Assembly (NCBI GenBank): GCA_965215665.1
Contig: OZ244110.1
Location: 1,627,062 to 1,691,061, forward strand
Direction of reading: 5' to 3'
From: an uncultured Methylophaga sp.
GTDB taxonomy: Bacteria; Pseudomonadota; Gammaproteobacteria; Nitrosococcales; Methylophagaceae
DNA: 64,000 bases
Shown: piece by piece, positions 1-64,000 of the stretch
Layout of the letters: each line of letters begins with the position of its first letter
How positions within the stretch are numbered: the stretch's first letter is position 1
Notes under the pieces: generated by a model
The model's database searches: none
Told to the model about the DNA's origin: nothing
What the model saw: the letters and a program-made list of their open reading frames with translations, nothing else
Program-made: the position numbers and the translations under genes

Positions 1-1
1 G

Positions 2-208
2 CACCAGATTGATATCAAAATCCGCATAGGTATGAAAGATCTGCTCGGCATCATCCTGATGACTGTCGGTATTTAAAATCGCCAAAGCGCAATCGCGAAA
101 CAATCGATGCAAATCTTCGCTGGTATTGCTGATGCGTTGGATTTCTTCCTGAGATAGCAGATTTAAGGTTCTTAATGGGCGAATCGTGGTGTATTGGATT
201 TTGTTCAT
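2..208 (-). CDS. ppnN: Nucleotide 5'-monophosphate nucleosidase PpnN/YgdH, N-terminal part (runs off the window edge)
   Basis: Manual translation from ATG 208: MNKIQYTTIRPLRTLNLLSQEEIQRISNTSEDLHRLFRDCALAILNTDS...FDINLV, resembling the E. coli YgdH N-terminus (LSQ.E...DLYQLFRNCSLAVLN...FDINV). Not in the ORF track. Confidence 0.8.
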   Translation of the reverse strand, partial: MNKIQYTTIRPLRTLNLLSQEEIQRISNTSEDLHRLFRDCALAILNTDSHQDDAEQIFHTYADFDINLV

Positions 209-367
209 AGACTTCTAATGATAAAAAAGGCGAGCCAACATACTCCCACTGTTACGGGTGGGAATCAATGGAATAGTCGATGGCCGTTAAAATAGTGGCC
301 AGTTTTTTGTTACAGGAAAGCCAAGCCGGATTGATTCCGGCTCAGTTTGGTTTAAAAATGAAGCTGT

Positions 368-2161
368 TTATTGCTGCTGAACGTAAGCCTGCCAGCCTTT
401 AAGATGACTGATATCGCTAGCGTTGGTGATAGCATACGGCTCACAGATAAAGCCCGTGTACCATTGCTGATCGTCCAGTTGGACCTTACCAATACCTAAT
501 GGGGCAGGGATCCCAGCGACAAACGATCCAAAGCTGGCAGTAGATAATTCCCATAATTCAACTTCAATCGCTTCACCATGTTGTTCATCTCTGACCAGTC
601 CAGGCCGAGCTGGTGGACCGCCGGGAAGTGCATAAAGCCGGTAATCTGAACTGGTTTGTGTGGCGCGTATTAATTTGCCGCCGCGCTCCCGCAATTGCCA
701 GTTAAGCGGTTGTCCTTCTAGATGCGCTCCACAGACAACGACCTGTATCCGGTCCATCACCCCGGCGTTTAACGCATGAGACTCAGCAAGCGGCAACGAG
801 GTTGCTCCCAGCGGTAATTTCAATGTTTGTTGCAATCGATTAGCATAAGATAATAAGCGGGTATCACTGAAGGCTCTGGAAAACAGTGTCACACCAAAAG
901 GTAACCCGTTTGCGTTGAAACCTGCCGGAACGGCAACCGCGCTGCAATCGAGCAGGTTCATAAAGTTGGTGTAGTAACCCAGCTGGCTATTAAGTTTAAT
1001 TGGCTCTGCCTGCACCTCTTTGATTTTGTAAATCTTGCCGGCGGTAGGGGTCAGAATAAAATCAAAGTTTTCCAGTACCGGAGTGACCTGCTGTTTGCAG
1101 TGCTGTAGTTGGTATTCAGCACTAAACAGATCCTCGGCTGAAGCGGTATTATTACTATCGAGAATTTGTTGTAAAACCGGCAGCATATCCTCACGTTTCA
1201 CATTAGCAGTGGCAATTCGCCGTTCTGCCACCCACGGGCCTTCGTATAATAATCTGGCCGCCGTCAGAAACGGCTCAAAATCAATTTCATGACAGGTGCC
1301 GCCAAGTTTTTTCAGTGTTTCAACCGTGTTATAAAAGCCTTGTTCAGTTTCCTGATCGCCAAAAAATGCTAATTGTCCAGCCTGCGGAATGGCAAAGTTA
1401 AAGCTATCAGTTGCAAGTTGGCCATAATTTTTTCGGTTGGTATCTTTATTGTGTCGGGAGTAATCATCCTTGGAATCAAACGCAGCAGCCGCTTCAAATA
1501 CCCGATTTGCATCATCTGTAGTCAAACTGAAAATGGAAACACAATCCAGACTTTTACAGGCAGGCACCACACCGTGATTACTGAGCAAACCTCGCGACGG
1601 TTTCAAACCAATCAGGTTATTGAATGCAGCCGGTACCCGACCTGAACCAGCAGTGTCGGTGCCTAAAGAAAAACTCACCAGCCCCAGTGCGACCGCGACG
1701 GCAGAACCTGAACTGGAACCACCGGAAATATACTCTGGATCAAAACTGTTATGACAGGCTCCCCATTTATCCGGTGAACGCACACCAACGAGCCCGGTGG
1801 CAAATTGATCCATATTGGTTTTGCCAATCGGAATCGCCCCGGCATTAATCAGTAATTCCACCACATGAGCGGATTGCTCTGCTGTGTAGCGATAGGCTTC
1901 ACAACCAGCTGTGACATCCACACCAGCCAATTCAATATTGTCCTTTATCGCAAACGGAATTCCGTACAACGGCAATTTATCAGGTGATTGGCCGATTAAA
2001 TTATCCAGATAAGGCTGAATGGCTTCGCGAGATAACAGGGTTATCCAGATATTTCGATCAGCATAGGTGGTAGCGCGTTTCAGTACCTCATCAATCAGTT
2101 TATGTGGAGACAGCTTGCCATCACGATAAGCCTGATGGATGGCATCAATGGTCATATCCAT
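368..2161 (-). CDS. atzF: Allophanate hydrolase (amidase-signature domain plus C-terminal domain)
   Basis: KDNI, GGSSSGSA and GTDTAGSGRVPA amidase-signature motifs; C-terminal VVVCGAHL domain; start overlaps the carboxylase stop. Confidence 0.95.
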   Translation of the reverse strand: MDMTIDAIHQAYRDGKLSPHKLIDEVLKRATTYADRNIWITLLSREAIQPYLDNLIGQSPDKLPLYGIPFAIKDNIELAGVDVTAGCEAYRYTAEQSAHVVELLINAGAIPIGKTNMDQFATGLVGVRSPDKWGACHNSFDPEYISGGSSSGSAVAVALGLVSFSLGTDTAGSGRVPAAFNNLIGLKPSRGLLSNHGVVPACKSLDCVSIFSLTTDDANRVFEAAAAFDSKDDYSRHNKDTNRKNYGQLATDSFNFAIPQAGQLAFFGDQETEQGFYNTVETLKKLGGTCHEIDFEPFLTAARLLYEGPWVAERRIATANVKREDMLPVLQQILDSNNTASAEDLFSAEYQLQHCKQQVTPVLENFDFILTPTAGKIYKIKEVQAEPIKLNSQLGYYTNFMNLLDCSAVAVPAGFNANGLPFGVTLFSRAFSDTRLLSYANRLQQTLKLPLGATSLPLAESHALNAGVMDRIQVVVCGAHLEGQPLNWQLRERGGKLIRATQTSSDYRLYALPGGPPARPGLVRDEQHGEAIEVELWELSTASFGSFVAGIPAPLGIGKVQLDDQQWYTGFICEPYAITNASDISHLKGWQAYVQQQ

Positions 2162-5100
2162 TATTCTGCCTCCCCGGAAATAACGACCAGTCGATCACCC
2201 ATACCGACCTGCGCGCCGGCCTGTCGTTTAATTTCTGTGACGGTACCGGCTTGAGTCGCTGTTATCTGGATTTCCATTTTCATCGCTTCAAGGATCATCA
2301 ATACATCGCCTTCTTGTACAGACGAGCCGATTTCTACTTCCACTTTCCAGACGCTGCAATTGAGCGGGCTATCAACGGAAATCGCATTTTCTGGCAAAGG
2401 TGCACTTTCCTCATCGATGATCTGCGGTTCATTGCCACTATCAAAATGTAAAAGACCCTCGCGTTTCCAGTGTTCCAGCTCCTGTTCAAAGGCGAGTTCA
2501 CGCTGGCGGGTAAAGCTGTCAATCGACTCTTTATGTTGCTCAATAAACTGGTTATAGCGTTTGAGATTGAAGGTGGTTTCTTCAATCTTCAGCGGGTAAT
2601 TGCCCTGTGGAAAATCACGACGGATCTGTACCAGTTCATCATGAGTAACTTCATAAAACTTGATTTGATCGAAAAAACGTAACAACCAGGGTTTAGTGAA
2701 TTCAGTGGTTTGCAGATAACGATTCCACATCTGCAGGGTCCGGCCGATAAACTGATAGCCACCCGGTCCTTCCATGCCATAAACGCACAGATAGGAACCG
2801 CCGATACCTACAGAGTTTTCAGCCGTCCAGGTCCGGGCAGGGTTATATTTGGTGGTGACCAGACGGTGTCTGGGGTCCAGTGGCGTTGCGACTGGCGCGC
2901 CCAGATAGACATCGCCCAGGCCCATCACCAGATAACTGGCCTCAAACACAATACGCTTCACTTCATCGACCGAGCTAAGTCCGTTTATACGACGAATAAA
3001 CTCAATATTATCCGGACACCAGGGAGCGTTATGACGTACCCCTTGCATATACTTCTGAATAGCTTGCTGACAGGCTTCGTCATTCCAGGAAATGGGTAAA
3101 TGCACGATACGTGCAGGCACGTCCATTTCTTCGATATTGCTGATTTCCTGTTCAGCTTTTTTGAGAATACCAACCAGAGTTTCCAGGGAAATTTGCAGAC
3201 CATTGTAGTGGATCTGCAGCGAACGAATACCGGGTGTAAGCTCCCGTAATCCTTGGATATTTTGATCCTGTAACCACAACATCAACGCATGTACCTTAAA
3301 GCGCAGATTGATATCCAGTTTCAGTTCGCCATATTCGACCAGCAGATAATGATCGCCAGCCAACCGGTAGCAGACATCTATACCAGTCTCTGGCGAATTC
3401 AGCGTGTCATAGATGGGCGAGCCAATTTCTGTGGGGACGACCTCAACAGATTGTTGCGTCAAATTGCTCAGCGATTCCAGCTGAGCCCGTTCCATGGCTC
3501 TGGCGGTTTCTATCGACACTGGAATAAACCGCACGGTATCGCCGGCTTTTAATTGGCCTATTTTCCATAGTTCTGCGGTGATTACCGTGGCCGGACAGAC
3601 AAAGCCACCCAACGACGGACCATCGGGGCCGAGAATAATCGGCATATCACCAGTGAAATCAATGGTGCCCACCGCATAGGCATTATCATGAATATTGGAC
3701 GGGTGTAAGCCTGCTTCGCCGCCGGTATTTCGAGCCCATTCCGGACGTGGTCCAATCAGTCTGATACCGGTGCGGCTGGAGTTATAGTGAATTTTCCAGT
3801 CAGCGGCAAAAAACGTTTCGATATCCTTTTCGGTGAAGAAATCCGGCGCGCCATGCGGGCCGTAAATAACCTTAATCTCCCAGTGAGTGGTTATTTGCGG
3901 AATTAATTCGGCAGGCGTTGTTGTTAAATCAACTTGAGAGGTTTCATCTGATAAATGAAGAACATCACCAGTTTTTAACGTTCGACCGACATGGCCGCCA
4001 AATTGACCCAGGGTAAAGGTGGAGCGGGAGCCTAGATAATTCGGGCATTGAATGCCACCAGCCACCAGCAGATAAGACCGCGTACCGGCGGCTTTGATTT
4101 GACCCAGTGTAAGTTTGTCGCCGCTAGTGACAGAGTATATTTGCCAGCAATCAATCGGCTCGCCATTGAGTTTGGTCTCAATGGTGGCACCAGTAATGAT
4201 AATTTGGCTGCTGCAGTTAAATACCAGTTCCGGGCCGCTCAGCGTGATTTCCAATCCAGCACAGTCTTCCGTGTTACCAAGCAGACGATTACCCAACCGG
4301 AACGACCAGTTGTCATACGGGCCAGAAGGCGGAATGCCGATATCCCAATAGCCTTGCCGACCGGGATAATCCTGCACTGTGGTCATGGTGCCTGGCGATA
4401 TAACACTGAAGGTATTGGGCTGATAAACAAAACTGTCCAGATACCGAGTGGTGATGCTGGCGGATAAAAAGGCGGCATCATTCAAAATATGGCTGAGATA
4501 GTCGGTATTGGTTTCAATACCGTAGATGCTGATTTGTTTCAGTGCTGTGAGCAGTTTCTCATGCGCCGTTTCGCGTGTTTCTGCAAAGCTGATCACTTTA
4601 GCCAGCATCGGATCAAAAAAAGGCGAGATCTCGATACCGGGTTTAATCCAGTGATCGATACGTAAATCCGGCAGTTGAGGAAAAATAACCTCCGTTAACA
4701 AGCCAGCAGACGGCTGGAATTTTTTGAATGGATCTTCGGCATACAACCTTACTTGTATGGCATGACCATGAGGTTTGGGTGCTTTGAGAGGCAATGTGCT
4801 TTCCTGCGCTCCGACCTCAATCATCCAGCGAACCAGATCCACCTGATAAATAGCCTCGGTAACACCGTGCTCAACCTGCAGCCGGGTATTTACCTCCAGA
4901 AAATAAAAGTCATGTGTCTGGGCATCGTAGACAAATTCCACGGTACCGGCGCTGCGATAATTAACAGCTGCCATTAACCGGACGGCAACCTCGTGCATAG
5001 ACTGACGAACGTTGTCGGGAATATTCGGCGCTGGCGCTTCTTCAATCACTTTCTGATTACGCCGTTGACTGGAACAGTCCCGATCGCCCAGTGCCAGAAC

Positions 5101-5757
5101 ATGTCCCTGACCATCGCCGATAATCTGCACTTCGATATGTCGCGCCTGGGTGATAAATTTTTCGATAAACACGCCATCATTGGAAAAATTATTAGCGCCG
5201 AGTCGTTTAACCGAATTAAAGGCGTTTTTCAGCTCAGCTTCGTTATCACAACGGCTCATGCCGATACCGCCACCACCGGCGGTGGATTTAAGCATTACCG
5301 GATAACCTACGATCTGAGCAGTTGTGATCGCCTGTTCAATATCCGCGAGTAATTCTGAGCCGGGCAATAACGGAACATCGTTTTGCTGAGCCAGTGCTCT
5401 GGCACTGTGTTTCAGACCAAAGGCTTCCATCTGCTCCGGTGTGGGGCCCAGAAAAACCAGATTATTGGCTTCACAAAGCCGGGCAAAGTCGGGGTTTTCA
5501 CTTAAAAAACCATAACCGGGATGAATTGCTTCTGCGCCGATTTCTCTGGCAATTTCGAGAATGCGTTGCTGATTCAGATAAGTGTCTGCAGCGCGGCCTT
5601 CTCCAAGCGAAAAGGCTTCATCAGCAGTACTGACATGCAAAGAGTCACGGTCCGCTTCTGCATAGATGGCAACAGCCTGAATACCCATTTGCTGGAGGGT
5701 GCGAATGATTCTGGTGGCAATAGCCCCGCGGTTGGCAATTAAAATCTTCTTGAACAT
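2161..5757 (-). CDS. uca: Urea/guanidine carboxylase (biotin carboxylase, carboxyltransferase and biotin-carrier domains)
   Basis: ILIANRGAIA, HPGYGFLSEN, FLEVNTRLQVEH biotin carboxylase motifs; HPSNIHD and GMEGPGGYQ carboxyltransferase motifs; EAMKM biotinylation site; 1198 aa. Riboswitch context points to guanidine as substrate. Confidence 0.95.
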   Translation of the reverse strand: MFKKILIANRGAIATRIIRTLQQMGIQAVAIYAEADRDSLHVSTADEAFSLGEGRAADTYLNQQRILEIAREIGAEAIHPGYGFLSENPDFARLCEANNLVFLGPTPEQMEAFGLKHSARALAQQNDVPLLPGSELLADIEQAITTAQIVGYPVMLKSTAGGGGIGMSRCDNEAELKNAFNSVKRLGANNFSNDGVFIEKFITQARHIEVQIIGDGQGHVLALGDRDCSSQRRNQKVIEEAPAPNIPDNVRQSMHEVAVRLMAAVNYRSAGTVEFVYDAQTHDFYFLEVNTRLQVEHGVTEAIYQVDLVRWMIEVGAQESTLPLKAPKPHGHAIQVRLYAEDPFKKFQPSAGLLTEVIFPQLPDLRIDHWIKPGIEISPFFDPMLAKVISFAETRETAHEKLLTALKQISIYGIETNTDYLSHILNDAAFLSASITTRYLDSFVYQPNTFSVISPGTMTTVQDYPGRQGYWDIGIPPSGPYDNWSFRLGNRLLGNTEDCAGLEITLSGPELVFNCSSQIIITGATIETKLNGEPIDCWQIYSVTSGDKLTLGQIKAAGTRSYLLVAGGIQCPNYLGSRSTFTLGQFGGHVGRTLKTGDVLHLSDETSQVDLTTTPAELIPQITTHWEIKVIYGPHGAPDFFTEKDIETFFAADWKIHYNSSRTGIRLIGPRPEWARNTGGEAGLHPSNIHDNAYAVGTIDFTGDMPIILGPDGPSLGGFVCPATVITAELWKIGQLKAGDTVRFIPVSIETARAMERAQLESLSNLTQQSVEVVPTEIGSPIYDTLNSPETGIDVCYRLAGDHYLLVEYGELKLDINLRFKVHALMLWLQDQNIQGLRELTPGIRSLQIHYNGLQISLETLVGILKKAEQEISNIEEMDVPARIVHLPISWNDEACQQAIQKYMQGVRHNAPWCPDNIEFIRRINGLSSVDEVKRIVFEASYLVMGLGDVYLGAPVATPLDPRHRLVTTKYNPARTWTAENSVGIGGSYLCVYGMEGPGGYQFIGRTLQMWNRYLQTTEFTKPWLLRFFDQIKFYEVTHDELVQIRRDFPQGNYPLKIEETTFNLKRYNQFIEQHKESIDSFTRQRELAFEQELEHWKREGLLHFDSGNEPQIIDEESAPLPENAISVDSPLNCSVWKVEVEIGSSVQEGDVLMILEAMKMEIQITATQAGTVTEIKRQAGAQVGMGDRLVVISGEAE

Positions 5758-5776
5758 GGTTTCATCATCTCAAGGT

Positions 5777-5826
5777 GTGGGTCGTCCCACTGAAAAACCG
5801 GCGTGTTTCAAGTCGTCTCAAAACAC
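5777..5826 (-). ncRNA. Guanidine-II (mini-ykkC) riboswitch
   Basis: Minus strand GUGUUUUGAG-ACGA-CUUGAAACAC, linker GCCGGUUUUUCA, then GUGGG-ACGA-CCCAC: two hairpins with ACGR tetraloops, about 20 nt before the uca ATG. Confidence 0.9.
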
Positions 5827-5845
5827 GTTATTGCTGTTTGTATTA

Positions 5846-6484
5846 TCAATCCCAGATGTATAGGCCTATCGGTGTCGGGTTGTAGGCATTACAAGGGTTA
5901 TTAAGCTGAGGACAATTAGAAATCAACACAATGACATCCATTTGAGCCTGCATTTCAACGTATTTACCGGCTTCGGAAATACCGTCTGCAAAGGTCAATC
6001 CACCTTGTTCGGTGACCGGTACATTCATAAAAAAATTGATGTTGTGCGTGATATCGCGTTTGCTGATGCCGAACTGTTCGTTTTCCGCAACCGCCAACAT
6101 CCAGCTGTCACGGCAGGCATGCATGGTTTTCTTCTCCAGTGCGTAACGCACGGTGTTGGATTCCGTAGCACAGGCACCGCCTAACGTATCGTGACGACCG
6201 CAGGTGTCGGCGGTAATGGTTAACATGGGATTTCCCATATTGGTCAACAACGTGGTGCCGGCAGTCAGGTAAACGTTTTTCTGTTCACGAATGGTATCAA
6301 TCGCGCTGTAGCGTTCAGCAGGATCAGCAACACTGTAGAACAGCGTATCTGCTGCCTGATTGCCGTGTAAATCCACAATCCGTAAGGTCTGGTTTTTCAG
6401 CAGAGGTTGCATCCAGTAATCACCAGCCAGTACCTCTTCGTAACGGACTGCCTGATTAATATTCAAATGACTTTCTTTAATCAC
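5846..6484 (-). CDS. cgdB: Urea carboxylase-associated DUF1989 protein, carboxyguanidine deiminase subunit B
   Basis: [13 protein letters not shown]-like, INFFMNVP and [13 protein letters not shown] motifs; start re-placed at GTG 6484 after an AAAGGA Shine-Dalgarno (the longer ORF-track start overlaps the upstream gene). Confidence 0.85.
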
Positions 6485-6504
6485 GATCTGTTTGTCCTTT
6501 TTCG

Positions 6505-7245
6505 TTAATGATGTGCACACAGGTGATAGAGACGATTGTTTGCAAAACCACGTTGGTTTTCGGCACAGGCATTCAGGCACAGATCGTCTTCAGTGACGGC
6601 GGCAGCATTACGAATTTGATAGATAACGGGGTTTTTCGGATAGGTCGCTGCCGTGTTCATCGGGTGTGGGCAGGTGTGGAACAGCACCAGGGTATCCATT
6701 TCAAAGCGCAGATCTACATAATCACCGGCTTTACTGTGGTTTTCGACATAGGTCAGATTGCCAAGATCATCTGTTTTGATACTGCTAAACAAATTCAGAT
6801 TGGCTGCCATATCGCGTTTATTCAGACCATATTTGGCCAATTCGACTAAAAAGGCCTGTTCGCCACTGATGGTCCAATCATTACGAAACTGTTGGTAATT
6901 TTTGACGCCCCATTTAGCCTCCAACGTAGCATTGGTCAGATTGCCGCCAACGGTATCGTGCCAGCCCAGTGTATCTTCAGTGATTGAGCAAAAAATGCGG
7001 CCCATATCGGAATAGAGACAGTGGCCCTTGGTAAGTTTGAAGGTGTGCTGACATTTCAAGGTGTCGGGAGCGTTGTAGCGTTCCAGCATATTCTCCGGGT
7101 TGTAAAACAACATGCCGACATTGGCACCACCTTCCTGGTCAATCAGCCGCAGGGTGGTGCCTTTTCGCATCAGCATTGACCAATGAGCTCCACCTGGAAG
7201 TGTGTCTTGATATAAAACATCTTTGTCTTGGGTAATTTCAGTCAT
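6505..7245 (-). CDS. cgdA: Urea carboxylase-associated DUF1989 protein, carboxyguanidine deiminase subunit A
   Basis: [29 protein letters not shown] motifs; paired with a second DUF1989 gene upstream of uca. Confidence 0.85.
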
Positions 7246-8023
7246 TATTTATAGCCTGTTGTGTCATCAACGTCTCTTGAAAATCTTTGTTGATTTGTTT
7301 TTTGGAACGTCCTACCGGTATGTCATAGGTGATCGATGCTCCATAACGGTTTGGCTGATCAGGATCATGGCGCTGTTTATCAAAGACCAGCAGTTGGGTG
7401 CCTAGGGAGAAACCTTCGGAGAGATCATGGGTGATCATAAAAATCGTGATATTGGTCTCGCGCCAGATATCCAGAATCAACTCATGCATATCGGATCGAA
7501 TACCGGGATCCAGTGCACCGAAGGGTTCATCCAGTAACAGAATTTGTGGCTGTTTAATTAAGGCCTGAGCAATTGCCAGGCGTTGTTGCATACCCCCTGA
7601 TAATTCGCTGGGATATTTGGTTAAAGCGTGGTCTAGACCGACCTTTTCCAGCAAAGCAATCGCTCGTTCACGAATAGCCTGACGTTTTTTGCCAAAGCAG
7701 CGACCCAGTAGGGGAGATTCCTTCAGTTCCTCACCCAGCATCACGTTTTCGACGACGTTAAGGTGGGAAAATACCGAGTATTTCTGAAACACAATACCGC
7801 GATCAGCACCCGGTTCATTGGCTATTGGTTTACCGTTTAACAGCAATTCACCTCGAGTGGGTTGCTCAGTGCCCAGCAGCATTTTCAGGAAGGTGGTTTT
7901 GCCACAACCTGATGCACCAACCAGCGTGACAAATTCGCCGGCTTTGACATCAAGATTGATATTTTCCAGCACGATATTGTCGCCGTATTCCTTCCATAGA
8001 TTTTTGATCTTGATATCGTTCAT
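7238..8023 (-). CDS. ABC transporter ATP-binding protein (TauB/NrtD-like; probable guanidine uptake)
   Basis: Walker A GASGCGKT, signature LSGGMQQR, Walker B LLLDEPFGALD. Confidence 0.92.
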   Translation of the reverse strand: MNDIKIKNLWKEYGDNIVLENINLDVKAGEFVTLVGASGCGKTTFLKMLLGTEQPTRGELLLNGKPIANEPGADRGIVFQKYSVFSHLNVVENVMLGEELKESPLLGRCFGKKRQAIRERAIALLEKVGLDHALTKYPSELSGGMQQRLAIAQALIKQPQILLLDEPFGALDPGIRSDMHELILDIWRETNITIFMITHDLSEGFSLGTQLLVFDKQRHDPDQPNRYGASITYDIPVGRSKKQINKDFQETLMTQQAINND

Positions 8024-8847
8024 TTGCTTTCTCCCTGCTCATTCGCATGCCAGGGAAAAACGCCTTTTGACAGGCGTCTCAGCAGGTAATCCATCAAAAA
8101 GGCCAACAAGGTGATCCACACCACATAAGGCAAAATGATGTCCATCGACATATAACGTCGAACCAGAAAAATCCGGTATCCCAGCCCTTCGGTGGCTGAA
8201 ATGGCTTCTGCTGCAATGAGAAATAACCAGGCTGAGCCCAGACTCAAACGAACCGCATCAATCAACTTGGGTAACACCTGAGGTAACACTACCCGCAGAA
8301 TCAATTGCCAGCTGTTGGCGCCCAATGTCTGAGCTTTAATGATGATTTCATGCGGTAATGCCATCACCCTGAGCTGTACATCCCGAATCAGAAAGGGCGT
8401 GATGCCGAGCACAATCAGCATCACTTTGGAGAGTTCACCCAGACCGAAGATAATGAACAATATCGGCAAAATCGCTAAAGGTGGCACCAGTGAAATGATG
8501 GTTATCACCGGTGCTATTCCAGCTCTGATCAATGGAATAATGCCGACCAGAATGCCAATAATCAGACCGGTCAAAGCACTGATGCCGACGCCGAGTGCCA
8601 GCCTTTGCAGACTGGCAGCCGTATCCGCCCACAATACATAATCACCGGTACGCTTGTTGGGCTCGAATGCCAGATAAGACACCGCATCGATAAAAGACTG
8701 CATTGACGGCATCAATTTATCATTCGGGTTAATCGCCAGACGTTCACTGGAAAAGTAAAAATAAACAATCCCAATAACAACGAATGGCAATAGACCCAGC
8801 AGGCATTTTCCTAGAGTACCTGGACGTTGATTGATCAGTCTCTTCAC
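8020..8847 (-). CDS. ABC transporter permease (urea carboxylase system)
   Basis: Several hydrophobic helices, AQTLGAN EAA-like loop, WLFLIAAEAI motif; between binding-protein and ATPase genes. Confidence 0.92.
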   Translation of the reverse strand: MKRLINQRPGTLGKCLLGLLPFVVIGIVYFYFSSERLAINPNDKLMPSMQSFIDAVSYLAFEPNKRTGDYVLWADTAASLQRLALGVGISALTGLIIGILVGIIPLIRAGIAPVITIISLVPPLAILPILFIIFGLGELSKVMLIVLGITPFLIRDVQLRVMALPHEIIIKAQTLGANSWQLILRVVLPQVLPKLIDAVRLSLGSAWLFLIAAEAISATEGLGYRIFLVRRYMSMDIILPYVVWITLLAFLMDYLLRRLSKGVFPWHANEQGESK

Positions 8848-8871
8848 GAGAAACTCCCTGTGTTACTTAAC

Positions 8872-9939
8872 TTAAAGGGCGTTATCCGCGGCCATTTTCA
8901 TGAAGCTGGAATCAAATCTGAGTTTGACATTATTTTTATCGCCTGCCACGTCACCGTTAGGGTAGGCAATTCCAATAAAATCAGCATCCATCGCACCATC
9001 GCCTAACAAACCATGGTCAAATGAGAAGTCAGTAATGTGTTTCATCGTAGCTTGCAGCTGAGCGCTGTTGGCAAAACTGACTGCTTCGGCGGCTGTGTAG
9101 AACATGTTGGTTGCATCCAGCTGTGCTTGATAGCCTGCGAGATCGGTTCCTGATGCTTCAGCCATCATGGTCAAGGCTTCTTCATCACCTGCTTGCATTT
9201 TGGCCATGATTTCATACCAGGCGCCGGTTAACGCTTTACCAAAAGCCGGATTAGCTTCTAGCGTTTCAGTGTTAACTACTAACAGGTCGATGATTTCGCC
9301 CGGGATGTCGGAGGAATCAAATACCTTGGTGGTATCAGGAATAGCGGTGATTTCTGACAGTAATGGATTCCAGGTGACTGTGGAGGTGACATCCGATGCA
9401 TTAAATACTCCTACCAGATCGGCATCAGAAGTGTTGACCACGGTTACATCGCGTTCACTCATCTCTACGCTATCCAAAGCACGCGCTAACAAGTAATGCG
9501 AAACGGATAATTCGACCAGATTGACCCGTTGACCTTTAATATCGGCAAGCTTTTTATCTGCGCCTTTCAGCACGATGCCATCATTGCCGTTGGAAAAGTC
9601 ACCGATGATTAAAGCTGTACTATCCACACCACCCGCAGCAGGAATGGTCAGGGCATCCATATTGGTCATGGTGCACCCATCAAACTGGCCAGCGGTATAT
9701 TGATTAATAGATTCGATGTAATCGTTGATCTGCACGACATCTATTTCGATATCGTATTTATCAGCCCACTTTTTAACGATGCCTGCATTATCAGCGTAAT
9801 CCCATGGCATCCAGCCGGCATAAATTGTCCAGGCAATACTAAATTTATCTTTGGTTTCAGCGTGTGCTGCTAATGGGGAAATAATAAAAGAGAGTGAAAG
9901 CAGCAAAACGCTGCCGATGCGGTAAAAAGTGCGCTTCAT
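8872..9939 (-). CDS. ABC periplasmic substrate-binding protein of the urea carboxylase system (probable guanidine binding)
   Basis: Signal peptide; WTIYAGWMPW, NDYIESINQY, MTNMDAL, GDFSNGND motifs; first gene after the guanidine-I riboswitch. Confidence 0.9.
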   Translation of the reverse strand: MKRTFYRIGSVLLLSLSFIISPLAAHAETKDKFSIAWTIYAGWMPWDYADNAGIVKKWADKYDIEIDVVQINDYIESINQYTAGQFDGCTMTNMDALTIPAAGGVDSTALIIGDFSNGNDGIVLKGADKKLADIKGQRVNLVELSVSHYLLARALDSVEMSERDVTVVNTSDADLVGVFNASDVTSTVTWNPLLSEITAIPDTTKVFDSSDIPGEIIDLLVVNTETLEANPAFGKALTGAWYEIMAKMQAGDEEALTMMAEASGTDLAGYQAQLDATNMFYTAAEAVSFANSAQLQATMKHITDFSFDHGLLGDGAMDADFIGIAYPNGDVAGDKNNVKLRFDSSFMKMAADNAL

Positions 9940-9976
9940 TTTGGTAGTACCTCACAGCTTAGGTTAAGAACACGGT

Positions 9977-10004
9977 GAAAGAGATGTTTTATTCAAACAA
10001 TCTC
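9977..10004 (-). terminator. Putative riboswitch expression-platform hairpin
   Basis: Minus strand GAGAUUGUUU-GAAU-AAAACAUCUC followed by UUUC; the 5' arm overlaps the aptamer's conserved 3' GGGAG. Short U tract lowers confidence. Confidence 0.55.
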
Positions 10005-10095
10005 CCGGGCTTTTATCCCTCCGTGTAACCTTCGCTGTGAAGGTCGGTCACTCTCGGTCCAGACGTTATTTACATAACCGGAACCCTAGAGACCC
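10001..10095 (-). ncRNA. Guanidine-I (ykkC-yxkD) riboswitch
   Basis: Minus strand contains the diagnostic blocks CUAGGGUUCCG, GUCUGGACCGAGAG, a P2 hairpin ACCUUC/GAAGGU and ACACGGAGGGAUAAAAGCCCGGGAG. Confidence 0.97.
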
Positions 10096-10149
10096 TATTG
10101 CTGTTCTTTTGGTGTGATAAAAACACCTCTAACACGCTATCCCTATCAA

Positions 10150-10166
10150 AGCATCATTCAGGCCAG
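10150..10166 (-). promoter_or_regulatory. Sigma54 (-24/-12) promoter of the guanidine operon
   Basis: Minus strand CTGGCCTGAATGATGCT has exact GG-N10-GC spacing, about 55 nt upstream of the aptamer. Confidence 0.7.
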
Positions 10167-10240
10167 TTTTCCGGAGGCCTGAAATATCTATAAAAATCAA
10201 TAGTCTTAAGGTTTTTAAGGTTGTGGTGGCTTTATTTTTA

Positions 10241-10287
10241 CGCACCGAATTTGTGCATTTAAAATGTAATTGCCCGATCATGGCGCA
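10241..10287. promoter_or_regulatory. Tandem NtrC-type enhancer sites
   Basis: CGCACCG-AAT-TTGTGCA (10241-10257) and TGCCCGA-TCA-TGGCGCA (10271-10287) match TGCACCA-N3-TGGTGCA; 30 bp apart, about 75-120 bp upstream of the sigma54 motif. Confidence 0.7.
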
Positions 10288-10316
10288 TCATTTATCGCCA
10301 TTGCAGTCGATAATGA

Positions 10317-10350
10317 AAAAAAAAGCCCCTGATAACAGGGGCTCATTTTC
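10317..10350. terminator. Intrinsic terminator downstream of ssb
   Basis: AAAAAAAGCCCCTG-ATAA-CAGGGGCT hairpin with a U tract on the minus strand. Confidence 0.8.
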
Positions 10351-10381
10351 AATTGTTCACATTTAAGCGCTAAAGGGCTTT

Positions 10382-10882
10382 TTAAAACGGAATATCATCA
10401 TCGTAATAATCCGCTTCGCCGCCTGAACCATAATCCGGACCCGCAGATGCTGAAGCAGGTTGTGGGTTGTTGTAGTTACTTTTCGCTGCCGGTTGAGAAG
10501 GACGATTCTGGTTGTAGTCCTGATTATCGTTACTTCCGCCGCCACCAGCACCTTTGCTGTCCAGCATGGTCATTTCATTGCCAACGATTTCGGTGGTGTA
10601 TTGATCCTGGCCTTGCTGGTTTTGCCATTTACGTGTCTGAATACGGCCTTCAATATAGACTTGTGAGCCTTTACGCAGATATTGCTGAGCGATTTCACCC
10701 AGTTTATTGCGTAACACGACACGATGCCATTCGGTACGTTCCTGGCGCTCACCGGTTTGTTTGTCACGCCAGCTTTCTGAGGTCGCAATCCGCAAATTAC
10801 AGATCGAACCACCATTAGGAAAAGCCCGGCTTTCAGGATCAACCCCGAGTCTGCCAACCAGAATAACTTTGTTTACTGACAT
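10382..10882 (-). CDS. ssb: Single-stranded DNA-binding protein
   Basis: [19 protein letters not shown]-terminal DDDIPF. Confidence 0.98.
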
Positions 10883-10918
10883 GGTGAATTCCTTTACTAA
10901 TTCAAATTTTTGTTCATT

Positions 10919-12304
10919 TTACGCATAAATCAGACACGCTTCGAGCTCGTGCAAATCGATATCATCGGCGAGAAACTTCACGTACGCAATTCTCTCTTCC
11001 AGCACAATTACGATTTCAACCACGCCCTTAATAGCATTCAGCCGTTCTACAAATTCATCAGCAGTCTCGGCGGTGACTTCGTTTAATGGAACAATGCGAC
11101 TACTGTAATGTTTTGGCGCTTGCATCGGCAACATCATAATTAACCAACCTGCACTAATGAGCCCCGCTGACCAGAAGATCCAACTGATATCACCGAAACT
11201 ATATATAACACCACCCAATATACCGCCCAGAAAAGCACCAATAAATTGCGCGCTGGAATAGATGCCCATCGCGGTGCCCTTATTTTTAATCGGACTGAGT
11301 TTGGACATCATCGAAGGCAAGCTGGCTTCAAGAATATTAAATGCGGTGAAAAATAACCATAAGCAAATCATCAGCATGGCCAATGAACCGGGTAATAAAG
11401 CCCAGCCGATCTGAGCGACAGCCAGTACGGCAATTGCGCCAGTAAACACCAGTTTCATTTTGCGCTGTTTTTCGGCTATTAGAATAAACGGCACCATGCA
11501 GATAAATGCCAGTAATAACACTGGTAAATAGGTTAACGCTAAATCCGCTTTGGCGACGCCGGCAAAATCCTGCAAAGCAATCGGCAGTGCAAAAAAACTT
11601 AACGTGAGTAATAAATGGAGAATCAGAATACTGGCAACCAGCCGCATAATCGAAGTATTCGCTAATACCTCACCAATTTGCGCACGGGCAGGTTTCATAT
11701 CCTGATGTTGTTTGTGTTTATAAGGAGTGGGTACCCACCAATGCAACACAAACATGCCAAAAATAGCCATTAATGCGGTAGCCCAGAAGATGCCATCCAG
11801 TCCAATCCAGCTTTCTAAAGCCGCTCCACTGGCTAAAGCCACCGAAAAAGATAAACCAATGCTGATACCAATGGCGGCCATCGCTTTTGTGCGATGCTGA
11901 TCGCGGGTAAGGTCTGCGGTTAGGGCCATCACTACGGCAGCAATCGCGCCACTGCCTTGTAATAATCTACCAATAATGACAGTGTAGATTGAGTCTGCCA
12001 TGGCGGCTAACAGGCTACCGAGGGCAAACAGGATCAAACCCAGATATATGACCTTCTTACGACCAATCCGGTCGGAGAGCATGCCAAACGGAATTTGCAA
12101 CAGCGCCTGCGTTAAACCATAGGCACCAATCGCGAGACCTATTAATAGAGGCGTGCTGTGTGAATATTGTTGAGCGGAGAGCGAAAATACCGGCAAAATC
12201 ATAAACAAACCCAGCATACGCAGGGCGAAGATGACAGATAAACCGGAAATAGTACGTTTCTCCAGCGCACTAAGTGCGTCAGGTGTGGCTTGCTTTTGCG
12301 TCAT
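10919..12304 (-). CDS. yajR: MFS transporter, YajR-like with C-terminal soluble domain
   Basis: LRMLGLFMILPV, GMLSDRIGRKK MFS motif A, TAMGIYSSAQF; usual position between ssb and uvrA. Confidence 0.8.
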   Translation of the reverse strand: MTQKQATPDALSALEKRTISGLSVIFALRMLGLFMILPVFSLSAQQYSHSTPLLIGLAIGAYGLTQALLQIPFGMLSDRIGRKKVIYLGLILFALGSLLAAMADSIYTVIIGRLLQGSGAIAAVVMALTADLTRDQHRTKAMAAIGISIGLSFSVALASGAALESWIGLDGIFWATALMAIFGMFVLHWWVPTPYKHKQHQDMKPARAQIGEVLANTSIMRLVASILILHLLLTLSFFALPIALQDFAGVAKADLALTYLPVLLLAFICMVPFILIAEKQRKMKLVFTGAIAVLAVAQIGWALLPGSLAMLMICLWLFFTAFNILEASLPSMMSKLSPIKNKGTAMGIYSSAQFIGAFLGGILGGVIYSFGDISWIFWSAGLISAGWLIMMLPMQAPKHYSSRIVPLNEVTAETADEFVERLNAIKGVVEIVIVLEERIAYVKFLADDIDLHELEACLIYA

Positions 12305-12354
12305 GATAGGGTGACAGAGTATATTGATCCGTTGGATTTTACTACGGAACAGGC

Positions 12355-15174
12355 ATGAAAAAAATCAGTATTCGCGGCGCCCGTACGCACAACCTCAAAA
12401 ACATCGATCTGGACCTGCCCAGAGATGCGCTGATTGTGATTACCGGCTTGTCTGGATCAGGCAAATCGTCACTGGCTTTTGATACCTTATATGCGGAAGG
12501 TCAGCGGCGTTATGTGGAATCGCTGTCAGCCTATGCCAGACAGTTTTTATCGATGATGGAAAAACCCGATGTGGATCATATCGAAGGGCTTTCACCGGCG
12601 ATTTCGATTGAACAAAAGTCGACATCACATAATCCGCGTTCTACCGTCGGCACCATCACCGAAATCTACGATTATTTAAGATTATTATTGGCTAGAGCCG
12701 GTGAGCCGCGCTGCCCAACGCATCATCTGCCGCTGGAAGCACAAACCGTCAGTCAGATGGTGGACACTGTATTAGCCATGCCCGAAGGCAAACGTTTAAT
12801 GCTATTGGCTCCGGTGATTCAGGATCGCAAGGGTGAACATCTGTCAGTGTTTGAAGGATTGCGGGCCCAAGGGTTTGTTCGTGCCAGAGTCAATGGTGAA
12901 GTCGTTGAACTGGATGATCCACCGGAACTCGAATTACGCAAAAAACACACGATAGAAGCCGTGGTTGACCGTTTTAAAGTACGCGAAGACCTGCAACAAC
13001 GTCTGGCCGAATCGTTTGAAACGGCACTGAAATTAGCCGATGGTGTGGCCAAAGTCGTCTCGATGGATGATGACTCGGATCAAACATTATTTTCGGCCCG
13101 TTTTGCCTGCTCTGAGTGTGGCTATTCAATAGCCGAACTTGAACCACGGATGTTTTCATTCAACAACCCGGCTGGGGCTTGCCCGACCTGCGATGGTCTG
13201 GGCATCAAGCAGTTTGTTGATCCTTCCCGAGTCGTTGCACATCCTGAACTGAGTTTGGCGGCTGGTGCCATTCGCGGATGGGATCGTCGTAATGCCTATT
13301 ATTATCAAATGATTCTATCGCTGGCCGATCACTTTGAATTTAATATTGATGCGGCATTTGACTCATTACCGGAAAATGTCCGGCAAGTGATTTTGTATGG
13401 CAGTGGTCGTACTGAAATTGATTTCAGTTATATCAGTGATCGTGGCAAACGAGTAAGCCGAAAACATGCTTTTGAAGGCATTATTCCCAACCTGCAACGC
13501 CGTTATCATGAGACTGAATCGGGTAGTGTGCGTGATGAATTGGCGAAATTCCATTCAATCAGAGCCTGTCCGGATTGTCATGGCACCCGCTTACGGGAAG
13601 CTTCGCGTAATGTATTTATCAATGAAACCAATTTGCCAGAGATAACGGCGATGCCGATTGGTGAGGCCACCCAGTTTTTCCAGCAACTAGAGCTACCTGG
13701 TAAACGTGGAGAGATCGCCAGCAAGATAGTCAGCGAGATTAGTGCCCGTTTGAGTTTTCTGGTTAATGTCGGATTGGATTACCTGTCACTGGCGCGCAGT
13801 GCCGATACCTTATCCGGTGGTGAAGCGCAGCGTATCCGTCTTGCCAGCCAGATCGGTGCCGGTCTGGTCGGTGTGATGTATATTCTTGATGAACCCTCCA
13901 TCGGTCTGCATCAACGTGACAATGATCGTCTGTTGGGAACACTGACCCGGCTGCGTGATTTGGGAAATACGGTGATTGTGGTTGAACATGATGAGGATGC
14001 GATCCGCAGTGCCGATTATGTTCTGGATATCGGGCCGGGTGCCGGGGTCCATGGGGGTGAAATTGTGGCGCAGGGCACGCCAGAAGATATTATGAAAAGT
14101 GAGCATTCGCTTACCGGACAGTACCTTTCTGGCCGTCGGAAAATTGAAATACCAGCTAAACGTGAAACCGCCCATGCTGGTAAGTCCATTGGCCTGCGTG
14201 GCGCCTGCGGTAATAACCTGAAACATGTCGATGTCGATATTCCGATAGGTCTGATGACTTGTGTGACCGGCGTGTCTGGTTCAGGAAAGTCCACCTTAAT
14301 TAACGAAACGTTGCTAAAGCTGACTTCCAAGACATTAAATGGTGCTTCGGAAGAACCCGCCCCGCATACCGATATTCTTGGCCTGGAACAGTTGGATAAA
14401 GTCGTGGCGATTAATCAAAGCCCGATTGGTCGGACGCCGCGCTCCAATCCTGCCACCTACACTGGATTATTTACACCGATAAGGGAATTGTTTGCTGGCA
14501 CACAGGAAGCACGGGCCAGAGGTTATGGACCTGGAAGATTTAGCTTTAATGTTAAAGGTGGACGTTGTGAAGCCTGTCAGGGTGACGGTCTGATTAAGGT
14601 CGAAATGCACTTTTTACCCGATATTTATGTGCCTTGTGACGTCTGTAAAGGTAAGCGCTACAATCGTGAAACCCTGGATATTCGCTATAAAGGTAAAACC
14701 ATCACTGAAGTGCTGGATATGACTATCGAAGATGCCAATGTGTTTTTTGAAAATATTCCGGTGGTGGCGAAAAAACTGCAAACCCTGATTGATGTCGGTC
14801 TGACCTATATCAAGCTGGGGCAGAACGCTACAACGCTTTCCGGTGGTGAAGCCCAGCGGGTCAAACTGGCCAAAGAGTTATCAAAGCGTGATACCGGTAA
14901 AACACTGTATATCCTTGATGAGCCGACCACAGGGCTGCATTTTTACGATATTGAGCAACTGCTAAAAGTCTTGCATCACTTACGCGACCGGGGTAACACT
15001 ATTGTGGTGATTGAGCATAATCTGGATGTGGTAAAAACCGCCGACTGGGTAATTGATATGGGCCCTGAGGGTGGCGCTGGCGGTGGAGAAGTGATTGCTG
15101 TCGGAACGCCGGAGCAAATCACCGAATATCCACGTTCGCATACCGGACATTATCTGAAGTCATTATTGAAATGA
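12355..15174 (+). CDS. uvrA: Excinuclease ABC subunit A
   Basis: [10 protein letters not shown], two Walker A motifs ([16 protein letters not shown]), LSGGEAQR twice, zinc fingers. Confidence 0.99.
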
Positions 15175-15794
15175 GTCTTGAACAAGAAATGAAACTCGCC
15201 GTGAATGGCGAGACCAAACTGAACCTTGCTGATCTGGAATGGCTGCAAGCTATGGTCAGTGAGCAAAAACAGTTGCATCTGCGGACGGAGTATTTTGATA
15301 CTCCGCAACTGAAACTGAAACAGCAGGGCATCGCTTTACGTATGCGACAGATCGACGATCAATGGCTGCAAACCGTTAAAACCAGTGGCAACGTTCAGGA
15401 TGGTCTGCATCAGCGTGAAGAGTGGGAACATCCGATCATTAATGGTGAGTTTGATCTGCCATTGCTACGGCAGACTCCCTTAGCGCCGATTGTCGATGAC
15501 AGTGGCAGCTGGAAGCAGTTGCAGCGTCTGTTCTATACCGAATTTGACCGGGATATTCTTATGCTGGAAGCCGATCAGGACACCCTGATTGAGCTGGCGT
15601 ACGACTTTGGCGAAGCCGTTTCGGGTAACAACAAGGCGGTCATTCATGAAGTTGAACTGGAGTTACGTCACGGTTCACTTGAGGTGTTACAGCAAATTGC
15701 AGAAAAGCTTAAGTCAGAATTGCCGCTGAGTTATAACAACCGCAGTAAAGCCGAGACGGGTTATCAGTTATATCAACAACAAAATACTGACTGA
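15171..15794 (+). CDS. CYTH-domain protein (YgiF-like triphosphatase)
   Basis: N-terminal EQEMK (ExExK-like), YFDTP, LRMR, QTVK, EVELEL, SKAETGY. Confidence 0.85.
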
Positions 15795-15798
15795 ATAG

Positions 15799-16845
15799 CT
15801 ATCGGGCCGACAGACCTCGGGCACTTTCAAACTTCCAGGTGCGGATAATGGTGAGCATGTCATTATTTTGCAGGACATCTTCGGGGATTGCGGCATACGG
15901 AGCACCTAAACGCACAATTCTCACAGCGGCATCATCCAGTACCTTATGCCCGGATGATCGCGATACCACAATGCCATCGGGGGGCACACTGCCATCCGGT
16001 TTGATATCTACTGATAGCATCAAGCTGCCATTAACGCCTTTATCCTTGGCTTCCTGCGGATAATTCATATTGCCAATCCGCTCAACTTTCATTGCCCAGG
16101 CCCGCATATAAGCGGCAGCTGCATATTCTTTAGTGGCTGCTGATATACGACGTTTTTTTGGAGTTTCACTTAACGCCCGGCTGTTATATTCCAGCGTGCT
16201 CTGTAGTGATCCGATTTCGCTTCTTGCACGGGCAATCAGCTCTGCACCAGAAACTTTTGGCGTAATCTCTGCTGTTTCTTCAACGGTATCGACGGTCTCT
16301 TCAGTGACAATTTCAGAAGTCTCTACCTTACGAACAGCCTTTTCAGCCGTGACTTTTTTGCTGGCGGTTTCGGGCTCGGGTTTTGCTTCGTCCACTGGTT
16401 TTGCAGCTGGTGGCTCTGGAACCACCTTTTCAGCTGGCGCTTCTGCTGGAGGGGATGGCTCAACAGGCGAAGCCAGTTCTACATCGGGTTCGGGGATAAC
16501 CGGTTCAACAGGAACGGGATCCAGTTCCGTAATCGCGGGAGATACGGGATCTGTTGATGCGGGAGTCTCTTCGGCAATCGGTACCGGTAATTCTGGCGTT
16601 GGCTCAGGTGATTTTTCATCAGTTTCGCCACCACCCTCATTATTCACCTGGGCAAGATAACTGGCTTCTTCCGGCTCCTGCTCGGTTTGTTGTTTGACCA
16701 ACGTGATATCAAGCTGATTGACTGGCGCGTTGGTCGGTGGAGAAAAAACATTAAAACTGATGGCAAACACCACGATTACATGCAAAATAACCGACCCGAT
16801 AAGGGTCAGTATCATCCGATCAGTGGCACTGCTGGTCGAAATCAT
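15799..16845 (-). CDS. TonB-family energy transducer (TonB3-like)
   Basis: N-terminal TM helix with His, long Pro/Glu-rich linker, C-terminal KVERIGNMNYP...SSGHKVLDDAA...IIRTWKF; downstream of gshB as for Pseudomonas tonB3. Confidence 0.82.
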   Translation of the reverse strand: MISTSSATDRMILTLIGSVILHVIVVFAISFNVFSPPTNAPVNQLDITLVKQQTEQEPEEASYLAQVNNEGGGETDEKSPEPTPELPVPIAEETPASTDPVSPAITELDPVPVEPVIPEPDVELASPVEPSPPAEAPAEKVVPEPPAAKPVDEAKPEPETASKKVTAEKAVRKVETSEIVTEETVDTVEETAEITPKVSGAELIARARSEIGSLQSTLEYNSRALSETPKKRRISAATKEYAAAAYMRAWAMKVERIGNMNYPQEAKDKGVNGSLMLSVDIKPDGSVPPDGIVVSRSSGHKVLDDAAVRIVRLGAPYAAIPEDVLQNNDMLTIIRTWKFESARGLSAR

Positions 16846-16849
16846 TCGC

Positions 16850-17896
16850 TCACTCGTGGGGGATTTCGCGAATCACCGGTTCGCCATCATGCCCGGTTAA
16901 TCTGACGCGTTTTTGCATAGCAGGACTCATTTCAACCTGACCATCTTCTGTTACCAGCATCACCATATCAATTCCCATTTCTGCTGCAATGGTTGGCCAG
17001 TCACTTCCGGCCACAAATATTGCTGTTGCTGCGGCATCAGCCATTGAGGCGTTATCATGAATTACTGTAGACGACATGGCCTGATCGGCTGGATAACCTG
17101 TACGCGGATCCAGTATATGTGGATAGCGTTTACCTTCGTAGGTAAAAAATCGTTCGTAATCACCGGAACTGAACACACTTTCATCATCGCTGACAGCGAC
17201 CGAGGCTAGCACTCTGTCATGTCTGGGATGACGAATACCAATAATCCAGGGACGCTCGCCATGAGTCCCTATGGCACGTAAATCACCACCAATATTGACC
17301 ACGGCATTTTCAATACCCTGTTGCTGCAGAATGGCGATAGCGTTATCAACTGCATAACCTTTAGCAAAACCGCCAAAGCCAAGTCTTACTGCAGTGTTGT
17401 TACTGGTTAATTGACCATTTTCGATAACGATATCATCCATCGTCGGGCTGACAGCCAGCCATGCATCGATATCAGCCTGTGGGGGAGGTGGACGGGATTC
17501 AAACCAGTCATCCTGCTCATATCCCCATAATGCAAACAAATTACCGGCTGCAGGATTAAACAAATGGCCACTCTCTTTCGCCAGTTTCTGAGCCAGTAAA
17601 ATCACACTGGCAACATTATCATCCACCGCTATAGGTTCTTCTGCAGCAATTGCATCATTTATTTTGGTTAATACACTGGGCTGCCAGGCATGCCACAGGT
17701 CATTTACTTCTGAAAAGGATTGCTCCAGCGTATCAATGGTTTTGGCTGCCGTTTCTTCATCAACACCGTACAGGCTGACATCGATTTCGGTGCCAAAAGC
17801 ATAAAACTTGGCTTGTAACGCCCGGTCCTGGTCACCACACGCAGTTAATAAACTTAGACCAATAACTAATAAAAGGCTGTATAAAACAGTCTTCAT
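16850..17896 (-). CDS. apbE: FAD:protein FMN transferase (ApbE lipoprotein)
   Basis: Lipobox LTAC, GGFAKGYAVD, NIGGDL, SGDYERF, HILDPRTGYP. Confidence 0.93.
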   Translation of the reverse strand: MKTVLYSLLLVIGLSLLTACGDQDRALQAKFYAFGTEIDVSLYGVDEETAAKTIDTLEQSFSEVNDLWHAWQPSVLTKINDAIAAEEPIAVDDNVASVILLAQKLAKESGHLFNPAAGNLFALWGYEQDDWFESRPPPPQADIDAWLAVSPTMDDIVIENGQLTSNNTAVRLGFGGFAKGYAVDNAIAILQQQGIENAVVNIGGDLRAIGTHGERPWIIGIRHPRHDRVLASVAVSDDESVFSSGDYERFFTYEGKRYPHILDPRTGYPADQAMSSTVIHDNASMADAAATAIFVAGSDWPTIAAEMGIDMVMLVTEDGQVEMSPAMQKRVRLTGHDGEPVIREIPHE

Positions 17897-18837
17897 AAAT
17901 GTGCCTCAATACAATTCATCAAATCACCGGCAATATTCAGGTTGAATTGCCGATCCAGCTCACGGATACAGGTTGGGCTGGTGACATTAATTTCGGTAAG
18001 GTAATCACCAATCACATCCAGACCAACAAATAACAAACCTTTTTCACGTAATTTCGGTCCGACTTGCTGGCAGATCCAGCGGTCTCTTTCGGTAAGAGGG
18101 CGACCTTCACCCCGACCACCCGCTGCCAAATTGCCACGTGTTTCGCCATCCGCAGGGATTCGGGCCAAGGCGAAGGGAACTGGTTCGCCGTTAATCAGCA
18201 AAATACGTTTATCGCCGTCTTTAATTGCAGGTAAATACTGCTGCACCATCACCGATTTTTTGCCTTGCTCGGTAAGCGTTTCGACAATCACCGAAAAATT
18301 CGGATCGCCTTGACTGACTTTGAAAATTGAAGCGCCGCCCATGCCATCCAATGGTTTGATAATAATATCGCCATGTTGTTGCTGAAATTCACGCATCAGT
18401 TGTTTTTTTCGGGTGACTAAGGTGGGCGGACAACATTGTGGAAACCATGCGGTAAACAGTTTTTCGTTGGCATCACGCAGGCTTTGTGGATGGTTTACCA
18501 CTAATACACCCTCGGACTGAGCCTGTTCCAGCAAGTAAGTGCTGTAGATATATTCCATATCAAATGGGGGATCTATGCGCATCAGGATCGCATCAAGTTC
18601 GTTAAGCCTGCGGGTTGTTGGTTCGCCTAATTGATACCAGTTATTGGCATCTTCCGTGACATGTAAATCCCGCATGCTGGCCATGACTTTGCCCTGGCTC
18701 AGATACAGATCCTGTTGTTCCATATATTGAATGGTCCAGCCCTTGGCCTGAGCAGCCAATAGCATCGCAAAACTGCTGTCTTTTTTGATATTGATGGCCG
18801 AAATGGGATCCATCACGATGCCGATAAGTCGCGACAT
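17893..18837 (-). CDS. gshB: Glutathione synthetase
   Basis: MDPISAINIKKDSSFAM, MRIDPPFD, KPLDGMGG, RGNLAAGG, EINVTSPT; start placed at ATG 18837. Confidence 0.97.
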   Translation of the reverse strand: MSRLIGIVMDPISAINIKKDSSFAMLLAAQAKGWTIQYMEQQDLYLSQGKVMASMRDLHVTEDANNWYQLGEPTTRRLNELDAILMRIDPPFDMEYIYSTYLLEQAQSEGVLVVNHPQSLRDANEKLFTAWFPQCCPPTLVTRKKQLMREFQQQHGDIIIKPLDGMGGASIFKVSQGDPNFSVIVETLTEQGKKSVMVQQYLPAIKDGDKRILLINGEPVPFALARIPADGETRGNLAAGGRGEGRPLTERDRWICQQVGPKLREKGLLFVGLDVIGDYLTEINVTSPTCIRELDRQFNLNIAGDLMNCIEAHL

Positions 18838-19016
18838 AATTCTGCTCTTTAACAAAAATTAAGGTGGCTGCATTGTACCGTATCTGTTTCTTTGCAGTGA
18901 CAGTCGCATCAGTCAAACCGTCAAGCGCATAAATTCATTACTGAGTTGTCTCTACAAGCCACTGCTTTATTCGCTATAATCAGTGCATTTTTAGTCATGC
19001 GAAGACAATTTTCTCA

Positions 19017-19952
19017 ATGAGTGATTCTGCGGCAACTGTGGCGGCCACGCCAAAAACTTTTCAGGAACTGATTCTACGTCTGCAACAATACTGGGCGGAA
19101 CAAGGCTGTGTGTTATTGCAACCTTATGATATGGAGGTTGGAGCGGGTACGTTCCACCCGGCAACCTTCCTGCGAGCTATTGGCCCGGAGCCCTGGAGTG
19201 CGGCGTATGTGCAACCCTCCCGTCGTCCGACAGATGGTCGTTATGGCGATAATCCGAACCGACTGCAGCATTATTACCAGTTTCAGGTGCTGATCAAACC
19301 ATCGCCTTTGAATATTCAGGAACTGTATCTGGGCTCATTAAGAATGCTGGGGATTGATACCACCATTCACGATATTCGCTTTGTAGAAGATAACTGGGAA
19401 TCACCTACATTAGGTGCCTGGGGACTGGGTTGGGAAGTCTGGCTCAATGGCATGGAGGTGACACAGTTCACCTACTTCCAGCAGGTTGGCGGCCTCGAAT
19501 GTAAACCCGTCAGCGGTGAAATCACTTATGGCCTGGAACGTATCGCCATGTATCTGCAAGGCGTAGCCAGTGTTTATGATTTAGTCTGGGCAGATGGTCC
19601 ACTCGGCAAAGTGACTTATGGCGATGTGTTTCACCAGAATGAAGTCGAAATGTCGACCTACAACTTTGAACATGCCAATACCGAACATCTGTTTCAGCAG
19701 TTCGATACCTGTGAAAAAGAGAGTGAAAGAATGATTGCAGCGGGCTTGCCATTACCTGCTTATGAAATGGTTTTAAAAGCATCACATACCTTTAATCTGC
19801 TCGACGCACGTAAAGCGATCTCAGTCACTGAAAGACAGCGCTTTATTCTGCGTGTCAGAACATTGGCCAGAGCAGTAGCTCAGGCTTACTACGACAGACG
19901 TGAATCCCTGGGCTTTCCGATGTTAAGTAAACAGGATGAGGTGCAGTCATGA
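19017..19952 (+). CDS. glyQ: Glycine-tRNA ligase alpha subunit
   Basis: [45 protein letters not shown]. Confidence 0.99.
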
Positions 19953-22027
19953 GTGATGTACGTGATTTCCTGCTAGAGCTTGGCACTGAGGAGTTACCGC
20001 CCAAAGCCCTTTCGACTTTAAGTGAAGCTTTACTGAAAGGTGTTGAAAAAGGGTTAACTGAGGCAGAACTCACTTTCTCAACGTCAAAAGCCTATGCCAG
20101 TCCACGTCGGTTGGCGGTAGTGATTACTGGCCTCCAGACTCACCAAGCGGATCGTAATATCGAAAAGCGTGGTCCCGCCGTTACCGCTGCTTTTGATGAA
20201 GAAGGCAACCCGACCAAAGCGTTGCAGGGGTTTGCCCGTTCCTGTGGTGTGGATGTCGATGCACTGGAAACGCTGGAAACGGATAAAGGTGCCTGGTTAA
20301 TCTACCGCGAAAAACAGACGGGTCAGGCCGCCACTGAGTTACTGCCGGAAATTGTGAAGCAGTCCTTAGCAGCATTGCCAATTCCCAAGCGTATGCGTTG
20401 GGGCAGTTTATCTGAAGAATTTGTCAGACCCGTGCACTGGCTGATTTTGATGTTGGGAGATGAGATTATTCCAGCCAGCTTGCTGGGCGTGCAATCGAAT
20501 CAACTAAGTTATGGACATCGTTTCCATCATCCCCAGGCGATTCGCATCAGCAGCCCACAAACCTATGCGCCGCAATTGCTTAGCGAAGGGCATGTGATGG
20601 TTGATTTTGCTGAGCGTCGCGAAGCCATTCGCGGACAGGTCAATGAATTGGCCAGCCAACTGGGTGGTCAGGCCATTATTGATGATGAATTGCTCAATGA
20701 AGTCACCGGTCTGGTGGAATGGCCGGTTGCCTTATCGGGTGAGTTTGAAAAGCGTTTTCTGGAATTACCGTCGCAGGCATTGATCTCCTCAATGCAGGGC
20801 CATCAAAAATATTTCCCGGTAGAAGATGCGACTGGCAAGTTACTGCCGTTTTTTATTACGGTTTGTAATATCGAAAGTCGTGATCCGGCGCAGGTTATTG
20901 CCGGTAATGAACGGGTGATTCTGCCGCGGTTAAGCGATGCTGCGTTTTTCTGGGATACTGATAGAAAACGTCCATTAGCGGATCGTCAGGAACAACTGAA
21001 AACCATCGTGTTCCAGAATCAACTGGGCACGGTCTTTGATAAATCCCAACGTGTTGCGAAACTGGCTGGTTTTATTGCAGGTAAAATTGATGGCGACAAG
21101 GATTTGGCCGAACGTTCTGCCATGTTGGCCAAATGTGATCTGGTCACTGAAATGGTCGGTGAATTCCCCGAACTGCAAGGCATTATGGGTAGCTTCTATG
21201 CACGTCTTGATGGCGAGCAGGAAGAACTTGCTTTGGCGATGGATGAACAATATTTACCGCGCTTTGCCGGTGATGCATTGCCACAGGGTAAGACTGGGCA
21301 GGCACTGAGCCTGGCTGAGAAAATCGATACTCTATGTGGTCTGTTTGGTATTGGCCAACCGCCCTCAGGCGCCAAAGATCCCTTCGCCTTACGCCGGGCA
21401 GCCTTAGGCGTACTGAGGATTATCATCGAAAACAATCTGGATTTGGATCTGGCCGAGCTATTACAACAATCGGTTCAAAGTTACTATAAACAGCTTACTG
21501 AAACGGATATCGTGGCTCCGGTTATGCAATACCTATTTGATCGCTTGCGCGGCTACGCCGCTGATGCCGGCCATCATGGTGATGTGTTTGAAGCCGTTTT
21601 AGCCATACAACCTACACGCCCACTGGATTTCATGCAGCGTATGCAGGCTGTGTCTGCTTTCCGCGAGATGGAGCAAGCCGAAGCGCTGGCTGCAGGCAAT
21701 AAACGGATTGATAATATTTTGCGGAAAAATGGTGCCTATGAAGCCAGTCATCACTTAAATCCTGATTTACTGGAAGAAGCGGCCGAACATAAACTGGCTG
21801 AGACCTTACAGCAAGTCTCTGCAGATGTTGCTCCGATGATGAAAAAGGCGGACTACGCAGGAGTATTACGTCGACTGGCCGATATGCGCGACAGTATTGA
21901 TGCATTTTTTGACGAAGTAATGGTTATGGCAGAAGATGAAGCAATTCGTCATAATCGTTTGGCGTTACTGAATCAGACTCGGGCATTGTTTCTGGGTGTG
22001 GCGGATATTTCCCGATTACAAAATTAG
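19949..22027 (+). CDS. glyS: Glycine-tRNA ligase beta subunit
   Basis: [40 protein letters not shown]. Confidence 0.98.
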
Positions 22028-22036
22028 GATGCGTAT

Positions 22037-22576
22037 ATGTCGCTGATAATTCTCGATCGTGATGGTGTGATAAACCATGATTCGGATGATTTTATTAAAT
22101 CTCCTTCAGAATGGGAGCCTATTGAAGGCAGTCTGGAAGCTATTGCGAGACTGAATTATGCTGGCTATCGGGTGGTGATCATTACCAATCAATCCGGCAT
22201 TGCCAGGGGCTTTCTGGATGTCGAAACCCTCAATCGCATTCACAGTAAAATGCGGCGAATGCTGGCGCAGGTTGGTGGACGCATTGAAGCCATTTTTTTC
22301 TGCCCACATGGGCCTGATGATAATTGTGACTGCCGAAAACCTAAAGACGCAGCGTTTAAAGAGCTTGCTCATCGATTGCGGGTGAATCTGGATCATGTGC
22401 CTGCGGTAGGCGATTCGCTGAGAGATATCCAGGCAGCACAGTCTGCTGGAGCCAAACCTATCCTGGTACGCACCGGAAAAGGTGAAAAGACTCTGAAGAA
22501 AGGCATTCCCAAGGATGTGCCGGTATATGACAATCTGGCTGCAGTGGCCGATGCATTGTTGGAAATCGTAATTTGA
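22037..22576 (+). CDS. gmhB: D-glycero-D-manno-heptose-1,7-bisphosphate 7-phosphatase
   Basis: HAD motif LDRDGVIN, TNQSGIARG, CPHGPDDNCDCRKP, GDSLRD. Confidence 0.93.
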   Translation: MSLIILDRDGVINHDSDDFIKSPSEWEPIEGSLEAIARLNYAGYRVVIITNQSGIARGFLDVETLNRIHSKMRRMLAQVGGRIEAIFFCPHGPDDNCDCRKPKDAAFKELAHRLRVNLDHVPAVGDSLRDIQAAQSAGAKPILVRTGKGEKTLKKGIPKDVPVYDNLAAVADALLEIVI

Positions 22577-23328
22577 TGCAAATTTTCCGTTCATTTATCT
22601 TTCTTATCATTTACGCAATAACAGCCATTCTATTCTCGGTAATAGGCGTGCTAATCTGGCCATTACCGTTTAAACAGCGCTACTGGGTGGTCAGTCGGTG
22701 GGCAGTGATGAATATCTGGCTGTTAAAAATTATTTGTGGATTAAGGCTGGAAGTCGAAGGGCGAGACAATATTCCTACGGAACCTTGTGTGATTTTATGC
22801 AAACATCAATCAGCTTGGGAAACACTGGCTTTACAGGCTGTGTTTCCTCCTCAGGTCTGGGTGTTGAAACGTGAATTATTATGGATTCCTTTTTTTGGTT
22901 GGGGACTCGCTTCGTTGCGGCCAATTGCCATTGATCGTAATGCCGGTCGTCAGGCTTTGCATCAGGTAATTGAGCAGGGCAAGGAACGGTTACAATCAGG
23001 CGCAATGGTAGTGGTGTTTCCTGAAGGAACGCGTTTACCACCAGGTACGATGGGGCGATTTGGGGTTGGTGGCGCCCGTTTGGCGGTGGAAGCAGGTGTT
23101 CCAGTCGTGCCGGTGGCGCATAACGCCGGCAGCTTTTGGGCAAAAAAAGGCTTTCTTAAACGTCCAGGCGTGATCAAAATGGTGATTGGGGCTAAGATAG
23201 AAATTCAGGATTTGTCAGCTAATGCCGTTAACCAAAAAGCGTATGATTGGATGACATTAACCATGACCCAATTGGAAGGGGAAACACCGGTGCAATTTAC
23301 TAAAGGTGAGCAGCGTGGCGAGAGCTGA
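22576..23328 (+). CDS. plsC: 1-acyl-sn-glycerol-3-phosphate acyltransferase
   Basis: KHQSAWET (HxxxxD/E), VLKREL, FPEGTR; ATG overlaps the gmhB stop. Confidence 0.9.
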   Translation: MQIFRSFIFLIIYAITAILFSVIGVLIWPLPFKQRYWVVSRWAVMNIWLLKIICGLRLEVEGRDNIPTEPCVILCKHQSAWETLALQAVFPPQVWVLKRELLWIPFFGWGLASLRPIAIDRNAGRQALHQVIEQGKERLQSGAMVVVFPEGTRLPPGTMGRFGVGGARLAVEAGVPVVPVAHNAGSFWAKKGFLKRPGVIKMVIGAKIEIQDLSANAVNQKAYDWMTLTMTQLEGETPVQFTKGEQRGES

Positions 23329-25396
23329 AGGTATTTTACGGTTATTAATTATTGATGATTCGCTTACCGAAGCTGACGCTATTATTAATATTTTACGCAG
23401 TGCCGGCCATGCGGTCAGAGCGGGACGAGAAGATGACTTTGATGCATTGGAGCTGTCTTTAAGCAAGCAAAGCTGGGACTTACTAATTTGTCGTGATAAT
23501 TTGCCAGCGTTGGCACCTGTTGAAATTGTCAATGTAATCAAACGGCTGGGTAAGGATTTACCGTGTGTTGTGATTACTGAAAATAAAGCCGCTGAAAAAG
23601 AATTGTTTCGCACGGGCGTTCAGGATGTTGTCTTCAAAGATGATACTGAGCGGCTGAAGTTTGCTGTTGAGCGTGAATTGGACAATCTGTTTATGCGGCG
23701 CCTGGGACGACGCAATGAGCGCGCACTGCGTGAGAGTGAAAAACGCTCACGTGCTTTACTGGAAAGCTCGAGAGATGCTGTGGCCTATATGCATGAAGGT
23801 ATGCATTTATATGTTAACAGTGCCTATCTCAATCTGTTTGGATATAAAGATCAGGAAGACATTGATGGCTTGCCGATTCTGGATTTAATTGATAGTGAAG
23901 ATCATGCCAAGTTCAAAATGGTCTTTCGGCAATTTACTGAAAAAGCTGATGCGAGCCCGGCAATACTGACTGCCCAATGTTTGAAAAACGATGGCTATGT
24001 ATTTGATGCGGACATCGAGTTCAGTCATGCACAGGTAGAAGGAGAAGATTGCACTCAGGTGGTTGTTCGTGACCGCAGTGAAGCTGATACCGAAGAAGAT
24101 GAACAATTAAAACGATTGCGTGACTTTGATCTGTTAACCGGATTATTTAATCGCACTCGCTTTGTAGATGAATTACAGCATGCTGTTAATCAGGCCGCTG
24201 AAAATCAGAGTGATTCTGCGCTACTCTATATGGTGTTGGATGATTTCCAGCAAATTAAAGAGCTTGTTGGGTTGGCAACCAGCGATATGGTGATTAAAAG
24301 TGTTGCCGATCTACTGCTAGAAACAGCTGAAGATGGTGAAAAAGTCGGTCGTTATGGTGATCAGATATTTACCGTTATCATCCCCAGTACTGACGAAAGT
24401 TTTGTGGATAAACGAGCTGAAGCCTTTTTGAACAGTGTTGCTGAATTTGTCTCTCATACCAACGGAAAAATGATAGATTTGCACTGTAGTATTGGGATAG
24501 CGCGCATCAGTGAAAATGTCGCTTCAGCCCAAACTGCTCTGGAGAATGCAGATAAAGCCTGTACTGATGCCCAACATGCTGGAGGCAATCAAACAGCCCG
24601 ATTCCAGGAGAAAATGCCTCAAAGCGACTCAGGTGAACTTTCTGCTTGGAAAACAGTTTTACAAAATGCCCTGAACAATGATTTATTCAATATTTATTTT
24701 CAACCCATTGTCCCTTTGCATGGTCCTCAACAAGAGTTCTATGACGTTCTGCTAAGGTTGCAGGATGGAGACAAAACCTTGCGAGCTGAAGAGTTTATTC
24801 AGCATGCTGTCAAATTGCAGATGATGGCTGAGGTGGATAAATGGGTCATTCGTACTGCACTTAAAAAGCTGGCGGAACATCAGCAAACTCATCCCAAAAC
24901 CCGGTTTTTTATTAAACTTTCTGAACAGACCCTGCATGAAAAAGATTATGTAGACTGGTTATCAGCAACGCTCTCAGCACATAATTTGACCGGAAAGGCG
25001 CTGATATTTGAAATCAGTGAAACAGCCGCCGTGGATAATATTGAAGATACCAAAAAAACTATTGCCAAACTTAAGGCAATTGGATGTGAATTTGGATTAG
25101 AGCATTTTGGTTCCGGTATAGGATTCTCGCATAGTCTGAATGTTCTGGATGTTGATTATCTAAAAATCAACGGCAATTTTGTCGAAAATATGGCGAACGA
25201 CACTGAAAATCAGGCAGCCATTAAATCAATAATTGATATGGCAAAGCAGGCTGAAAAACCCAGTATTGCCGAGTTTGTCTCAGACGCTGTAAGTCTTGCT
25301 CTTTTGTGGCGATTGGGTGTTGATTATGCCCAAGGTTATTATATTCATCAGCCTTCAGAGAAGCTCGATTACAATTTTGAAGACGAAGATCTCTGA
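23306..25396 (+). CDS. fimX: FimX-like REC-PAS-GGDEF-EAL protein with degenerate catalytic motifs
   Basis: LRLLIIDDS...SAGHAVR receiver-like start, PAS, GDQIF instead of GGDEF, DVL instead of EAL, EHFGSG instead of DDFGTG; start codon uncertain. Confidence 0.75.
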   Translation: MSSVARAEGILRLLIIDDSLTEADAIINILRSAGHAVRAGREDDFDALELSLSKQSWDLLICRDNLPALAPVEIVNVIKRLGKDLPCVVITENKAAEKELFRTGVQDVVFKDDTERLKFAVERELDNLFMRRLGRRNERALRESEKRSRALLESSRDAVAYMHEGMHLYVNSAYLNLFGYKDQEDIDGLPILDLIDSEDHAKFKMVFRQFTEKADASPAILTAQCLKNDGYVFDADIEFSHAQVEGEDCTQVVVRDRSEADTEEDEQLKRLRDFDLLTGLFNRTRFVDELQHAVNQAAENQSDSALLYMVLDDFQQIKELVGLATSDMVIKSVADLLLETAEDGEKVGRYGDQIFTVIIPSTDESFVDKRAEAFLNSVAEFVSHTNGKMIDLHCSIGIARISENVASAQTALENADKACTDAQHAGGNQTARFQEKMPQSDSGELSAWKTVLQNALNNDLFNIYFQPIVPLHGPQQEFYDVLLRLQDGDKTLRAEEFIQHAVKLQMMAEVDKWVIRTALKKLAEHQQTHPKTRFFIKLSEQTLHEKDYVDWLSATLSAHNLTGKALIFEISETAAVDNIEDTKKTIAKLKAIGCEFGLEHFGSGIGFSHSLNVLDVDYLKINGNFVENMANDTENQAAIKSIIDMAKQAEKPSIAEFVSDAVSLALLWRLGVDYAQGYYIHQPSEKLDYNFEDEDL

Positions 25397-25403
25397 TGAA
25401 AAT

Positions 25404-25440
25404 AAAAGGCTTACTTTAATTGCAAAGTAAGCCTTTTAAG
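25404..25440. terminator. Bidirectional terminator between fimX-like and htpX
   Basis: AAAAGGCTTACTTT-AATTGC-AAAGTAAGCCTTTT inverted repeat between convergent genes. Confidence 0.85.
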
Positions 25441-25442
25441 TA

Positions 25443-26324
25443 TTAAACACGTCCGGAACGCAATGCCTCAATCCGTTTCTCAAGCGGAGGATGCGTCATA
25501 AATAATGCAGAAATTCCAGCACGTCCACCTGAAATACCAAATGCATGTAATTGATCTGGTAAAGCCTCTTCGGCAGTGCCTGCCAGGCGTTGTAATGCAG
25601 CAATCATTTTTCCAGAGCCAACCAGCCTTGCTGCGCCGGCATCGGCACGAAATTCACGCTGACGACTGAACCACATCACGATAATACTGGCGAGAATACC
25701 AAGCACTAATTCTGCAATGATTGAAGTAATCCAGAAAGCTGGACCATGTCCTCGTTCAGTTTTGAAAACCGTCCGGTCCACTAGATGGCCTATCACCCTG
25801 GATAAGACGATAACAAATGTATTCACCACCCCTTGAATCAACGCCATGGTCACCATATCGCCATTCGCAACGTGACTGACTTCATGTGCTAAAACAGCCT
25901 CTACTTCATCCTGTGTCATGGATTGCATAAGTCCACTACTGACCGCGACCAATGCATTGTTACGATTCATACCGGTGGCAAAAGCATTAGGTTGGGGTGA
26001 ATGATAGATAGCCACCTCAGGCATACCGATGCCCGCCTGTTGTGCCTGACGTGACACGGTATCAACCAGCCATTTTTCAGTTGAGTTTTTAGGAGAGGTA
26101 ATCACCTCGGCGCCAGTCAATCGTTTGGCAGTCCATTTGGAAATAGCCAGAGAAATGAAGGAACCGCTAAAGCCAATAATTCCCGCAAAAATAAGCAAGG
26201 AAGTCATATTTAAACCAGCACCTTGCTCATCCAGCAGGCTATCTATACCGAGCAGTCGCATTGTCACGCTTAATACCGCTAACACCGCAATATTGGTGGC
26301 AAGGTACAACATGATTCGTTTCAT
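25443..26324 (-). CDS. htpX: Zinc metalloprotease HtpX
   Basis: [43 protein letters not shown]. Confidence 0.97.
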
Positions 26325-26378
26325 TCGAGATTCCTTGAGATTAAGTTGTCAGTAATATGGGTGAGCAACGGGCTGTTT

Positions 26379-27482
26379 TCAAGCGGTAACCGATAAATTT
26401 TTAACCAATATATTTGCCAGATGATGACCATTATTTTGTTCGGTTTCGTCCAGCATTAAACTGCAAATGATGCCATGCTTATCGATAACACTTCCGCCGG
26501 CAGGCAGGTCATGACAATACTCTGGCCAGTCAAAATCAGCTGGAATGATGATTTTTTCCGGGGCAAAACAAAACCATAAGATTCGTTTTTTTGCAGGAAG
26601 TTCAACCGCTATTTCAGGCATAACACCAGTGGAGCTCATCAACTGCCAATAGATAATGGGAGCATCATTCGATAACAACTGACAGGAAGCGGTAGGGCGA
26701 GGATTCAGCTCCAGCAGAAAAATTTCGCCGGCTGGCTTGATTATAAAATCCAATGACATCAAACCGGTTAAAGATAGATTTTCGGTAAGTTTGTGTAATG
26801 CCTGATGGAGAATGTTTTGTTGTTTTAGCTCAAGTTGAAGGCCACTTGAGATAGCGTTTAGACTGAAGTTGTACAGACTGGGATTAACGGGAAATTGCTG
26901 ATTGAAAAGTAACAATTGAATGTCATTCGCTGCAGCTAGAAACAGCACGGATCCGCTGATACCTTCAATATATTGTTGATAATAATGTTCAGGTCTTTCA
27001 ACTACCGAATTTGCTTCAACAATGTGCGTTCCCCCCCAACTGGCAACCGATTTGGCTAACCACTTACTATTTGCCATCTGGGTTTTATGGAATGTTGTTG
27101 GCGGATGCGGTAAAGATAAACTTTCCAGTATCGCAATCCATTTTTCAGGGAGGCAAATCTGCTCAAAGCACTCATATGAGGGACCTGCAAATTTGATATG
27201 GGGGGGTAACTGTGACAGAGCAGAATAAAAACGCTCGATACCAGTGCCGCAGATTAACCAGCATGGCTCATCATCACTTAAGGTAATAATGGTTTGTAGC
27301 CATTGATTTGCTTCAAGATCATCGAGTGCAGATAGCTTCAGAAATCTATCTGCCACTTCCAGGGTATCAATATCAGCAAAGCAATCAGCTACACGTACGG
27401 AATAACCTTCACGTGTAGCCGATTGCGCCAGCATTCTTGCGCTTTGTGCAACAATCAACAGGAGCCTGGGATGTTCAGCCAT
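26379..27482 (-). CDS. ATP-grasp protein, probably OrfY-like (H4MPT/methanofuran C1 cluster)
   Basis: SARMLAQSA...VADCFADIDT N-terminus, SWGGTHI, QQYIEG, LLELNPRPTAS ATP-grasp motifs; immediately downstream of mtdB. Confidence 0.65.
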   Translation of the reverse strand: MAEHPRLLLIVAQSARMLAQSATREGYSVRVADCFADIDTLEVADRFLKLSALDDLEANQWLQTIITLSDDEPCWLICGTGIERFYSALSQLPPHIKFAGPSYECFEQICLPEKWIAILESLSLPHPPTTFHKTQMANSKWLAKSVASWGGTHIVEANSVVERPEHYYQQYIEGISGSVLFLAAANDIQLLLFNQQFPVNPSLYNFSLNAISSGLQLELKQQNILHQALHKLTENLSLTGLMSLDFIIKPAGEIFLLELNPRPTASCQLLSNDAPIIYWQLMSSTGVMPEIAVELPAKKRILWFCFAPEKIIIPADFDWPEYCHDLPAGGSVIDKHGIICSLMLDETEQNNGHHLANILVKNLSVTA

Positions 27483-27506
27483 TACTGGCTCCTGTGCACT
27501 CTATGC

Positions 27507-28412
27507 TTAAACCAGTTTACGAGCACCTTCAAAGGCATTACGGAAATCCAGATAAACTGGTTTATCACTTTCCAGTGTTTCTCTGAGTAGGGCTTGTTGC
27601 AGTTTATATTTCACATTACCAACCGCAAGTGCGCCGATACCGACAGCTTTTGGACATTGTGGTGTAAATTTCAGCGGTTCACCGTTATCCATTAACTCGA
27701 CACCTTCAATCCCCAGAGGGGAAACGGCATTCACATCGCCGGCCACTTTAAGCTTTTTAGCATCGCTCAGTACTGAAGCATTCAATACCTGAACACCTGC
27801 TTTAGCTGCACAGAAAACCACATCAGCATCACTTAACAGACGGGCTTTATCTGCGTCAGATGCTGCAGTGGTGGCTCGTAAGTTTACACCGTAACGTTTA
27901 CGGGCCTCATCAGAAAACTGCAGGGCTGTATCCAGTGAAAAGTGATCAACAATTGTTGTTTCAGCACCTTGAAGTGCAGCAATGACTGCGGTAGCAAGTC
28001 CCACCGGACCTGTACCGCCGAACACAACTGCTTTACAACCTTTGTAATCCTGCTTGAAATGTTTCTTTAATTCACGTTCGACACAGGCAACCAGTGCTGC
28101 TGCAGTAGTGAATGCACCACTTGGATCGGCAAATACCGGGATTTCAAACGGTGGTACCATTGCCGACTTGGCTGCATCCAGCATATCCATCGCCATACCA
28201 ATATCTCTGCCACCAATGAACATACCTGTCTTTTTTACACCGGCAGGACCACGGGAAAAAATGGCATCTTGAGTTAAGCCAGCCACCTCATTCAACTCAA
28301 CATTGTTGTAAGGCATGATGATGTCATAACCAGCATCCAATGCCATATTAATATCAAACGGACTGTTTTGTTTCATAGGGTTGAGCATATGAATGATGGA
28401 GCGCTTGGACAT
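27507..28412 (-). CDS. mtdB: NAD(P)-dependent methylene-H4MPT dehydrogenase
   Basis: SPFDINMALDAGY, QDAIFSRGP, FADPSGAFTTAAA, GGTGPVG, GDVNAV. Confidence 0.93.
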   Translation of the reverse strand: MSKRSIIHMLNPMKQNSPFDINMALDAGYDIIMPYNNVELNEVAGLTQDAIFSRGPAGVKKTGMFIGGRDIGMAMDMLDAAKSAMVPPFEIPVFADPSGAFTTAAALVACVERELKKHFKQDYKGCKAVVFGGTGPVGLATAVIAALQGAETTIVDHFSLDTALQFSDEARKRYGVNLRATTAASDADKARLLSDADVVFCAAKAGVQVLNASVLSDAKKLKVAGDVNAVSPLGIEGVELMDNGEPLKFTPQCPKAVGIGALAVGNVKYKLQQALLRETLESDKPVYLDFRNAFEGARKLV

Positions 28413-28421
28413 GTTAATCCC

Positions 28422-29474
28422 TCACTGTTTATTAAAATGTAAAGTCTTGTCGTCGATTGTAATGCCAGCACCCTTATTAACGCCAGCAGTAGTAATTAAT
28501 TCAATATCCTGCAATTGAGGATTTGAGTCAATCACGCCACGAAGCCTATCGATAAGGAAATCCGCCTGAGACTGACTCTCGGTAAAAACGCAGGATGTGG
28601 GCCCCCAGGAGCTTTGTGCCATACCAGTAAACCCCAGGGACTTGCAGTGTTCCATTAGGATGGATATGGCTTTGCTGGTGTACTGGCCACCTTGTGCTGG
28701 GGCAAAATGCTGACCAATCAAGGCCTGAATTTCGCTTACGGCCGAACCAAATAATTGAATATCCTGCTCAATTAATGCGGGTAATAGCTGCATCAGCGTC
28801 AGGTGACAAATACGTTGGCTGTGTTGTAACGGGAATGTTGGCAATTGCTGAAACGCCTGGATTTCAGTTTGACCATGAATGCCCTGATGACTTTTATCCA
28901 TCAACATCACCAGTCGCCACTGAGAGGGGAAGTCTTGCTGAAATAATCTGACTGGGGTCTGTGAGTTAGGTCCTAAGCCCGCATCAACTACAAAACCACC
29001 AGTATCAAAGGTGCTGATCCCAATTCCTGATCGCTTTCCACGATCCATTGCCAGAGCTATTTTTTCGGTAGGAATGTCCAGCTGATGATATTTCGCCAGT
29101 ATCTGACCAATGACCAGAGCTAGCTGAGTGCCTGAGCCGAGCCCCGCATGTTCTGGGATCAACGAGTGAATAGTGAGGCTGACCCGGCGTAAATCAGTCG
29201 GGATATTCGCCCCCAAGGTGAGATAAAACTGTTTTATCAGTTTAGTGATTTTTTGACTACTGGAATCTGTAACAGAAATATCTGATGTTAGCTGATCATC
29301 AGAATCAGAAAGGCTGAGCTTAGTATGGTGACTATCTACTGCTAAACCGATACTGCCAAAATGACGGCCTAAGCCGCCATTTAAATCCAGAAAACCCAGA
29401 TGGAGTCTTGCCGGAGCCTGTACACAGATCGTTTGACGTTCAACAGGTGAAACCGGTTTTTGCATTGCTGTCAC
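28422..29474 (-). CDS. mptG: Beta-ribofuranosylaminobenzene 5'-phosphate synthase (GHMP-kinase fold)
   Basis: APARLHLGFLDLNGGLGRHFGSIG, HAGLGSGTQLAL, RSGIG, GGFVVDAG, QSSWGPT. Confidence 0.93.
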   Translation of the reverse strand: MTAMQKPVSPVERQTICVQAPARLHLGFLDLNGGLGRHFGSIGLAVDSHHTKLSLSDSDDQLTSDISVTDSSSQKITKLIKQFYLTLGANIPTDLRRVSLTIHSLIPEHAGLGSGTQLALVIGQILAKYHQLDIPTEKIALAMDRGKRSGIGISTFDTGGFVVDAGLGPNSQTPVRLFQQDFPSQWRLVMLMDKSHQGIHGQTEIQAFQQLPTFPLQHSQRICHLTLMQLLPALIEQDIQLFGSAVSEIQALIGQHFAPAQGGQYTSKAISILMEHCKSLGFTGMAQSSWGPTSCVFTESQSQADFLIDRLRGVIDSNPQLQDIELITTAGVNKGAGITIDDKTLHFNKQ

Positions 29475-30337
29475 TAGGCGTTATCAATTTTACAGGCGAT
29501 ATCGTAGATAGTGGTTTCGTCCAAAAACAAATCATTGCTGTCAAACAGCGATGCAACTGCTCCTCGATGTACCTTCATTTTGAAGTTACCAATTGCAATA
29601 GCCCCGTAAAAACGCACTCCCTGTTTTTCTGTACCATTATCCATGACTTCCATACCTTCAACTCCCAACGGTGGAACCGCATTAACATCGGCAATCACTT
29701 CGAGCGTTTTGCTGGCAGTCCAGGTAGCTTCGGGAACAATACAAACACCAGCCGGACCAGCCGCAATAGCAACATGGGCGTCTTTAAGTAATGCCGCAAC
29801 GGCTTCATCACTTCGGGTTTCTCCGGGAATTACATCAACCCCATAGGCTTTTTTCATATGTTCGACAGTGGCTTTGCTTCGCGCCATGCTACGGCAGGTT
29901 AAGGTGACTTTACTCGCACCTTCTTTTAACAGGTACAAGGCAGTTCGTTGCCCCACAGGACCTGCCCCAAGAATCGCCACATTTTTGTCGGTAATGTCGT
30001 AGTCAGTCATTACTTTTCGGGCAATTGCTGCTGCTGTGGTATTAGATCCATTTGGATCCAGCATTACTGAAACTCTAACCGGACCAAAGAATGCTTTTTT
30101 GACGGCTTCACCGACAAGCTCACTGGAAGCGACATTTGAACCGCCGATAAAAATTGCGCTGTTTTTCAGGTTCTTTCCACCGCGGGTAAAAATCATGCCA
30201 TGAACATGAGAGGTGACATTGTCACGCGTTGCTCCGCCATGCGCGATAATGTTATCCACGCCGGAGTCATAGGCAACAGCTTGATCAAAAGTGCTCGCGA
30301 CGGTATCAGTATCGAGATGAAGCAATAATTTTTTCAT
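29474..30337 (-). CDS. mtdA: NADP-dependent methylene-H4F/H4MPT dehydrogenase (MtdA-type)
   Basis: MKKLLLHLDTD..STFD..VAYDSG, FTRGGK, FFGPVRVSVMLDPNGSNTTAAA; AGGAG Shine-Dalgarno 6 nt before ATG 30337. Confidence 0.85.
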   Translation of the reverse strand: MKKLLLHLDTDTVASTFDQAVAYDSGVDNIIAHGGATRDNVTSHVHGMIFTRGGKNLKNSAIFIGGSNVASSELVGEAVKKAFFGPVRVSVMLDPNGSNTTAAAIARKVMTDYDITDKNVAILGAGPVGQRTALYLLKEGASKVTLTCRSMARSKATVEHMKKAYGVDVIPGETRSDEAVAALLKDAHVAIAAGPAGVCIVPEATWTASKTLEVIADVNAVPPLGVEGMEVMDNGTEKQGVRFYGAIAIGNFKMKVHRGAVASLFDSNDLFLDETTIYDIACKIDNA

Positions 30338-30553
30338 CATGTTCTCCTGCATTCAGCATGGCTTGAGGTGAGATAAATAAACGCTGGATTTTACCCTATG
30401 TTGTTTCTGTGAGGAAATTAAACTGCCATTATGCTGTATCAAAAAGTTTGATTGGCAATACGTTAAAGTGGCAATATCCTGTTTCTGTGTAGGAACTTGT
30501 CTTGCAAATTACCAGTCACAGCAGCACTACATAATAAAATTTAGGAGTAGAGA

Positions 30554-30913
30554 ATGAAGAAAACCAGTCTGACCGTCCTGTTCGCCAGTATGACCATGTT
30601 AAGTGCCTCCGCTATTGCCGATGACCATATGGATTTTTCTACGGTTACCAAGGTGCAATACGTAAATGATTGTATGCAGGCAAATACAAATCTAAACGTA
30701 TATGAAGGCGTGCACAAATGTTCATGCGTGGTGGATAAGCTTGATGAAGCATTTACCCAGACTGATTTCGAAGACATCAGCACTGCCTACATGTATCGTA
30801 ATCTGCCAGCCGATCGCGGTGCACAATTCCGTGACGACGAAGGTTTGAGTGGTGGTATAGATAAATATGAAGAAGTATCAGCTTCAGCTTACAAAGAATG
30901 CAGAATTCAATAG
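30554..30913 (+). CDS. Small exported four-cysteine protein of unknown function (quinoprotein-cluster associated)
   Basis: Signal peptide, QYVNDCM...KCSCVVD...FRDD...KECR; AGGAG Shine-Dalgarno; followed by a terminator. Confidence 0.8.
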   Translation: MKKTSLTVLFASMTMLSASAIADDHMDFSTVTKVQYVNDCMQANTNLNVYEGVHKCSCVVDKLDEAFTQTDFEDISTAYMYRNLPADRGAQFRDDEGLSGGIDKYEEVSASAYKECRIQ

Positions 30914-30932
30914 TTTCTGATTGATGCGAATG

Positions 30933-30963
30933 AAAAAAAGGCCGTTTCAAACGGCCTTTTTTT
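30933..30963. terminator. Bidirectional terminator
   Basis: AAAAAAAGGCCGTTT-C-AAACGGCCTTTTTTT between convergent genes. Confidence 0.85.
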
Positions 30964-30989
30964 ATGCATTAAAGTAGTAAAAATATCCG

Positions 30990-31787
30990 CTAGATTTGTT
31001 TATCCATGCTGTAAGTCATTTCTTTACTGTCATTCACCATCGCTTTTAACACACCATGCTTTTGCGGGGTGAAGTTAAACCGGATACTGGGGTCTTCACT
31101 TATTGAAATGCCTGCCTCAAGCGTAATCAGGTTTTCATCTTCAAAATCAATGACAATTTCTTTCACATAATGCGGTGGAATATAGCCACGGGTTTTTTGG
31201 TCAAACTGTAGGCCACTGTTATTCGGGTGACTTACAACTACCTGTGCTTTTGTGGTTTCGCCAATGCTGGCTTCTCGCATACGAATCTGCATTTTGCCCA
31301 ACCGGGCCATTGCAGCTTCCATGTCTTTACCTGCCGGAGCACTACATCCTCCTGATGCTTTGACGAATTTTGACACCATATGCAAAGAACCATCATTCAT
31401 TTCTGCAATAGCGCGCATATCGGTGTATTGATCGACCCTGACCCGTGTAGCGATATCAATATCACCAAGTGTCGGTGATAAATGGAAATTCGCAGAATAT
31501 GGCATCGGGTTTTTATCGATGATGATATGTATGTTTTTGATGTATTTCTCAGCGGTCTGTGGCTGAACGGATTTCACACTGATTGGAACAATGGCCGCAT
31601 CTTCAGCCCGGGTAGGCGCTTCAAGAATCAAAACATCATCGGCATTTTCATGAATTTTACGATCACCAAAATAAGTTTGTTTAAGCGCTGACCATAAATC
31701 CTCTTCAGCTGTTGCAGCATTTGCAATGAGGCCATGACTCATAAAAACTGCAAATACAGCCCAAAAAATTGTATTTCGCCCCATCAT
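30990..31787 (-). CDS. Quinoprotein dehydrogenase-associated SoxYZ-like carrier protein (fused SoxY-SoxZ)
   Basis: Signal peptide, RAEDAAIVP, IDKNPMP, VKASGGCSAP SoxY-type Cys motif, then SHPNNSGLQFDQ and ISISEDPS SoxZ-like motifs; start re-placed at ATG 31787 after AGGAG. Confidence 0.88.
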   Translation of the reverse strand: MMGRNTIFWAVFAVFMSHGLIANAATAEEDLWSALKQTYFGDRKIHENADDVLILEAPTRAEDAAIVPISVKSVQPQTAEKYIKNIHIIIDKNPMPYSANFHLSPTLGDIDIATRVRVDQYTDMRAIAEMNDGSLHMVSKFVKASGGCSAPAGKDMEAAMARLGKMQIRMREASIGETTKAQVVVSHPNNSGLQFDQKTRGYIPPHYVKEIVIDFEDENLITLEAGISISEDPSIRFNFTPQKHGVLKAMVNDSKEMTYSMDKQI

Positions 31788-31807
31788 TTTCGCTCTCCTA
31801 ATAATTA

Positions 31808-32740
31808 TTATTCCCACTCCAGTTCTACAAACGCAGCGGTAACATTTCGACGATGATATTCTTCAAAAAGTTTCCAATTTTCAGCTTCTTGCCTGCCTAC
31901 CGATTCAATGGCTTGTTCAATGGTTCCAAGATCGTTAATGATGACTCTGATTTCTTCACGTACAGTTATCAGATAGCGCAGTAAATCCTGCCAGCCCTTT
32001 GATTGTTCGCCACTAAAAGCCGATCCGTGCCCTGGAATAATCATTGCTGCATCGCGATCAACCAAGGTTTCAAGCGCATCAATCCAGCCATTAATACTGC
32101 CGTCCAATGCCGGTACACGTTCAACAAATAATAAATCACCGGTCCATAATGTACTGGTTTTCTCATCATAAACGGTTAAATCATGATCGGTATGGGCTGT
32201 GGTAAAAGCGGTTAACGTCAGCAGCCGGTTACCAAGATCCAATTGTAATGGCGAGTCAACCGCAACCAATGTCTCCGCTTCGATAAACTCAGTGCCTTCA
32301 TATGCGTCGCCCAAAATCTCAGAAAACTGTCTGGCAAAATGTTGTTTACGACTGGCCATGGCCGCCGGTAATTTTTCATGGCCAATAAATTCCGGCTCAT
32401 CCATTTTAAATGCGGCGTTTCCCAACACATGATCGGGGTGAACATGGGTATTGATGACATAACAGATAGGCAAATCACTATGCTGACGGATGGCTTTACG
32501 TAATAACTTACCTTCTTGAAAACTGCCGCCGCTATCAATGACAGCAATGCATTGCTCACCAATGATAAAACCAACATTGGCAATGGCTCCCAGATTCTCA
32601 GCATCAGCTTCTTCGTGGCTGCCCTGGTGGTAAAAAATACCTTCAGCAACCTGCTGCACCGAATAGCTGTCTGGCTGACTACTGCTCGCAAAGGCCAAAG
32701 ATGAAACCACAATAGATAGAAAGGAAATCAATATACGCAT
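31808..32740 (-). CDS. Quinoprotein relay system zinc metallohydrolase (MBL fold, exported)
   Basis: Signal peptide, ANVGFIIG, VIDSGGS, THVHPDHVLGN (HxHxDH), AHTDHD, GDLLF, PGHG, HRRNVTAAFVELEWE. Confidence 0.88.
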   Translation of the reverse strand: MRILISFLSIVVSSLAFASSSQPDSYSVQQVAEGIFYHQGSHEEADAENLGAIANVGFIIGEQCIAVIDSGGSFQEGKLLRKAIRQHSDLPICYVINTHVHPDHVLGNAAFKMDEPEFIGHEKLPAAMASRKQHFARQFSEILGDAYEGTEFIEAETLVAVDSPLQLDLGNRLLTLTAFTTAHTDHDLTVYDEKTSTLWTGDLLFVERVPALDGSINGWIDALETLVDRDAAMIIPGHGSAFSGEQSKGWQDLLRYLITVREEIRVIINDLGTIEQAIESVGRQEAENWKLFEEYHRRNVTAAFVELEWE

Positions 32741-32831
32741 GTTGATGACTCACTAATTGTCAGCGTCTGAACTGTTACAATAACGCACTTTATTGCAATA
32801 CATCCACATAGCTAGCAGAGAAATTTTGATT

Positions 32832-34235
32832 ATGACAATTCGCACGCGTTTTGCACCCAGCCCAACAGGATATCTACATGTAGGCGGTGCCCGTACCGCT
32901 CTTTTTTCATGGCTGTATGCCAGAAAACATGGCGGTCGCTTCATATTAAGGATAGAAGACACAGATATCGAACGCTCATCAGCTGAATCAGTGAATGCCA
33001 TTCTCGAAGGCATGACATGGATGGGGTTGGATTATGACGAAGGCCCGTTTTATCAAACACAACGTTTCGATCGTTACAAGGAAATCATCCAGCAGCTAAT
33101 GGATCAGGGCGATGCGTATTACTGTTATTGCAGTAAAGACGAGCTGGAAGCAATGCGTGAAGAGCAACGTGCCAATAAGCAAAAACCACGATATGACGGA
33201 CGCTGCCGTCACCTTTCAACTCCCCGCGAAGGTGTTGAACCGGTCATCCGCTTTAAAAACCCTACCGTGGGCCAGGTGGTGGTTGAAGATGCAATCCGTG
33301 GCAATGTGGTTTTTGAGAATAGTGAACTGGATGACTTGGTTATCGCTCGTCCAGACGGCACACCTACCTATAACTTAACGGTAGTAGTGGATGATCTGGA
33401 TATGCAAATGACCCACGTTATCCGTGGTGATGATCATTTGAATAACTCTCCGCGACAGATAAATATCTTTAAAGCACTAGGCGCTAAACCACCCGTTTTT
33501 GGCCATGTCCCGATGATTTTAGGTGATGATGGCGCTCGTCTTTCGAAAAGACATGGAGCGGTCAGTGTGATGAGTTATCGTGATGCGGGATATCTTCCCG
33601 AGGCATTGCTGAATTATCTGGTCAGGCTAGGTTGGTCACACGGTGATCAGGAAATTTTTTCCCTTGCCGAGATGACACAGTTATTCGATATCCAGGATGT
33701 GAACAAGGCTGCATCCAGCTTTAATACCGATAAATTAATCTGGCTTAATCAGCATTACATTAAAACCAGTTCCCCGGAACACGTTGCTCAGCATTTGAGC
33801 TGGCATATGGGGGAGCTGGGAATCGACCCTGCTGATGGTCCTGCATTGGTAGATATTGTTGTGTTGTTACAGGAGCGGGCCAAAACACTTAAAGAGATGG
33901 CTGAATCGAGTGTGTACTTCTACCGGGACGTCGAAACGTATGATGAAAAGGCTGCACAGAAAAATCTGACTGAAACCAGCTTGCCACTTTTAGAAGCCGT
34001 ATTGGCAGAGTTGACTGAGCTCAATGATTGGCTGGCTGAACCTATTCATTCAGTCATCAAGAGTTGTGCAGAAAAACATGAGGTTGGCATGGGTAAAGTG
34101 GCACAGCCAATACGTGTTGCGATAACAGGAAATACGGTTTCTCCTTCTTTAGATGCTACCTTAGAGCTTTACGGTCGAGAGCGCGCACTCACTGCTATTC
34201 AACGTGCAATTAACTGGATCAAAGATCATGCCTGA
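32832..34235 (+). CDS. gltX: Glutamate-tRNA ligase
   Basis: [39 protein letters not shown]; start placed at ATG 32832. Confidence 0.98.
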
Positions 34236-34340
34236 TTTTTAGCTGAAAAATAAAGTTGTTAATTTTCAATAGCTTATTATATCGGGAAATTATTCCCGAA
34301 AATAAGCTGGAAAAACTCACAAAAAAGTTATGTAAAGTTC

Positions 34341-34375
34341 TTGACGAACCCGGGAAGTCGGATTATGGTTCGTCA
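34341..34375 (+). promoter_or_regulatory. Sigma70-like xoxF promoter overlapped by a 9-bp inverted repeat
   Basis: TTGACG-N17-TATGGT; TGACGAACC (34342-34350) and GGTTCGTCA (34367-34375) are a perfect inverted repeat. Confidence 0.6.
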
Positions 34376-34440
34376 TACGCATGAGGTTCATCCGAACAAA
34401 TCGTGACGTACAAAACTAAAAAGCAATAGAGGACAACTTT

Positions 34441-36219
34441 ATGAAGCTGAAAACATTATCAATTGCAATGATGGGGTTAGCCGCGCCAGGTCTGGTGGCT
34501 GCAGATGAACTCCTTGAAATGCAAAAAAATGACAATAACTGGGTTATGCCTGCTGGTGACTACGCTAATACGCGTTACAGCGAACTGACTCAAATCACTA
34601 AAGACAACGTCAAAGATTTGAACATGGCTTGGTCTTTCTCAACCGGTGTTTTACGTGGCCACGAAGGTAATGCTTTGGTCATGGACGGCACCATGTACGT
34701 TCATACAGCGTTTCCAAACATCGTTTTCGCACTGGATTTGAACAACGATGGCGCCATCAAATGGAAATATGAGCCAAAACAAAACTACGATGAAACTGTA
34801 CCAGTCATGTGCTGTGATACCGTTAATCGTGGTCTGTCTTATGGCGATGGCAAAATCTTCCTGAACCAAGCTGACACAACTCTGGTTGCGTTGGATATGG
34901 AAACAGGTGAAGTTGTTTGGTCTGACAAACGTGACGATCCAAAAGTAGGTGCAACCAGCACCGCTGCTGCCCACGTTTTTGACGACAAAATCATCGTCGG
35001 TATTTCAGGTGGTGAATTTGGTGTTCGTGGTTATGTTCAAGCATATGACTTAGACGGTAACGTGCAGTACAAAGCGTACAGCACCGGTCCTGACGATGAA
35101 ATGCTGATTGATCCAGAAAAAACCATGTCTATGCTGAAACCAGTTGGCAAGGATTCTTCACTGAAATCTTGGCAGGGCGACCAGTGGAAAATCGGTGGTG
35201 GTACTACCTGGGGTTGGTATTCTTACGATCCTGACTTGAACCAGTTCTATTATGGTTCAGGTAATCCATCTACCTGGAACCCAGTACAACGTCCTGGTGA
35301 CAACAAATGGTCAATGTCTTTGTTTGGTCGTGATTTAGACACGGGTATGGCGAAATGGGTTTACCAAATGACGCCTTACGATGAGTGGGATTATGACGGC
35401 GTTAACGAAAACATCCTGGTCGATCAGAAAATCAAAGGCAAAATGCGTAAAATGTTAGTGCATTTTGACCGTAACGGTTTTGGTTACACCATGGATCGTG
35501 AAACAGGTGAATTGCTGGTTGCTGAAAAATTTGACCCAGCAGTTAACTGGTCAAACGGCGTTAACCTGAAAACCGGTCTGCATGATCGTGTAGCGAAATA
35601 TTCAACTGCACGTAACGGTGAAGACGTAAACACCACTGGTATCTGCCCAGCAGCATTGGGTACAAAAGATCAACAGCCAGCGGCGTTCTCACCACGTACC
35701 GGTCTGTTCTATGTACCAACCAACCATGTTTGCATGGACTACGAACCATTCGAAGTTGAATACGTAGCCGGTCAACCATACGTTGGTGCGACATTGAGCA
35801 TGTACCCACCAGAAGGTGATACACACTTGGGTAACTTCATTGCCTGGGATGCTCGTGAAGGTAAAATCGTCTGGTCGAACCCAGAGCGCTTCTCAGTCTG
35901 GTCAGGTGCTTTGGCAACTGCCTCTGATGTAGTGTTCTACGGAACGCTGGAAGGTTACCTGAAAGCAGTTGATGCCCAATCAGGTCGTGAACTGTGGAGA
36001 TTTAAAACTCCATCAGGCATTATCGGTAACGTTAATACCTACAAACACAACAACAAACAGTATATTTCTATCCTGTCTGGTGTAGGTGGTTGGGCTGGTA
36101 TCGGTATGGCTATTCCAAGTTTGGAAAATGACACAGATGGTCTGGGCGCAGTTGGTGCATATCGTGCACTGTCTAGCTGGACTAACCTGGGTGGTGTTCT
36201 GAGCGTATTTAGCCTGTAA
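34441..36219 (+). CDS. xoxF: Lanthanide-dependent PQQ methanol dehydrogenase
   Basis: Signal peptide, [10 protein letters not shown] vicinal cysteines, [18 protein letters not shown] with the extra lanthanide-ligating Asp (MxaF has DYAG); no mxaI nearby. Confidence 0.96.
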
Positions 36220-36257
36220 GACCATTAAGTATTGTAAAATATACTTAAGTTAAAATT

Positions 36258-36296
36258 AAAAACCCGGTATCTTTTATAGATGCCGGGTTTTTTTTT
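36258..36296 (+). terminator. Intrinsic terminator after xoxF
   Basis: AAAACCCGGTATCT-TTTAT-AGATGCCGGGTTTTTTTTT. Confidence 0.85.
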
Positions 36297-36354
36297 GAAC
36301 AAAAACGGCATAGGAAATGTCATATATATTCCCAAAAGAAATAAGGAAGAGAGA

Positions 36355-37230
36355 ATGATCAAACTACAAAAATGGGCAATCCTGGCGTCTGCTCTACTGG
36401 GTGCCTCGTTTGCAGTTAATGCGGAAGAACTGAAGCCAATTCCGGGACAAGAAGTATTAAGGGTCTGTGCGGATCCTAATAATATGCCGTATTCCAATAA
36501 AAACAAGGAAGGTTTTGATAATAAAATTGCTGAATTATTAGGTGAAAAATTAGGCATTCCGGTTGAATACTACTGGTTCCCTCAACGTATTGGGTTTTCG
36601 CGTAATACTATAAAAAAAGAACATCCTGAACGCGGTGGCTATATGTGTGATTTGGCAATGAGCGTTCCTGAGCACACCGATTTTCTGCTGCCGACCAAAC
36701 CCTATTTCAGTTCTATTGAATCGATTGCCTATCGAAGTGGGGAAGGTTATGAAATCAAAAAGCTTTCAGATTTAAAAGAAGTCAATGAAAAACATGGACC
36801 ATTAAAAATTGGTTTGTTTGATCGCGCCATTTCCACCAAAGCTCTCCTTGATATGGGGCTTGGAGATAATATTGTTTATTATCAATTGATGAGTGGCGAT
36901 GTAAATGCGAGCCCAGGTAGAGCGATTGAAGATTTAGCTGCTGGAAAAATTGACGTGATCCCAATGTGGGGACCGGTAGCCGGTTACCACGCCAAAGTTG
37001 CTGATGTACCAATAACCGTTAATCCATTAAATGAATTGGGTCAGCTTCATGTATTCAGTTTTAGTATGGCAACTCGCTATTCAAATAGAGATTGGAATAA
37101 ATTACTGAACAAATTTATAGATCAGAATAAAGCTGAGATAGATGCCATTATTGCTGAATACAATTTACCCTCATTGGAAAATGTCAGTCCTACACCTGCG
37201 AAAAAACCGCGTAAAGATGATGACGATTAA
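36355..37230 (+). CDS. xoxJ: XoxJ/MxaJ-like periplasmic binding protein
   Basis: Signal peptide, LRVCADPNNMPYSN, GFDNKIAEL, MWGPVAGY, acidic DDDD tail; start placed at ATG 36355. Confidence 0.88.
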   Translation: MIKLQKWAILASALLGASFAVNAEELKPIPGQEVLRVCADPNNMPYSNKNKEGFDNKIAELLGEKLGIPVEYYWFPQRIGFSRNTIKKEHPERGGYMCDLAMSVPEHTDFLLPTKPYFSSIESIAYRSGEGYEIKKLSDLKEVNEKHGPLKIGLFDRAISTKALLDMGLGDNIVYYQLMSGDVNASPGRAIEDLAAGKIDVIPMWGPVAGYHAKVADVPITVNPLNELGQLHVFSFSMATRYSNRDWNKLLNKFIDQNKAEIDAIIAEYNLPSLENVSPTPAKKPRKDDDD

Positions 37231-37260
37231 TACAATGTTTGGCTAAACCAACATCTGAAA

Positions 37261-37298
37261 AATGGAGGCTACAAAATAGTAGCCTCCATTATTTTTTT
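37261..37298 (+). terminator. Terminator after xoxJ, overlapping the 3' end of the convergent gene
   Basis: AATGGAGGCTAC-AAAATA-GTAGCCTCCATT followed by T run. Confidence 0.75.
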
Positions 37299-37730
37299 CA
37301 GATCATCATTAATTCGGGCAGCAAAACGTGCCTGATCTTTATCCGATACGTTTTCATCCATTAATCTGGTGCCAATAACCACACCATTGTTGCTTTCCCT
37401 GACAGTAATGATGCAGGGCATATCATTGATAAGTTGTTCATTAATCAACATCATTTCTTTTGCATGGGTGATATTGCAAAAGCTGATGACAGTTGATAAA
37501 GGGAAGCTTTTATCTCCACGTTCACGGATCGCCGAACCGATTTCGCTTTTATGAATTATCCTGTAGTTATGCTCGGAGATGGCTATATCCAGATTTACCA
37601 GTGTGTCTTGGTAATTATACGGGCTGTTTTTTTCAAGTATTCGATTAGTGTTTGCCGACTGACATGCGATAATAATCAATACGCTTGAAATCACAATTGC
37701 AGGAATCTTTAGGCGTTCAAGTAGAGTCAT
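37269..37730 (-). CDS. DUF302-family probable lipoprotein
   Basis: Hydrophobic leader ending IIIAC (lipobox-like); SPYNYQDTL..LDIAISEHNYRI, FCNITHA, MPCIITV typical of DUF302; start placed at ATG 37730. Confidence 0.72.
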   Translation of the reverse strand: MTLLERLKIPAIVISSVLIIIACQSANTNRILEKNSPYNYQDTLVNLDIAISEHNYRIIHKSEIGSAIRERGDKSFPLSTVISFCNITHAKEMMLINEQLINDMPCIITVRESNNGVVIGTRLMDENVSDKDQARFAARINDDLKKIMEATIL

Positions 37731-37805
37731 AAGCAAATAAAAATAATAAATTGAAATATAAGAATTTAAGCATAACACCTATAAAAATTCATGAGGTAAC
37801 AAACA

Positions 37806-38489
37806 GTGAAGACAAACCAATACATCGTTTTTTTGTTCGGATTAATATTGCTGTTAAGTGGCAAAGCGTTTGCAGCTCCGGGCATGTCAGAAATTAATAA
37901 TGAGTTATTTGATAAAGCGCATTTAAAAAATATTGACCAGCCGGGCGTGCTGAAATATAAATTTTCCAAAACCAGTTTTGTTGATGGCGATCGTCAGGAC
38001 ACGATTGATGTGATGGTCAAAAATATTCGTAATACCGGGCGTGCAGATACTTATTTTGAGTTTTTTTCCGGTGAAAACAAACGACCATATCAGGAACGTC
38101 TGGATCAGCGTGGCAATAGTGTATTCGTTTTATTTCTGGAGTATGACGTACATGAAATGAAACGTTTGACCGGAGGTGAATGGCGTTATTTTCAACGCTT
38201 ACTGCGTTGGTCATTTGCTGAGGGAGCCGACAAAAAACAAGTCGAAGTGGATTACAACGGTGAGAAGGTAAAGGCATGGCAATATACTGTACAGCCTTAC
38301 GTCAACGATCCGAAAAATGATCGTTATAAATTGTATTCTTCCAAATACTATATTTTCACAATGTCTGAAGAAATTCCTGGTGAAATTTATCAGGTTAAAA
38401 CAGTGGTTCCAGACGGCAAAAACTGGAAAGAAGGTGATCCGGTGCTGGTTGAGGAAAAAGTCACATTTAGCGGTTTCGAGCCACAATAA
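37806..38489 (+). CDS. Exported protein of unknown function
   Basis: GAGGT Shine-Dalgarno, GTG start, signal peptide ending AFA; GNSVFVLFLEYDVHEMKRLTGG.WRYF core; own terminator. Confidence 0.8.
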   Translation: MKTNQYIVFLFGLILLLSGKAFAAPGMSEINNELFDKAHLKNIDQPGVLKYKFSKTSFVDGDRQDTIDVMVKNIRNTGRADTYFEFFSGENKRPYQERLDQRGNSVFVLFLEYDVHEMKRLTGGEWRYFQRLLRWSFAEGADKKQVEVDYNGEKVKAWQYTVQPYVNDPKNDRYKLYSSKYYIFTMSEEIPGEIYQVKTVVPDGKNWKEGDPVLVEEKVTFSGFEPQ

Positions 38490-38511
38490 CTTATATTTGA
38501 AAATTTTATGA

Positions 38512-38534
38512 AACGGGCCTTCGCGCCCGTTTTT
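38512..38534 (+). terminator. Terminator before the sensor kinase
   Basis: AAACGGGC-CTTCGC-GCCCGTTTTT. Confidence 0.7.
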
Positions 38535-38536
38535 AA

Positions 38537-39997
38537 ATGAAAAGACTTTTAAAAAAACTCCAGTCCATTCAAGGTGCCTTAAGGTTCCACGAGCTCAGCT
38601 TTGTGGTGTTAATTATCATGACAGCCTTGATGAGTTTCAACTGGGCACTTGCCTGGCAGAAAAGTTCAGAAGAGTCTCTGCGTTTAAGTTCAATCAATAC
38701 GCATGTACAGCACTTACGTGGTGATCTTTATCGCCAGCTAAAAGAAGTCTTTGATGTTGTTTTTCTGAATGACGAGCTTGCAGCAGAACAATATTATCAA
38801 TTTGTTGATCAGATTAATTCTTATCTGGCTCGGTTAAAAGTGCTTTCGAGTTCACCAGATGAAGAGCTTTTGATCGTCAGAATTGAATATGCCTACAACA
38901 AGTTTTACCAGGAAACCCGACGTTTTCTGGATAAAGATAAACTTAGCAATGATGACAAACTCTGGCTAGATGACCAGGTTGAACAGCAAACCTTTCGTCA
39001 ACTTGAAATGGTTTTCAGCGAAATGGAGCAATATCTTCAGCAGCAACAGCAGCAGTTAACTGATTCTGATGAACGTATGTTTGGCAAAATGCTCCTCAGC
39101 GAAGCATTGCCAATTCTGTTGGCATTAATCCTACTCACTATCTCCAAATGGTTTGTCCGTCGAAATATGCTGGCGCCGCTACGTAATGTTACCCAGGGTG
39201 CCAAGGTAATCAGTACCGGAGATTTTAATCATCATATTCCCTTAACAGGAGTCGACGAGCTGCAACGGCTTTCGCAGGCTATCAATAGCATGGCTGACGA
39301 ATTGTCCAGTAATCGTGACAAATTGATTGAAACCAAAAAACAAGCCGCTTTAGGCGAACTGGTGCCTTTGGTAGCTCATAATATCCGTAATCCTCTTGCG
39401 GGAATTCGCGCGGCTGCACAAGTTTCTATCGAAGAGGCGAATGAAGAAAGTCGTATCGTGCTGAAAGACATTATAATTGCTGTAGATCGACTGGAAAACT
39501 GGGTTACCTCGCTACTGATGTACTTGCATCCGTTAAAACCACACCTTGTTGAGGCAACACTAACTGAACTCACTGATAATGCTTTATCCCTGATAGCGCT
39601 GCAACTCAATGATAAAGGCATCGATGTAAACCGCCATGGCTGGCAGCAAGAGGCCAGACTGATTAATATGGATAATAATCTGATGGAGCAGGCTATTTTC
39701 AATTTGATTCAAAATGCAATTGAAGTGGCACCCATGAATTCAACAATTCATATTCACTACTGGGAAACCCCTCAAAAAATTGGATTGCACATTGAAGATC
39801 AAGGGCCTGGTTTTAGCGAAACGCCTCAACAAGAAACCAGTCAAATGCATAAAAAGCTGAATTGCGGACTGGGTATTCCTTTTGCTCAGAAAGTGATTAA
39901 ACAGCATCAGGGCGATTTGATTTTTGAAAATATTCCGGATGGTGGAGCAAGAGTCTCACTGACCTTGCAACTGGATAAAATGCTGAGTCGTCAATAG
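38537..39997 (+). CDS. HAMP-domain membrane sensor histidine kinase
   Basis: Two TM segments around a periplasmic domain, HAMP (DELQRLSQAINSMA), H-box VAHNIRNPLAGI, N-box NLIQNAIE, DQGPG, GLGIP. Confidence 0.92.
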   Translation: MKRLLKKLQSIQGALRFHELSFVVLIIMTALMSFNWALAWQKSSEESLRLSSINTHVQHLRGDLYRQLKEVFDVVFLNDELAAEQYYQFVDQINSYLARLKVLSSSPDEELLIVRIEYAYNKFYQETRRFLDKDKLSNDDKLWLDDQVEQQTFRQLEMVFSEMEQYLQQQQQQLTDSDERMFGKMLLSEALPILLALILLTISKWFVRRNMLAPLRNVTQGAKVISTGDFNHHIPLTGVDELQRLSQAINSMADELSSNRDKLIETKKQAALGELVPLVAHNIRNPLAGIRAAAQVSIEEANEESRIVLKDIIIAVDRLENWVTSLLMYLHPLKPHLVEATLTELTDNALSLIALQLNDKGIDVNRHGWQQEARLINMDNNLMEQAIFNLIQNAIEVAPMNSTIHIHYWETPQKIGLHIEDQGPGFSETPQQETSQMHKKLNCGLGIPFAQKVIKQHQGDLIFENIPDGGARVSLTLQLDKMLSRQ

Positions 39998-40005
39998 GAT
40001 GTTAC

Positions 40006-41388
40006 ATGCTTAATTTTGTATTAATTGAGGACGAAAACCTGTTCGCCAAATCGGTTAAACGACGACTGGAGCGGGAAGGTCATCAAGCCATAATTGCCGA
40101 TAACATCAGCGATGGAAAAAAACTGTTACGCCAGGAATCAATTGATGTTCTGCTATTGGATGTCAGGCTACCGGATGGCAATGGCCTGGATTTATTAGCT
40201 GAAATTCGTGCGCCAGGACATCCACTGCAGAACTTGCCTGTTGTGATGATGACAGCTTATGGAGAGCTGGAAGACGCCGTTAATGCAATGAAATTTGGTG
40301 CATCAGATTATCTCAAAAAACCGGTGGATTTGGATGAACTGATACTGACGATTGAGAAGGTGGTTCATAATCACGCTATCAGTCGTCAGTTACATTATTC
40401 TGAACAGCGTGAACAAAAGACTAATAAGCCAATTAATCTGATTGGTAGTAGTCAGGAAATCCTGTCAATTAGGCAGCAGGCAAAACAGCTCTCTGAGCTG
40501 ATGGATAAAAATAAGGATACAACCCCTGTCGTATTAATTACGGGTGAGACAGGCAGTGGCAAGGGTGTTCTAGCACGATATTTTCATCAAATAAGCCAGC
40601 GGCATAATCGACCTTTTGTTCTTGTAGATTGTGCTGCATTACCGGAAGCTTCAATCGAAGCTGAATTATTCGGTCAGTCGCCCAGCACCCTCGAAACCAA
40701 TTCTCCTGCTCGTCCCGGTTTGATTGAAGTCGCTGAGGATGGAACATTATTACTGGATGAAATTGCAGAATTATCATTATCAACGCAAACCAAATTGCTT
40801 AATGTTATAGAGCGTAGACAGCTTCGCAGGTTGGGAGCGACCAAAGAAATTCCGGTGAATTCTCATATTATTGCAACGACCAATCGGGATCTTCACCAAT
40901 TAGTTATGTCGGGTGAATTTCGTGCCGATTTGTATTTTCGGTTGAATGTTGTAGAGATTAAACTTCCACCTCTACGAATACGACAACAGGATATAGCTGA
41001 ACTGGCACAGTTTTTTATCGAACAATTTGCCAAGCGTTACGGTGTTGAACAACCAAGACTCGCTTATGATGCCATGCGTGAAATGCAACAATATGACTGG
41101 CCTGGTAACATCCGCGAACTGGAGAATGTTCTGGAGCGAGCAGTAATGCTCTGTAAACAAAGTGTCATCGAGTTTGATGACTTGTCATTGAGAGCTTTTG
41201 GCAGTGACAAACAAGACGAACATGGTGATGGTGGTTCCATGTTCGAAAAAATGACACTTGATCAGGTTGAAAAATATTTATTGGAAACGGCTTTGAACCG
41301 AAGTTCCGGTAATGTTTCCAGAGCGGCAAGACAACTTGGATTAACCCGTATGGCAATGCGTTATCGTATGGAGAAATACAAGCTGTAA
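40006..41388 (+). CDS. NtrC-family response regulator (REC-AAA+-Fis HTH) lacking GAFTGA
   Basis: LLLDVRLPDGNG receiver, GETGSGKG Walker A, LLLDEI Walker B, FRADLYFRLNV, WPGNIRELEN, C-terminal GNVSRAARQLG HTH. Confidence 0.92.
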   Translation: MLNFVLIEDENLFAKSVKRRLEREGHQAIIADNISDGKKLLRQESIDVLLLDVRLPDGNGLDLLAEIRAPGHPLQNLPVVMMTAYGELEDAVNAMKFGASDYLKKPVDLDELILTIEKVVHNHAISRQLHYSEQREQKTNKPINLIGSSQEILSIRQQAKQLSELMDKNKDTTPVVLITGETGSGKGVLARYFHQISQRHNRPFVLVDCAALPEASIEAELFGQSPSTLETNSPARPGLIEVAEDGTLLLDEIAELSLSTQTKLLNVIERRQLRRLGATKEIPVNSHIIATTNRDLHQLVMSGEFRADLYFRLNVVEIKLPPLRIRQQDIAELAQFFIEQFAKRYGVEQPRLAYDAMREMQQYDWPGNIRELENVLERAVMLCKQSVIEFDDLSLRAFGSDKQDEHGDGGSMFEKMTLDQVEKYLLETALNRSSGNVSRAARQLGLTRMAMRYRMEKYKL

Positions 41389-41389
41389 A

Positions 41390-41797
41390 TTATTTGACCA
41401 GTTTCAAGCTTGGCTTGCCGTTAGTTGTTTTATTGGTTGGTTTACCAGGTTCTTTAGCTGTCGGCGGCGGGGGGGTAGGATGCTCTTCTTCAGGAAAGAA
41501 CATGCCTTCGTTATTTTCTTTCCCATAAATCGCCTGAATAGCAATGACCGGAATAAATAAATTCATCGCCTTGCCGGAAAATCTTGCTGAAAAGCTCACC
41601 CAGTCATTGTCCATATTCAGTCCGTCGATAGCATCCGGTGCCAGATTCAGGACGATACGGGAGTCGCGAATATACTGGTCAGGAACCACAACCCCTTCAT
41701 AATCAGTATTCACCAGTAAATAGGGGGTGCAATCGTTATCCAGCAACCATTGATAAATAGCTCTGATTAGATAAGGCTTTTGTGAAGACATGCTCAT
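41390..41797 (-). CDS. sspB: ClpXP adaptor stringent starvation protein B
   Basis: KPYLIRAIYQWLLDNDCTPYL, IVLNL, SARFSG, C-terminal PSLKLVK. Confidence 0.96.
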   Translation of the reverse strand: MSMSSQKPYLIRAIYQWLLDNDCTPYLLVNTDYEGVVVPDQYIRDSRIVLNLAPDAIDGLNMDNDWVSFSARFSGKAMNLFIPVIAIQAIYGKENNEGMFFPEEEHPTPPPPTAKEPGKPTNKTTNGKPSLKLVK

Positions 41798-42417
41798 TAG
41801 CGCATTCCTCTCTCCGCTGTGCTCAGACTGGCCTGGAAAGTATCTCTATTAAATATTTTTTGTGCATAACGTTCAACCGCTTTGGCGGAATCCGGTAATT
41901 TTATACCCAAATGCGGTAATCGCCACAATAACGGTGCAACATAACAATCGATTAATGAAAATTCGTCGCTCATGAGAAAGTCGTATTGTTCGAACAGTGG
42001 GGCCAGAACAGTCAAATCTTCACGTAGCGTTTTTTTGGCTTTGGTTGCTGGTGATTTGTCACGTCCAGATAATTGAGGCCACATTGAGAACCAGTCCGTT
42101 TCCAGACGATGCAACATCAGTCGCATTTGAGCTCTGGCACCTGGATCGTTAGGCATCAGGGATGGATGAGGAAAACGCTCATCAAGATATTCCATAATGA
42201 TTCTGGAATGGAATATTACAATATCCCGATCAAACAGTGTCGGGCCCTGAGCGTATGGATTTGCTGAGGCAACCTCTTCCGGCCAGTGGCCATCAACAAG
42301 ATTTACAATCTGACAATCAATTTGCTTTTCTTGAACAACGATACGGGTTTGATGGCTGAAGGGACATTGTACATCTGAGTACAATGTCATCAGCGGTTTA
42401 CGATTACGTGTTGTCAT
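41797..42417 (-). CDS. sspA: Stringent starvation protein A (GST fold)
   Basis: MTLYSD..CPFSHQTRIV, PTLFDRD, IMEYLDERFPHPSLMP, APLLWRL. Confidence 0.95.
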   Translation of the reverse strand: MTTRNRKPLMTLYSDVQCPFSHQTRIVVQEKQIDCQIVNLVDGHWPEEVASANPYAQGPTLFDRDIVIFHSRIIMEYLDERFPHPSLMPNDPGARAQMRLMLHRLETDWFSMWPQLSGRDKSPATKAKKTLREDLTVLAPLFEQYDFLMSDEFSLIDCYVAPLLWRLPHLGIKLPDSAKAVERYAQKIFNRDTFQASLSTAERGMR

Positions 42418-42449
42418 TAGCTGTACTGCTTATGTTTTGGAATGTAGCG

Positions 42450-43160
42450 TTAGTGAACGTCTTTCCAGTAAGCTTTTTTCAGTGCCAGTGCGATTACAAA
42501 GAATATCGCAAGATAGAGCAAGACCCACTTACCCAGCGCTAAACGCTGTAATTTAGATGGTTCACTGATATAAGCAAGAAAGTTGACTAGATCTCGGCTC
42601 ATCATATCGTATTGTCGAGGAGTCAGCGCACCTTCTTGTTCAACACTTAAATGACCATACTCGTCGATAGCCTGATATCCCTGTTGTTCCCATAGGACAT
42701 GTGGCATACCAACATCTTTGAAAGCCAGGTTATTAGTGCCCATTGGCCGACTTTCATCCAGATAGAATGTACGCAGATAGGTATATAACCAGTCTGTACC
42801 TCTTGCACGGGCAATAACCGATAAATCAGGCGGAACAACACCAAACCAGCGTTTGGCATCTTCGGCTCGCATTGCTATTTGCATGGTGTCACCAATTTTA
42901 TCGGTGGCAAACATCAAATTTGCAGCAACCTGATCGTCTGTAAGCCCTAAATCTTTTGCCATACGGTTATAACGCATCAATGATGCACCATGACAGCTTA
43001 AGCAATAATTAACGAACGTGTGAGCACCACGTTGCAAAGAGGCTTTATCGGTCAAATCAATATCGACAGTATCCAGCTTTGATGACGGACCCGCCGCAAT
43101 GGCGAGCGTCGAGAACACACTGAATACCGAAATAAGAGCAGCAAAAGTCAGATTTCTCAT
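42450..43160 (-). CDS. petC: Cytochrome c1
   Basis: LQRGA, YCLSCHG heme motif, PPDLSVIARAR, MPHVL, C-terminal TM anchor. Confidence 0.97.
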   Translation of the reverse strand: MRNLTFAALISVFSVFSTLAIAAGPSSKLDTVDIDLTDKASLQRGAHTFVNYCLSCHGASLMRYNRMAKDLGLTDDQVAANLMFATDKIGDTMQIAMRAEDAKRWFGVVPPDLSVIARARGTDWLYTYLRTFYLDESRPMGTNNLAFKDVGMPHVLWEQQGYQAIDEYGHLSVEQEGALTPRQYDMMSRDLVNFLAYISEPSKLQRLALGKWVLLYLAIFFVIALALKKAYWKDVH

Positions 43161-44371
43161 TTGGTCGTCACCCTTTCTGGCACAGGTTTATCTTTATCAA
43201 ATTTCGTGTAAATCGGCATCAGGAGAAAGAAAGCAAAATACAGAACGGTAAAAATCTGAGCCATCAAAGTATAAAGAAACGTTGCAGGCTGAGTGCCTAA
43301 GTAACCCAATGCTAAAAAGCTAATAACAAACACTACCAGAGCGATACGGAAATATGGACCTCTATAGCGAATGGAGCGGGTTCTGCTGCGATCCAGCCAA
43401 GGTAGCAGGAATAACACGACAATTGCCAGCCCCATGGCAATAACTCCAAAGAGCTTATCTGGCACCGCACGCAAAATGGCATAGAACGGTGTAAAGTACC
43501 AAAGTGGGACGATATGTTCCGGTGTTTTCAATGGATCCGCAGGAATAAAATTATCTTTTTCCAGAAACCAGCCGCCAAATTCTGGCATATAGAACAACAC
43601 TAATGAGAAGATAAACAGGAAGACAACAACGCCCACCAAATCTTTGACAGTGTAATAAGGATGGAAAGGGATGCCATCAACAGGTTTACCGTTGGCATCC
43701 TTGTTTTTCTTGATGTCCACGCCATCCGGGTTGTTGGATCCTACTTCATGCAGTGCAAGGATATGCGCTGCTACCAAACCAAGTAACACGATTGGCAATG
43801 CAATAACGTGCATGGCAAAAAACCGGTTTAAGGTGGCATCAGCGACCACATAATCGCCACGAATCCACAGAGCCAGATCTTCACCAATAACCGGTAAAGC
43901 GCCAAATAAAGAAATAATTACCTGAGCGCCCCAGTAAGACATTTGACCCCAGGGTAACAAATACCCCATAAAGGCTTCAGCCATCAGCACAACATATAAC
44001 AGCATGCCGAAAATCCAAATCAACTCTCGTGGTTGTTTATAGGACCCATACATCAGGCCGCGGAACATATGCAGGTAGATAACAACAAAGAAGGCGGAAG
44101 CGCCAGTGGAGTGCAGGTAACGAATCAACCAGCCCCATTCTACGTCCCGCATAATGTATTCAACCGAAGCGAAAGCCAGTTCAGCATCCGGTTTGTAATT
44201 CATCGTTAAAAAGATGCCGGTAATAATCTGCAGCACCAGAATCAATAAGGCAAGTGAACCGAAGTAATACCAAAAGTTAAAGTTTTTCGGTGCGTAATAT
44301 TCCGAAATATGTTCCTTCCACATTTTTGTTGCCGGGAAGCGGGCATCAATCCAATCCATCATCGACATCAT
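43157..44371 (-). CDS. petB: Cytochrome b
   Basis: NFWYYFGSL, WLIRYLHSTGAS, GYLLPWGQMSYWGA, TPEHIVPLWYF. Confidence 0.98.
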   Translation of the reverse strand: MMSMMDWIDARFPATKMWKEHISEYYAPKNFNFWYYFGSLALLILVLQIITGIFLTMNYKPDAELAFASVEYIMRDVEWGWLIRYLHSTGASAFFVVIYLHMFRGLMYGSYKQPRELIWIFGMLLYVVLMAEAFMGYLLPWGQMSYWGAQVIISLFGALPVIGEDLALWIRGDYVVADATLNRFFAMHVIALPIVLLGLVAAHILALHEVGSNNPDGVDIKKNKDANGKPVDGIPFHPYYTVKDLVGVVVFLFIFSLVLFYMPEFGGWFLEKDNFIPADPLKTPEHIVPLWYFTPFYAILRAVPDKLFGVIAMGLAIVVLFLLPWLDRSRTRSIRYRGPYFRIALVVFVISFLALGYLGTQPATFLYTLMAQIFTVLYFAFFLLMPIYTKFDKDKPVPERVTTK

Positions 44372-44961
44372 GCAGCTCCTTGGGCATCTTCACCAACAAT
44401 AACAACATTGTCACCTTGGTAATGGTAGGGGGGAACTACAAGGTTGGTTGGTGCTGGAACACCTTGGAAAACCCGTCCGGCTAAGTCAAAGCGTGAACCA
44501 TGACAGGGGCAAAAGAATCCGCCTTTCCAATTTTCGCCAAGATCCTCAGGAGCTATTTCTGGTCGATAAGTGGGGGAGCAACCCAAATGGGTACAGATAC
44601 CGACCATTACCATGACATCCTTACGTATAGAACGTGTTTCGTTCTGCGCATATTCAGGTTGCTGGGTCTGTTCGCTTTGTGGATCACGCAGCTCATCGTT
44701 TAATGTTGGAAGCGTGTTCAAAATTTCTTCTGAACGGCGGAAAATCCACACCGGTTTGCCACGCCATTCAACCGTCAGTAATTGGCCGGGTTCCAGCTGG
44801 CTGATATCAATTTGCACCGGAGCACCAGCAGCTTCAGCCTTGGCACTTGGTGCAATCGATGATACAAAAGGAATGGCTACAGCCACTGCGCCAGCACCGC
44901 CTACTACACTAGCTGCGGCTGTTAAAAACCGTCTTTTGCCAGTATCTATAGTGTCACTCAT
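44368..44961 (-). CDS. petA: Rieske iron-sulfur protein
   Basis: Tat-like RRFL leader, CTHLGC and CPCHGS. Confidence 0.98.
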   Translation of the reverse strand: MSDTIDTGKRRFLTAAASVVGGAGAVAVAIPFVSSIAPSAKAEAAGAPVQIDISQLEPGQLLTVEWRGKPVWIFRRSEEILNTLPTLNDELRDPQSEQTQQPEYAQNETRSIRKDVMVMVGICTHLGCSPTYRPEIAPEDLGENWKGGFFCPCHGSRFDLAGRVFQGVPAPTNLVVPPYHYQGDNVVIVGEDAQGAA

Positions 44962-45073
44962 CAGATGAATATCCCCTGATATGTTATTTAATGTGAATCC
45001 AGCAGAGCATTAATGTCTCGGGATTGCTGAGATAAAACCAGTAAATTTTAGCATAGCAAGGAATGTTTTGGAT

Positions 45074-45105
45074 CAAAAAAGCCCGCATTTTCATGCGGGC
45101 TTTTG
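45074..45105. terminator. Terminator downstream of the pseudoazurin gene
   Basis: AAAAAAGCCCGCAT-TTTC-ATGCGGGCTTTT. Confidence 0.85.
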
Positions 45106-45128
45106 AAGAGAGCTAAAGAGAGTAAGAT

Positions 45129-45575
45129 TTACTCTGCTGCAGCTTTTTGAGTTTTTTTCACCAGACGCTTCAAAGCACCTTTTGGTTTTGTGTCAACGAT
45201 AGCTTGCAGGTTGGTTGGTTCGCCTACGATAATCGCACCACCCATACCGGCACCCCAGTGAGGGTCACACTTATACATGTAAACACCTTCAACTGTTAAA
45301 GGTTTAGTTTGAAAGTTTTCGCCCATTTGTGACATAAAACCTTCAGCACCTTCTGGAATGTATTCGTGTTCACCATCAGAATCGGTAAACGTTGTGTTAA
45401 CAAGATGACCGTTCATTCTATCCCAGGAAACGGTATCACCTGGTTGAACTTTGATAACCATTGGGTCAAAAGAAGTTAACGATGCTGTTACAACATGATT
45501 TTCAGCCATTGCAGCCGCAGAAAACAAAGATGCAGCACCTAATGCAGCCGCGATCAGTGATTTACTATATTTCAT
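45129..45575 (-). CDS. Pseudoazurin-like type-1 copper protein
   Basis: Signal peptide, FDP..IKVQPGDTV, GH, YKCDPHWGAGMGGAIIVG (Cys-His-Met ligands), pseudoazurin-type helical C-terminus. Confidence 0.88.
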   Translation of the reverse strand: MKYSKSLIAAALGAASLFSAAAMAENHVVTASLTSFDPMVIKVQPGDTVSWDRMNGHLVNTTFTDSDGEHEYIPEGAEGFMSQMGENFQTKPLTVEGVYMYKCDPHWGAGMGGAIIVGEPTNLQAIVDTKPKGALKRLVKKTQKAAAE

Positions 45576-45845
45576 GAATATTTCCTCTCTTTATTGAGTT
45601 ATTTGCCTCAGTGCGGTGCCAGTCTCCCATAATGAAGCTGAACACACACTGAACACATTTAGCTACGTGTTTTACCACGCTATTTTCTTGGCAGGACAAG
45701 CACAAAAACGCCAAACTATACTGACTATTTGTGGGATATGTCCATGAAAAAATGAAAAATTGTGTCATTTAACACAATGCTTTTTCCCCGAGTAAATAAC
45801 TGGCAATTGCCTAAATTCTATAAAGCTAAGGTCTCGAAAAAAGGG

Positions 45846-47606
45846 CTAGAAATTTTGTGGGCCATGGTTTTGTAGTTTCCACATATCGGCATAATGACCT
45901 TTTCTATCAAGCAAGTTTTGATGACTACCCTGTTCAATAATCTGTCCATCTTTCATTACTAATATATTGTCAGCATCTACCACTGTTGAGAGTCTGTGAG
46001 CGATAACCAATGTGGTTTTATGCTGACTTATTTGTATTAGTTGTTGAGCGATGGCATTTTCGGAATGACTATCAAGTGCAGATGTTGCCTCGTCAAACAC
46101 CAAAATCGATGGGTTCTTTAACAATGTTCGAGCTATGGCAATACGTTGTTTTTCCCCGCCTGATAATTTCAATCCCCGTTCACCAACCAAAGTGTTGTAC
46201 CCGTGGGGTAAGGAACTGATAAATTCATGAATATGGGCCTGGCGGGCCGCTTTGATGACGGCCTCTGGAGAAGCTTCCGGACAGCCGTATTGTATGTTGT
46301 AAAACAGGCTGTCATTAAATAGCACAGTATCCTGAGGCACCACACCAATCACTTGGCGCAGGCTTTGCTGAGTGACATGCCGGATATTCTGACCATCAAT
46401 TTCGATGCTGCCTGAAGTCGGATCATAAAATCTGAATAATAAACGCACCAGAGTTGATTTACCGGAACCACTGGCGCCAACGATTGCAATTTTTTGCCCA
46501 CCTGGCACTTCAAAATCTATCTGTTTCAAAATTGAACGATCTGGCTCGTAATCAAAGTCGACATGGTTAAACCTGATATGACCCTCAGTAATGGCAAGCG
46601 TGGTTGCATCATTTTGATCGTTGATTTCTTCTCCCTGATTTAACAGATCAAACATCCGCTCCATATCAGCAAGCGCGTGACGGATTTCCCGATAGATATA
46701 TCCCAGAAATCCCAGTGGCAGATATAGTTGCAATAGATAAGCATTGACCAGAACCAAATCACCTATGGTCATCTCTCCATCCACGACGCCTTTGCCAGCA
46801 AGTAACATTAAAGCTGTCAGGCCGGCAGCAATAATAAAACCTTGCCCCATGTTCATTACGGCGAGTGATGTTTGGTTGCGAATGGCAGACTTTTCCCAAA
46901 TCGCTAATTTGCTGTCATAGCGACTGGCTTCGAAAGCTTCGTTGCTAAAATATTTAACCGTTTCATAATTTATCAAACTATCAATGGCCTGATTGTTCGC
47001 TGCAGAATCCATTTCATTCATTGCCCGGCGAAATCGCATGCGCCATTCAGTGATAATTAATGTGAAAATAATAAATACCAGCGTAGTGCCAGTAGTGATA
47101 ATCGCAAAAATATTGTCGTACTGGCTCAACAAAATAATCGTGACCAATGCAATTTCCACCAGCGTCGGCAAAATATTAAAGATCATGAAATTCAGTAAAA
47201 AAGTGATACCCCGACTGCCACGTTCAATATCTCGCGAAATGCCGCCGGTTTGGCGCTGCAGATGAAAACGTAAGGAAAGACGATGTAAATGTGAAAAAAT
47301 ATTTCCAGCGATATGCCTAACTGAGCTATAAATAACTTTGGCAAACAATGCATCGCGTAATTCATTAAATACAGTGCTGGCAAGCCGCAGCAAGCCATAG
47401 GCAATTAACAGTATCACCGGTAGATAAATAACATCCTGCAACTGTGGATCCAGTGCATCCACCGCACCTTTTAGTACCAAAGGCACGCTAACATTCGCCA
47501 CTTTCGCGAGGCACAGCAGCACTAAGGCGAGTATCACCCGGGTTTTGTATTGCCACACATAAGGCAACAGACTGCGAATGGCCTGCCAGTCTTGAGAAGA
47601 TTTCAT
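45846..47606 (-). CDS. ABCB/Atm1-type ABC exporter (fused permease and ATPase)
   Basis: LSLRFHL.RQTGG, DSLINYETVKYF, GASGSGKS, LSGGEKQR, DEATSALD. Confidence 0.92.
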   Translation of the reverse strand: MKSSQDWQAIRSLLPYVWQYKTRVILALVLLCLAKVANVSVPLVLKGAVDALDPQLQDVIYLPVILLIAYGLLRLASTVFNELRDALFAKVIYSSVRHIAGNIFSHLHRLSLRFHLQRQTGGISRDIERGSRGITFLLNFMIFNILPTLVEIALVTIILLSQYDNIFAIITTGTTLVFIIFTLIITEWRMRFRRAMNEMDSAANNQAIDSLINYETVKYFSNEAFEASRYDSKLAIWEKSAIRNQTSLAVMNMGQGFIIAAGLTALMLLAGKGVVDGEMTIGDLVLVNAYLLQLYLPLGFLGYIYREIRHALADMERMFDLLNQGEEINDQNDATTLAITEGHIRFNHVDFDYEPDRSILKQIDFEVPGGQKIAIVGASGSGKSTLVRLLFRFYDPTSGSIEIDGQNIRHVTQQSLRQVIGVVPQDTVLFNDSLFYNIQYGCPEASPEAVIKAARQAHIHEFISSLPHGYNTLVGERGLKLSGGEKQRIAIARTLLKNPSILVFDEATSALDSHSENAIAQQLIQISQHKTTLVIAHRLSTVVDADNILVMKDGQIIEQGSHQNLLDRKGHYADMWKLQNHGPQNF

Positions 47607-47765
47607 AATGTCAGTTTAGCCGATTTACGAATTTGTCAGTTAAAATGCCAAAGACTGAATTTGCAAATTTTCGGTATAATCAACAGCTTTTAAGCTTGAA
47701 ACAAATATTTCTTGCCGCATTTATAAGCAGCGCTGTTTGTTGATTCATTTTTAGGGAGTAACCTC

Positions 47766-48032
47766 ATGCCGTTTTATGAATATCGCTGTGATGCCTGTAA
47801 TCATAACTTTGAAGCGTTGCAAAAGATCAGTGACGATGCTTTGGTGGATTGCCCAGCATGCCATCAACCCAATCTGAAAAAACTGATTTCAGCGGCGGGT
47901 TTTCGTCTTAAAGGTCAGGGCTGGTATGAAACAGATTTTAAATCGGGTTCAAAACGTAACCTCGCCGACAGCGGAACCGCAGACAGTTCACCTGCGGCCG
48001 CGCATACCTGTGGAACAGGATGCAGTCATTAA
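47766..48032 (+). CDS. FmdB-family zinc-ribbon protein
   Basis: MPFYEYRCDAC...CPAC, GFRLKGQGWYETDF. Confidence 0.92.
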   Translation: MPFYEYRCDACNHNFEALQKISDDALVDCPACHQPNLKKLISAAGFRLKGQGWYETDFKSGSKRNLADSGTADSSPAAAHTCGTGCSH

Positions 48033-48040
48033 AAATTTAA

Positions 48041-48673
48041 ATGCGTAAATATTTAATAGCAGGCCTGCTGGTCTGGATGCCGCTTGGGGTCACTTTTTTA
48101 GTGGTTCGGGCGATAGTAGGTTTTTTAGATAAAAGTCTGTTGCTGTTGCCGGATGCCTTTCAGCCCGATAGGCTGCTCGGCTTTCATATTCCCGGTTTGG
48201 GAGTATTACTGGCAGTGGCGCTGGTTTTGATCACCGGCATGATAATGGCCAATTTACTGGGGCGTCGATTAGTGGCGTTCTGGGAATCATTACTGGCAAG
48301 AATCCCGCTGGTCAGAACGCTTTATTCAGCGGTTAAGCAAATCATGGAAGCGGTGCTGGCAACAGATGCCAAATCGTTTCGAAAAGTATTATTGGTGGAA
48401 TATCCACGCAAAGGTGTCTGGAGCTTAGCGTTTATGACATCGGATGATCTGGGTGAGGTGCAGGATAAAACCATTGCCAATGTCATCAGCGTGTTTATTC
48501 CGACCACACCAAATCCTACCTCGGGGTTTGTGTTGATGGTGCCGGAATCTGATGTTATTGAATTGGATATGGCGGTAGAAGAGGGGCTGAAAATGATCAT
48601 TTCGATGGGCGTAGTGGTACCAAACTCACTGGCCTATCAAAAGAAACGTCAGGATCAGCAGCTCACTGAATAG
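48041..48673 (+). CDS. DUF502 membrane protein
   Basis: YLIAGLLVWMPL, RIPLVRTLY, VEYPRKG, VFIPTTPNPTSGF. Confidence 0.92.
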   Translation: MRKYLIAGLLVWMPLGVTFLVVRAIVGFLDKSLLLLPDAFQPDRLLGFHIPGLGVLLAVALVLITGMIMANLLGRRLVAFWESLLARIPLVRTLYSAVKQIMEAVLATDAKSFRKVLLVEYPRKGVWSLAFMTSDDLGEVQDKTIANVISVFIPTTPNPTSGFVLMVPESDVIELDMAVEEGLKMIISMGVVVPNSLAYQKKRQDQQLTE

Positions 48674-48745
48674 AAAATTTCGGACACTTTTTATCTAATA
48701 TAAAAGGTGTAGTGTTAAACAGTATTTTTGGATGTTGGAATAATT

Positions 48746-50530
48746 ATGCGTAGCCATTACTGCGGCGATGTAAACGAATCTTTGATTGAACAAACGGTAA
48801 AAGTTGCAGGCTGGATGCATCGTCGCCGGGATCATGGTGGGGTTATTTTTATTGATTTGCGTGATCGTGAAGGTCTGGTGCAAATCGTTTGTAATCCGGA
48901 AGATGCCGAAAGTTTTGCCGTGGCTGAAAAAGTACGCAGTGAATATGTGTTACAAATTGAAGGTGTGGTTAACCCCCGTCCTGCGGGCAGCGAAAATACC
49001 GATTTAAAAAGCGGTAAAATCGAAATCATCGCCAAGCGCGTGACTATTCTGAACAGTTCTGAAACTCCGCCATTCCCTTTGACGGAACAGGCTGAAGTTA
49101 ATGAAGATATCCGGCTGCGTCATCGTTATATCGATTTACGTCGCCCGGAAATGCTGCAAAAGCTGCGCTTTCGTTCACAGATTATCCGTCAATTACGCCA
49201 GTACCTCGATAATCATGGCTTTATGGATATTGAAACGCCTATCCTGACCAAAGCGACACCGGAGGGCGCGCGTGACTATCTGGTGCCAAGTCGTACTCAT
49301 CCCGGTGATTTCTTTGCATTACCCCAGTCTCCGCAGTTATTTAAACAATTGTTGATGGTGGCCGGTATGGATCGCTATTATCAGGTTGTTCGTTGTTTCC
49401 GCGATGAAGATTTGCGTGCTGATCGCCAGCCGGAATTCACCCAATTGGATATTGAAACCTCTTTTGTTGAAGAAGAGGATTTAATGCAATTGATGGAAGA
49501 AATGATCCGTGACTTGTTTGCCAATGTATTAGAACAACCGTTACCGAATCCTTTCCCAAGAATGACCTATGCGGACGCCATGGATCGTTATGGTAGTGAT
49601 AAACCGGATCTGCGAATTCCATTAGAACTCGTTGATGTAAGTGATTTGATGCAGGGTGTTGATTTTAAGGTGTTCTCTGCACCAGCTAATGATGAAAATG
49701 GACGTGTGGCTGCTTTGCGCGTACCGGGTGGCAACTCTTTAAGCCGTAAAGAAATTGATGATTACACCAAGTTTGTCAGTATCTACGGTGCAAAAGGTCT
49801 GGCTTACATTAAAGTCAATGATCTTGCTGCTGGCCGGGAAGGTTTGCAATCACCTATTCTGAAATTCCTGCCCGATGATGTGGTTGATGCGATTTTGCAA
49901 AGAACGGCAGCTGAAACCGGTGACTTGGTGTTCTTTGGTGCCGATAAAGCTTCAATTGTGAATGAATCTTTGGGTGCTTTACGTGTCAAAATTGGCCATG
50001 ATTTAGATATGGTTGAACATGGCTGGCGCCCGTTATGGGTGGTTGAATTCCCGATGTTTGAATGGGATGACAAAACGCAGCGTTGGTATGCTTTGCATCA
50101 TCCTTTCACTGCACCACGAGAGTCAGACATTGATTTATTAAGCAACGATCCAGGTAAGTGTCTGTCTCGTGCATATGACATGGTATTAAACGGTACTGAG
50201 TTGGGCGGCGGTTCGATTCGTATCCATAAAACCAATGTGCAGCAGAAAGTCTTTGAAATGCTGGGCATTCCTGCTGAAGAAGCGGAAGAGAAATTTGGCT
50301 TCCTGTTACAGGCATTGAAATATGGTTGCCCACCACATGGTGGTTTGGCATTTGGTTTGGACAGACTGGCTATGTTAATGACGGGCTCAGCATCGATTCG
50401 TGATGTAATGGCCTTCCCGAAAACACAGTCAGCGGCTTGTCTGTTAACCAATGCACCAAGCCCGGTCAGTGATGAACAGTTGAAAGAATTGAATATTCGT
50501 CTGCGTAAAGTACCAATAGCAGAAGTCTGA
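48746..50530 (+). CDS. aspS: Aspartate-tRNA ligase
   Basis: [42 protein letters not shown]; start placed at ATG 48746. Confidence 0.99.
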
Positions 50531-50564
50531 GTAAAACAGCAATAGCGGTTAAGAGGAAAGCGAA

Positions 50565-51677
50565 GTGGCTACAAAACTAGCAACAACGGCAATCCCGTTT
50601 GAACAGTACTTCTCAATTGATGATGAGGCATGCGATAAACGTATTGATGCCGCTAAACAGAAATTGGGCGATGATTTGGTTATTCTGGGGCATCACTACC
50701 AGCGTAATGAAGTTTTCAAACATGCGGATTTTTCAGGTGATTCGCTCAAACTGTCACGCAATGCTGCCGAATCAGACGCTCAGTACATCGTGTTCTGTGG
50801 CGTGCATTTTATGGCGGAAGTAGCAGATATCCTTTCACGTCCCGATCAAATTGCGATTTTGCCCGATCTGGCCGCCGGTTGTTCAATGGCTGATATGGCG
50901 AACCGGGTAAATGTGGATCGTGCCTGGCAGGAAATGAGCGAAGTGCTGGATCCGGATGAGACGATTACGCCAATCACCTATATAAATTCGGCTGCAGACC
51001 TCAAATCCTTCTGTGGTAAACATGGCGGTATTGTGTGTACTTCTACCAATGCGCCACATGTGCTGGATTGGGCGTTTGCTCAACGCGAAAAAGTACTGTT
51101 CTTCCCTGATCAACATCTAGGCCGCAATACCGGTTACAAGATGGGTATTCCACTGGAAGAAATGGTGGTGTGGGATTTTGATAAACCACTGGGTGGATTA
51201 ACGCCGGAAGCATTGAAGAAAGCCAAAATTATTTTGTGGAAGGGCTTTTGTTCTGTTCATCAGATGTTCCAGCCACAACAGATTGATAACTTCCTGGAAA
51301 AATACCCGGAAACCAAAGTTATTTCTCACCCGGAATGCAGCTTTGAAGTCTGCCAGAAATCCGATTATGTCGGTTCCACTGAATATATAGTCAACACGAT
51401 CGCCAACAGTGAACCTAATACTCGCTGGCTGGTGGGGACCGAATTGAATCTGGTAAACCGTTTACATGAACGGTTCCAGGATCAGGGTAAATCGGTTCAC
51501 TTTATGTCACCGACGGTATGTATGTGCTCCACCATGTTCCGTGTTGATCCGCAGCATTTGTTGTGGGTACTGGAAAACCTGGTGGAAGGCCATGTGGTTA
51601 ATCAGGTGTCTGTGGATCCGGTGACTGCCCAAGAAGCCAAACTGGCGCTGGATCGGATGCTCGCCTTACCAATTTAA
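50565..51677 (+). CDS. nadA: Quinolinate synthase
   Basis: LGHHYQR, GDSLKL, FCGVHFMAE, AGCSMADM, YINS, FPDQHLG, CSVH, HPEC. Confidence 0.95.
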   Translation: MATKLATTAIPFEQYFSIDDEACDKRIDAAKQKLGDDLVILGHHYQRNEVFKHADFSGDSLKLSRNAAESDAQYIVFCGVHFMAEVADILSRPDQIAILPDLAAGCSMADMANRVNVDRAWQEMSEVLDPDETITPITYINSAADLKSFCGKHGGIVCTSTNAPHVLDWAFAQREKVLFFPDQHLGRNTGYKMGIPLEEMVVWDFDKPLGGLTPEALKKAKIILWKGFCSVHQMFQPQQIDNFLEKYPETKVISHPECSFEVCQKSDYVGSTEYIVNTIANSEPNTRWLVGTELNLVNRLHERFQDQGKSVHFMSPTVCMCSTMFRVDPQHLLWVLENLVEGHVVNQVSVDPVTAQEAKLALDRMLALPI

Positions 51678-51694
51678 TTGAGGAGTAGCGCGTT

Positions 51695-51880
51695 ATGTCA
51701 GAGACCAGAGAAGCCTGTACACAGCGACGCTATGAAGTGAGCAAAAAAGATTTGCCTATCAGCTGTCCCATGCCGGATATGCCGGCATGGAATGCTCATC
51801 CACGGGTATATCTTGAAATCAAAAGCCATGGTGAAGTACTTTGTCCGTACTGCGGTACGCTATTCGTGCTGAAAAATTGA
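51695..51880 (+). CDS. Zinc-finger (zf-CHCC) small protein
   Basis: SCP...HPRVYL...CPYCGT. Confidence 0.88.
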   Translation: MSETREACTQRRYEVSKKDLPISCPMPDMPAWNAHPRVYLEIKSHGEVLCPYCGTLFVLKN

Positions 51881-51883
51881 TTG

Positions 51884-52285
51884 ATGAAAAAACGTCTACA
51901 AGTCGCTGTCGCGATTATTGTTAATAATGATGAACAGGTTTTAATTGCACGCCGTCATGCGCATCAGCATCAAGGTGATCTGTGGGAATTTCCGGGAGGT
52001 AAGCGTGAAGCCGATGAAACCCGGTTAGAGGCTCTGCAACGAGAAATTTACGAAGAGGTCGGGTTACAGGTTGAGCAGGCTGACCCCTTAATGCAGATCG
52101 TTCATGATTATCCAGATTTGCAGGTCGAGCTTGACGTCTGGTTAGTGACTGAATTTTCCGGTGAAGCAACGGGAAAGGAAGGGCAGCCATTGGTGTGGTG
52201 TCCATTAGCTGAATTATCTGCCAGAGAATTTCCTGCTGCGAATATGCAGATTATTGAGCGGTTAACTAATCTCTACTTTGTTTAG
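51884..52285 (+). CDS. mutT: 8-oxo-dGTP diphosphatase (Nudix)
   Basis: WEFPGGK.E..E....ALQREIYEEVG Nudix box, GKEGQ, FPAAN. Confidence 0.9.
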   Translation: MKKRLQVAVAIIVNNDEQVLIARRHAHQHQGDLWEFPGGKREADETRLEALQREIYEEVGLQVEQADPLMQIVHDYPDLQVELDVWLVTEFSGEATGKEGQPLVWCPLAELSAREFPAANMQIIERLTNLYFV

Positions 52286-52325
52286 CAACCAGTCAGTGGT
52301 AGTAAAGAAAGCGCATTAGCAATAA

Positions 52326-52511
52326 TTAATGAAACGAGTTGGGATCGTCTTCCGGATCAATGACAGGCTCTCCAGGTATGCGATGATTTCCTGCCGCCCA
52401 TTCACCCAAGTCAATTAATTTACAGCGCTCACAGCAGAACGGCTTCCATTTGTTGTCATCAGTCCATTCAACTTTACGTCCGCATTGTGGACAATTTACT
52501 TTCAATACCAT
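52326..52511 (-). CDS. yacG: DNA gyrase inhibitor YacG
   Basis: VNCPQCG...PFCCERCKLIDLGEWA. Confidence 0.95.
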   Translation of the reverse strand: MVLKVNCPQCGRKVEWTDDNKWKPFCCERCKLIDLGEWAAGNHRIPGEPVIDPEDDPNSFH

Positions 52512-52513
52512 AA

Positions 52514-53284
52514 TTACATTGTGCAACAGCTAAGCTGAAAATCCGCATCATCATTAATTTGTTGAGGACGCTGATTAATATCAAACGTCATAAAACGCAC
52601 CGTGAAACGGTGTTTGCCACCACTTATTTCCGGGTAATAAGGCGTGCTTGAAGGAATACGAACCCGAATTAACTGGGTTGGCAGATTACTGTCCAGGCTG
52701 CGTTGATAAAATCCCTTCTCTGCCTGAGCACCACTGAAACCGGCACTGCCGCGAATCAGTTGCAGCGAAATATTTATCGCCCCACGTACTGCTACAAACT
52801 GTTCCAGCCAGTAATTTAATTGTTGCTGGCGTTGTTCAACAGAGGAATGTTGTAACCAGTAATGGTAGGCAGGTAAATCAAAATCACAGGTGCCGCCGGC
52901 AATGCTGGAACGTTGACGGATGCTGTAAAGAAACTCATTTTCTTTTAAAACCTGACCAATGGACGTTTTACGAATCTGAAGAGCATCGAGCGTCTGGTCC
53001 AGTTCAGCAAGTAATGCATCCAAGGTTTCTTTGTCGACACCGGGCGAGTTTTCCAATGCGGATAGATTGGTAATGAGCCGTTCAACTTCCTTGGTCACTT
53101 CGGACTTCATATCGCCCCGTTCAAATACCTGCAACATACTCAACATGGCATCAATGGCTTCACGATGACTCATTTCATCATCATGCTGCATGGCAAAATC
53201 CACACGTGCCAACAGAAATTCCAGTCTCAGGAATGTTCTTATGCGTTCATTCAGTGGTTGTTCGTATGTGATAACGTCGGACAT
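52514..53284 (-). CDS. zapD: Cell division protein ZapD
   Basis: YEQPLNERIRTFLRLE, GGTCDFDLP, YPEISGGKHRF. Confidence 0.96.
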   Translation of the reverse strand: MSDVITYEQPLNERIRTFLRLEFLLARVDFAMQHDDEMSHREAIDAMLSMLQVFERGDMKSEVTKEVERLITNLSALENSPGVDKETLDALLAELDQTLDALQIRKTSIGQVLKENEFLYSIRQRSSIAGGTCDFDLPAYHYWLQHSSVEQRQQQLNYWLEQFVAVRGAINISLQLIRGSAGFSGAQAEKGFYQRSLDSNLPTQLIRVRIPSSTPYYPEISGGKHRFTVRFMTFDINQRPQQINDDADFQLSCCTM

Positions 53285-53329
53285 AGTGTGTTTTTTATCA
53301 TTTACATAAGGTCAGCTTGATGACCGGGA

Positions 53330-53938
53330 TTAATTTTGCGTCGTTTCTGCCAGCTGACAATATAACGCATGCAGTTGAGTAACCTGAAATTTCAATTTTT
53401 CAATTCCATCACTATTGTCGATGATATCGTGAGCACATTGCAATCGCTGTTCGCGGTTTGATTGAGCCGCAAGATGTTGAGCAGCCTCTTCAATAGTTAG
53501 ATTGTCTCGGTTTTGCAGACGCTCAAATTGGGTTTGGTGATCCACATCAACGACCAGAATACGATCGACGCACGTCTGCATCTTGGCTTCAACTAACAAC
53601 GGTACGCTCAAAATACAGTAACGGCTTTTGGCATTTGCTGACTGTTGTAGCAGTTGTTGGCGAATTGCTGGGTGCAGGATTTGTTCGAGCATTTTTTTGG
53701 CTGCAGCATCGGAGAACAGCAGCTTGCGTAATGCAGGTCGGTTTAACTGTTCATCTGCAAGCACATAATGACTGCCAAATTGCTCAACGATTTGCTGGTA
53801 TTGGGGGGTACCAGGCTGGCTCAGTTCACGGGCAATAATATCGGCATCAATAACGGTAACGCCCAGCTCTGCAAATAATGTTGAGACAGTTGATTTGCCT
53901 GATGCAATGCCGCCGGTTAGGCCAACCCGAAACACCAT
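53330..53938 (-). CDS. coaE: Dephospho-CoA kinase
   Basis: GLTGGIASGKS, DADIIAR, VPLLVE, ADIIDN-like C-terminus. Confidence 0.96.
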   Translation of the reverse strand: MVFRVGLTGGIASGKSTVSTLFAELGVTVIDADIIARELSQPGTPQYQQIVEQFGSHYVLADEQLNRPALRKLLFSDAAAKKMLEQILHPAIRQQLLQQSANAKSRYCILSVPLLVEAKMQTCVDRILVVDVDHQTQFERLQNRDNLTIEEAAQHLAAQSNREQRLQCAHDIIDNSDGIEKLKFQVTQLHALYCQLAETTQN

Positions 53939-53939
53939 T

Positions 53940-54809
53940 TCAGCTTAATCCGCTCCAATTCAGATATCCGGTGGTCAGAGCGTCGCCCCATATCAGCGCC
54001 AGCCAGCCGGCTGCTGCCAGATAAGGACCAAATGGAATTGGAATATCCCGATGCTGTTGTTTTAACAAAATCAGGCTGATACCAACTAATGCACCAACTA
54101 AAGAGGATAATAAAACGATCATTGGCAACGCCTGCCAACCCATCCAGGCCCCCAAGGCTGCCAGCAGCTTAAAATCGCCATAGCCCATGCCTTCCTTACC
54201 TGTGACCAAACGAAAAGCGTGATACACCAGCCAAAGCGCCAGATAACCGGCAATGGCACCAATAACGGCAGAGCTAATGTCGGTATAGATAGCAAACAGG
54301 TTAAAACTGAGTCCTAACCACAATAAGGGTAAAGTAATGCTGTCGGGCAACAGTTGATGATCAACATCGATAAACGTCAACGCGAGCAGAGACCAACTTA
54401 ACAATAAGGCTCCCACTACGGCAATGCCGAAACCAAAGTGCCATGCCACTATCGCTGAGATCCCTGCAGTGAATAATTCAATCAGCGGATAGCGTTTGGA
54501 AATTGGCGCTTTGCATTCCTTGCAACGGCCTTTCAGAGCGAGATAACTGAGTACCGGAATATTTTCCAATGCAGTAATAGCATGACTGCAATGCGGACAG
54601 CGAGAGCGCGGTTTGCTTAACGTAAGTTCATCTGTCCCAGGTTCAGTTGTTCCAATCAATTCATGGCACTGTTGGGCCCACTCACGCTGCATCATCAGCG
54701 GCAGTCGGTGAATCACCACATTGAGAAAGCTGCCTACCAGTAATCCCAGAATGAAAATACTGGCAATAAAAAAAATGCTGGAGGTTTCCAGCAGATAAAT
54801 TAGCGACAT
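53940..54809 (-). CDS. pilD: Prepilin peptidase/N-methyltransferase
   Basis: GSFLNVVIHRLP, RSRCPHC, GRCKEC, IDVDHQLLPD, GMGYGDFKL, PFGPYLA; start placed at ATG 54809. Confidence 0.97.
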   Translation of the reverse strand: MSLIYLLETSSIFFIASIFILGLLVGSFLNVVIHRLPLMMQREWAQQCHELIGTTEPGTDELTLSKPRSRCPHCSHAITALENIPVLSYLALKGRCKECKAPISKRYPLIELFTAGISAIVAWHFGFGIAVVGALLLSWSLLALTFIDVDHQLLPDSITLPLLWLGLSFNLFAIYTDISSAVIGAIAGYLALWLVYHAFRLVTGKEGMGYGDFKLLAALGAWMGWQALPMIVLLSSLVGALVGISLILLKQQHRDIPIPFGPYLAAAGWLALIWGDALTTGYLNWSGLS

Positions 54810-54813
54810 AGGA

Positions 54814-56061
54814 TTAAACGACAGCGCCGAGTTTGAAAATCGGCAAGTACATGGCAATAACCAGTGTACCGATCAAAACACCCAGGAAAGCCATGATAAA
54901 TGGCTCCATCAACGCGGTCATATTATCAACAGCATCATCCACTTCACGTTCAAAAAAGTCAGCGACTTTCGCCAGCATTGCATCGAGTGAACCGGATTCT
55001 TCACCGATGGAAACCATCTGAATCACCATATTTGGAAATAATTCCGTATCGGTCATGGCTTTATTTAATTGGGTACCGGTAGAGACATCATCACGCATTT
55101 CCAGCGTGGCTTCGTTATAAACTATATTACCGGTGGCGCCGGCTACCGAGGTCATCGCCTCAACCATTGGCACACCGGCTTTGAACATAACCGAAAACGT
55201 TCTGGCAAAACGGGCAATTGCACCTTTGGTTAATACATCGCCGATGACCGGTAATTTTAATAGCATGCGATCCATAAAATGCTGAACCTTGCGAGAGCGG
55301 CGTCGTGCTGCCATAAAGCCCATTACCGAGCCAATAATGCTGCCAAAAATTAACCACCAGTAATCCTGAAATACCTGGGAAATGCTGATGACCATTTTTG
55401 TAAGGCCCGGTAGGTCCGCACCAAACCCGGTAAACAAAGCCTGAAATTGTGGAATAACAAAAATCATCAAAATCGCCGTGACGATAAACGCCACCACCAT
55501 GATAGCTGTTGGATAAACCAGCGCTTTTTTAATCTTGGACTTAAGTGCCTCAGTCTTTTCCTGATAGGTAGCGATCTCATGCAACAGGGCTTCTAAAGTA
55601 CCGGATTGTTCACCAGCGTTGATAAGACTGATATAGAGATCATCAAAATGTAGTGGGAATTTGGCTAATGACTCCGCCAGACTGGTACCTGATTCAACAT
55701 CGGCTTTAATCGCCAGAATCATTTCCTGCATACTGGCATTTTCATGCCCTTCGCCAATGATTTGCAGTGATTGCATCATCGGCACACCGGAAGACATCAT
55801 GGTGGCCAGCATTCTGCTGAAGATAGCAATGTGAACCGGTTTGATTTTGGGTTTGCGGGGAGCAAATAAATCCTTGGGTTTACGACGTACTTTTCCCGGC
55901 GTAATACCTTGGCGGCGTAAATCTGCACGAACAGCCTGAACACTATCACCCGCCTGTTCACCTTTAACCTTACGGCCGGCTTTATTTGTACCTTGCCAGA
56001 TAAACAGGTTCGGTAATTCGGCTTTTTTTGGTTTAAGTTTAGCTTTAGCTGCTGTGGCCAC
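54814..56061 (-). CDS. pilC: Type IV pilus inner-membrane platform protein
   Basis: GEQSGTLE, KKALVYP, GEESGSLDAML, MYLPIFKLG. Confidence 0.96.
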   Translation of the reverse strand: MATAAKAKLKPKKAELPNLFIWQGTNKAGRKVKGEQAGDSVQAVRADLRRQGITPGKVRRKPKDLFAPRKPKIKPVHIAIFSRMLATMMSSGVPMMQSLQIIGEGHENASMQEMILAIKADVESGTSLAESLAKFPLHFDDLYISLINAGEQSGTLEALLHEIATYQEKTEALKSKIKKALVYPTAIMVVAFIVTAILMIFVIPQFQALFTGFGADLPGLTKMVISISQVFQDYWWLIFGSIIGSVMGFMAARRRSRKVQHFMDRMLLKLPVIGDVLTKGAIARFARTFSVMFKAGVPMVEAMTSVAGATGNIVYNEATLEMRDDVSTGTQLNKAMTDTELFPNMVIQMVSIGEESGSLDAMLAKVADFFEREVDDAVDNMTALMEPFIMAFLGVLIGTLVIAMYLPIFKLGAVV

Positions 56062-56064
56062 GGT

Positions 56065-57783
56065 TTATTCCTTAATGACGCGGTTAATTTCTTCCAAACT
56101 GGTCGCTCCGGCCATGACCTTTTTCAGACCGGATGCACGCAAATCATCAATCCCTTCAGCTTTTGCCTGATCCGCAAGTTGAATCGAATTTCCGCCTTCC
56201 ATAATCATGCGACCCATTGCTTCGGATACGGGCATGACTTGATAAATACCAACACGACCTTTATACCCTTCGGTGCAATGTTCGCAACCTACAGCGTGGT
56301 AAACTTTGAAATCTGTCGCAATTTGTTCAGCACTGAAACCTTCTTCAATCAAGGTTTCTTTTGGTAATGTTTCTCCCTTTTTACAATGCTGACAAAGTCG
56401 ACGTGCCAGACGCTGCGCAATAATCAACGTTACAGCGGAAGCAATATTAAACGCAGGAACACCCATATTGGCGAGGCGGGTCAGTGTTTGTGGGGCATCG
56501 TTTGTATGCAGTGTGGAAAACACCATATGACCAGTCTGCGCAGCCTTAATCGCTATTTCAGCGGTTTCCAGATCGCGGATCTCACCGACCATGATGACAT
56601 CAGGATCCTGACGTAAAAACGCTCTCAGGCATTCGGTAAACCCCAGCCCGATCTGCGGATGTACATTGACCTGATTGATGCCTGGTAGATTAATCTCAGC
56701 CGGATCTTCAGCAGTGGAAATATTGCGATCATCAGTATTGAGAATATTTAAAGCGGTATACAGAGAAACGGTTTTACCACTGCCTGTCGGACCAGTGACC
56801 AGCACCATACCGTATGGTTTGTGCATGGTTTCCATAAAGATTTCTTTCTGATCTTCCTCATAACCCAATGCATCAATACCTAATTGGGCGCTGGTGGGAT
56901 CAAGAATACGCAACACGATTTTTTCGCCGAACAGGGTCGGGCAGGTGCTGACACGAAAATCGATGGCTTTGGATTTGGATATTTTCAACCGCATCCGCCC
57001 ATCCTGAGGTACCCGACGTTCAGCAATATTCATTCTAGACAGGACTTTCAGCCGTGCGGCAATACGTCCGCCAAGCACCACCGGTGCTGTTTTGGTTTCA
57101 TGCAGGATGCCATCAATACGCACTCGAACACGGTATTTTTTCTCGTAGGGTTCAAAGTGAATATCCGAGGCACCAGCTTTGATCGCCTGAGTCAGAATAC
57201 CATTGATAAATCTGACGACCGGAGTGTCATCGATATTTTTTTCAGTGAGTTCTGCACCACGATCAGCATCATCATCGGGACCCAGATCAATATCATCCAG
57301 CTCAGCATCATCAAAATCATCCAGAACCTGGTTTTTGTTATCCAGTGCTTTTTCGATTGTGACGGATAATTTCTGTTCATCGACCAGTACAGGGTAAGTA
57401 TTCAGAGCAGTGTTGAACTGGAATTCGTCCAGAGCCTGAAGATTAGTAGGATCAGAAACGGCCACATAAAGGCGCTTACCACGTTGGAACAACGGCAGAG
57501 CGTTATGCTGACGGATGAGTTTTTCCTGGAACAGGCTCGTTGGAGCAAGTTCCATATTCATACTGTCGAGGTCAAATAGAGGAACGCCAAATTCCTGAGA
57601 GGCAATCGCACCGATGACATCGCTATCAAGCAGTTTGTTATTGACCAGATAGGTTACAAAGGATTGTGAAGCCTGTTTAGCCGTAACCTGAGCAGTCTGT
57701 GCCTGCTCATCACTCAGCAACCCTTCACTTACAAGTCGTCTTGCAAGACCGCTTAGTCTGATTGGTGCTGTCATATTTGCCAT
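56065..57783 (-). CDS. pilB: Type IV pilus assembly ATPase
   Basis: ASDIHFEP, ERRVPQDGR, GPTGSGKT, TAEDPAE, LRQDPDVIMVGEIRD, STLHTN. Confidence 0.97.
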   Translation of the reverse strand: MANMTAPIRLSGLARRLVSEGLLSDEQAQTAQVTAKQASQSFVTYLVNNKLLDSDVIGAIASQEFGVPLFDLDSMNMELAPTSLFQEKLIRQHNALPLFQRGKRLYVAVSDPTNLQALDEFQFNTALNTYPVLVDEQKLSVTIEKALDNKNQVLDDFDDAELDDIDLGPDDDADRGAELTEKNIDDTPVVRFINGILTQAIKAGASDIHFEPYEKKYRVRVRIDGILHETKTAPVVLGGRIAARLKVLSRMNIAERRVPQDGRMRLKISKSKAIDFRVSTCPTLFGEKIVLRILDPTSAQLGIDALGYEEDQKEIFMETMHKPYGMVLVTGPTGSGKTVSLYTALNILNTDDRNISTAEDPAEINLPGINQVNVHPQIGLGFTECLRAFLRQDPDVIMVGEIRDLETAEIAIKAAQTGHMVFSTLHTNDAPQTLTRLANMGVPAFNIASAVTLIIAQRLARRLCQHCKKGETLPKETLIEEGFSAEQIATDFKVYHAVGCEHCTEGYKGRVGIYQVMPVSEAMGRMIMEGGNSIQLADQAKAEGIDDLRASGLKKVMAGATSLEEINRVIKE

Positions 57784-57929
57784 TACAGGACGCTATTCCT
57801 TAATATAAAGCTAATTTTTTAATGCACTTATAATATGTAAGTTGAATAATAAATTCTAGTTTCCAATGTGGGCCAGTTGCCGGTTTTCCTGTGTATACTG
57901 CCTGCCTTTACAGCATCGGGGAAGACATC

Positions 57930-58058
57930 ATGCGAAAAATTTCTGGCTGGAAAACTCTGGCGATCCTCCTGTGTACTATAGGATTACTGACCTCATGCGG
58001 CCTGAAGGGTGATTTATACCTGCCTGAAGGAAACGCCAACACTATGAAGGTTGCCTAA
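57930..58058 (+). CDS. lptM: Small lipoprotein LptM/YifL (42 aa)
   Basis: Manual translation MRKISGWKTLAILLCTIGLLTSCGLKGDLYLPEGNANTMKVA; lipobox LTSC followed by the G(L/Q)KG.LYLP signature; upstream of lysA. Below the ORF-track cutoff. Confidence 0.88.
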   Translation: MRKISGWKTLAILLCTIGLLTSCGLKGDLYLPEGNANTMKVA

Positions 58059-58062
58059 AAAA

Positions 58063-59316
58063 ATGCAGGATTATTTCACTCAAAAACACGGTGAGTTGCA
58101 TGCCGAGCAGCAATCGTTAATTGATTTGGCGGCGCAATTTGGCACTCCTACTTATGTGTATTCCAGAGCTGCACTTGAACAGCATTGGAAAGCCTTTGAT
58201 GATGCATTCAGTGCTTATCGGCATTTGGTCTGTTACGCAGTCAAAGCTAACTCAAATCTGGCGGTGCTGAATGTGCTGGCCAGACTGGGCTCGGGTTTTG
58301 ATATTGTGTCTGCCGGTGAATTAGCTCGCGTCATTGCAGCAGGTGGCCAAGCGGAGAAAACTGTGTTTTCTGGGGTTGGTAAAACCGCTGAAGAAATTAG
58401 TTATGCGTTGAAAACCGGTATTCGCTGTTTTAATGTGGAGTCGATCCCTGAGCTGCAACGTATCAGTAACGTGGCAGTCAGTCTTGAAAAAACGGCTCCG
58501 ATTTCCATACGGGTCAATCCAGATGTTGATGCGCAAACCCATCCGTATATTTCCACTGGCCTAAAAGAAAACAAATTTGGCATTGCGATTGATGATGCGC
58601 TGGCGGTGTATCAGCAGGCAGCTTCTTTGCCAAATCTGCAGGTGATTGGCGTGGATTGCCATATTGGTTCCCAACTGACTTCCGTTTCACCATTTGTTGA
58701 TGCTCTGGAACGAGTGTTGGCGTTGATCGATGCGTTGGCTGAGCAGGGTATTCATATTAAACATCTCGATATCGGTGGTGGACTGGGGATTTGTTATCGC
58801 GATGAAAAACCGCCGACTCCTGCTGAATACGCCAAAGCAATGCAGGCATTATTAAAAGAACGTGATTTGGAAATCATGCTTGAACCAGGCCGGGCAATTG
58901 CAGGTAATGCTGGTGTGTTGCTGACAAAAGTGGAATATATTAAAGCCTCAGAAGCTAAAAACTTCGCCATCGTTGACGCCGCGATGAATGATTTATTACG
59001 TCCGGCATTGTATCAATCATGGATGGCGATTGAAGCGGTCAAACCCCGGCAGGATGAAGCTGAACAGGACTTTGATATTGTCGGTCCGGTCTGTGAAACC
59101 GGTGACTTTTTAGGCAAGGATCGCAGTCTGGCTATTCAAAGCGGAGATTTACTGGCGATTCGCTCCGCTGGGGCGTATGGTTTTACCATGAGTTCCAATT
59201 ACAACTCGCGTCCGCGTGCCGCTGAAATTATGGTCGATGGAACAAATATGCATGTGGCGCGACAACGCGAGTCAGTTGAAAGCCTATATGCAGGTGAGCA
59301 GGTATTGCAGGATTAA
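58063..59316 (+). CDS. lysA: Diaminopimelate decarboxylase
   Basis: [21 protein letters not shown]-like [27 protein letters not shown]. Confidence 0.98.
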
Positions 59317-59320
59317 TCCT

Positions 59321-60169
59321 ATGTTGAAGTTCAGCAAAATGCATGGTCTGGGTAATGATTTTGTGGTGATTGATGCCATCAATCAGTCTGTGCAGCTGAC
59401 CACTGAGCAAATTCGTTTTATGGCGGACCGACATATCGGTATCGGCTGTGATCAATTATTGCTGGTGGAAAACAGTGATCTGAAAAATGTCGATTTTCGT
59501 TATCGGATTTTTAACGCTGATGGCGGTGAAGTATCTCAATGCGGTAATGGCGCACGTTGTTTTGCCAGATATGTACATGACAATGGCCTTACCACCAAGG
59601 ATTCAATTGCAGTTGAAACGGCTTCCGGGGTGATTTATCCCACCTTGCAGGCGGATGGTCAGGTCTGTGTTGATATGGGAAAACCTCGCTTCTCGCCAGA
59701 ACAAGTCCCATTTAACGTGGCTGAGCAGAGTAATACCTATATGCTGGCGGTGGAACCAGGACGTCAGGTGGAAATTGCTGCATTATCAATGGGCAATCCC
59801 CATGCGGTTTTATTGGTCGATGATGTGACCACCGCGCCTGTCAGCGAGTTGGGACCTAAAATTGAAAACCATCAGCAGTTTCCGGAACGGGTCAATGTCG
59901 GTTTTATGCAGCTGATAGATCACGAGCATATTAAATTGCGGGTGTATGAACGTGGCTCTGCTGAGACAACGGCTTGTGGTACCGGAGCCTGTGCGGCAGT
60001 GGTCAGTGGAATTCGTCGCGGAATACTTGGACGTCAGGTCAGTGTTTTACTGCCGGGCGGCACATTAGAAATCAGCTGGCCGGATGAAAATTCTTCCGTA
60101 TGGATGACCGGACCAGCACAACATGTATTTGATGGAGAAATTGCGTGGGCAACACTCAACAATCTGTAA
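59321..60169 (+). CDS. dapF: Diaminopimelate epimerase
   Basis: [38 protein letters not shown]; start placed at ATG 59321. Confidence 0.98.
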
Positions 60170-60855
60170 GCGCTGAGCAGGTCAGTGAATTTTTACGCCA
60201 GCACACAGATTTTTTAATCGATCAGCCGGATTTATTGTCCGAACTGGAATTCGAAAACACACCTGAAGGCACCATTTCGCTGGCACAGCGTCAACGTCAG
60301 CAATTACGCCAGAAAAATCAGCATCTGCATGAACAACTGCATGCTTTAATCGATAATGCGCATAGCAATGCTGCATTGCAGCAGAGAGTCCATCAACTCT
60401 GTCTGCGACTAATGGACTGTCAGGATATGCACAGCCTGCTGGCAACGCTGATGCAACAATTACAGCAAGAATTCTCGGCTGACGAAGTGTCGCTAAGACT
60501 GTTTTACAGTGGCGATCAAAAACCGAAATTACCGCCAGTCGAAGGCAACATCGTCGAAATGCATGCTGATGACAGCCAACTGAAAGCATTTGATCATATT
60601 CTGGGCAAGCAGCTACCGGTTTGTGGCCGACTGACCAAAGCGCAGAAACAATTACTGTTCGGTGAAAAAGCCGATGAAGTGCATTCGGTGGCCTGTTTAC
60701 CATTAGGACACGAGCCCTGTGCCGGTTTACTGGCAATTGCCAGCAGTGATGCCAACCGCTTTCATGCCGATATGGGCACTGAATATCTGAGCTTTCTCGG
60801 CGAAGTGTTTATGCGTCTGCTGCGCCGTTTCTGCCACGGCCAGAATGACAGCTGA
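60145..60855 (+). CDS. DUF484 (YigA) family protein
   Basis: [32 protein letters not shown]; canonical dapF-yigA-xerC order. Confidence 0.9.
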
Positions 60856-61753
60856 TCTGCAAACACCTCTGCAGGATTTTCTGCAGTATCTGGAGCAACA
60901 GCGCCGGGTTTCGCCGCATACCGTACTCAATTATCAGCGTGATTGTCAGCAATTAATTGAATACTGCCAGCAACAATCCTTTACCGATTGGCAACAACTT
61001 AAACCGGCAGATATTCGTCTGTTTATTGCCCGGCTGCATCGTAAAGGTCTGGGCGCTCGCAGTATTCACCGTTTACTGTCCGCCGTTCGCAGTTTTTATC
61101 GTTATTTGCTCAAAGAAGGCCTGGTCGATCATAATCCAGCGCAATCAGTGCAGGCACCCAAAGCCGAAAAGCGTTTACCGAAAACCCTTGACGTCGACCA
61201 AATGAATTCATTACTTGATAGCACACCGGCTGACACTTTTGTCGCCTGTCGCGATCGAGCGATTATGGAATTATTTTATTCCTCCGGCCTGCGGCTGGCA
61301 GAGCTGGCAGCATTGGATTTACGTGATGTCGATTTTGGCCAGCAGCTGGTGCATGTCATTGCCGGTAAAGGTAATAAAGGAAGAATTTTGCCGATTGGCC
61401 GTACCGCGATTGAGGCACTGAAAGTCTGGCTCGATAAACGTGATCAGAACGGTCTGTATCAACAACCAGCATTGTTTACTACGCAGCAAGGCAAGCGCCT
61501 TGGTGTACGTTCCATCCAGCAACGACTGGCTTTCTGGGGCAAAAAACACGGTATCTCCGAACATGTGCATCCGCATCGGCTACGGCATGCATTTGCCTCG
61601 CATATGCTGGAATCCAGCAGTGACTTGAGAGCCGTGCAGGAGTTGTTGGGACACTCGGATATCAGCACAACGCAAGTCTATACCCATCTGGATTTTCTGC
61701 ACCTGGCGAAGGTTTATGATGCCGCACATCCTCGGGCTAAGAAGCGTTCTTGA
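60845..61753 (+). CDS. xerC: Chromosomal tyrosine recombinase XerC
   Basis: SPHT..NY.RD, RLPKTL, RDRAIMELFYSSGLR..EL, GKGNK.R, HPHRLRHAFASHMLE, VQELLGH, TQVYTH. Confidence 0.96.
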   Translation: MTADLQTPLQDFLQYLEQQRRVSPHTVLNYQRDCQQLIEYCQQQSFTDWQQLKPADIRLFIARLHRKGLGARSIHRLLSAVRSFYRYLLKEGLVDHNPAQSVQAPKAEKRLPKTLDVDQMNSLLDSTPADTFVACRDRAIMELFYSSGLRLAELAALDLRDVDFGQQLVHVIAGKGNKGRILPIGRTAIEALKVWLDKRDQNGLYQQPALFTTQQGKRLGVRSIQQRLAFWGKKHGISEHVHPHRLRHAFASHMLESSSDLRAVQELLGHSDISTTQVYTHLDFLHLAKVYDAAHPRAKKRS

Positions 61754-61894
61754 GATATTAACCACAGAGGCACAGAGGGCACTGAGAGTTAAAAGCGATT
61801 TATCCGCAGATTTTTGATAAATAGCTTTTAGCAAAAGATCATTAACTAAATACCAAAGTTCGCTAAATCAAATCAGATTGAAATGTGATTTTCC

Positions 61895-61926
61895 GTAGGT
61901 TGGCGCTGAGCCTGCGAAGCCCAACA
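61895..61926 (+). repeat. GTAG-tagged REP-like hairpin
   Basis: GTAG followed by GTTGG...CTGAGCCTGCGAAG...CCAAC imperfect palindrome. Confidence 0.65.
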
Positions 61927-61942
61927 TCCCCATGACATACCT

Positions 61943-62212
61943 CAGAGGCTTCCCCCGCTTTTTTTGTGCTGACGAGTAGCGCAGGTTTATCTGGATAAGG
62001 ATTGGACAGTGTCTGATTTGTGGCATCCATGCCTTTCACCCTTCGGGCGCCTTCGGCGTCCAAATTTGTTCCAGACAAATTTGTGAGCACAGCGAGTTTT
62101 GACCAATCCCCAGATAAATCGAGCAACGCAGTGGAGCCGCAGGCCAGCACAAGGGGTGCCCTTGGGTTGTTAGGGGCTTGGGCACGCAAGCCCCTGACTC
62201 GCGAGAGCGAAA
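61943..62212 (+). repeat. Structured repeat motif, copy A
   Basis: CAGAGGCTTCCC...TGTGCTG...long hairpin...GCGAGTTTT...GGAGCCGCAGGCCAGCACAAGGGGTGCC...AGGGGCTT-GGGCACGC-AAGCCCCT...TCGC-GAGA-GCGAAA. Confidence 0.7.
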
Positions 62213-62249
62213 GATCAGCTTAAATAGGCAAAATGAACTTAAAGCATAA

Positions 62250-62458
62250 TTTCGCCTGAGGGCGAGTTCATTTTCTTTGCTTGCCCAAAGAAAACGAACC
62301 AAAAGAAAAGGCACCCCTTGTGTTGGCCTGCGGCTCCCCGAAAAAAATGGCCATCGCAGGGAAATCGAAAAAACTCGCTTCGCTCAAACATTCCGATTTC
62401 TAATCCTGCGATGGCCATTTTTTCCGGCAACACAAAAGGGATTCAAGGGAAGCCTCTG
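62250..62458 (-). repeat. Structured repeat motif, copy B (inverted, diverged)
   Basis: Minus strand CAGAGGCTTCCC...TGTGTTG...long hairpin...GCGAGTTTT...GGAGCCGCAGGCCAACACAAGGGGTGCC...TTTTCTTT-GGGCAAGC-AAAGAAAA...TCGCC-CTCA-GGCGAAA. Confidence 0.7.
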
Positions 62459-62582
62459 GGATCTGTGCCCTTTTCTAAATCCTTTCTTAACTTCTATCTA
62501 AAAATCTGCGCCCATCTGCGTAATCTGCGGATAAATTTTAAGAACCTCCGTGCCCTCTGTGCCTCTGTGGTTAATAATCCAA

Positions 62583-64000
62583 CTAATGCGCCTGTTCCCA
62601 ATTATCCCCAACTCCAATCCCAACTTCTAACGGCACTTCGAGATCAGCAGCTTGAATCATAAATTGCTCAATTTCGGTTTTAGCCAAATCAAGCTGATCT
62701 TCTGGCACTTCAAATACCAATTCATCATGCACCTGCATGATCATGCGAATACCGGTATCGGCTTCGAGCAGCCAGTCATGAATCGAAATCATTGCGCGTT
62801 TGATAATATCCGCAGCGCTGCCCTGCATTGGCGCGTTAATCGCGGTGCGTTCGGCATATTGGCGGCGCAGGCCGTTGCTGGAGTTGATTTCCGGCAAATA
62901 TAACCGTCGGCCGAAAATGGTTTCGACGTACCCGTCTTTCTTGGCCTGTTCGCGGGTATTGTCCATGTATTTTCTGACGCCGGGATAGCGTTCGAAATAG
63001 GTTTCCATATATTTGGCGGCCTGATGACGTTCGATGCCAAGTTGTTTGGAAAGTCCGTGGGCTGACATGCCGTAAATCAAACCGAAGTTGATGGCTTTGG
63101 CACTGCGTCGTTGATCGCCGGTGACATTTTCGGGTTCCACACCAAAGATTTCAGAAGCGGTATGGCGATGAATATCTTCACCTTCGGCGAATGCGGTCAG
63201 CAGGCTTTTATCGCCGGATAAATGCGCCATGATGCGTAATTCAATTTGTGAGTAATCGGCTGCCAGGATCTTGGCGCCTTTACCGGCAACAAACGCTTCA
63301 CGAATCTTGCGGCCGGTTTCAGTACGGATCGGGATATTCTGTAAATTCGGATCGGAAGATGATAACCGGCCGGTAGCAGTGACAGCCTGATGATAGGAGG
63401 TGTGCACACGGCCAGTCTGTTGATTGACCTGCTGTGGCAGTTTGTCGGTGTAGGTGGATTTGAGCTTACTTAAGCTGCGATATTGCATAATGATTTGTGG
63501 CAGCTCATAGCCATCATCCGCCAGTTCCTGCAACACATTTTCAGCGGTCGAGGGTTGGCCTTTGGGTGTTTTTTTACGTACCGGCAACTGTTGCTGGTCG
63601 TAAAGAATTTCCTGTAGCTGCTTTGGTGAACCCAAATTGAATTTGGTACCGGCAGAGGCATGGGCTTCTTTTTCTAGCCGATCAATATCCAACGCCAGTT
63701 GATCGCTCTGCTGCTGCAACATAAAGATATCAATATGCACGCCATTACGTTCCAGCGTGTTGAGCACCGGCAGCAACGGCATTTCCAGTTCACGATAAAC
63801 TATTTCCAATGATGGAATCGCCTGCACTTTTGGCCACAAAATATGGTGCAGCTGCAAGGTGATATCGGCATCTTCGCAGGCATAAGGTGAAGCTTCTTCC
63901 AGACCAATTTCATTGAAGGTCAGTTGTTTTTTGCCTTTACCGGCAATGTCTTCAAAATGAATGGTGCTGCGATTCAGATATTTTTCGGCCAGCGAATCCA
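62583..64000 (-). CDS. polA: DNA polymerase I, C-terminal part (5' part outside the window)
   Basis: [48 protein letters not shown]; frame stays open to the window edge (DSLAEKYL...[10 protein letters not shown]). Confidence 0.99.

Follow-up and report, generated by a model that had tools for sequence, protein, structure and literature searches.

Why does one operon sense the same ligand twice? This question is raised by a locus in a 64,000-nt stretch of DNA (hereafter the window) from an uncultured Methylophaga sp., and the logic of such two-switch layouts has been flagged as an open question in the literature (PMC12186494; PMC12508155). Judged from its gene content, the locus is a guanidine-assimilation operon on the minus strand, which would allow guanidine to serve as a nitrogen source. 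Genes for an ABC importer, CgdA/CgdB, a carboxylase, and an allophanate hydrolase are adjacent on one strand. A profile search of the operon proteins gave matches to TIGR03427, TIGR03425, TIGR03424, TIGR02712, and TIGR02713 that all exceed the curated cut-offs, which bears out the gene content claimed by an earlier, sequence-only reading of this DNA. The features are as follows:

8872..9939, minus strand: ABC substrate-binding protein (TIGR03427, ABC_peri_uca; 557.9 bits vs. a cut-off of 333.9)
8020..8847, minus strand: ABC permease, after a 24-nt gap from the binding-protein gene
7238..8023, minus strand: ABC ATPase, with a 4-nt overlap with the permease gene
6505..7245, minus strand: carboxyguanidine deiminase subunit (TIGR03425, UAAP1; 325.8 bits vs. 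205.95), with an 8-nt overlap with the ATPase gene
5846..6580, minus strand: carboxyguanidine deiminase subunit (TIGR03424, UAAP2; 321.5 bits vs. 284.7)
2161..5757, minus strand: guanidine carboxylase, annotated as urea carboxylase (TIGR02712; 1845.9 bits)
368..2161, minus strand: allophanate hydrolase (atzF; 816 bits), its start overlapping the carboxylase stop by 1 nt
321..345, minus strand: terminator-like hairpin closing the operon (terminator scan)

The start codon of the TIGR03424 (UAAP2) gene is uncertain, and the longest ORF runs into the preceding gene. In an alignment to 5i8i_A, the carboxylase has Asp at the position of Asn1330 in the K. lactis urea carboxylase (GTIDFTGD vs. GAINFTGD) and also at the position of Asp1584 (GLGDV in both sequences). 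The published criterion for guanidine carboxylase is Asp at both K. lactis positions, 1330 (where urea carboxylase has Asn) and 1584 (PMC11410670). By this guanidine-specific Asp in its predicted sequence, the enzyme is a guanidine carboxylase. Overlaps of 4, 8, and 1 nt occur within blocks, the last of these agreeing with the proposed coupling of atzF to the carboxylase gene, and an 88-nt gap exists solely at the site of the guanidine-II riboswitch described below. In Halioglobus and other loci that lack guanidine-II, the gap between cgdB and the carboxylase gene is just ~30 nt.

A guanidine-I element had been proposed at the operon head, and an Rfam RF00442 search recovered it there:

10000..10100, minus strand: guanidine-I riboswitch aptamer (RF00442; 91 bits vs. 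a gathering score of 63, E = 4.5e-15)
9949..10044, minus strand: guanidine-I expression platform (minimum-free-energy fold)

The match spans the full model (positions 1-107 of 107), is the sole copy in the genome, and sits 60 nt 5' of the ATG of the ABC binding-protein gene. By model match and context, the element is a predicted guanidine-binding riboswitch in the leader of guanidine genes. A platform hairpin, GGGAGAU(U)GUUU/AAACAUCUC (10004-9981), is predicted to use the GGGAGA 3' end of the aptamer and is followed by UUU only. In the alternative helix, the aptamer P2 strand and loop, ACCU(U)CACAGC (10044-10034), would pair with GCUGUGAGGU (9958-9949), which includes the Shine-Dalgarno (SD) sequence of the first gene. 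This complementarity is kept genus-wide (96% of cells paired), and compensatory change is limited to a single pair (C-G to U-A). Among 66 related leaders, the SD pairs with the aptamer in 36 and a T4+ run is present in just 14. The modeled platform looks like SD sequestration combined with a weak terminator, not a classic terminator. The division of labor assumed by the sequence-only reading, with guanidine-I acting on transcription and guanidine-II on translation, is doubtful because of the UUU-only hairpin, the SD-aptamer pairing, and the small share of leaders with a T4+ run.

The second element, with two ACGA hairpins, lies directly before the carboxylase ATG, where it had been claimed to be:

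5777..5827 (Rfam match at 5777-5824), minus strand: guanidine-II riboswitch (mini-ykkC, RF01068), from Rfam model, hairpins, and covariation
5735..5834, minus strand: predicted OFF-state context of guanidine-II (fold of -28.7 kcal/mol, z = -3.3)

Its score of 31.9 bits is 0.1 bit short of the Rfam gathering score of 32. The E value was 9.4e-5 in a 400-nt scan and 1.7e-4 for the whole 2.97-Mb genome, in which this is the sole match. P1 (GUUUUGAG-ACGA-CUUGAAAC) is extendable to 11 bp (5802-5827), P2 (GUGGG-ACGA-CCCAC; 5777-5790) has 5 bp, and the linker between them, CCGGUUUUUCA, has 11 nt. Both loops are ACGA (ACGR class) and both closing pairs are G-C. P1 contains an A-U second pair and two G-U pairs, and the low score arises because this second pair is A-U instead of G-C. 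From the end of P2 to the carboxylase ATG (5757) there are 19 nt, and this spacing is mostly 11-27 nt across 58 loci. Orthologous elements at the same cgdB-carboxylase junction in congeners score 34-45 bits. Among 52 distinct orthologous elements, 86.5% of stem cells are paired vs. 64% in shuffles, double changes are found in 12 of the 14 stem pairs, and none of 500 shuffles attained the observed covariation. Support for the stems from covariation is strong, and both riboswitch elements are real.

For its OFF state, we infer a structure from the predicted folds. A hairpin, CUUGAGAUG/CAU-UUCAAG (5774-5749), would occlude an SD-like GAGA and the AUG (5757-5755), and a tail helix, GCAAU (5834-5830)/AUUGC (5739-5735), would surround P1, P2, and the CUUGAGAUG hairpin. 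The hairpin burying the SD and AUG is also predicted in the nearest relatives, L015 and L020. These OFF-state folds are single-sequence predictions, and across the 58 loci the ribosome-binding site has no conserved partner.

The internal guanidine-II is found at the same position in eight Methylophaga genomes, with guanidine-I ~4.25 kb upstream wherever both share one contig. Among the 80 closest cgdB loci, which come from diverse Pseudomonadota, guanidine-II lies directly before the carboxylase gene in at least 49. A survey of class co-occurrence, an idea of the sequence-only reading, found this arrangement together with a head guanidine-I in 38 of 80 related loci. Four further loci, whose guanidine-II elements have a weak P2 stem or a long linker, were missed by the pattern search, and an Rfam spot-check agreed. 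The dual-riboswitch layout is common, forming the majority in this sample of 80 related loci, and the Methylophaga operon is an ordinary new example of it. In 11 related operons, guanidine-II precedes cgdA rather than the carboxylase gene (nine of the 11 with guanidine-I upstream), so guanidine-II is not bound to the costly carboxylase. In the one Klebsiella-labelled locus encountered (L054), guanidine-II lies at a greater distance upstream instead of adjoining the carboxylase gene. Separately, a true guanidine-I/guanidine-II tandem was seen in Azospirillum.

Upstream of guanidine-I, we found a putative promoter and candidate enhancer sites:

10150..10165, minus strand: sigma-54-type promoter TGGCCTGAATGATGCT (GG-N10-GC; conserved motif)
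10241..10287, minus strand: two NtrC-like enhancer sites, TGCGCCATGATCGGGCA (10287-10271) and TGCACAAATTCGGTGCG (10257-10241), read from the sequence

The motif TGGCAY-N5-TTGCW is present in 48 of the 66 related leaders (~0.02 expected per site), and in these 48 it mostly lies 75-107 nt 5' of the guanidine-I core. All Methylophaga leaders have it. The rpoN gene was found in the genome. The NtrC-like sites are 30 bp apart (centre to centre) and ~85-115 nt 5' of the sigma-54 promoter. Among 44 related loci, 26 have similar sites 5' of the promoter, vs. 2% of shuffled controls. Based on these motifs, the operon is most likely driven by a sigma-54/NtrC-type promoter. The RNA evidence consists of assembled contigs, read without regard to strand, from runs whose type was partly guessed, and poly(A)-like tails point to library bias. 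In these contigs, the 5' boundary of the transcript lies between 10125 and 10144, a distance that fits the sigma-54 promoter. The leader RNA is 12-60x deeper than the operon body, contig depth being a poor measure of expression.

We consider it probable that this guanidine-assimilation operon has an NtrC/sigma-54 start and that guanidine-I and then guanidine-II each gate one gene block. Transcription, most likely from the NtrC/sigma-54 promoter, would respond to nitrogen limitation. Once bound by guanidine, guanidine-I would permit expression of the five closely spaced genes at the operon start, most likely by freeing the SD from the aptamer P2 strand, aided by the weak terminator-like hairpin and possibly by Rho. 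The 88-nt gap would interrupt translational coupling before the carboxylase gene, and guanidine-II would gate ribosome access to this gene: the P1 and P2 ACGA loops would be bridged through two guanidinium ions, opening both the tail helix and the hairpin that buries the ribosome-binding site and AUG. Allophanate hydrolase would be translated via the 1-nt overlap with the carboxylase gene. In our preferred reading, each switch would control one block of closely packed genes that are probably coupled in translation, and the two checkpoints would make the response tighter and steeper.

The sequence-only reading had instead proposed staged induction, in which guanidine-I would open at low guanidine for the importer and CgdAB, and guanidine-II would respond at a clearly higher threshold for the carboxylase and hydrolase. 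This is possible, and we lean against it. Guanidine-II binding is cooperative (Hill ~1.4), and the P. aeruginosa element has a K1/2 of ~2 mM in a translation-initiation assay, far above the typical KD (Focht et al., RNA 2023, PMC10351892); an importer made first could also lift internal guanidine in a feed-forward manner. However, in Vreelandella boliviensis, which has the one homologous operon with measurements for both switches, in-line probing gave KDs of 44 µM for guanidine-I and 93 µM for guanidine-II, just two-fold apart, such that an affinity hierarchy is unsupported by existing data. In ammonium-grown cells of that species, few operon proteins could still be detected, and these included the carboxylase and hydrolase, so theirs is not the more tightly shut half (PMC12508155). 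CgdAB would have no substrate without the carboxylase, and the placement of guanidine-II before cgdA in 11 related operons also argues against staging. Moreover, thresholds are unreadable from sequence because single stem mutations shift the functional thresholds of guanidine-II by ~50-fold (PMC10351892). Somewhat more doubtful is a three-input gate of nitrogen limitation (via NtrC/sigma-54), guanidine-I, and guanidine-II, with both switches mainly translational over one coupled block each and in vivo thresholds >5-fold apart. The importer would come first, and guanidine loading would act as positive feedback that trips the cooperative guanidine-II. The cell would then commit in stages, and in the manner of a switch, to the carboxylase route with its ATP cost.

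A difference in ligand range seems unlikely. Here guanidine-I would recognize guanidine only and guanidine-II also methylguanidine, so that the distal genes answer substituted guanidines; in V. boliviensis, guanidine-II indeed bound methylguanidine (83 µM) and guanidine-I rejected it (PMC12508155). However, the distal block of that species holds the methylguanidine demethylase genes mgdH and mgdL, whereas the Methylophaga operon has neither and its carboxylase and hydrolase genes overlap. Transcript would also be scarce anyway without guanidine-I activation. Even less credible is a separate transcription unit, with a carboxylase-hydrolase promoter inside cgdB and guanidine-II as a plain 5'-UTR switch. 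The gap is a mere 88 nt, the promoter scan predicted no sigma-70-like promoter and no sigma-54 motif was seen on the minus strand at 5760-6600, and single contigs from three RNA runs cross the junction, covering cgdB, guanidine-II, and the carboxylase gene. Least probable of all is that the 11-bp P1 hairpin followed by CCGGUUUUUC, although flagged in the terminator scan, lowers distal mRNA as a partial intrinsic terminator, given that the T run begins 4 nt past the stem, has been lost from the closest other species (L020: CCGGUUAUA) and does not occur in other congeners, and that P1 must form when ligand-bound, so a terminator would oppose an ON switch.

As to why one ligand is sensed twice per operon, our survey suggests the hypothesis that each coupled gene block has its own switch, with a nitrogen-limitation promoter ahead of both, as in the reading that we prefer. 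The discovery value of this locus is small, the dual-riboswitch layout of guanidine carboxylase operons being already published and common. Its value is in annotation: standard pipelines under-report the layout, because the guanidine-II falls just below the Rfam cut-off and the four related elements noted above are missed by simple criteria.

Published examples of the layout include Raoultella, Erwinia, and Klebsiella, as outlined in a review (PMC12186494), and V. boliviensis (PMC12508155). In the former, according to the same review, guanidine-I goes with the genes for the importer and carboxyguanidine deiminase, and carboxylase and allophanate hydrolase genes are immediately downstream under guanidine-II, as in Methylophaga; these genera belong to another order, Enterobacterales. 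In tandem or pseudo-cooperative riboswitches, too, two sensors of the same ligand act serially along a transcript, and the response can become sharper as a result (Sherlock et al., RNA Biol 2022, PMC9481103). However, the Methylophaga switches are 4.2 kb apart, serve different cistrons, and do not form a tandem in that sense; the same review lists the guanidine classes as without tandems.

The P. aeruginosa guanidine-II also has two ACGR hairpins, and in its OFF-state model a 5'/3' tail helix (P0) and a sequestered ribosome-binding site are separated upon loop dimerisation (PMC10351892). In the fold predicted for Methylophaga, a tail helix and a hairpin covering the ribosome-binding site are the analogous parts. 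The two systems differ in sequence and downstream gene, and the predicted Methylophaga stem includes the AUG itself, with the sequestering partner inside the coding region.

In V. boliviensis, both switches bind guanidine, and proteome data indicated that growth on guanidine induces the operon as a whole (Sinn et al., Nat Commun 2025, PMC12508155); the Methylophaga switches are predicted from sequence. The Methylophaga operon further differs in the A-U and G-U pairs of P1, in a guanidine-II score just below the Rfam cut-off, and in the direct 1-nt overlap of gca and atzF, between which V. boliviensis has mgdH and mgdL. In both operons, the 5'-UTR holds guanidine-I, the genes for the ABC importer and CgdAB come first, guanidine-II lies between cgdB and gca, and the carboxylase and allophanate hydrolase genes are distal.

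On the minus strand of the window, one operon carries riboswitches of two guanidine classes, guanidine-I at its head and guanidine-II before the carboxylase gene. The coordinates that the sequence-only reading had assigned to both are accurate according to the sequence and to Rfam scans. The main features are as follows.

About 10323-10344: terminator after ssb, the upstream limit of the operon
10165-10150, minus strand: sigma-54 motif TGGCCTGAATGATGCT (GG-N10-GC), between the ssb terminator and the guanidine-I aptamer
10000-10100, minus strand: guanidine-I (RF00442), 91 bits against a gathering score of 63; the sole above-threshold match in an Rfam scan of the whole window
5777-5824, minus strand: guanidine-II (RF01068), 31.9 bits where the gathering score is 32 (sensitive scan of 5600-6000, E 9.4e-5)
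5791-5827, minus strand: 11-bp P1 of guanidine-II followed by CCGGUUUUUC, flagged by a terminator scan
321-345: terminator-like hairpin, the downstream limit of the operon

Guanidine-II consists of two hairpins with ACGA loops, P1 (GUUUUGAG-ACGA-CUUGAAAC, which can lengthen to 11 bp) and P2 (GUGGG-ACGA-CCCAC), with an 11-nt linker in between. The ATG of the 1198-aa carboxylase lies at 5757, 19 nt past the end of P2. The score falls below the Rfam threshold because the second pair of P1 is A-U. When 52 distinct guanidine-II elements are aligned on their loops, 86.5% of stem cells are paired, compared with 64% in shuffles, and 12 of the 14 stem pairs have both-sided changes; no shuffle or slid register comes near. 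The internal guanidine-II is genuine, and a chance motif is ruled out by the covarying stems, the conserved site, and the single match in the entire 2.97-Mb genome (E 1.7e-4), in which guanidine-I likewise has one copy of its class.

The genes following guanidine-I encode an ABC substrate-binding protein (TIGR03427), a permease, an ATPase, and the two carboxyguanidine-deiminase subunits (TIGR03425 and TIGR03424). The distal genes encode a "urea carboxylase" (TIGR02712, 1846 bits) and then allophanate hydrolase; all named family matches among the operon ORFs exceed their curated cut-offs. An alignment to full-length K. lactis urea amidolyase (5i8i) places an Asp of the carboxylase opposite Asn1330 of the yeast enzyme and shows that the Asp of position 1584 is retained; Asp at both positions is the published sequence criterion for guanidine carboxylase (PMC11410670, methods). 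Within the proximal block of five genes, neighbours lie 24 nt apart or overlap, by 4 nt, 8 nt, and (for the longest ORF) more; a 1-nt overlap joins the carboxylase gene to the hydrolase gene. The 88-nt gap between cgdB and the carboxylase gene is the only real one in the operon, and guanidine-II lies inside it; the same junction is ~30 nt in related operons without guanidine-II.

Among 41 related genomes, guanidine-II was found either before a small SMR/Gdx-type gene or at the cgdB-carboxylase junction. The junction element occurs in eight Methylophaga genomes (the source genome counted) and one gammaproteobacterium of a different family. Guanidine-I is also present in 8/8 of these Methylophaga genomes; wherever one contig holds both, it lies on the strand of guanidine-II and ~4.25 kb upstream of it. 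Congeners (loci L003-L006, L008, L013, L016, and L019) also have guanidine-II before the small SMR/Gdx-type exporter gene. A whole-genome scan of the source genome found no second guanidine-II match, so a riboswitch-controlled exporter may be absent there.

The survey of shared operons that had been proposed was carried out on the best 80 cgdB-encoding loci from one-genome-per-species contigs, with genes labelled by tblastn and both switch classes located by pattern. The two-hairpin pattern gave ~4 off-target matches in ~2.8 Mb (both strands of the 80 loci), and Rfam, applied to seven of the loci as a spot-check, gave results in line with the pattern. A head guanidine-I together with guanidine-II immediately before the carboxylase gene was found in 38 loci, making the two-class layout the commonest arrangement of the pathway in this sample. 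In another 11 loci guanidine-II likewise precedes the carboxylase gene, and the head lies outside the locus (six) or gave no pattern match to guanidine-I (five). Guanidine-II precedes cgdA in nine loci with guanidine-I upstream and in two with the head outside the locus. The remaining pattern class, guanidine-I alone, has 11 loci, but four of these do carry a pre-carboxylase guanidine-II that the pattern missed. These guanidine-II-like elements, with a 3-bp P2 or a long (~66-nt) linker, are located as follows (coordinates local to each locus).

L033: 10690-10750
L076: 10790-10890
L081: 6800-6850
L031: 10745-10800

Such elements are missed by the Rfam gathering score or by simple patterns, so the two-switch layout is under-counted.

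Upstream of the aptamer, the sigma-54 motif (TGGCAY-N5-TTGCW) is found in 48 of 66 related leaders, compared with an expectation of ~0.02 per site, and in every Methylophaga leader; in most of the 48 the guanidine-I core follows 75-107 nt downstream of it. Two NtrC-like 17-mers, 30 bp apart, are located about 85-115 nt upstream of the motif (window 10150-10287 overall), and such sites occur in 26/44 related loci, compared with 2% of shuffles. The genome contains rpoN. The transcript 5' boundary in contigs from four RNA-type public runs is 10125-10144, which fits a start near 10139. Judging from these motif frequencies, nitrogen-limitation control stacked on the riboswitch appears to be the norm for the clade; nothing specific on regulation of guanidine carboxylase operons by NtrC or sigma-54 turned up in a literature search. 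An internal promoter for the carboxylase block is unsupported, as no promoter-like site is predicted on the coding strand in or near the 88-nt gap and single RNA contigs cross it.

For guanidine-I, a hairpin (10004-9981) built on the GGGAGA 3' end of the aptamer is followed by only UUU, and a T run of four or more is found in only 14/66 related leaders. In the predicted ligand-free fold, the 5' strand and loop of aptamer P2 (ACCU-U-CACAGC) pair with GCUGUGAGGU, which includes the SD of the operon's first gene. This complementarity holds genus-wide (96% of cells paired; one compensatory pair, C-G to U-A), and the SD region pairs with the aptamer body in 36/66 related leaders. Leader depth in RNA contigs is 12-60 times that of the operon body (contig depths, with library types partly guessed), consistent with a leader that is stable or with transcripts that end prematurely; such depths are unusable for comparing the proximal and distal halves, being contig means with one contig taking in the abundant leader. 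Taken together, these observations suggest that guanidine-I here acts at least in part on translation, perhaps in combination with Rho or a weak terminator. In one RNA run, contigs stop at 9855 and 9952 (minus-strand 3' ends) with poly(A)-like tails, and depth decreases in steps (8200, 4345, 1650, 519, 138) between the leader and the first gene, a pattern suggestive of leader fragments produced by termination or polyadenylated decay.

The predicted guanidine-II fold retains P1 and P2 and adds a hairpin (CUUGAGAUG/CAUGUUCAAG) in which CUUGAGAUG pairs with CAU-UUCAAG and buries the carboxylase AUG. A predicted helix between the 5' and 3' tails encloses P1, P2, and this hairpin. The AUG-burying fold is also predicted in the nearest relatives. 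The tail helix and hairpin resemble the P0 model of P. aeruginosa guanidine-II, in which the sequestering helix is opened by dimerisation of the two loops (PMC10351892). Across 58 loci, we found no conserved OFF-state partner of the carboxylase ribosome-binding site; partners vary among the 5' tail, linker, spacer, and coding region, as expected for this class. P1 was rejected as a regulated terminator; the T run after it is unconserved and probably incidental, since it is missing in the nearest other species.

The sequence-only reading had gone further and proposed staged induction, in which guanidine-II has a higher threshold than guanidine-I and the carboxylase is made only at higher guanidine levels. 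Its observation of two classes, with guanidine-II before the carboxylase gene, stands, but the staging, though possible, lacks support. Staging presupposes an affinity hierarchy and a split between transcriptional guanidine-I and translational guanidine-II. The only paired measurements, from Vreelandella boliviensis, gave apparent KD values of 44 μM guanidine for guanidine-I (methylguanidine unbound) and 93 μM guanidine and 83 μM methylguanidine for guanidine-II (PMC12508155), a mere two-fold gap for guanidine, and functional thresholds of guanidine-II depend strongly on sequence (PMC10351892). As for the assumed split, guanidine-I here does not resemble a plain terminator switch. In V. boliviensis on ammonium, few operon proteins remained detectable, the carboxylase and hydrolase among them (PMC12508155), and guanidine-II precedes cgdA rather than the carboxylase gene in 11 related operons. 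We prefer a simpler reading, in which a switch acting at the first cistron does not control the uncoupled distal block, and the latter therefore bears its own guanidine-II. Two checkpoints in series would lower the leak and make the response steeper.

The dual-riboswitch arrangement is already published, and the observation itself is confirmed. As in Methylophaga, the 5'-UTR of the V. boliviensis operon contains guanidine-I, and guanidine-II occupies the cgdB-gca junction; the whole operon is induced on guanidine, and dual control was named a subject for further study (Sinn et al. 2025; PMC12508155). Some operons have two guanidine-I aptamers, at the head and before cgdA, in place of guanidine-I plus guanidine-II:

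L095: 3787-3888 and 9032-9127 (Rfam 92.7 and 87.1 bits)
L077: 4638 and 7746

In three Azospirillum species, a single 5'-UTR before cgdA holds both guanidine-I (88 bits) and a guanidine-II with two ACGR hairpins, ~75-90 nt from each other:

L024: 9049-9330
L025: 2368-2655
L032: 9040-9330

The Azospirillum guanidine-II consists of P1 (GGCCGGG-ACGA-CCCGGCC), a 32-nt linker, and P2 (CCGGG-ACGG-CCCGG), followed by GGAAGGAG and GTG, and scores only 25 bits by Rfam because of the long linker. A 2022 review of tandem riboswitches, which covers adjacent aptamers, listed the guanidine classes as having no tandem arrangements (PMC9481103). The Methylophaga switches differ from such tandems in being 4 kb apart, whereas the Azospirillum pair would be a true mixed tandem and, if so, contrasts with that review.

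What the first reader, a model, noticed from the sequence alone, without database searches (positions are those of the whole stretch)
30554..32740. Uncharacterised periplasmic SoxYZ-like relay module between H4MPT genes and xoxF
An exported fused SoxY-SoxZ-like carrier with an intact GGC cysteine arm and an exported HxHxDH metallohydrolase form an operon converging on a small four-Cys exported protein. No soxAX, soxB or soxCD is present in the window. Such families are known to track PQQ dehydrogenases but their chemistry is unknown. Inference: the carrier Cys could capture formaldehyde, formyl or a sulfur species produced around XoxF, and the hydrolase could release it, handing C1 to the neighbouring Mtd/H4MPT pathway or maintaining the XoxF vicinal disulfide.
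Basis: partly seen in the sequence, partly recalled or inferred. Interest (0 to 1): 0.68.

Follow-up and report, generated by a model that had tools for sequence, protein, structure and literature searches.

The report
XoxF-linked cysteine carrier and hydrolase
These genes are a genuine but ordinary copy of an already catalogued, never biochemically tested helper set, a secreted one-cysteine carrier protein and a metal hydrolase, that accompanies the rare-earth-dependent methanol dehydrogenase XoxF. The small four-cysteine protein beside them belongs to an unnamed family that travels with XoxF itself.

Summary
Window 31808-32740(-) encodes an exported MBL-fold hydrolase (TIGR04559, 396 bits against a cut-off of 280). 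Window 30990-31787(-) encodes an exported fused SoxY-SoxZ protein (TIGR04557, 284 against 140) with a single cysteine in an invariant GGCSAP loop. The two genes form a tight operon that ends at a bidirectional terminator shared with a 119-aa exported four-Cys protein. The nearby PQQ dehydrogenase is XoxF-type (WDYDG, vicinal CC). The complete 2.97-Mb Methylophaga genome has no SoxA or SoxB.

The pair is a named family ("quinoprotein relay system") already discussed in papers (P. putida PP_2677/PP_2678, lucinid symbiont SoxYZ-S2/S4). Its function is unknown.

- The four-Cys protein is a wide, unmodelled family (661 clusters at 50% identity).
- It co-occurs with the carrier (34 of 40 genomes).
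- Where it is not beside the carrier, it lies directly upstream of xoxF (16 of 20 loci).

The whole set therefore looks like XoxF accessory machinery.

My best guess, which is inferred, is a mobile cysteine loop whose adduct is removed by the hydrolase, serving upkeep of XoxF rather than C1 flux.

Verdict: a new member of a known kind, of modest interest.

The parts
30554..30913 (+). Exported 119-aa four-Cys protein of an unnamed family. Invariant Cys40, Cys56, Cys58 and Cys116, plus D27, T30, D61 and R93. Predicted all-helical.
   Evidence: ORF and sequence. No Pfam, NCBIfam or PDB relative. Conservation. Family size 661 representatives. AF2 pLDDT 83 with no Foldseek match. Linked to the carrier and to xoxF.
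30933..30963 (.). Bidirectional intrinsic terminator (A7-GGCCGTTTCAAACGGCC-T7) shared by the converging four-Cys gene and the carrier operon.
   Evidence: Sequence. Fold -17.7 and -17.1 kcal/mol on the two strands, z -5.9 and -4.7.
30990..31787 (-). Fused SoxY-SoxZ-like periplasmic carrier, 265 aa from ATG 31787 (the longest ORF begins at GTG 31817).
   Evidence: TIGR04557 284.4 bits against a cut-off of 140; Pfam SoxY and SoxZ. PDB sequence relatives SoxY 4uwq_B (5e-10) and SoxZ 1v8h (1e-6). AF2 pLDDT 86, pTM 0.80. Foldseek TM 0.79-0.87 to SoxY and SoxZ chains.
31344..31346 (-). Codon of Cys148, the only cysteine of the mature carrier. It sits in the invariant GGCSAP loop between the two beta domains.
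   Evidence: Invariant in every carrier sequence inspected: the 26-sequence alignment and all 48 carrier ORFs listed. Residues 147-152 have pLDDT below 50 while both flanking domains exceed 90. Single Cys.
31808..32740 (-). Exported MBL-fold metallohydrolase ('quinoprotein relay system zinc metallohydrolase 2'), 310 aa. Its stop lies 20 nt upstream of the carrier start.
   Evidence: TIGR04559 396.2 bits against a cut-off of 280. Closest solved structure is chlorothalonil dehalogenase 6uxu (E 6.6e-16). Invariant H99, H101, D103, H104, H183, D202, H238, C64, C93 and C-terminal ELEWE in 74 homologues.
32429..32446 (-). HVHPDH metal-binding motif of the hydrolase (residues 99-104).
   Evidence: Sequence. 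Invariance.
34441..36219 (+). XoxF-type (lanthanide-type) PQQ methanol/ethanol-family dehydrogenase, 592 aa. It is the enzyme this accessory set accompanies.
   Evidence: TIGR03075 721.7 bits. EWDYDGVNE and MCCD motifs, and six paralogues in the genome.
36280..37230 (+). XoxJ/PedG-like periplasmic binding protein (TIGR03871).
   Evidence: 224.2 bits against a cut-off of 212. Conserved cluster member.
37269..37778 (-). DUF302 protein, a recurrent member of the same neighbourhood.
   Evidence: Pfam DUF302 1.4e-11. Present in 13 loci.
37806..38489 (+). Exported 227-aa protein of an unnamed family ('p227'). In Betaproteobacteria it lies directly upstream of the four-Cys gene in the same operon as the pair.
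   Evidence: No Pfam, NCBIfam or PDB relative. Present in 30 loci. Order p227, 4Cys, MBL, carrier. Order 4Cys, PQQ-DH, MoxJ2, p227.

Best explanation
What it is (about 0.9 sure). This is a bona fide copy of the 'quinoprotein relay' pair: TIGR04559 hydrolase plus TIGR04557 fused SoxYZ-like carrier, orthologous in kind to P. putida PP_2678/PP_2677. The pair is one part of a larger periplasmic accessory gene set of lanthanide-type PQQ dehydrogenases. That set also includes the four-Cys protein, the 227-aa exported protein, a DUF302 protein and the XoxJ/PedG-like binding protein. It is not a sulfur-oxidation (Sox) system.

How it most likely works (inferred, about 0.35 sure).
- The carrier presents its single cysteine on a flexible, sequence-invariant GGCSAP loop between the SoxY-like and SoxZ-like domains.
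- That cysteine takes up a small covalent adduct in the periplasm.
- The binuclear-metal hydrolase encoded just upstream removes the adduct hydrolytically and regenerates the free thiol. This is the role SoxB plays for SoxY.
- I rank a thiol or sulfur-type adduct as most likely (S-sulfonate, persulfide or mixed disulfide). It would arise from nucleophile or redox damage around the strained vicinal disulfide and electrophilic PQQ of XoxF. On this view the module keeps XoxF active rather than carrying C1 flux.

Shown here: family membership, export signals, the single Cys, the mobile loop, a complete metal-ligand set, operon structure, genomic linkage to XoxF-type enzymes, and absence of SoxA and SoxB.

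Inferred: that the hydrolase acts on the carrier, the nature of the adduct, and the link to XoxF upkeep.
For: Membership. Both proteins score far above the curated cut-offs.

Fold. The model matches SoxZ (TM 0.81-0.87) and SoxY (TM 0.79-0.83) chains.

Carrier cysteine. The mature protein has a single Cys. GGCSAP is invariant in every carrier sequence inspected. Residues 147-152 have pLDDT below 50 between two domains above 90, which is the signature of a mobile functional loop.

Hydrolase. A full ligand set (H99, H101, D103, H104, H183, D202, H238) is invariant in 74 homologues.

Operon. There are 20 nt between the hydrolase stop and the carrier start, with an RBS. The hydrolase is found with the carrier in 75 of 82 loci.

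Linkage to XoxF.
- All 28 PQQ dehydrogenases next to the pair whose motif region is present have WD[YF]DG.
- TIGR03075 matches in 49 of 50 carrier- or 4Cys-positive genomes (46 above the curated cut-off), against 1 of 30 negative genomes.
- Carrier against four-Cys protein across 400 genomes: both 34, 4Cys only 6, carrier only 11, neither 349. Odds ratio 180, not corrected for phylogeny.
- The four-Cys gene lies directly upstream of xoxF in 16 of 20 loci where it is not beside the carrier.

Not Sox. There is no SoxB or SoxA in a 99.99%-complete genome.

Thiol-redox context elsewhere. A thioredoxin-like gene follows the pair in some beta loci. A rhodanese (PP_2666) and a thioredoxin-like gene are reported with the homologues in P. 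putida and M. extorquens (PMC12997753).

Co-expression. PP_2678 is induced together with PedE, PedH and PedF (PMC9795978).
Against: - No experiment exists for any member. RB-TnSeq of PP_2666, PP_2677 and PP_2678 showed minimal phenotypes on alcohols, though without rare earths (PMC12997753).
- Many XoxF-bearing genomes lack the pair, and 6 of 40 four-Cys-positive genomes lack the carrier. The pair therefore cannot be indispensable for XoxF.
- The second copy of the pair in this genome is 272 kb from any PQQ dehydrogenase. It sits behind a TetR/AcuR-like regulator, so the pair can serve something other than XoxF.
- In H. denitrificans, genes next to the SoxYZ fusion and SoxH were not thiosulfate-responsive (PMC11582611). 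This weakens a sulfur trigger.
- The four-Cys protein's C56-x-C58 lies inside a predicted helix. That favours two structural disulfides over a redox-active CxC.
- MBL folds also make dioxygenases, so 'hydrolase' is itself an inference.
Confidence: 0.45

Rival explanations
1. Aldehyde/C1 relay. The carrier thiol traps formaldehyde, or another aldehyde made by the PQQ dehydrogenase, as a hemithioacetal. This is oxidised to a thioester, and the MBL hydrolase, acting like glyoxalase II, releases the acid or hands C1 on.
For: - The hydrolase has the His/Asp binuclear ligand set also used by glyoxalase II.
- The pair is co-located with alcohol-oxidising PQQ enzymes and, in this window, with Mtd/H4MPT genes.
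- PP_2678 is co-induced with alcohol oxidation proteins (PMC9795978).
- PMC11237559 also leans towards a role in carbon metabolism.
Against: - The hydrolase is far from GloB (TIGR03413, 22 bits against a cut-off of 200.8). Its nearest relatives are B1/B2 lactamases and chlorothalonil dehalogenase.
- Mtd/H4MPT adjacency is restricted to a few lineages.
- A protein loop, unlike a free C-terminal arm, would have to enter the narrow XoxF active-site funnel for the oxidation step. This is inference from published MDH structures.
- H4MPT enzymes are cytoplasmic while the module is exported.
- Transposon phenotypes on alcohols are minimal (PMC12997753).
- Copy B is not near any PQQ dehydrogenase.
Confidence: 0.17
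2. Non-redox maturation helper. The pair, the four-Cys protein, p227 and the XoxJ-like protein together assemble XoxF. They would deliver or insert PQQ and/or the lanthanide, or form the vicinal disulfide once during folding. The cysteine would transiently tether PQQ or the apo-enzyme.
For: - Tight gene-order conservation: PQQ-DH, cytochrome c, XoxJ-like, (S1C protease), p227, 4Cys, MBL, carrier, and 4Cys, xoxF, XoxJ-like, p227.
- One natural fusion of a trypsin-like protease domain to the four-Cys domain (P0181).
- Published evidence that XoxJ/MxaJ act on apo-enzyme (as summarised in PMC12997753).
Against: - XoxF enzymes are made functional in organisms that lack the pair.
- A hydrolase has no obvious job in a one-off assembly.
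- Phage contigs carry the carrier alone. That fits a turnover-limited component better than an assembly factor.
Confidence: 0.2
3. Residual or alternative sulfur oxidation. The carrier works as a true SoxYZ with non-canonical partners, for example a XoxF homologue acting on thiosulfate or tetrathionate and the SoxH-like hydrolase replacing SoxB. Sulfur would be oxidised for energy or to detoxify DMS/methanethiol-derived sulfur.
For: - Homology to SoxY, SoxZ and SoxH.
- A SoxH-for-SoxB substitution has been proposed for Sulfurimonas (cited in PMC11237559).
- Methylophaga species metabolise DMS, and M. thiooxydans has soxCDHYZ and two soxYZ fusions but no soxAB (PMC6548844).
- This genome also has a split SoxY (C-terminus GGCA)/SoxZ pair and DsrE2 near a second xoxF.
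Against: - No SoxA or SoxB.
- The family is common in organisms not known to oxidise sulfur (P. putida, Variovorax, Thauera).
- Neighbouring genes are not thiosulfate-induced in H. denitrificans (PMC11582611).
- The GGCSAP internal loop differs from the free GGCGG terminus that Sox enzymes engage.
Confidence: 0.08

Closest known systems
NCBIfam/TIGRFAMs 'quinoprotein relay system': TIGR04557 carrier with TIGR04559/TIGR04558 hydrolases (examples: P. putida KT2440 PP_2677/PP_2678; M. extorquens META1p1703-1705; lucinid-symbiont SoxYZ-S2/S4 with SoxH)
   Same: Both proteins score far above the curated cut-offs. The hydrolase-then-carrier gene order is the same, both are exported, and both are linked to a lanthanide-type PQQ dehydrogenase with a vicinal Cys pair (PMC12997753, PMC11237559).
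   Different: - There is no TIGR04558-type second hydrolase, and no rhodanese or thioredoxin-like gene within about 10 kb of the pair.
- gltX is inserted between the pair and xoxF.
- The four-Cys gene converges on the operon instead of preceding it.
- The genome holds a second, PQQ-unlinked copy.
Canonical SoxYZ thiosulfate-oxidation carrier (Paracoccus pantotrophus 2ox5/2oxg; Thermus thermophilus 4uwq)
   Same: Two Ig-like beta domains with TM 0.79-0.87 to SoxY and SoxZ chains, and a reactive Cys after a GG pair at the end of the SoxY domain.
   Different: - One polypeptide rather than a heterodimer.
- The Cys lies in an internal GGCSAP loop followed by a short helix, not on a free GGCGG C-terminus.
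- The partner enzymes SoxAX and SoxB are absent.
- It scores below the 'true SoxY' cut-off (82 against 125).
SoxH of Paracoccus pantotrophus (periplasmic MBL-fold protein of the sox cluster, function unknown)
   Same: A periplasmic MBL-fold protein encoded beside a SoxYZ-type carrier. The NCBIfam model names mark the family as SoxH-related.
   Different: No SoxH sequence was compared here. SoxH is thiosulfate-induced and dispensable for thiosulfate oxidation (from my own knowledge of the literature), whereas this family follows PQQ dehydrogenases.
Chlorothalonil hydrolytic dehalogenase Chd (PDB 6uxu)
   Same: The closest solved structure by sequence (E 6.6e-16 over residues 28-307), with the same MBL fold and C-terminal extension.
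   Different: Chd has SYHGDH where this protein has HVHPDH, so the first metal-site histidine is lost (alignment). Chd also lacks the invariant C64/C93 pair and the ELEWE tail. It acts on a xenobiotic, not a protein-bound group.
Glyoxalase II (GloB, TIGR03413)
   Same: HxHxDH binuclear-site motif.
   Different: Only the motif region matches (22.4 bits against a cut-off of 200.8). GloB is cytoplasmic and glutathione-dependent.

Membership tests
[quoted passage not shown] | Full-length match above the curated cut-off | tested here: met
   284.4 bits against a cut-off of 140, model positions 1-225 of 226.
[quoted passage not shown] | SoxY-like and SoxZ-like domains fused in one exported chain | tested here: met
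   Pfam SoxY at residues 47-158 and SoxZ at 180-271 of the 275-aa ORF. The AF2 model matches both SoxY and SoxZ chains. The signal-like N-terminus was read from the sequence; no predictor was run.
[quoted passage not shown] | Conserved carrier cysteine after GG | tested here: met
   GGCSAP is invariant in every carrier sequence inspected, and it is the only Cys of the mature protein.
[quoted passage not shown] | Genomic association with a methanol/ethanol-family PQQ dehydrogenase | tested here: met
   xoxF-type gene 2.7 kb away. Genome-level: 49 of 50 positive genomes against 1 of 30 negatives. The second copy in this genome does not meet this feature locally.
TIGR04559 quinoprotein relay system zinc metallohydrolase 2 | Full-length match above the curated cut-off | tested here: met
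   396.2 bits against a cut-off of 280. TIGR04558 gives only 186.8 against 300.
TIGR04559 quinoprotein relay system zinc metallohydrolase 2 | Complete MBL metal-ligand set | tested here: met
   H99, H101, D103, H104, H183, D202 and H238 are invariant in 74 homologues. The metal's identity and hydrolytic activity are not testable here.
Canonical Sox thiosulfate-oxidation system | SoxAX and SoxB present in the genome | tested here: not met
   No match to TIGR04484 or TIGR04486 in the 99.99%-complete genome. SoxCD was not searched.
Canonical Sox thiosulfate-oxidation system | SoxY with a free C-terminal GGCGG arm, scoring as true SoxY | tested here: not met
   The Cys is internal (residue 148 of 265). 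TIGR04488 gives 82.1 bits against a cut-off of 125.
XoxF-type (lanthanide-type) PQQ methanol dehydrogenase (neighbouring gene) | TIGR03075 membership, the extra Asp two residues after the catalytic Asp, and a vicinal Cys pair | tested here: met
   721.7 bits. EWDYDGVNE and MCCD. Lanthanide dependence itself is inferred from the motif.
Glyoxalase II / hydroxyacylglutathione hydrolase | Match to TIGR03413 above the cut-off | tested here: not met
   22.4 bits against a cut-off of 200.8, motif region only.

The most novel reading that the evidence does not exclude
The carrier, the hydrolase, the unnamed four-Cys helical protein and the unnamed 227-aa protein would together form a dedicated periplasmic upkeep machine for lanthanide-dependent PQQ dehydrogenases. 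The four-Cys protein, usually encoded directly upstream of xoxF, would be a hitherto unrecognised physical partner of XoxF. The single-Cys carrier would be a consumable thiol that strips sulfur or nucleophile damage from the enzyme's strained Cys-Cys disulfide or PQQ. The hydrolase would recycle it. That would also explain why marine phages carry the carrier gene alone.
Probability: 0.2. Interest if true: 0.75.

Novelty: new member of a known kind. Interest (0 to 1): 0.33.

Why it matters
XoxF-type enzymes are the most widespread methanol dehydrogenases and the main known biological use of rare-earth metals. Their accessory factors are poorly understood. The carrier family is very large (more than 7,800 90%-identity clusters in the word-indexed search alone), has been named in databases for over a decade, and has never been assayed.

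If the set keeps XoxF active or assembles it, that would explain part of why recombinant XoxF is hard to produce. It would also give a protein-bound periplasmic counterpart to small-thiol repair chemistry.

This particular copy adds little by itself. The useful by-product is the case that two unmodelled exported families, the four-Cys protein and p227, belong to the same XoxF neighbourhood and should be knocked out together with the pair.

Tried and rejected
- A full Sox system elsewhere that would claim this carrier: rejected. There is no SoxB or SoxA.
- A natural hydrolase-carrier fusion as direct proof that they act together: none found. The 614-aa ORF in L083 is an out-of-frame artefact of a high-GC genome.
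- A known fold or family for the four-Cys protein and for p227: nothing in Pfam, NCBIfam, PDB sequences or Foldseek-PDB.
- Reading C56-x-C58 as a redox-active CxC: judged unlikely, because both residues lie within one predicted helix.
- Structured RNA in the intergenic regions: nothing at or near threshold inside the finding.
- Promoter and terminator consensus scans were no better than shuffles and missed the obvious terminator. It was confirmed by folding instead.
- A literature search for SoxH biochemistry returned nothing usable.
Full report
**The observation**

- The ORF at 31808-32740(-) encodes a 310-aa protein. Its N-terminus (MRILISFLSIVVSSLAFA/SS) looks like a Sec signal, and it carries HVHPDH at residues 99-104. 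It matches NCBIfam TIGR04559, 'quinoprotein relay system zinc metallohydrolase 2', at 396.2 bits against a cut-off of 280.
- Twenty nucleotides after its stop, behind an AGGAGA, an ATG at 31787 opens a 265-aa protein. The longest ORF starts at GTG 31817, but that adds ten residues before the signal peptide. [quoted passage not shown] It also matches Pfam SoxY and SoxZ.
- The mature carrier has one cysteine, Cys148, in FVKASGGCSAPAGKD.
- The operon ends at a hairpin flanked by A7 and T7 (30933-30963). The hairpin folds equally well on both strands (-17.7 and -17.1 kcal/mol; no shuffle did as well).
- On the other side of that hairpin, converging, is the 119-aa exported protein with Cys40, Cys56, Cys58 and Cys116 (30554-30913, +).

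**Surroundings**

- On the low-coordinate side, on the minus strand, are two Mpt_N-domain methylene-H4MPT dehydrogenase homologues, beta-RFAP synthase, an ATP-grasp protein and HtpX.
It is followed by a 592-aa PQQ dehydrogenase (TIGR03075, 721.7 bits). That enzyme has EWDYDGVNE, the extra Asp that marks lanthanide-type enzymes, and MCCD, the vicinal cysteines.
- Next come a XoxJ/PedG-like binding protein (TIGR03871), a DUF302 protein, a 227-aa exported protein of no known family, and a two-component system.
- By best matches the organism is a Methylophaga close to M. nitratireducenticrescens.

**Sox elsewhere in the genome**

The genome is one contig of 2.97 Mb, rated 99.99% complete. It has no match to SoxB or SoxA.

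The genome does hold two further related loci.
- A second hydrolase-carrier pair (402.7 and 265.7 bits) lies 272 kb from the nearest PQQ dehydrogenase. It sits behind a TetR/AcuR-like regulator and an SCO4226-like protein, with a NifS-like cysteine desulfurase downstream. This arrangement recurs in eight other Methylophaga loci.
- A split SoxY (ending GGCA)/SoxZ pair lies 5 kb from a second xoxF copy and next to DsrE2.

**What the proteins look like**

- The AF2 model of the carrier (pLDDT 86, pTM 0.80) has two beta domains. These match solved SoxZ chains (TM 0.81-0.87, rmsd 1.6-2.5 Å) and SoxY chains (TM 0.79-0.83).
- Residues 147-152 (GCSAPA) are the only internal stretch with pLDDT below 50. 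Yet GGCSAP is invariant in every carrier sequence inspected. A loop that is invariant in sequence but unconstrained in structure is what one expects of a mobile reactive arm.
- Unlike SoxY, the arm is an internal loop followed by a short helix, not a free GGCGG terminus.
- The hydrolase keeps the whole binuclear ligand set (H99, H101, D103, H104, H183, D202, H238). It also has an invariant Cys64/Cys93 pair and an invariant C-terminal ELEWE.
- Its closest solved relative is the chlorothalonil dehalogenase Chd (6uxu, E 6.6e-16), followed by B1 and B2 lactamases. Glyoxalase II matches only at the motif (22 bits against a cut-off of 200.8).

**The four-Cys protein is not a chance neighbour**

I clustered ORFs from 80 related loci fetched from other genomes, plus the window and the second copy. 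The hydrolase lies beside the carrier in 75 of 82 loci and the four-Cys protein in 64 of 82.

- In Thauera, Variovorax, Methylibium, Ideonella and relatives the order on one strand is: PQQ dehydrogenase, cytochrome c, XoxJ-like protein, sometimes an S1C protease-TPR protein, the 227-aa protein, the four-Cys protein, the hydrolase, the carrier. Often a degenerate hydrolase paralogue, a second carrier and a thioredoxin-like protein follow.
- The four cysteines and D27, T30, D61 and R93 are invariant across 27 diverse members.
- A profile search of 1.84 billion representative proteins found 661 clusters at E<=1e-3 and 409 at E<=1e-10.
- No Pfam, NCBIfam or PDB relative exists.
- The confident all-helical model (pLDDT 83) has no Foldseek match.
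- One representative fuses a trypsin-like protease domain to the four-Cys domain.

**Genome-level counts**

I sampled 400 genomes of the GTDB class Gammaproteobacteria, which includes the Burkholderiales.

| | Four-Cys present | Four-Cys absent |
|---|---|---|
| Carrier present (uninterrupted, above cut-off) | 34 | 11 |
| Carrier absent | 6 | 349 |

- The carrier is present in 45 genomes and the four-Cys protein in 40. The odds ratio is 180 and is not corrected for phylogeny.
- I fetched 20 loci where the four-Cys gene is not beside the carrier. In 16 of them it lies directly upstream of the PQQ dehydrogenase gene, co-oriented with it. The usual order is 4Cys, PQQ-DH, XoxJ-like, p227. This includes four genomes that lack the carrier.
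- TIGR03075 matches in 49 of 50 carrier- or four-Cys-positive genomes (46 above the curated cut-off) and in 1 of 30 negatives.
- Every PQQ dehydrogenase next to the pair whose motif region is present has WD[YF]DG.

The simplest reading is that all these genes are accessories of lanthanide-type PQQ dehydrogenases. The four-Cys protein is tied most closely to the enzyme itself. The adjacency to Mtd/H4MPT genes seen in the window is local synteny rather than a functional clue.

**What is already known**

- The pair is named in NCBIfam.
- A 2026 review of the Pseudomonas ped cluster treats PP_2666 (rhodanese), PP_2677 (carrier) and PP_2678 (hydrolase) as uncharacterised. It notes minimal RB-TnSeq phenotypes without rare earths. 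It offers two ideas: disulfide or cofactor maintenance, or protection of PQQ from sulfur nucleophiles (PMC12997753).
- A 2024 study of lucinid symbionts defined fused SoxYZ clades S2 (with a PQQ alcohol dehydrogenase and soxH) and S4 (with fdhAB and xoxF). It concluded they probably serve carbon rather than sulfur metabolism (PMC11237559).
- M. thiooxydans was reported to have two soxYZ fusions and no soxAB (PMC6548844).
- In H. denitrificans, genes beside the Sox(YZ) fusion and SoxH did not respond to thiosulfate (PMC11582611).
- PP_2678 is induced with PedE, PedH and PedF (PMC9795978).
- Earlier notes of this scan reached the same 'known but untested' verdict on other genomes.

**Mechanism**

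Shown here:
- a single-Cys, SoxYZ-fold, exported carrier with a mobile invariant loop;
- a co-transcribed exported MBL enzyme with a complete metal site;
- linkage to XoxF-type enzymes;
- no Sox core enzymes.

Inferred: the Cys carries a covalent adduct that the hydrolase removes, as SoxB does for SoxY.

On the nature of the adduct, I rank a sulfur or thiol-redox species linked to XoxF upkeep first (about 0.35). The reasons are as follows.
- Every characterised relative of the carrier carries sulfur species.
- Rhodanese and thioredoxin-like genes join the set in other taxa.
- The enzyme's strained vicinal disulfide and electrophilic PQQ are plausible targets of sulfite, sulfide and thiols.

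A one-off assembly role (about 0.2) and a true sulfur-oxidation role (about 0.08) remain open.

Points against all XoxF-centred readings:
- the pair is missing from many XoxF genomes;
- the second copy here is unlinked to any PQQ dehydrogenase.

**Phages**

Seven IMG/VR contigs encode the carrier. Four of these carriers are 38-47% identical to the window protein and keep GGCS[AV]P. Their contigs also carry T4-type terminase, gp23 capsid, gp32-like and RecA-like genes. No hydrolase, four-Cys or PQQ dehydrogenase gene lies within 6 kb. This agrees with published remarks on viral SoxYZ fusions. It fits a component whose supply limits a host process.

**Verdict**

This copy is an ordinary member of a known, functionally open family. 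The extra value lies in placing the four-Cys and 227-aa families in the XoxF accessory set.

Noticed in passing
L005 10377-12148 (-) = G000:C1:2838377-2840148: A second hydrolase-carrier pair (TIGR04559 402.7 bits, TIGR04557 265.7 bits) lies 272 kb from any PQQ dehydrogenase and has no four-Cys gene. Upstream are a TetR/AcuR-like regulator and an SCO4226-like 88-aa protein. Downstream are a NifS-like cysteine desulfurase and a PRISE-like SDR. The TetR, SCO4226-like, MBL, carrier order recurs in eight other Methylophaga loci.
   Followed up: partly
L006 10304-11109 (-) = G000:C1:858304-859109: A split SoxY (Tat-like signal, C-terminus DIGGCA, 95.9 bits against a cut-off of 125) and SoxZ (101 bits against 76) lie without SoxAX or SoxB. 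They sit beside a BepA-like protease, two two-component systems, a 96%-identical second xoxF, pqqB and DsrE2.
   Followed up: partly
L068-L085, e.g. L072 4618-5664 and L071 11144-12337: In betaproteobacterial clusters a second MBL paralogue follows the carrier but lacks HxHxDH (for example ITHTRQEF or ITQPLQEF). It scores below both the TIGR04558 and TIGR04559 cut-offs (185 and 176 bits). It is possibly a catalytically dead partner. Fourteen of 88 MBL ORFs are of this kind.
   Followed up: partly
window 37806-38489 (+) and alignment A3: The 227-aa exported protein has no Pfam, NCBIfam or PDB relative but is conserved in 30 loci. The betaproteobacterial members carry a vicinal Cys-Cys (DGSCC) that the Methylophaga members lack.
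   Followed up: partly
P0181 (342 aa, metagenomic representative): A natural fusion of an S1C trypsin-like protease domain with a C-terminal four-Cys domain. A stand-alone protease-TPR gene sits just upstream of p227 and 4Cys in several Methylibium-type loci.
   Followed up: no
L111-L114 (IMG/VR contigs), carrier at about 5930-6790: Phage contigs with T4-type terminase, gp23 capsid, gp32-like and RecA-like genes carry the fused SoxYZ-like carrier (GGCSAP or GGCSVP) alone, without the hydrolase, four-Cys or PQQ dehydrogenase genes.
   Followed up: partly
window 31808-31822 (-), C-terminus of the hydrolase: The last residues, ELEWE, are invariant in 74 homologues, as are Cys64 and Cys93. An invariant free C-terminus suggests a docking or active-site-capping role.
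   Followed up: no
window 36216-36298 (+): Sub-threshold Rfam matches (STnc240 at 39 bits against 55; ohsC at 33 against 50) lie in the short gap between xoxF and the XoxJ-like gene. This is probably just a hairpin.
   Followed up: no
G196 (same genus, 10 contigs): This genome has the carrier and the four-Cys gene but only a partial, sub-cut-off TIGR03075 match (280 bits). That is either an assembly or masking gap, or a Methylophaga that kept the accessories without a full-length XoxF hit.
   Followed up: no

Follow-up and report, generated by a model that had tools for sequence, protein, structure and literature searches.

MxbDM, MxcQE, MxaY/MxaB and PedS2/PedR2 are known as regulators of the rare-earth switch (review PMC11845868), and they do not explain all organisms; rare-earth sensing and the control of rare-earth uptake in methylotrophs are still open questions. 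In Methylobacillus flagellatus KT, Mfla_1253/1254 are La-induced, with a fivefold induction by La3+ reported for Mfla_1254 (Hemmann et al. 2023, J Biol Chem; PMC9988556), and the authors, who did not delete Mfla_1254 itself, proposed that it regulates the adjoining TonB receptor. Regarding the GAFTGA motif, its phenylalanine and threonine are needed for the contact with sigma-54 (Dago et al. 2007, as cited in bioRxiv 10.1101/2023.06.06.543975). GAFTGA-less proteins, namely NtrC of Rhodobacter capsulatus and Caulobacter crescentus as well as VpsR of Vibrio cholerae, act at sigma-70 promoters (bioRxiv 10.1101/2023.06.06.543975; PMC6158489).

Here, we analyzed a stretch of 64,000 nucleotides of Methylophaga DNA (the window), in which an NtrC-family response regulator and its kinase are encoded near xoxF (Table 1). 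Our preferred reading, held with moderate confidence, is that this regulator is a sigma-54-independent derivative of a PQQ/lanthanide-linked sigma-54 activator, the link having been cut on both sides.

Table 1. Features of the xoxF-kinase-regulator region, with positions in the window
Feature	Position	Strand	Remarks
Palindrome CGGGAAATTATTCCCG upstream of xoxF	34283..34298	.	genus-wide, regulator-less genomes included
Sigma-70-type xoxF promoter, TTGACG-17-TATGGT	34341..34369	+	9/12 matches, not unusual by itself
Inverted repeat TGACGAACC-N16-GGTTCGTCA spanning the xoxF -35 and -10 boxes	34342..34375	.	
xoxF, XoxF5-type lanthanide methanol dehydrogenase gene	34441..36219	+	profile and structure matches
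xoxJ-like periplasmic binding protein gene	36280..37230	+	TIGR03871
Terminator hairpin over the DUF302 stop (37269), 31 bp past the convergent xoxJ-like gene	37261..37290	.	
DUF302 lipoprotein gene, divergent from the 227-aa gene	37269..37730	-	likely start ATG at 37730
Exported 227-aa protein, no family match	37806..38489	+	kept in genomes without the kinase/regulator pair
Cognate histidine kinase gene	38537..39997	+	TM1, ~145-aa helical periplasmic sensor at residues ~41-185, TM2, HAMP, HisKA, HATPase
NtrC-family response regulator gene	40006..41388	+	460 aa; REC + AAA+ + lid + Fis-type HTH; without GAFTGA
Asp52 codon, predicted phospho-acceptor (LLLDVRLPDG)	40159..40161	+	invariant in alignment A1
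Walker A GETGSGK, residues 180-186	40543..40563	+	G180, G183, G185, K186 invariant
Degenerate L1 loop QSPSTLETNSPA, residues 224-235, replacing (Y/H)E(K/R)GAFT(N/S)A	40675..40710	+	alignment
Walker B Asp251-Glu252 (LLLDEI)	40756..40761	+	invariant in A1
Arg306, putative arginine finger (EFRADLYFRL)	40921..40923	+	invariant in A1
Fis-type HTH (HTH_8, residues 417-458), recognition helix TRMAMRYRMEKY	41254..41379	+	Pfam

The regulator protein and its L1 loop

Pfam annotation divided the regulator into a Response_reg domain (residues 5-116), a Sigma54_activat domain (PF00158, residues 156-319, 176 bits), an AAA_lid_14 domain (324-404) and a C-terminal HTH_8 domain (417-458). The protein scored below every NCBIfam equivalog cut-off (score/cut-off: AtoC 341/714, NtrC 321/559, NtrX 320/600, TyrR 229/576), and Pfam found no GerE domain in it, so it does not belong to the MxaB/MxbM/MxcE type, in which a receiver is joined to a LuxR/GerE output. 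Where described, the outputs of MxbDM, MxcQE, MxaY/MxaB and PedS2/R2 are of the LuxR/FixJ (GerE) type, and the AAA+ domain and Fis-type HTH found here bear out a preliminary description of this DNA, in which the architecture was said to differ from that of the known methanol regulators. The closest solved structure was that of Aquifex aeolicus NtrC1 (1NY5; 273 bits over residues 2-394), and an AF2 model reached a mean pLDDT of 82.6, with values below 50 at residues 228-231 in the L1 loop.

Among 23 aligned family members (alignment A1, both loop-less clades included), the receiver residues D9, E10, D52, T83 and K105 were invariant, as were N293, R306 and R370 in addition to the Walker positions, and the HTH core NVS..AR.LGL.RMAMRYR. 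This agrees with the earlier claim that Walker A and B, the arginine finger, the receiver aspartate and the HTH are all kept; we take Arg306 to be the arginine finger by homology to NtrC1/PspF. The recognition helix TRMAMRYRMEKY is near-identical in the orthologues of GAFTNA-type Methylophaga and Methylophilaceae.

At the motif site, the regulator reads ELFGQSPSTLETNSPARPG, whereas seven paralogues of the same genome retain GAFTGA or GSFTGA, so the motif has indeed been replaced, as first described. The L1 segment as a whole (EAELFGQSPSTLETNSPARPGLIEVAEDGTLLLDEI) aligns without gaps to NtrC1 (1NY5), and the loop length is kept. An asparagine or serine at the fifth motif position is not itself a loss, because GAFTxA variants are common: the 149 nearest cluster representatives carry GAFTDA in 61 cases and GAFTGA in 46. 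In the family tree, all 37 loop-less database sequences group together (SH-aLRT 100) within a background of GAFTNA sequences, and a loss common to so many entries is not a sequencing artefact. M. muralis and M. pinxianii belong to this loop-degenerate clade, whereas M. thiooxydans DMS010 and M. sulfidovorans DSM 11578 are of the GAFTNA type. Pairwise identity among 22 members of the loop-less clade amounted to 0.37 in the loop versus 0.86 elsewhere in the AAA+ domain, and no loop residue was conserved across them; in one loop-less subclade, however, the new loop MAANFLPHPHPA is conserved. Within Methylophaga, a single loss of the motif was followed by drift of the loop. While rpoN is present in the 2.97-Mb genome (TIGR02395, 505 bits), the hypervariable loop, together with a presumed ancestral target that has neither operators nor a -24/-12 element, indicates that the regulator almost certainly no longer contacts sigma-54, in line with the initial proposal. 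Databases label proteins of the loop-less clade “sigma-54-dependent”, probably in error.

Family operators, pqqA and the receptor gene

The regulator is nested in the tree of an unnamed, compact kinase/regulator family that elsewhere carries GAFT[N/S]A. Its identity to family members is 47-60% compared to at most 44% for the next representatives, and the match scores are 434 and 418 bits for the family representatives versus 387 or less for the next ones. Outside this lineage, the predicted family operator, the 16-bp palindrome TGGYTGWNNWCARCCA, occurs in tandem next to sigma-54 promoters. In 15 loci from uncultured Gammaproteobacteria, pqqA lies divergently beside the pair, and a promoter of the type TGGCAYGGATNCTGCA with a TGGTTCATATAGACCA operator was found before pqqA in most of 13 upstream regions, a few of them with a weaker -12 element. 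Nine Methylophilaceae loci have a TonB receptor gene with two to three operators and TGGCAYGRAAMTTGA directly upstream of the regulator. A matrix derived from these sites was checked on five Burkholderiales loci that had no part in its construction, and it recovered paired sites in four of them and one site in the fifth.

A gap of 8 bp separates the kinase gene from the regulator gene that follows it, and the motifs WQxxSEESLR and RGxLYRQxKEVFD of the kinase sensor are conserved across Methylophaga, Burkholderiales and the pqqA-linked Gammaproteobacteria, in the last of which DUF302 also accompanies the pair. Since no terminator-like site was predicted within the 47 bp that separate the 227-aa gene from the kinase gene, the three genes from the 227-aa gene to the regulator are probably co-transcribed. 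A candidate new lanthanide/methanol two-component system had been proposed, with proximity to xoxF as its basis. The connection to PQQ and lanthanides extends beyond proximity, as relatives of the pair adjoin pqqA or a lanthanide-type TonB receptor; the system is, however, not entirely new, as its probable orthologue Mfla_1254 had already been flagged in M. flagellatus (PMC9988556).

An orthologue of the receptor gene is present in the genome analyzed here (G000), outside the window (41% identity and 570 bits to the Methylophilaceae receptor), and judging from the literature on relatives, the receptor would import lanthanides. Upstream of the receptor gene, two operators, as in the tandem TGGTTGATATCAGCCA-N7-TGGTTTATATTAACCA, together with a -24/-12 promoter were found in all genomes with a GAFTNA regulator (10/10) and in none of those with a loop-less regulator or no regulator (0/12), which have an unrelated palindrome promoter instead (12/12). 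This co-variation in 22 related genomes (Fisher p 1.5e-6, uncorrected) is partly phylogenetic. The receptor tree, which is a gene tree, requires at least three changes of label. Operator similarity, rather than adjacency, suggests that the receptor gene is probably the regulator's former target.

In the genome analyzed here, neither operators nor a -24/-12 element were found at the receptor gene, and searches of its intergenic DNA with the pqqA-linked and the all-family matrices returned no conserved family operator. The operator matches were single sites, mostly inside genes; the best of them (C1:1802509 and C1:2787382) are single and not common to the closest complete relative, G009, and three weak sites cluster before a TonB receptor gene at C1:1323531. 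Although the best single site belongs to the receptor at C1:2787451, this receptor was rejected as a target, being absent from G009 and other relatives. We likewise discarded pqqA as a target in Methylophaga: a TCAGGAAAATCCTGA-type palindrome precedes pqqA in most of some 30 cases from seven genomes, is carried by all six copies here and all three in the regulator-less G012, and no -24/-12 element was found in these upstream regions.

Present-day role and the xoxF promoter

We propose that the ancestral pair, as in most lineages, served PQQ- and lanthanide-related genes as a conventional enhancer-binding system of the sigma-54 type. A GAFT(N/S)A regulator would bind two or three of the 16-bp TGGYTGWNNWCARCCA palindromes, placed some 75-130 bp ahead of a -24/-12 promoter, and its output would be a lanthanide-uptake-type TonB receptor in Methylophilaceae and GAFTNA-type Methylophaga or pqqA in other Gammaproteobacteria. 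In the present lineage, loss of the L1 motif in one event would have been followed by drift, and the receptor gene would have come under a different promoter without operators. Purifying selection together with the intact phospho-acceptor, ATP-binding and hydrolysis residues and HTH points to a phosphorylation-controlled, ATP-dependent, oligomeric DNA-binding regulator, which would control one or more sigma-70 promoters independently of sigma-54, presumably in the way that the Rhodobacter and Caulobacter NtrC proteins do.

A different, rather unlikely explanation is that the pair is a lanthanide/methanol system chiefly controlling the adjacent xoxF operon through its sigma-70 promoter, either as activator or as repressor. 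The neighbor is a true XoxF, as first annotated (best solved relatives: XoxF1 6OC5, 898 bits, and 6DAM, 877 bits), and in every Methylophagaceae locus having the pair (16 genomes in one comparison and 34 loci in another), the pair lies between the xoxF-xoxJ-DUF302-227-aa genes and sspB. This synteny is confined to one family, though, and may be mere inheritance. The sigma-70-type promoter with a palindrome that had been described before xoxF was recovered with its hexamers and a conserved palindrome, and 13 Methylophaga loci have the promoter at the same place. Yet genomes G012 and G014, both without the pair, retain xoxF, the promoter hexamers and the CGGGAA-N4-TTCCCG palindrome unchanged, and the promoter architecture is the same in GAFTNA and loop-less genomes. 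Because this promoter and palindrome persist in genomes without the pair, xoxF is probably not the main target, and the earlier view of xoxF as the target loses further ground as no family operator scores in the xoxF cluster, including the segment 34271-34375. The shorter form GGGAA-N4-TTCCC occurs only four times in the genome, two of the occurrences preceding the two xoxF copies, the second of which lies in an xoxF-pqqABCD cluster elsewhere in the genome that is adjoined by two LuxR/GerE-type pairs. CGGGAA-N4-TTCCCG was rejected as the regulator's operator, since it is kept in regulator-less genomes and also precedes this second copy beside LuxR-type regulators.

More in favor of xoxF control is the inverted repeat over its -35 and -10 boxes, in which both arms include the core GGTTC of the family half-site. 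It is perfect only here; in the loop-degenerate clade, two other xoxF loci linked to the regulator deviate from it by one base, these two being the loci of this kind with upstream sequence examined, and it is absent from the GAFTNA-type and regulator-less genomes compared. The arms are, however, everted relative to the family operator, and a few substitutions suffice to make them. We regard this clade-specific repeat as the best lead for a present-day operator, not as a finding.

It appears less probable still that the regulator is a decaying relic, its target promoter replaced, its function lost and the gene heading for deletion. The pair is missing from 8/24 congeneric genomes, being cleanly absent in G012 (a complete genome) and G014 and frameshifted in G021, and the genome analyzed here retains no conserved operator; the frameshifts in G021 may, however, be long-read assembly errors. 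Against a relic speak the dN/dS values of the regulator (0.051 and 0.075 at dS of 0.4-2.4), which reveal purifying selection, the catalytic, phospho-acceptor and HTH residues that are invariant in 23 sequences, both loop-less clades among them, and the new loop conserved in one subclade. For the partner kinase, dN/dS ranged between 0.03 and 0.11.

Finally, it is highly improbable that the regulator still activates sigma-54 promoters, be it through its new loop or by joining a canonical activator in mixed hexamers: although the genome encodes rpoN and seven canonical activators and the protein has kept its L1 length and ATPase residues, the clade has no conserved loop residue, the phenylalanine and threonine of GAFTGA are necessary for sigma-54 contact (Dago et al. 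2007, as cited above), the former target has lost its -24/-12 element, and no intergenic -24/-12 element with up to two mismatches was found in the xoxF cluster (17 Methylophaga loci scanned), the sole one-mismatch match (TGGCAAAGCGTTTGCA at 37859) lying inside the signal-peptide coding sequence of the 227-aa protein.

Returning to the derivative of a sigma-54 activator that we favor, a bolder version, doubtful as a whole, would have the kinase sensor directly sense the availability of a lanthanide (or a lanthanophore or PQQ) and, by way of sigma-54, switch on both the lanthanide-uptake receptor gene and pqqA across several proteobacterial orders; here, the system would have been re-purposed, loop and target enhancer/promoter being discarded together, for a new sigma-54-free task, possibly at the xoxF promoter. 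Overall, these results define a compact kinase/regulator family: its periplasmic sensor is conserved, its operator is predicted to be 16 bp long, and its sigma-54 promoters precede pqqA or the gene of a lanthanide-type TonB receptor. The sites can be tested in cultivable strains such as M. thiooxydans, M. sulfidovorans and M. flagellatus. The series within the genus, from GAFTNA with enhancer and -24/-12 promoter, through the loop-less state with a replaced promoter, to loss of the regulator, illustrates the dismantling of a sigma-54 circuit and what is retained of it.

Comparison with described regulators

Mfla_1254-type regulators belong to the same family (49-50% identity, the top match in its genome; next paralogue 39%). 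In strain L1B, the regulator gene directly follows a co-oriented TonB-dependent receptor gene, an arrangement also described for Mfla_1253/1254 in the paper, and by this gene layout in another strain, rather than by locus tag, it would be the counterpart of Mfla_1254. This type has GAFTSA, no adjacent kinase, and a receptor with tandem operators and a -24/-12-like promoter, whereas the window regulator has no motif, no operators at the receptor gene, an xoxF cluster and a kinase beside it. Mfla_0343, a sigma-54 regulator beside xoxF in M. flagellatus, was dismissed as a match, as none of the five best L1B homologues adjoins an xoxF-like gene; it may be the GAF-type regulator of xoxF clusters in the figure legend of the review. 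No relevant paper on the GAFTNA motif was found in the literature. MxbDM, MxcQE, MxaY/MxaB and PedS2/PedR2 are likewise two-component systems tied to xoxF, PQQ enzymes and lanthanides.

Within the wider NtrC group, Aquifex NtrC1 (1NY5) has GAFTGA and activates sigma-54, unlike the window regulator. NtrX (Brucella 5M7N; NCBIfam NF051870) is also atypical and without the classical motif, and its solved homologue matches at 227 bits; it differs, however, in profile score (320 bits versus a cut-off of 600) and in being alphaproteobacterial and encoded at an ntrYX locus, neither of which holds here. The GAFTGA-less NtrC proteins are not orthologues, the window protein reaching 321 bits with TIGR01818 (NtrC) against a cut-off of 559. 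They and VpsR nevertheless resemble it in combining receiver, AAA+ and HTH, in having no sigma-54 motif and in keeping the phospho-acceptor aspartate, and the window protein may likewise act at sigma-70 promoters. As in these proteins and TyrR, which make up the sigma-54-independent bEBP-like regulators, the L1 motif has been lost while the remainder of the AAA+ fold is kept. In those proteins, L1 is deleted or shortened, whereas in the window protein its length is kept and its sequence scrambled.

The regulator and the loss of its loop

The regulator, an NtrC-type protein encoded beside its histidine kinase (see table), carries ELFGQSPSTLETNSPA at the place of the GAFTGA segment of enhancer-binding proteins, a stretch that aligns without gaps to the GAFTGA region of Aquifex NtrC1. 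In an alignment of 23 members of its family, an unnamed PQQ/lanthanide-linked kinase/regulator pair, the phospho-acceptor pocket (D9, E10, D52, T83 and K105) is invariant, as are Walker A and Walker B, N293, R306, R370 and the HTH core. Together with the domain matches, these alignments bear out the preliminary description of a protein that has lost GAFTGA while keeping Walker A/B, the receiver Asp and the HTH. The AlphaFold model (mean pLDDT 82.6) is confident apart from the linkers and the loop tip, and no NCBIfam equivalog claimed the protein in the profile search.

The gene order in the window is gltX, xoxF, xoxJ-like gene, DUF302 gene, 227-aa gene, kinase, regulator and sspB-sspA-petCB, with 8 bp between kinase and regulator. 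A single strong terminator-like hairpin was called, at 37261-37290, where the convergent xoxJ-like and DUF302 genes meet; the short gaps that separate the 227-aa, kinase and regulator genes gave no call. Within the signal-peptide coding sequence (LSGKAFA/AP) of the 227-aa protein, TGGCAAAGCGTTTGCA (37859-37874) matches the -24/-12 consensus with one mismatch; other Methylophaga carry a different GG-N10-GC-like string at the corresponding position, and the match is probably a coincidence of coding sequence.

The source genome, a single 2.97-Mb contig (44.8% G+C), carries rpoN, and seven further activators encoded in it read GAFTGA or GSFTGA. Another activator-like protein, encoded outside the window (C1:1180971-1181462, minus strand, 317-aa open frame), is likewise without GAFTGA and has a shortened loop, DLFGRANADGEVIEPGRL.

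All 37 loop-less sequences in the regulator tree form one clade (SH-aLRT 100), nested inside GAFTNA-bearing Methylophaga sequences. One loop-less subclade has a new conserved loop, MAANFLPHPHPA; in that of the window, loop length is conserved and no residue is. Over the loop, pairwise identity is 0.37, as against 0.86 over the remainder of the AAA+ domain; the linker ahead of the HTH is the only other part as variable as the loop. The gene itself is not in decay, with dN/dS of 0.051 (dS 0.40) against the closest relative and 0.075 against Methylophaga genome G009, and similar values for neighbouring genes.

Relatives in other lineages and the family operator

Of 24 other Methylophaga genomes, 16 have an orthologue (≥50% identity), in every case at the identical position in the gene order; orthologues also lie on 34 Methylophagaceae contigs of a named genome collection. 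Relatives with 47-50% identity were found in three further settings, usually alongside a kinase whose periplasmic sensor is clearly homologous (WQxxSEESLR, RGxLYRQxKEVFD). In uncultured Gammaproteobacteria (15 loci), pqqA is divergent from the adjoining kinase gene and followed by YkuD and DUF302 genes; most of the 13 pqqA upstream regions read have a CTGGCAYGGATNCTGCA-type promoter, with the palindrome TGGTTCATATAGACCA about 130 bp further upstream. In Methylophilaceae, no kinase adjoins the regulator, whose gene comes immediately after that of a TonB-dependent receptor (Pfam Plug and barrel); in nine loci, two to three palindromes TGGYTGTNNACARCCA as well as TGGCAYGRAAMTTGA precede the receptor gene. 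This arrangement matches the published layout in M. flagellatus, where Mfla_1253 is the receptor for lanthanide uptake and La3+ induces the sigma-54 regulator Mfla_1254 fivefold (Hemmann et al., PMC9988556). The Methylophilaceae receptor promoter has a conserved -24 TGGCAYG but TTGA rather than TTGC at -12, and is therefore missed by a GC-based scan.

Metagenome-assembled genomes of Burkholderiales have a strong TGGCACGGGACTTGCT about 50 bp past the regulator stop codon; after it come a conserved ~100-nt segment and a terminator, and pqqA is about 6 kb off. A weight matrix built from the Gammaproteobacteria and Methylophilaceae sites recovered paired sites here too, which supports one predicted operator, a 16-bp palindrome, for the whole family. 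The segment (CTCATGGTAGKTCTCCAACTTCCTCTCT), which ends in an intrinsic terminator and has a CU-rich, anti-Shine-Dalgarno-like stretch, is a candidate sigma-54-dependent small RNA, a layout that resembles LuxO/qrr; Rfam gave only a sub-threshold match to Burkholderia ncS16 (27 bits versus 48). Paired operators lie past its terminator in four of five loci, and L066 has one site.

The relatives in these three settings all have GAFTNA, GAFTSA or GAYTxA. GAFTDA (61) is commoner than GAFTGA (46) in the 149 nearest NtrC-like cluster representatives; the fifth motif position is therefore naturally variable, and GAFT(N/S)A is best taken as a functional motif.

Promoters of the receptor and xoxF genes

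The best homologue of the Methylophilaceae receptor in the source genome shows 41% identity (570 bits; next match 69 bits), and 24 of 26 Methylophaga genomes have the gene. A pattern search located paired operators ahead of it in genome G017. Its upstream region was read in 23 genomes, and the 22 with a determined regulator state (all but G042) were compared. All ten GAFTNA-type genomes, including M. thiooxydans DMS010 and M. sulfidovorans DSM 11578, have a strong operator site (PWM 14 or more) at -170 to -184 and TTGGCAYTnTnnnTGC at -69 to -82; a second site at -148 to -161 reaches the same score in six and is weaker in the other four. In the six loop-less genomes, neither family operators nor a -24/-12 element was found upstream of the receptor; a (T/C)AGGAAnnnTTCCT palindrome stands there instead, followed, except in G008, by (C)RTGCTAGCAT(C/T). 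The region looks the same in all six regulator-less genomes. Operator and promoter thus accompany GAFTNA in 10/0 versus 0/12 genomes (Fisher p = 1.5e-6, phylogeny not corrected for), and the GAFTNA label requires at least three changes on the receptor gene tree and therefore does not reflect a single split. The simplest reading would be that the GAFTNA regulator activates the receptor gene via sigma-54 and that this circuit was dismantled in the window's lineage; the receptor gene is quite likely the ancestral target.

In G021 (locus L027, G021:C1:1163000-1181500; positions 3840-5218 and 6736-7429), both the regulator, in two overlapping frames, and the 227-aa gene, in three pieces, are interrupted, which could reflect pseudogenisation or homopolymer errors in an assembly from long reads; this genome keeps a receptor promoter of the form with operators and a sigma-54 element. 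AGGAA-N3-TTCCT occurs nine times in the source genome (control 2). TAGGAATTTTTCCTA stands ahead of the TonB-dependent receptor genes at C1:2436011 and C1:1323531, and may be the operator of a factor now controlling the receptor in Methylophaga whose regulator is loop-less or absent. Upstream of the second of these genes (C1:1323531-1325699), three weak sites that resemble the family operator (CGTTTGTATACAGCCA, TGGGCCATTACAGCCA and CGGTTCATTTAAACCA) lie within 112 bp (C1:1323279-1323390, outside the window), a post hoc observation with about 0.01 such clusters expected by chance.

The xoxF promoter agrees with the sigma70-type promoter with palindromes proposed earlier: across the genus it comprises a CGGGAA-N4-TTCCCG palindrome, TTGAC(G/T), a 17-nt spacer, TAtGGT and a conserved leader, unchanged across regulator states. 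The proposed link of the pair to xoxF stands as regards its constant position in Methylophaga, but palindrome and promoter persist in G012 (a complete genome) and G014, where xoxF-xoxJ-DUF302-227-aa is followed directly by sspB and both kinase and regulator are absent. GGGAA-N4-TTCCC has only four occurrences in the source genome. It precedes both xoxF1 and xoxF2, the latter with pqqABCD after it and two LuxR/GerE-type two-component pairs before it; the other two copies, 154 bp apart, lie ahead of a small ORF without annotation (~C1:2449700), which has type IV pilin-like genes after it. Because the promoter is kept without the pair and the palindrome also precedes the LuxR-flanked xoxF2, xoxF is probably governed by another factor.

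An inverted repeat, TGACGAACC-N16-GGTTCGTCA, spans the xoxF -35/-10 boxes (34342-34375) and tracks the loop-degenerate clade; it was not found in GAFTNA or regulator-less genomes. Its arms include GGTTC, the core of the family half-site, and are everted relative to the family operator, with few substitutions separating them from other genomes. The repeat is a lead for a present operator. In Methylophaga sp. EAC20 (L029; regulator 95% identical), the xoxF adjoining kinase and regulator has a second-copy-type upstream region (GGGAAGAACTTCCC and CGGGAAAAAATCCCG). This suggests recombination between xoxF paralogues, of which each genome has 3-5, with 90-97% identity.

The source genome also has six identical pqqA copies outside the window, each with a palindrome TCAGGAAAATCCTGA about 110 bp upstream and what looks like a sigma-70 -10 box. 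Most pqqA copies of seven other Methylophaga genomes, including all three of regulator-less G012, have this motif upstream as well.

Coordinates of features in the window, elsewhere on the source contig (C1) and in loci of relatives (L)
Feature	Position	Strand	Remarks
Regulator ORF	40006-41388	+	460 aa
Receiver domain	residues 5-116		profile match
Sigma-54-interaction AAA+ domain	residues 156-319		176 bits
AAA lid	between AAA+ and HTH		profile match
Fis-type HTH	residues 417-458		profile match
HAMP histidine kinase	38537-39997		
xoxF	34441-36219		best solved relatives XoxF1 6OC5 and 6DAM
xoxJ-like binding protein	between xoxF and DUF302 gene		TIGR03871
DUF302 lipoprotein gene			convergent with xoxJ-like gene
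Exported 227-aa protein	between DUF302 gene and kinase gene		no family match
sspB-sspA-petCB	downstream of regulator		convergent with regulator
GGGAA-N4-TTCCC	C1:853648, 2449463, 2449617; window 34284		
Receptor homologue	C1:2436011-2438323		downstream of cysG-like gene, outside window
AGGAA-N3-TTCCT	C1:2435901, 1323458, 1327457, 2263278, 2499660		outside window; 4 more
pqqA copies	C1:851443, 1446179, 1524364, 1526258, 2406833, 2654219	-, -, +, +, +, -	
Methylophilaceae receptor promoter	L074:7245-7458		same position in L065, L082, L084, L089, L090, L095, L099, L101
Burkholderiales sigma-54 promoter and ~100-nt segment	L063:3413-3580, L064:4599-4766, L066:4846-5013, L069:11412-11579, L073:11417-11584		

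Predicted present function and comparison with known systems

The recognition helix of the regulator is unchanged, and no conserved family operator was found in intergenic DNA of the source genome or G009. By analogy, the regulator would be controlled by phosphorylation, need ATP for oligomerisation and act without sigma-54. This independence from sigma-54, already put forward in the preliminary description, is strongly favoured, the conserved loop residues being gone and the receptor -24/-12 element and operators absent. The explanation as a whole, a sigma-54-independent phospho-regulator left from a dismantled receptor circuit, is somewhat favoured.

Regulators of the enhancer-binding type that lack GAFTGA are already known, and a handful of the 149 nearest cluster representatives clearly lack the motif as well. 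NtrC of Rhodobacter capsulatus and Caulobacter, and VpsR (PMC6158489), offer analogues for action without sigma-54. In the literature searched, a sigma-54 regulator linked to a lanthanide receptor was found for M. flagellatus only; the search returned nothing on GAFTNA and, judged from titles and abstracts, no work on pqqA under sigma-54 control. The picture at the level of the family (operator, promoters, targets and conserved sensor) appears to be new, as does the co-loss of the loop and an enhancer-dependent promoter inside one genus.
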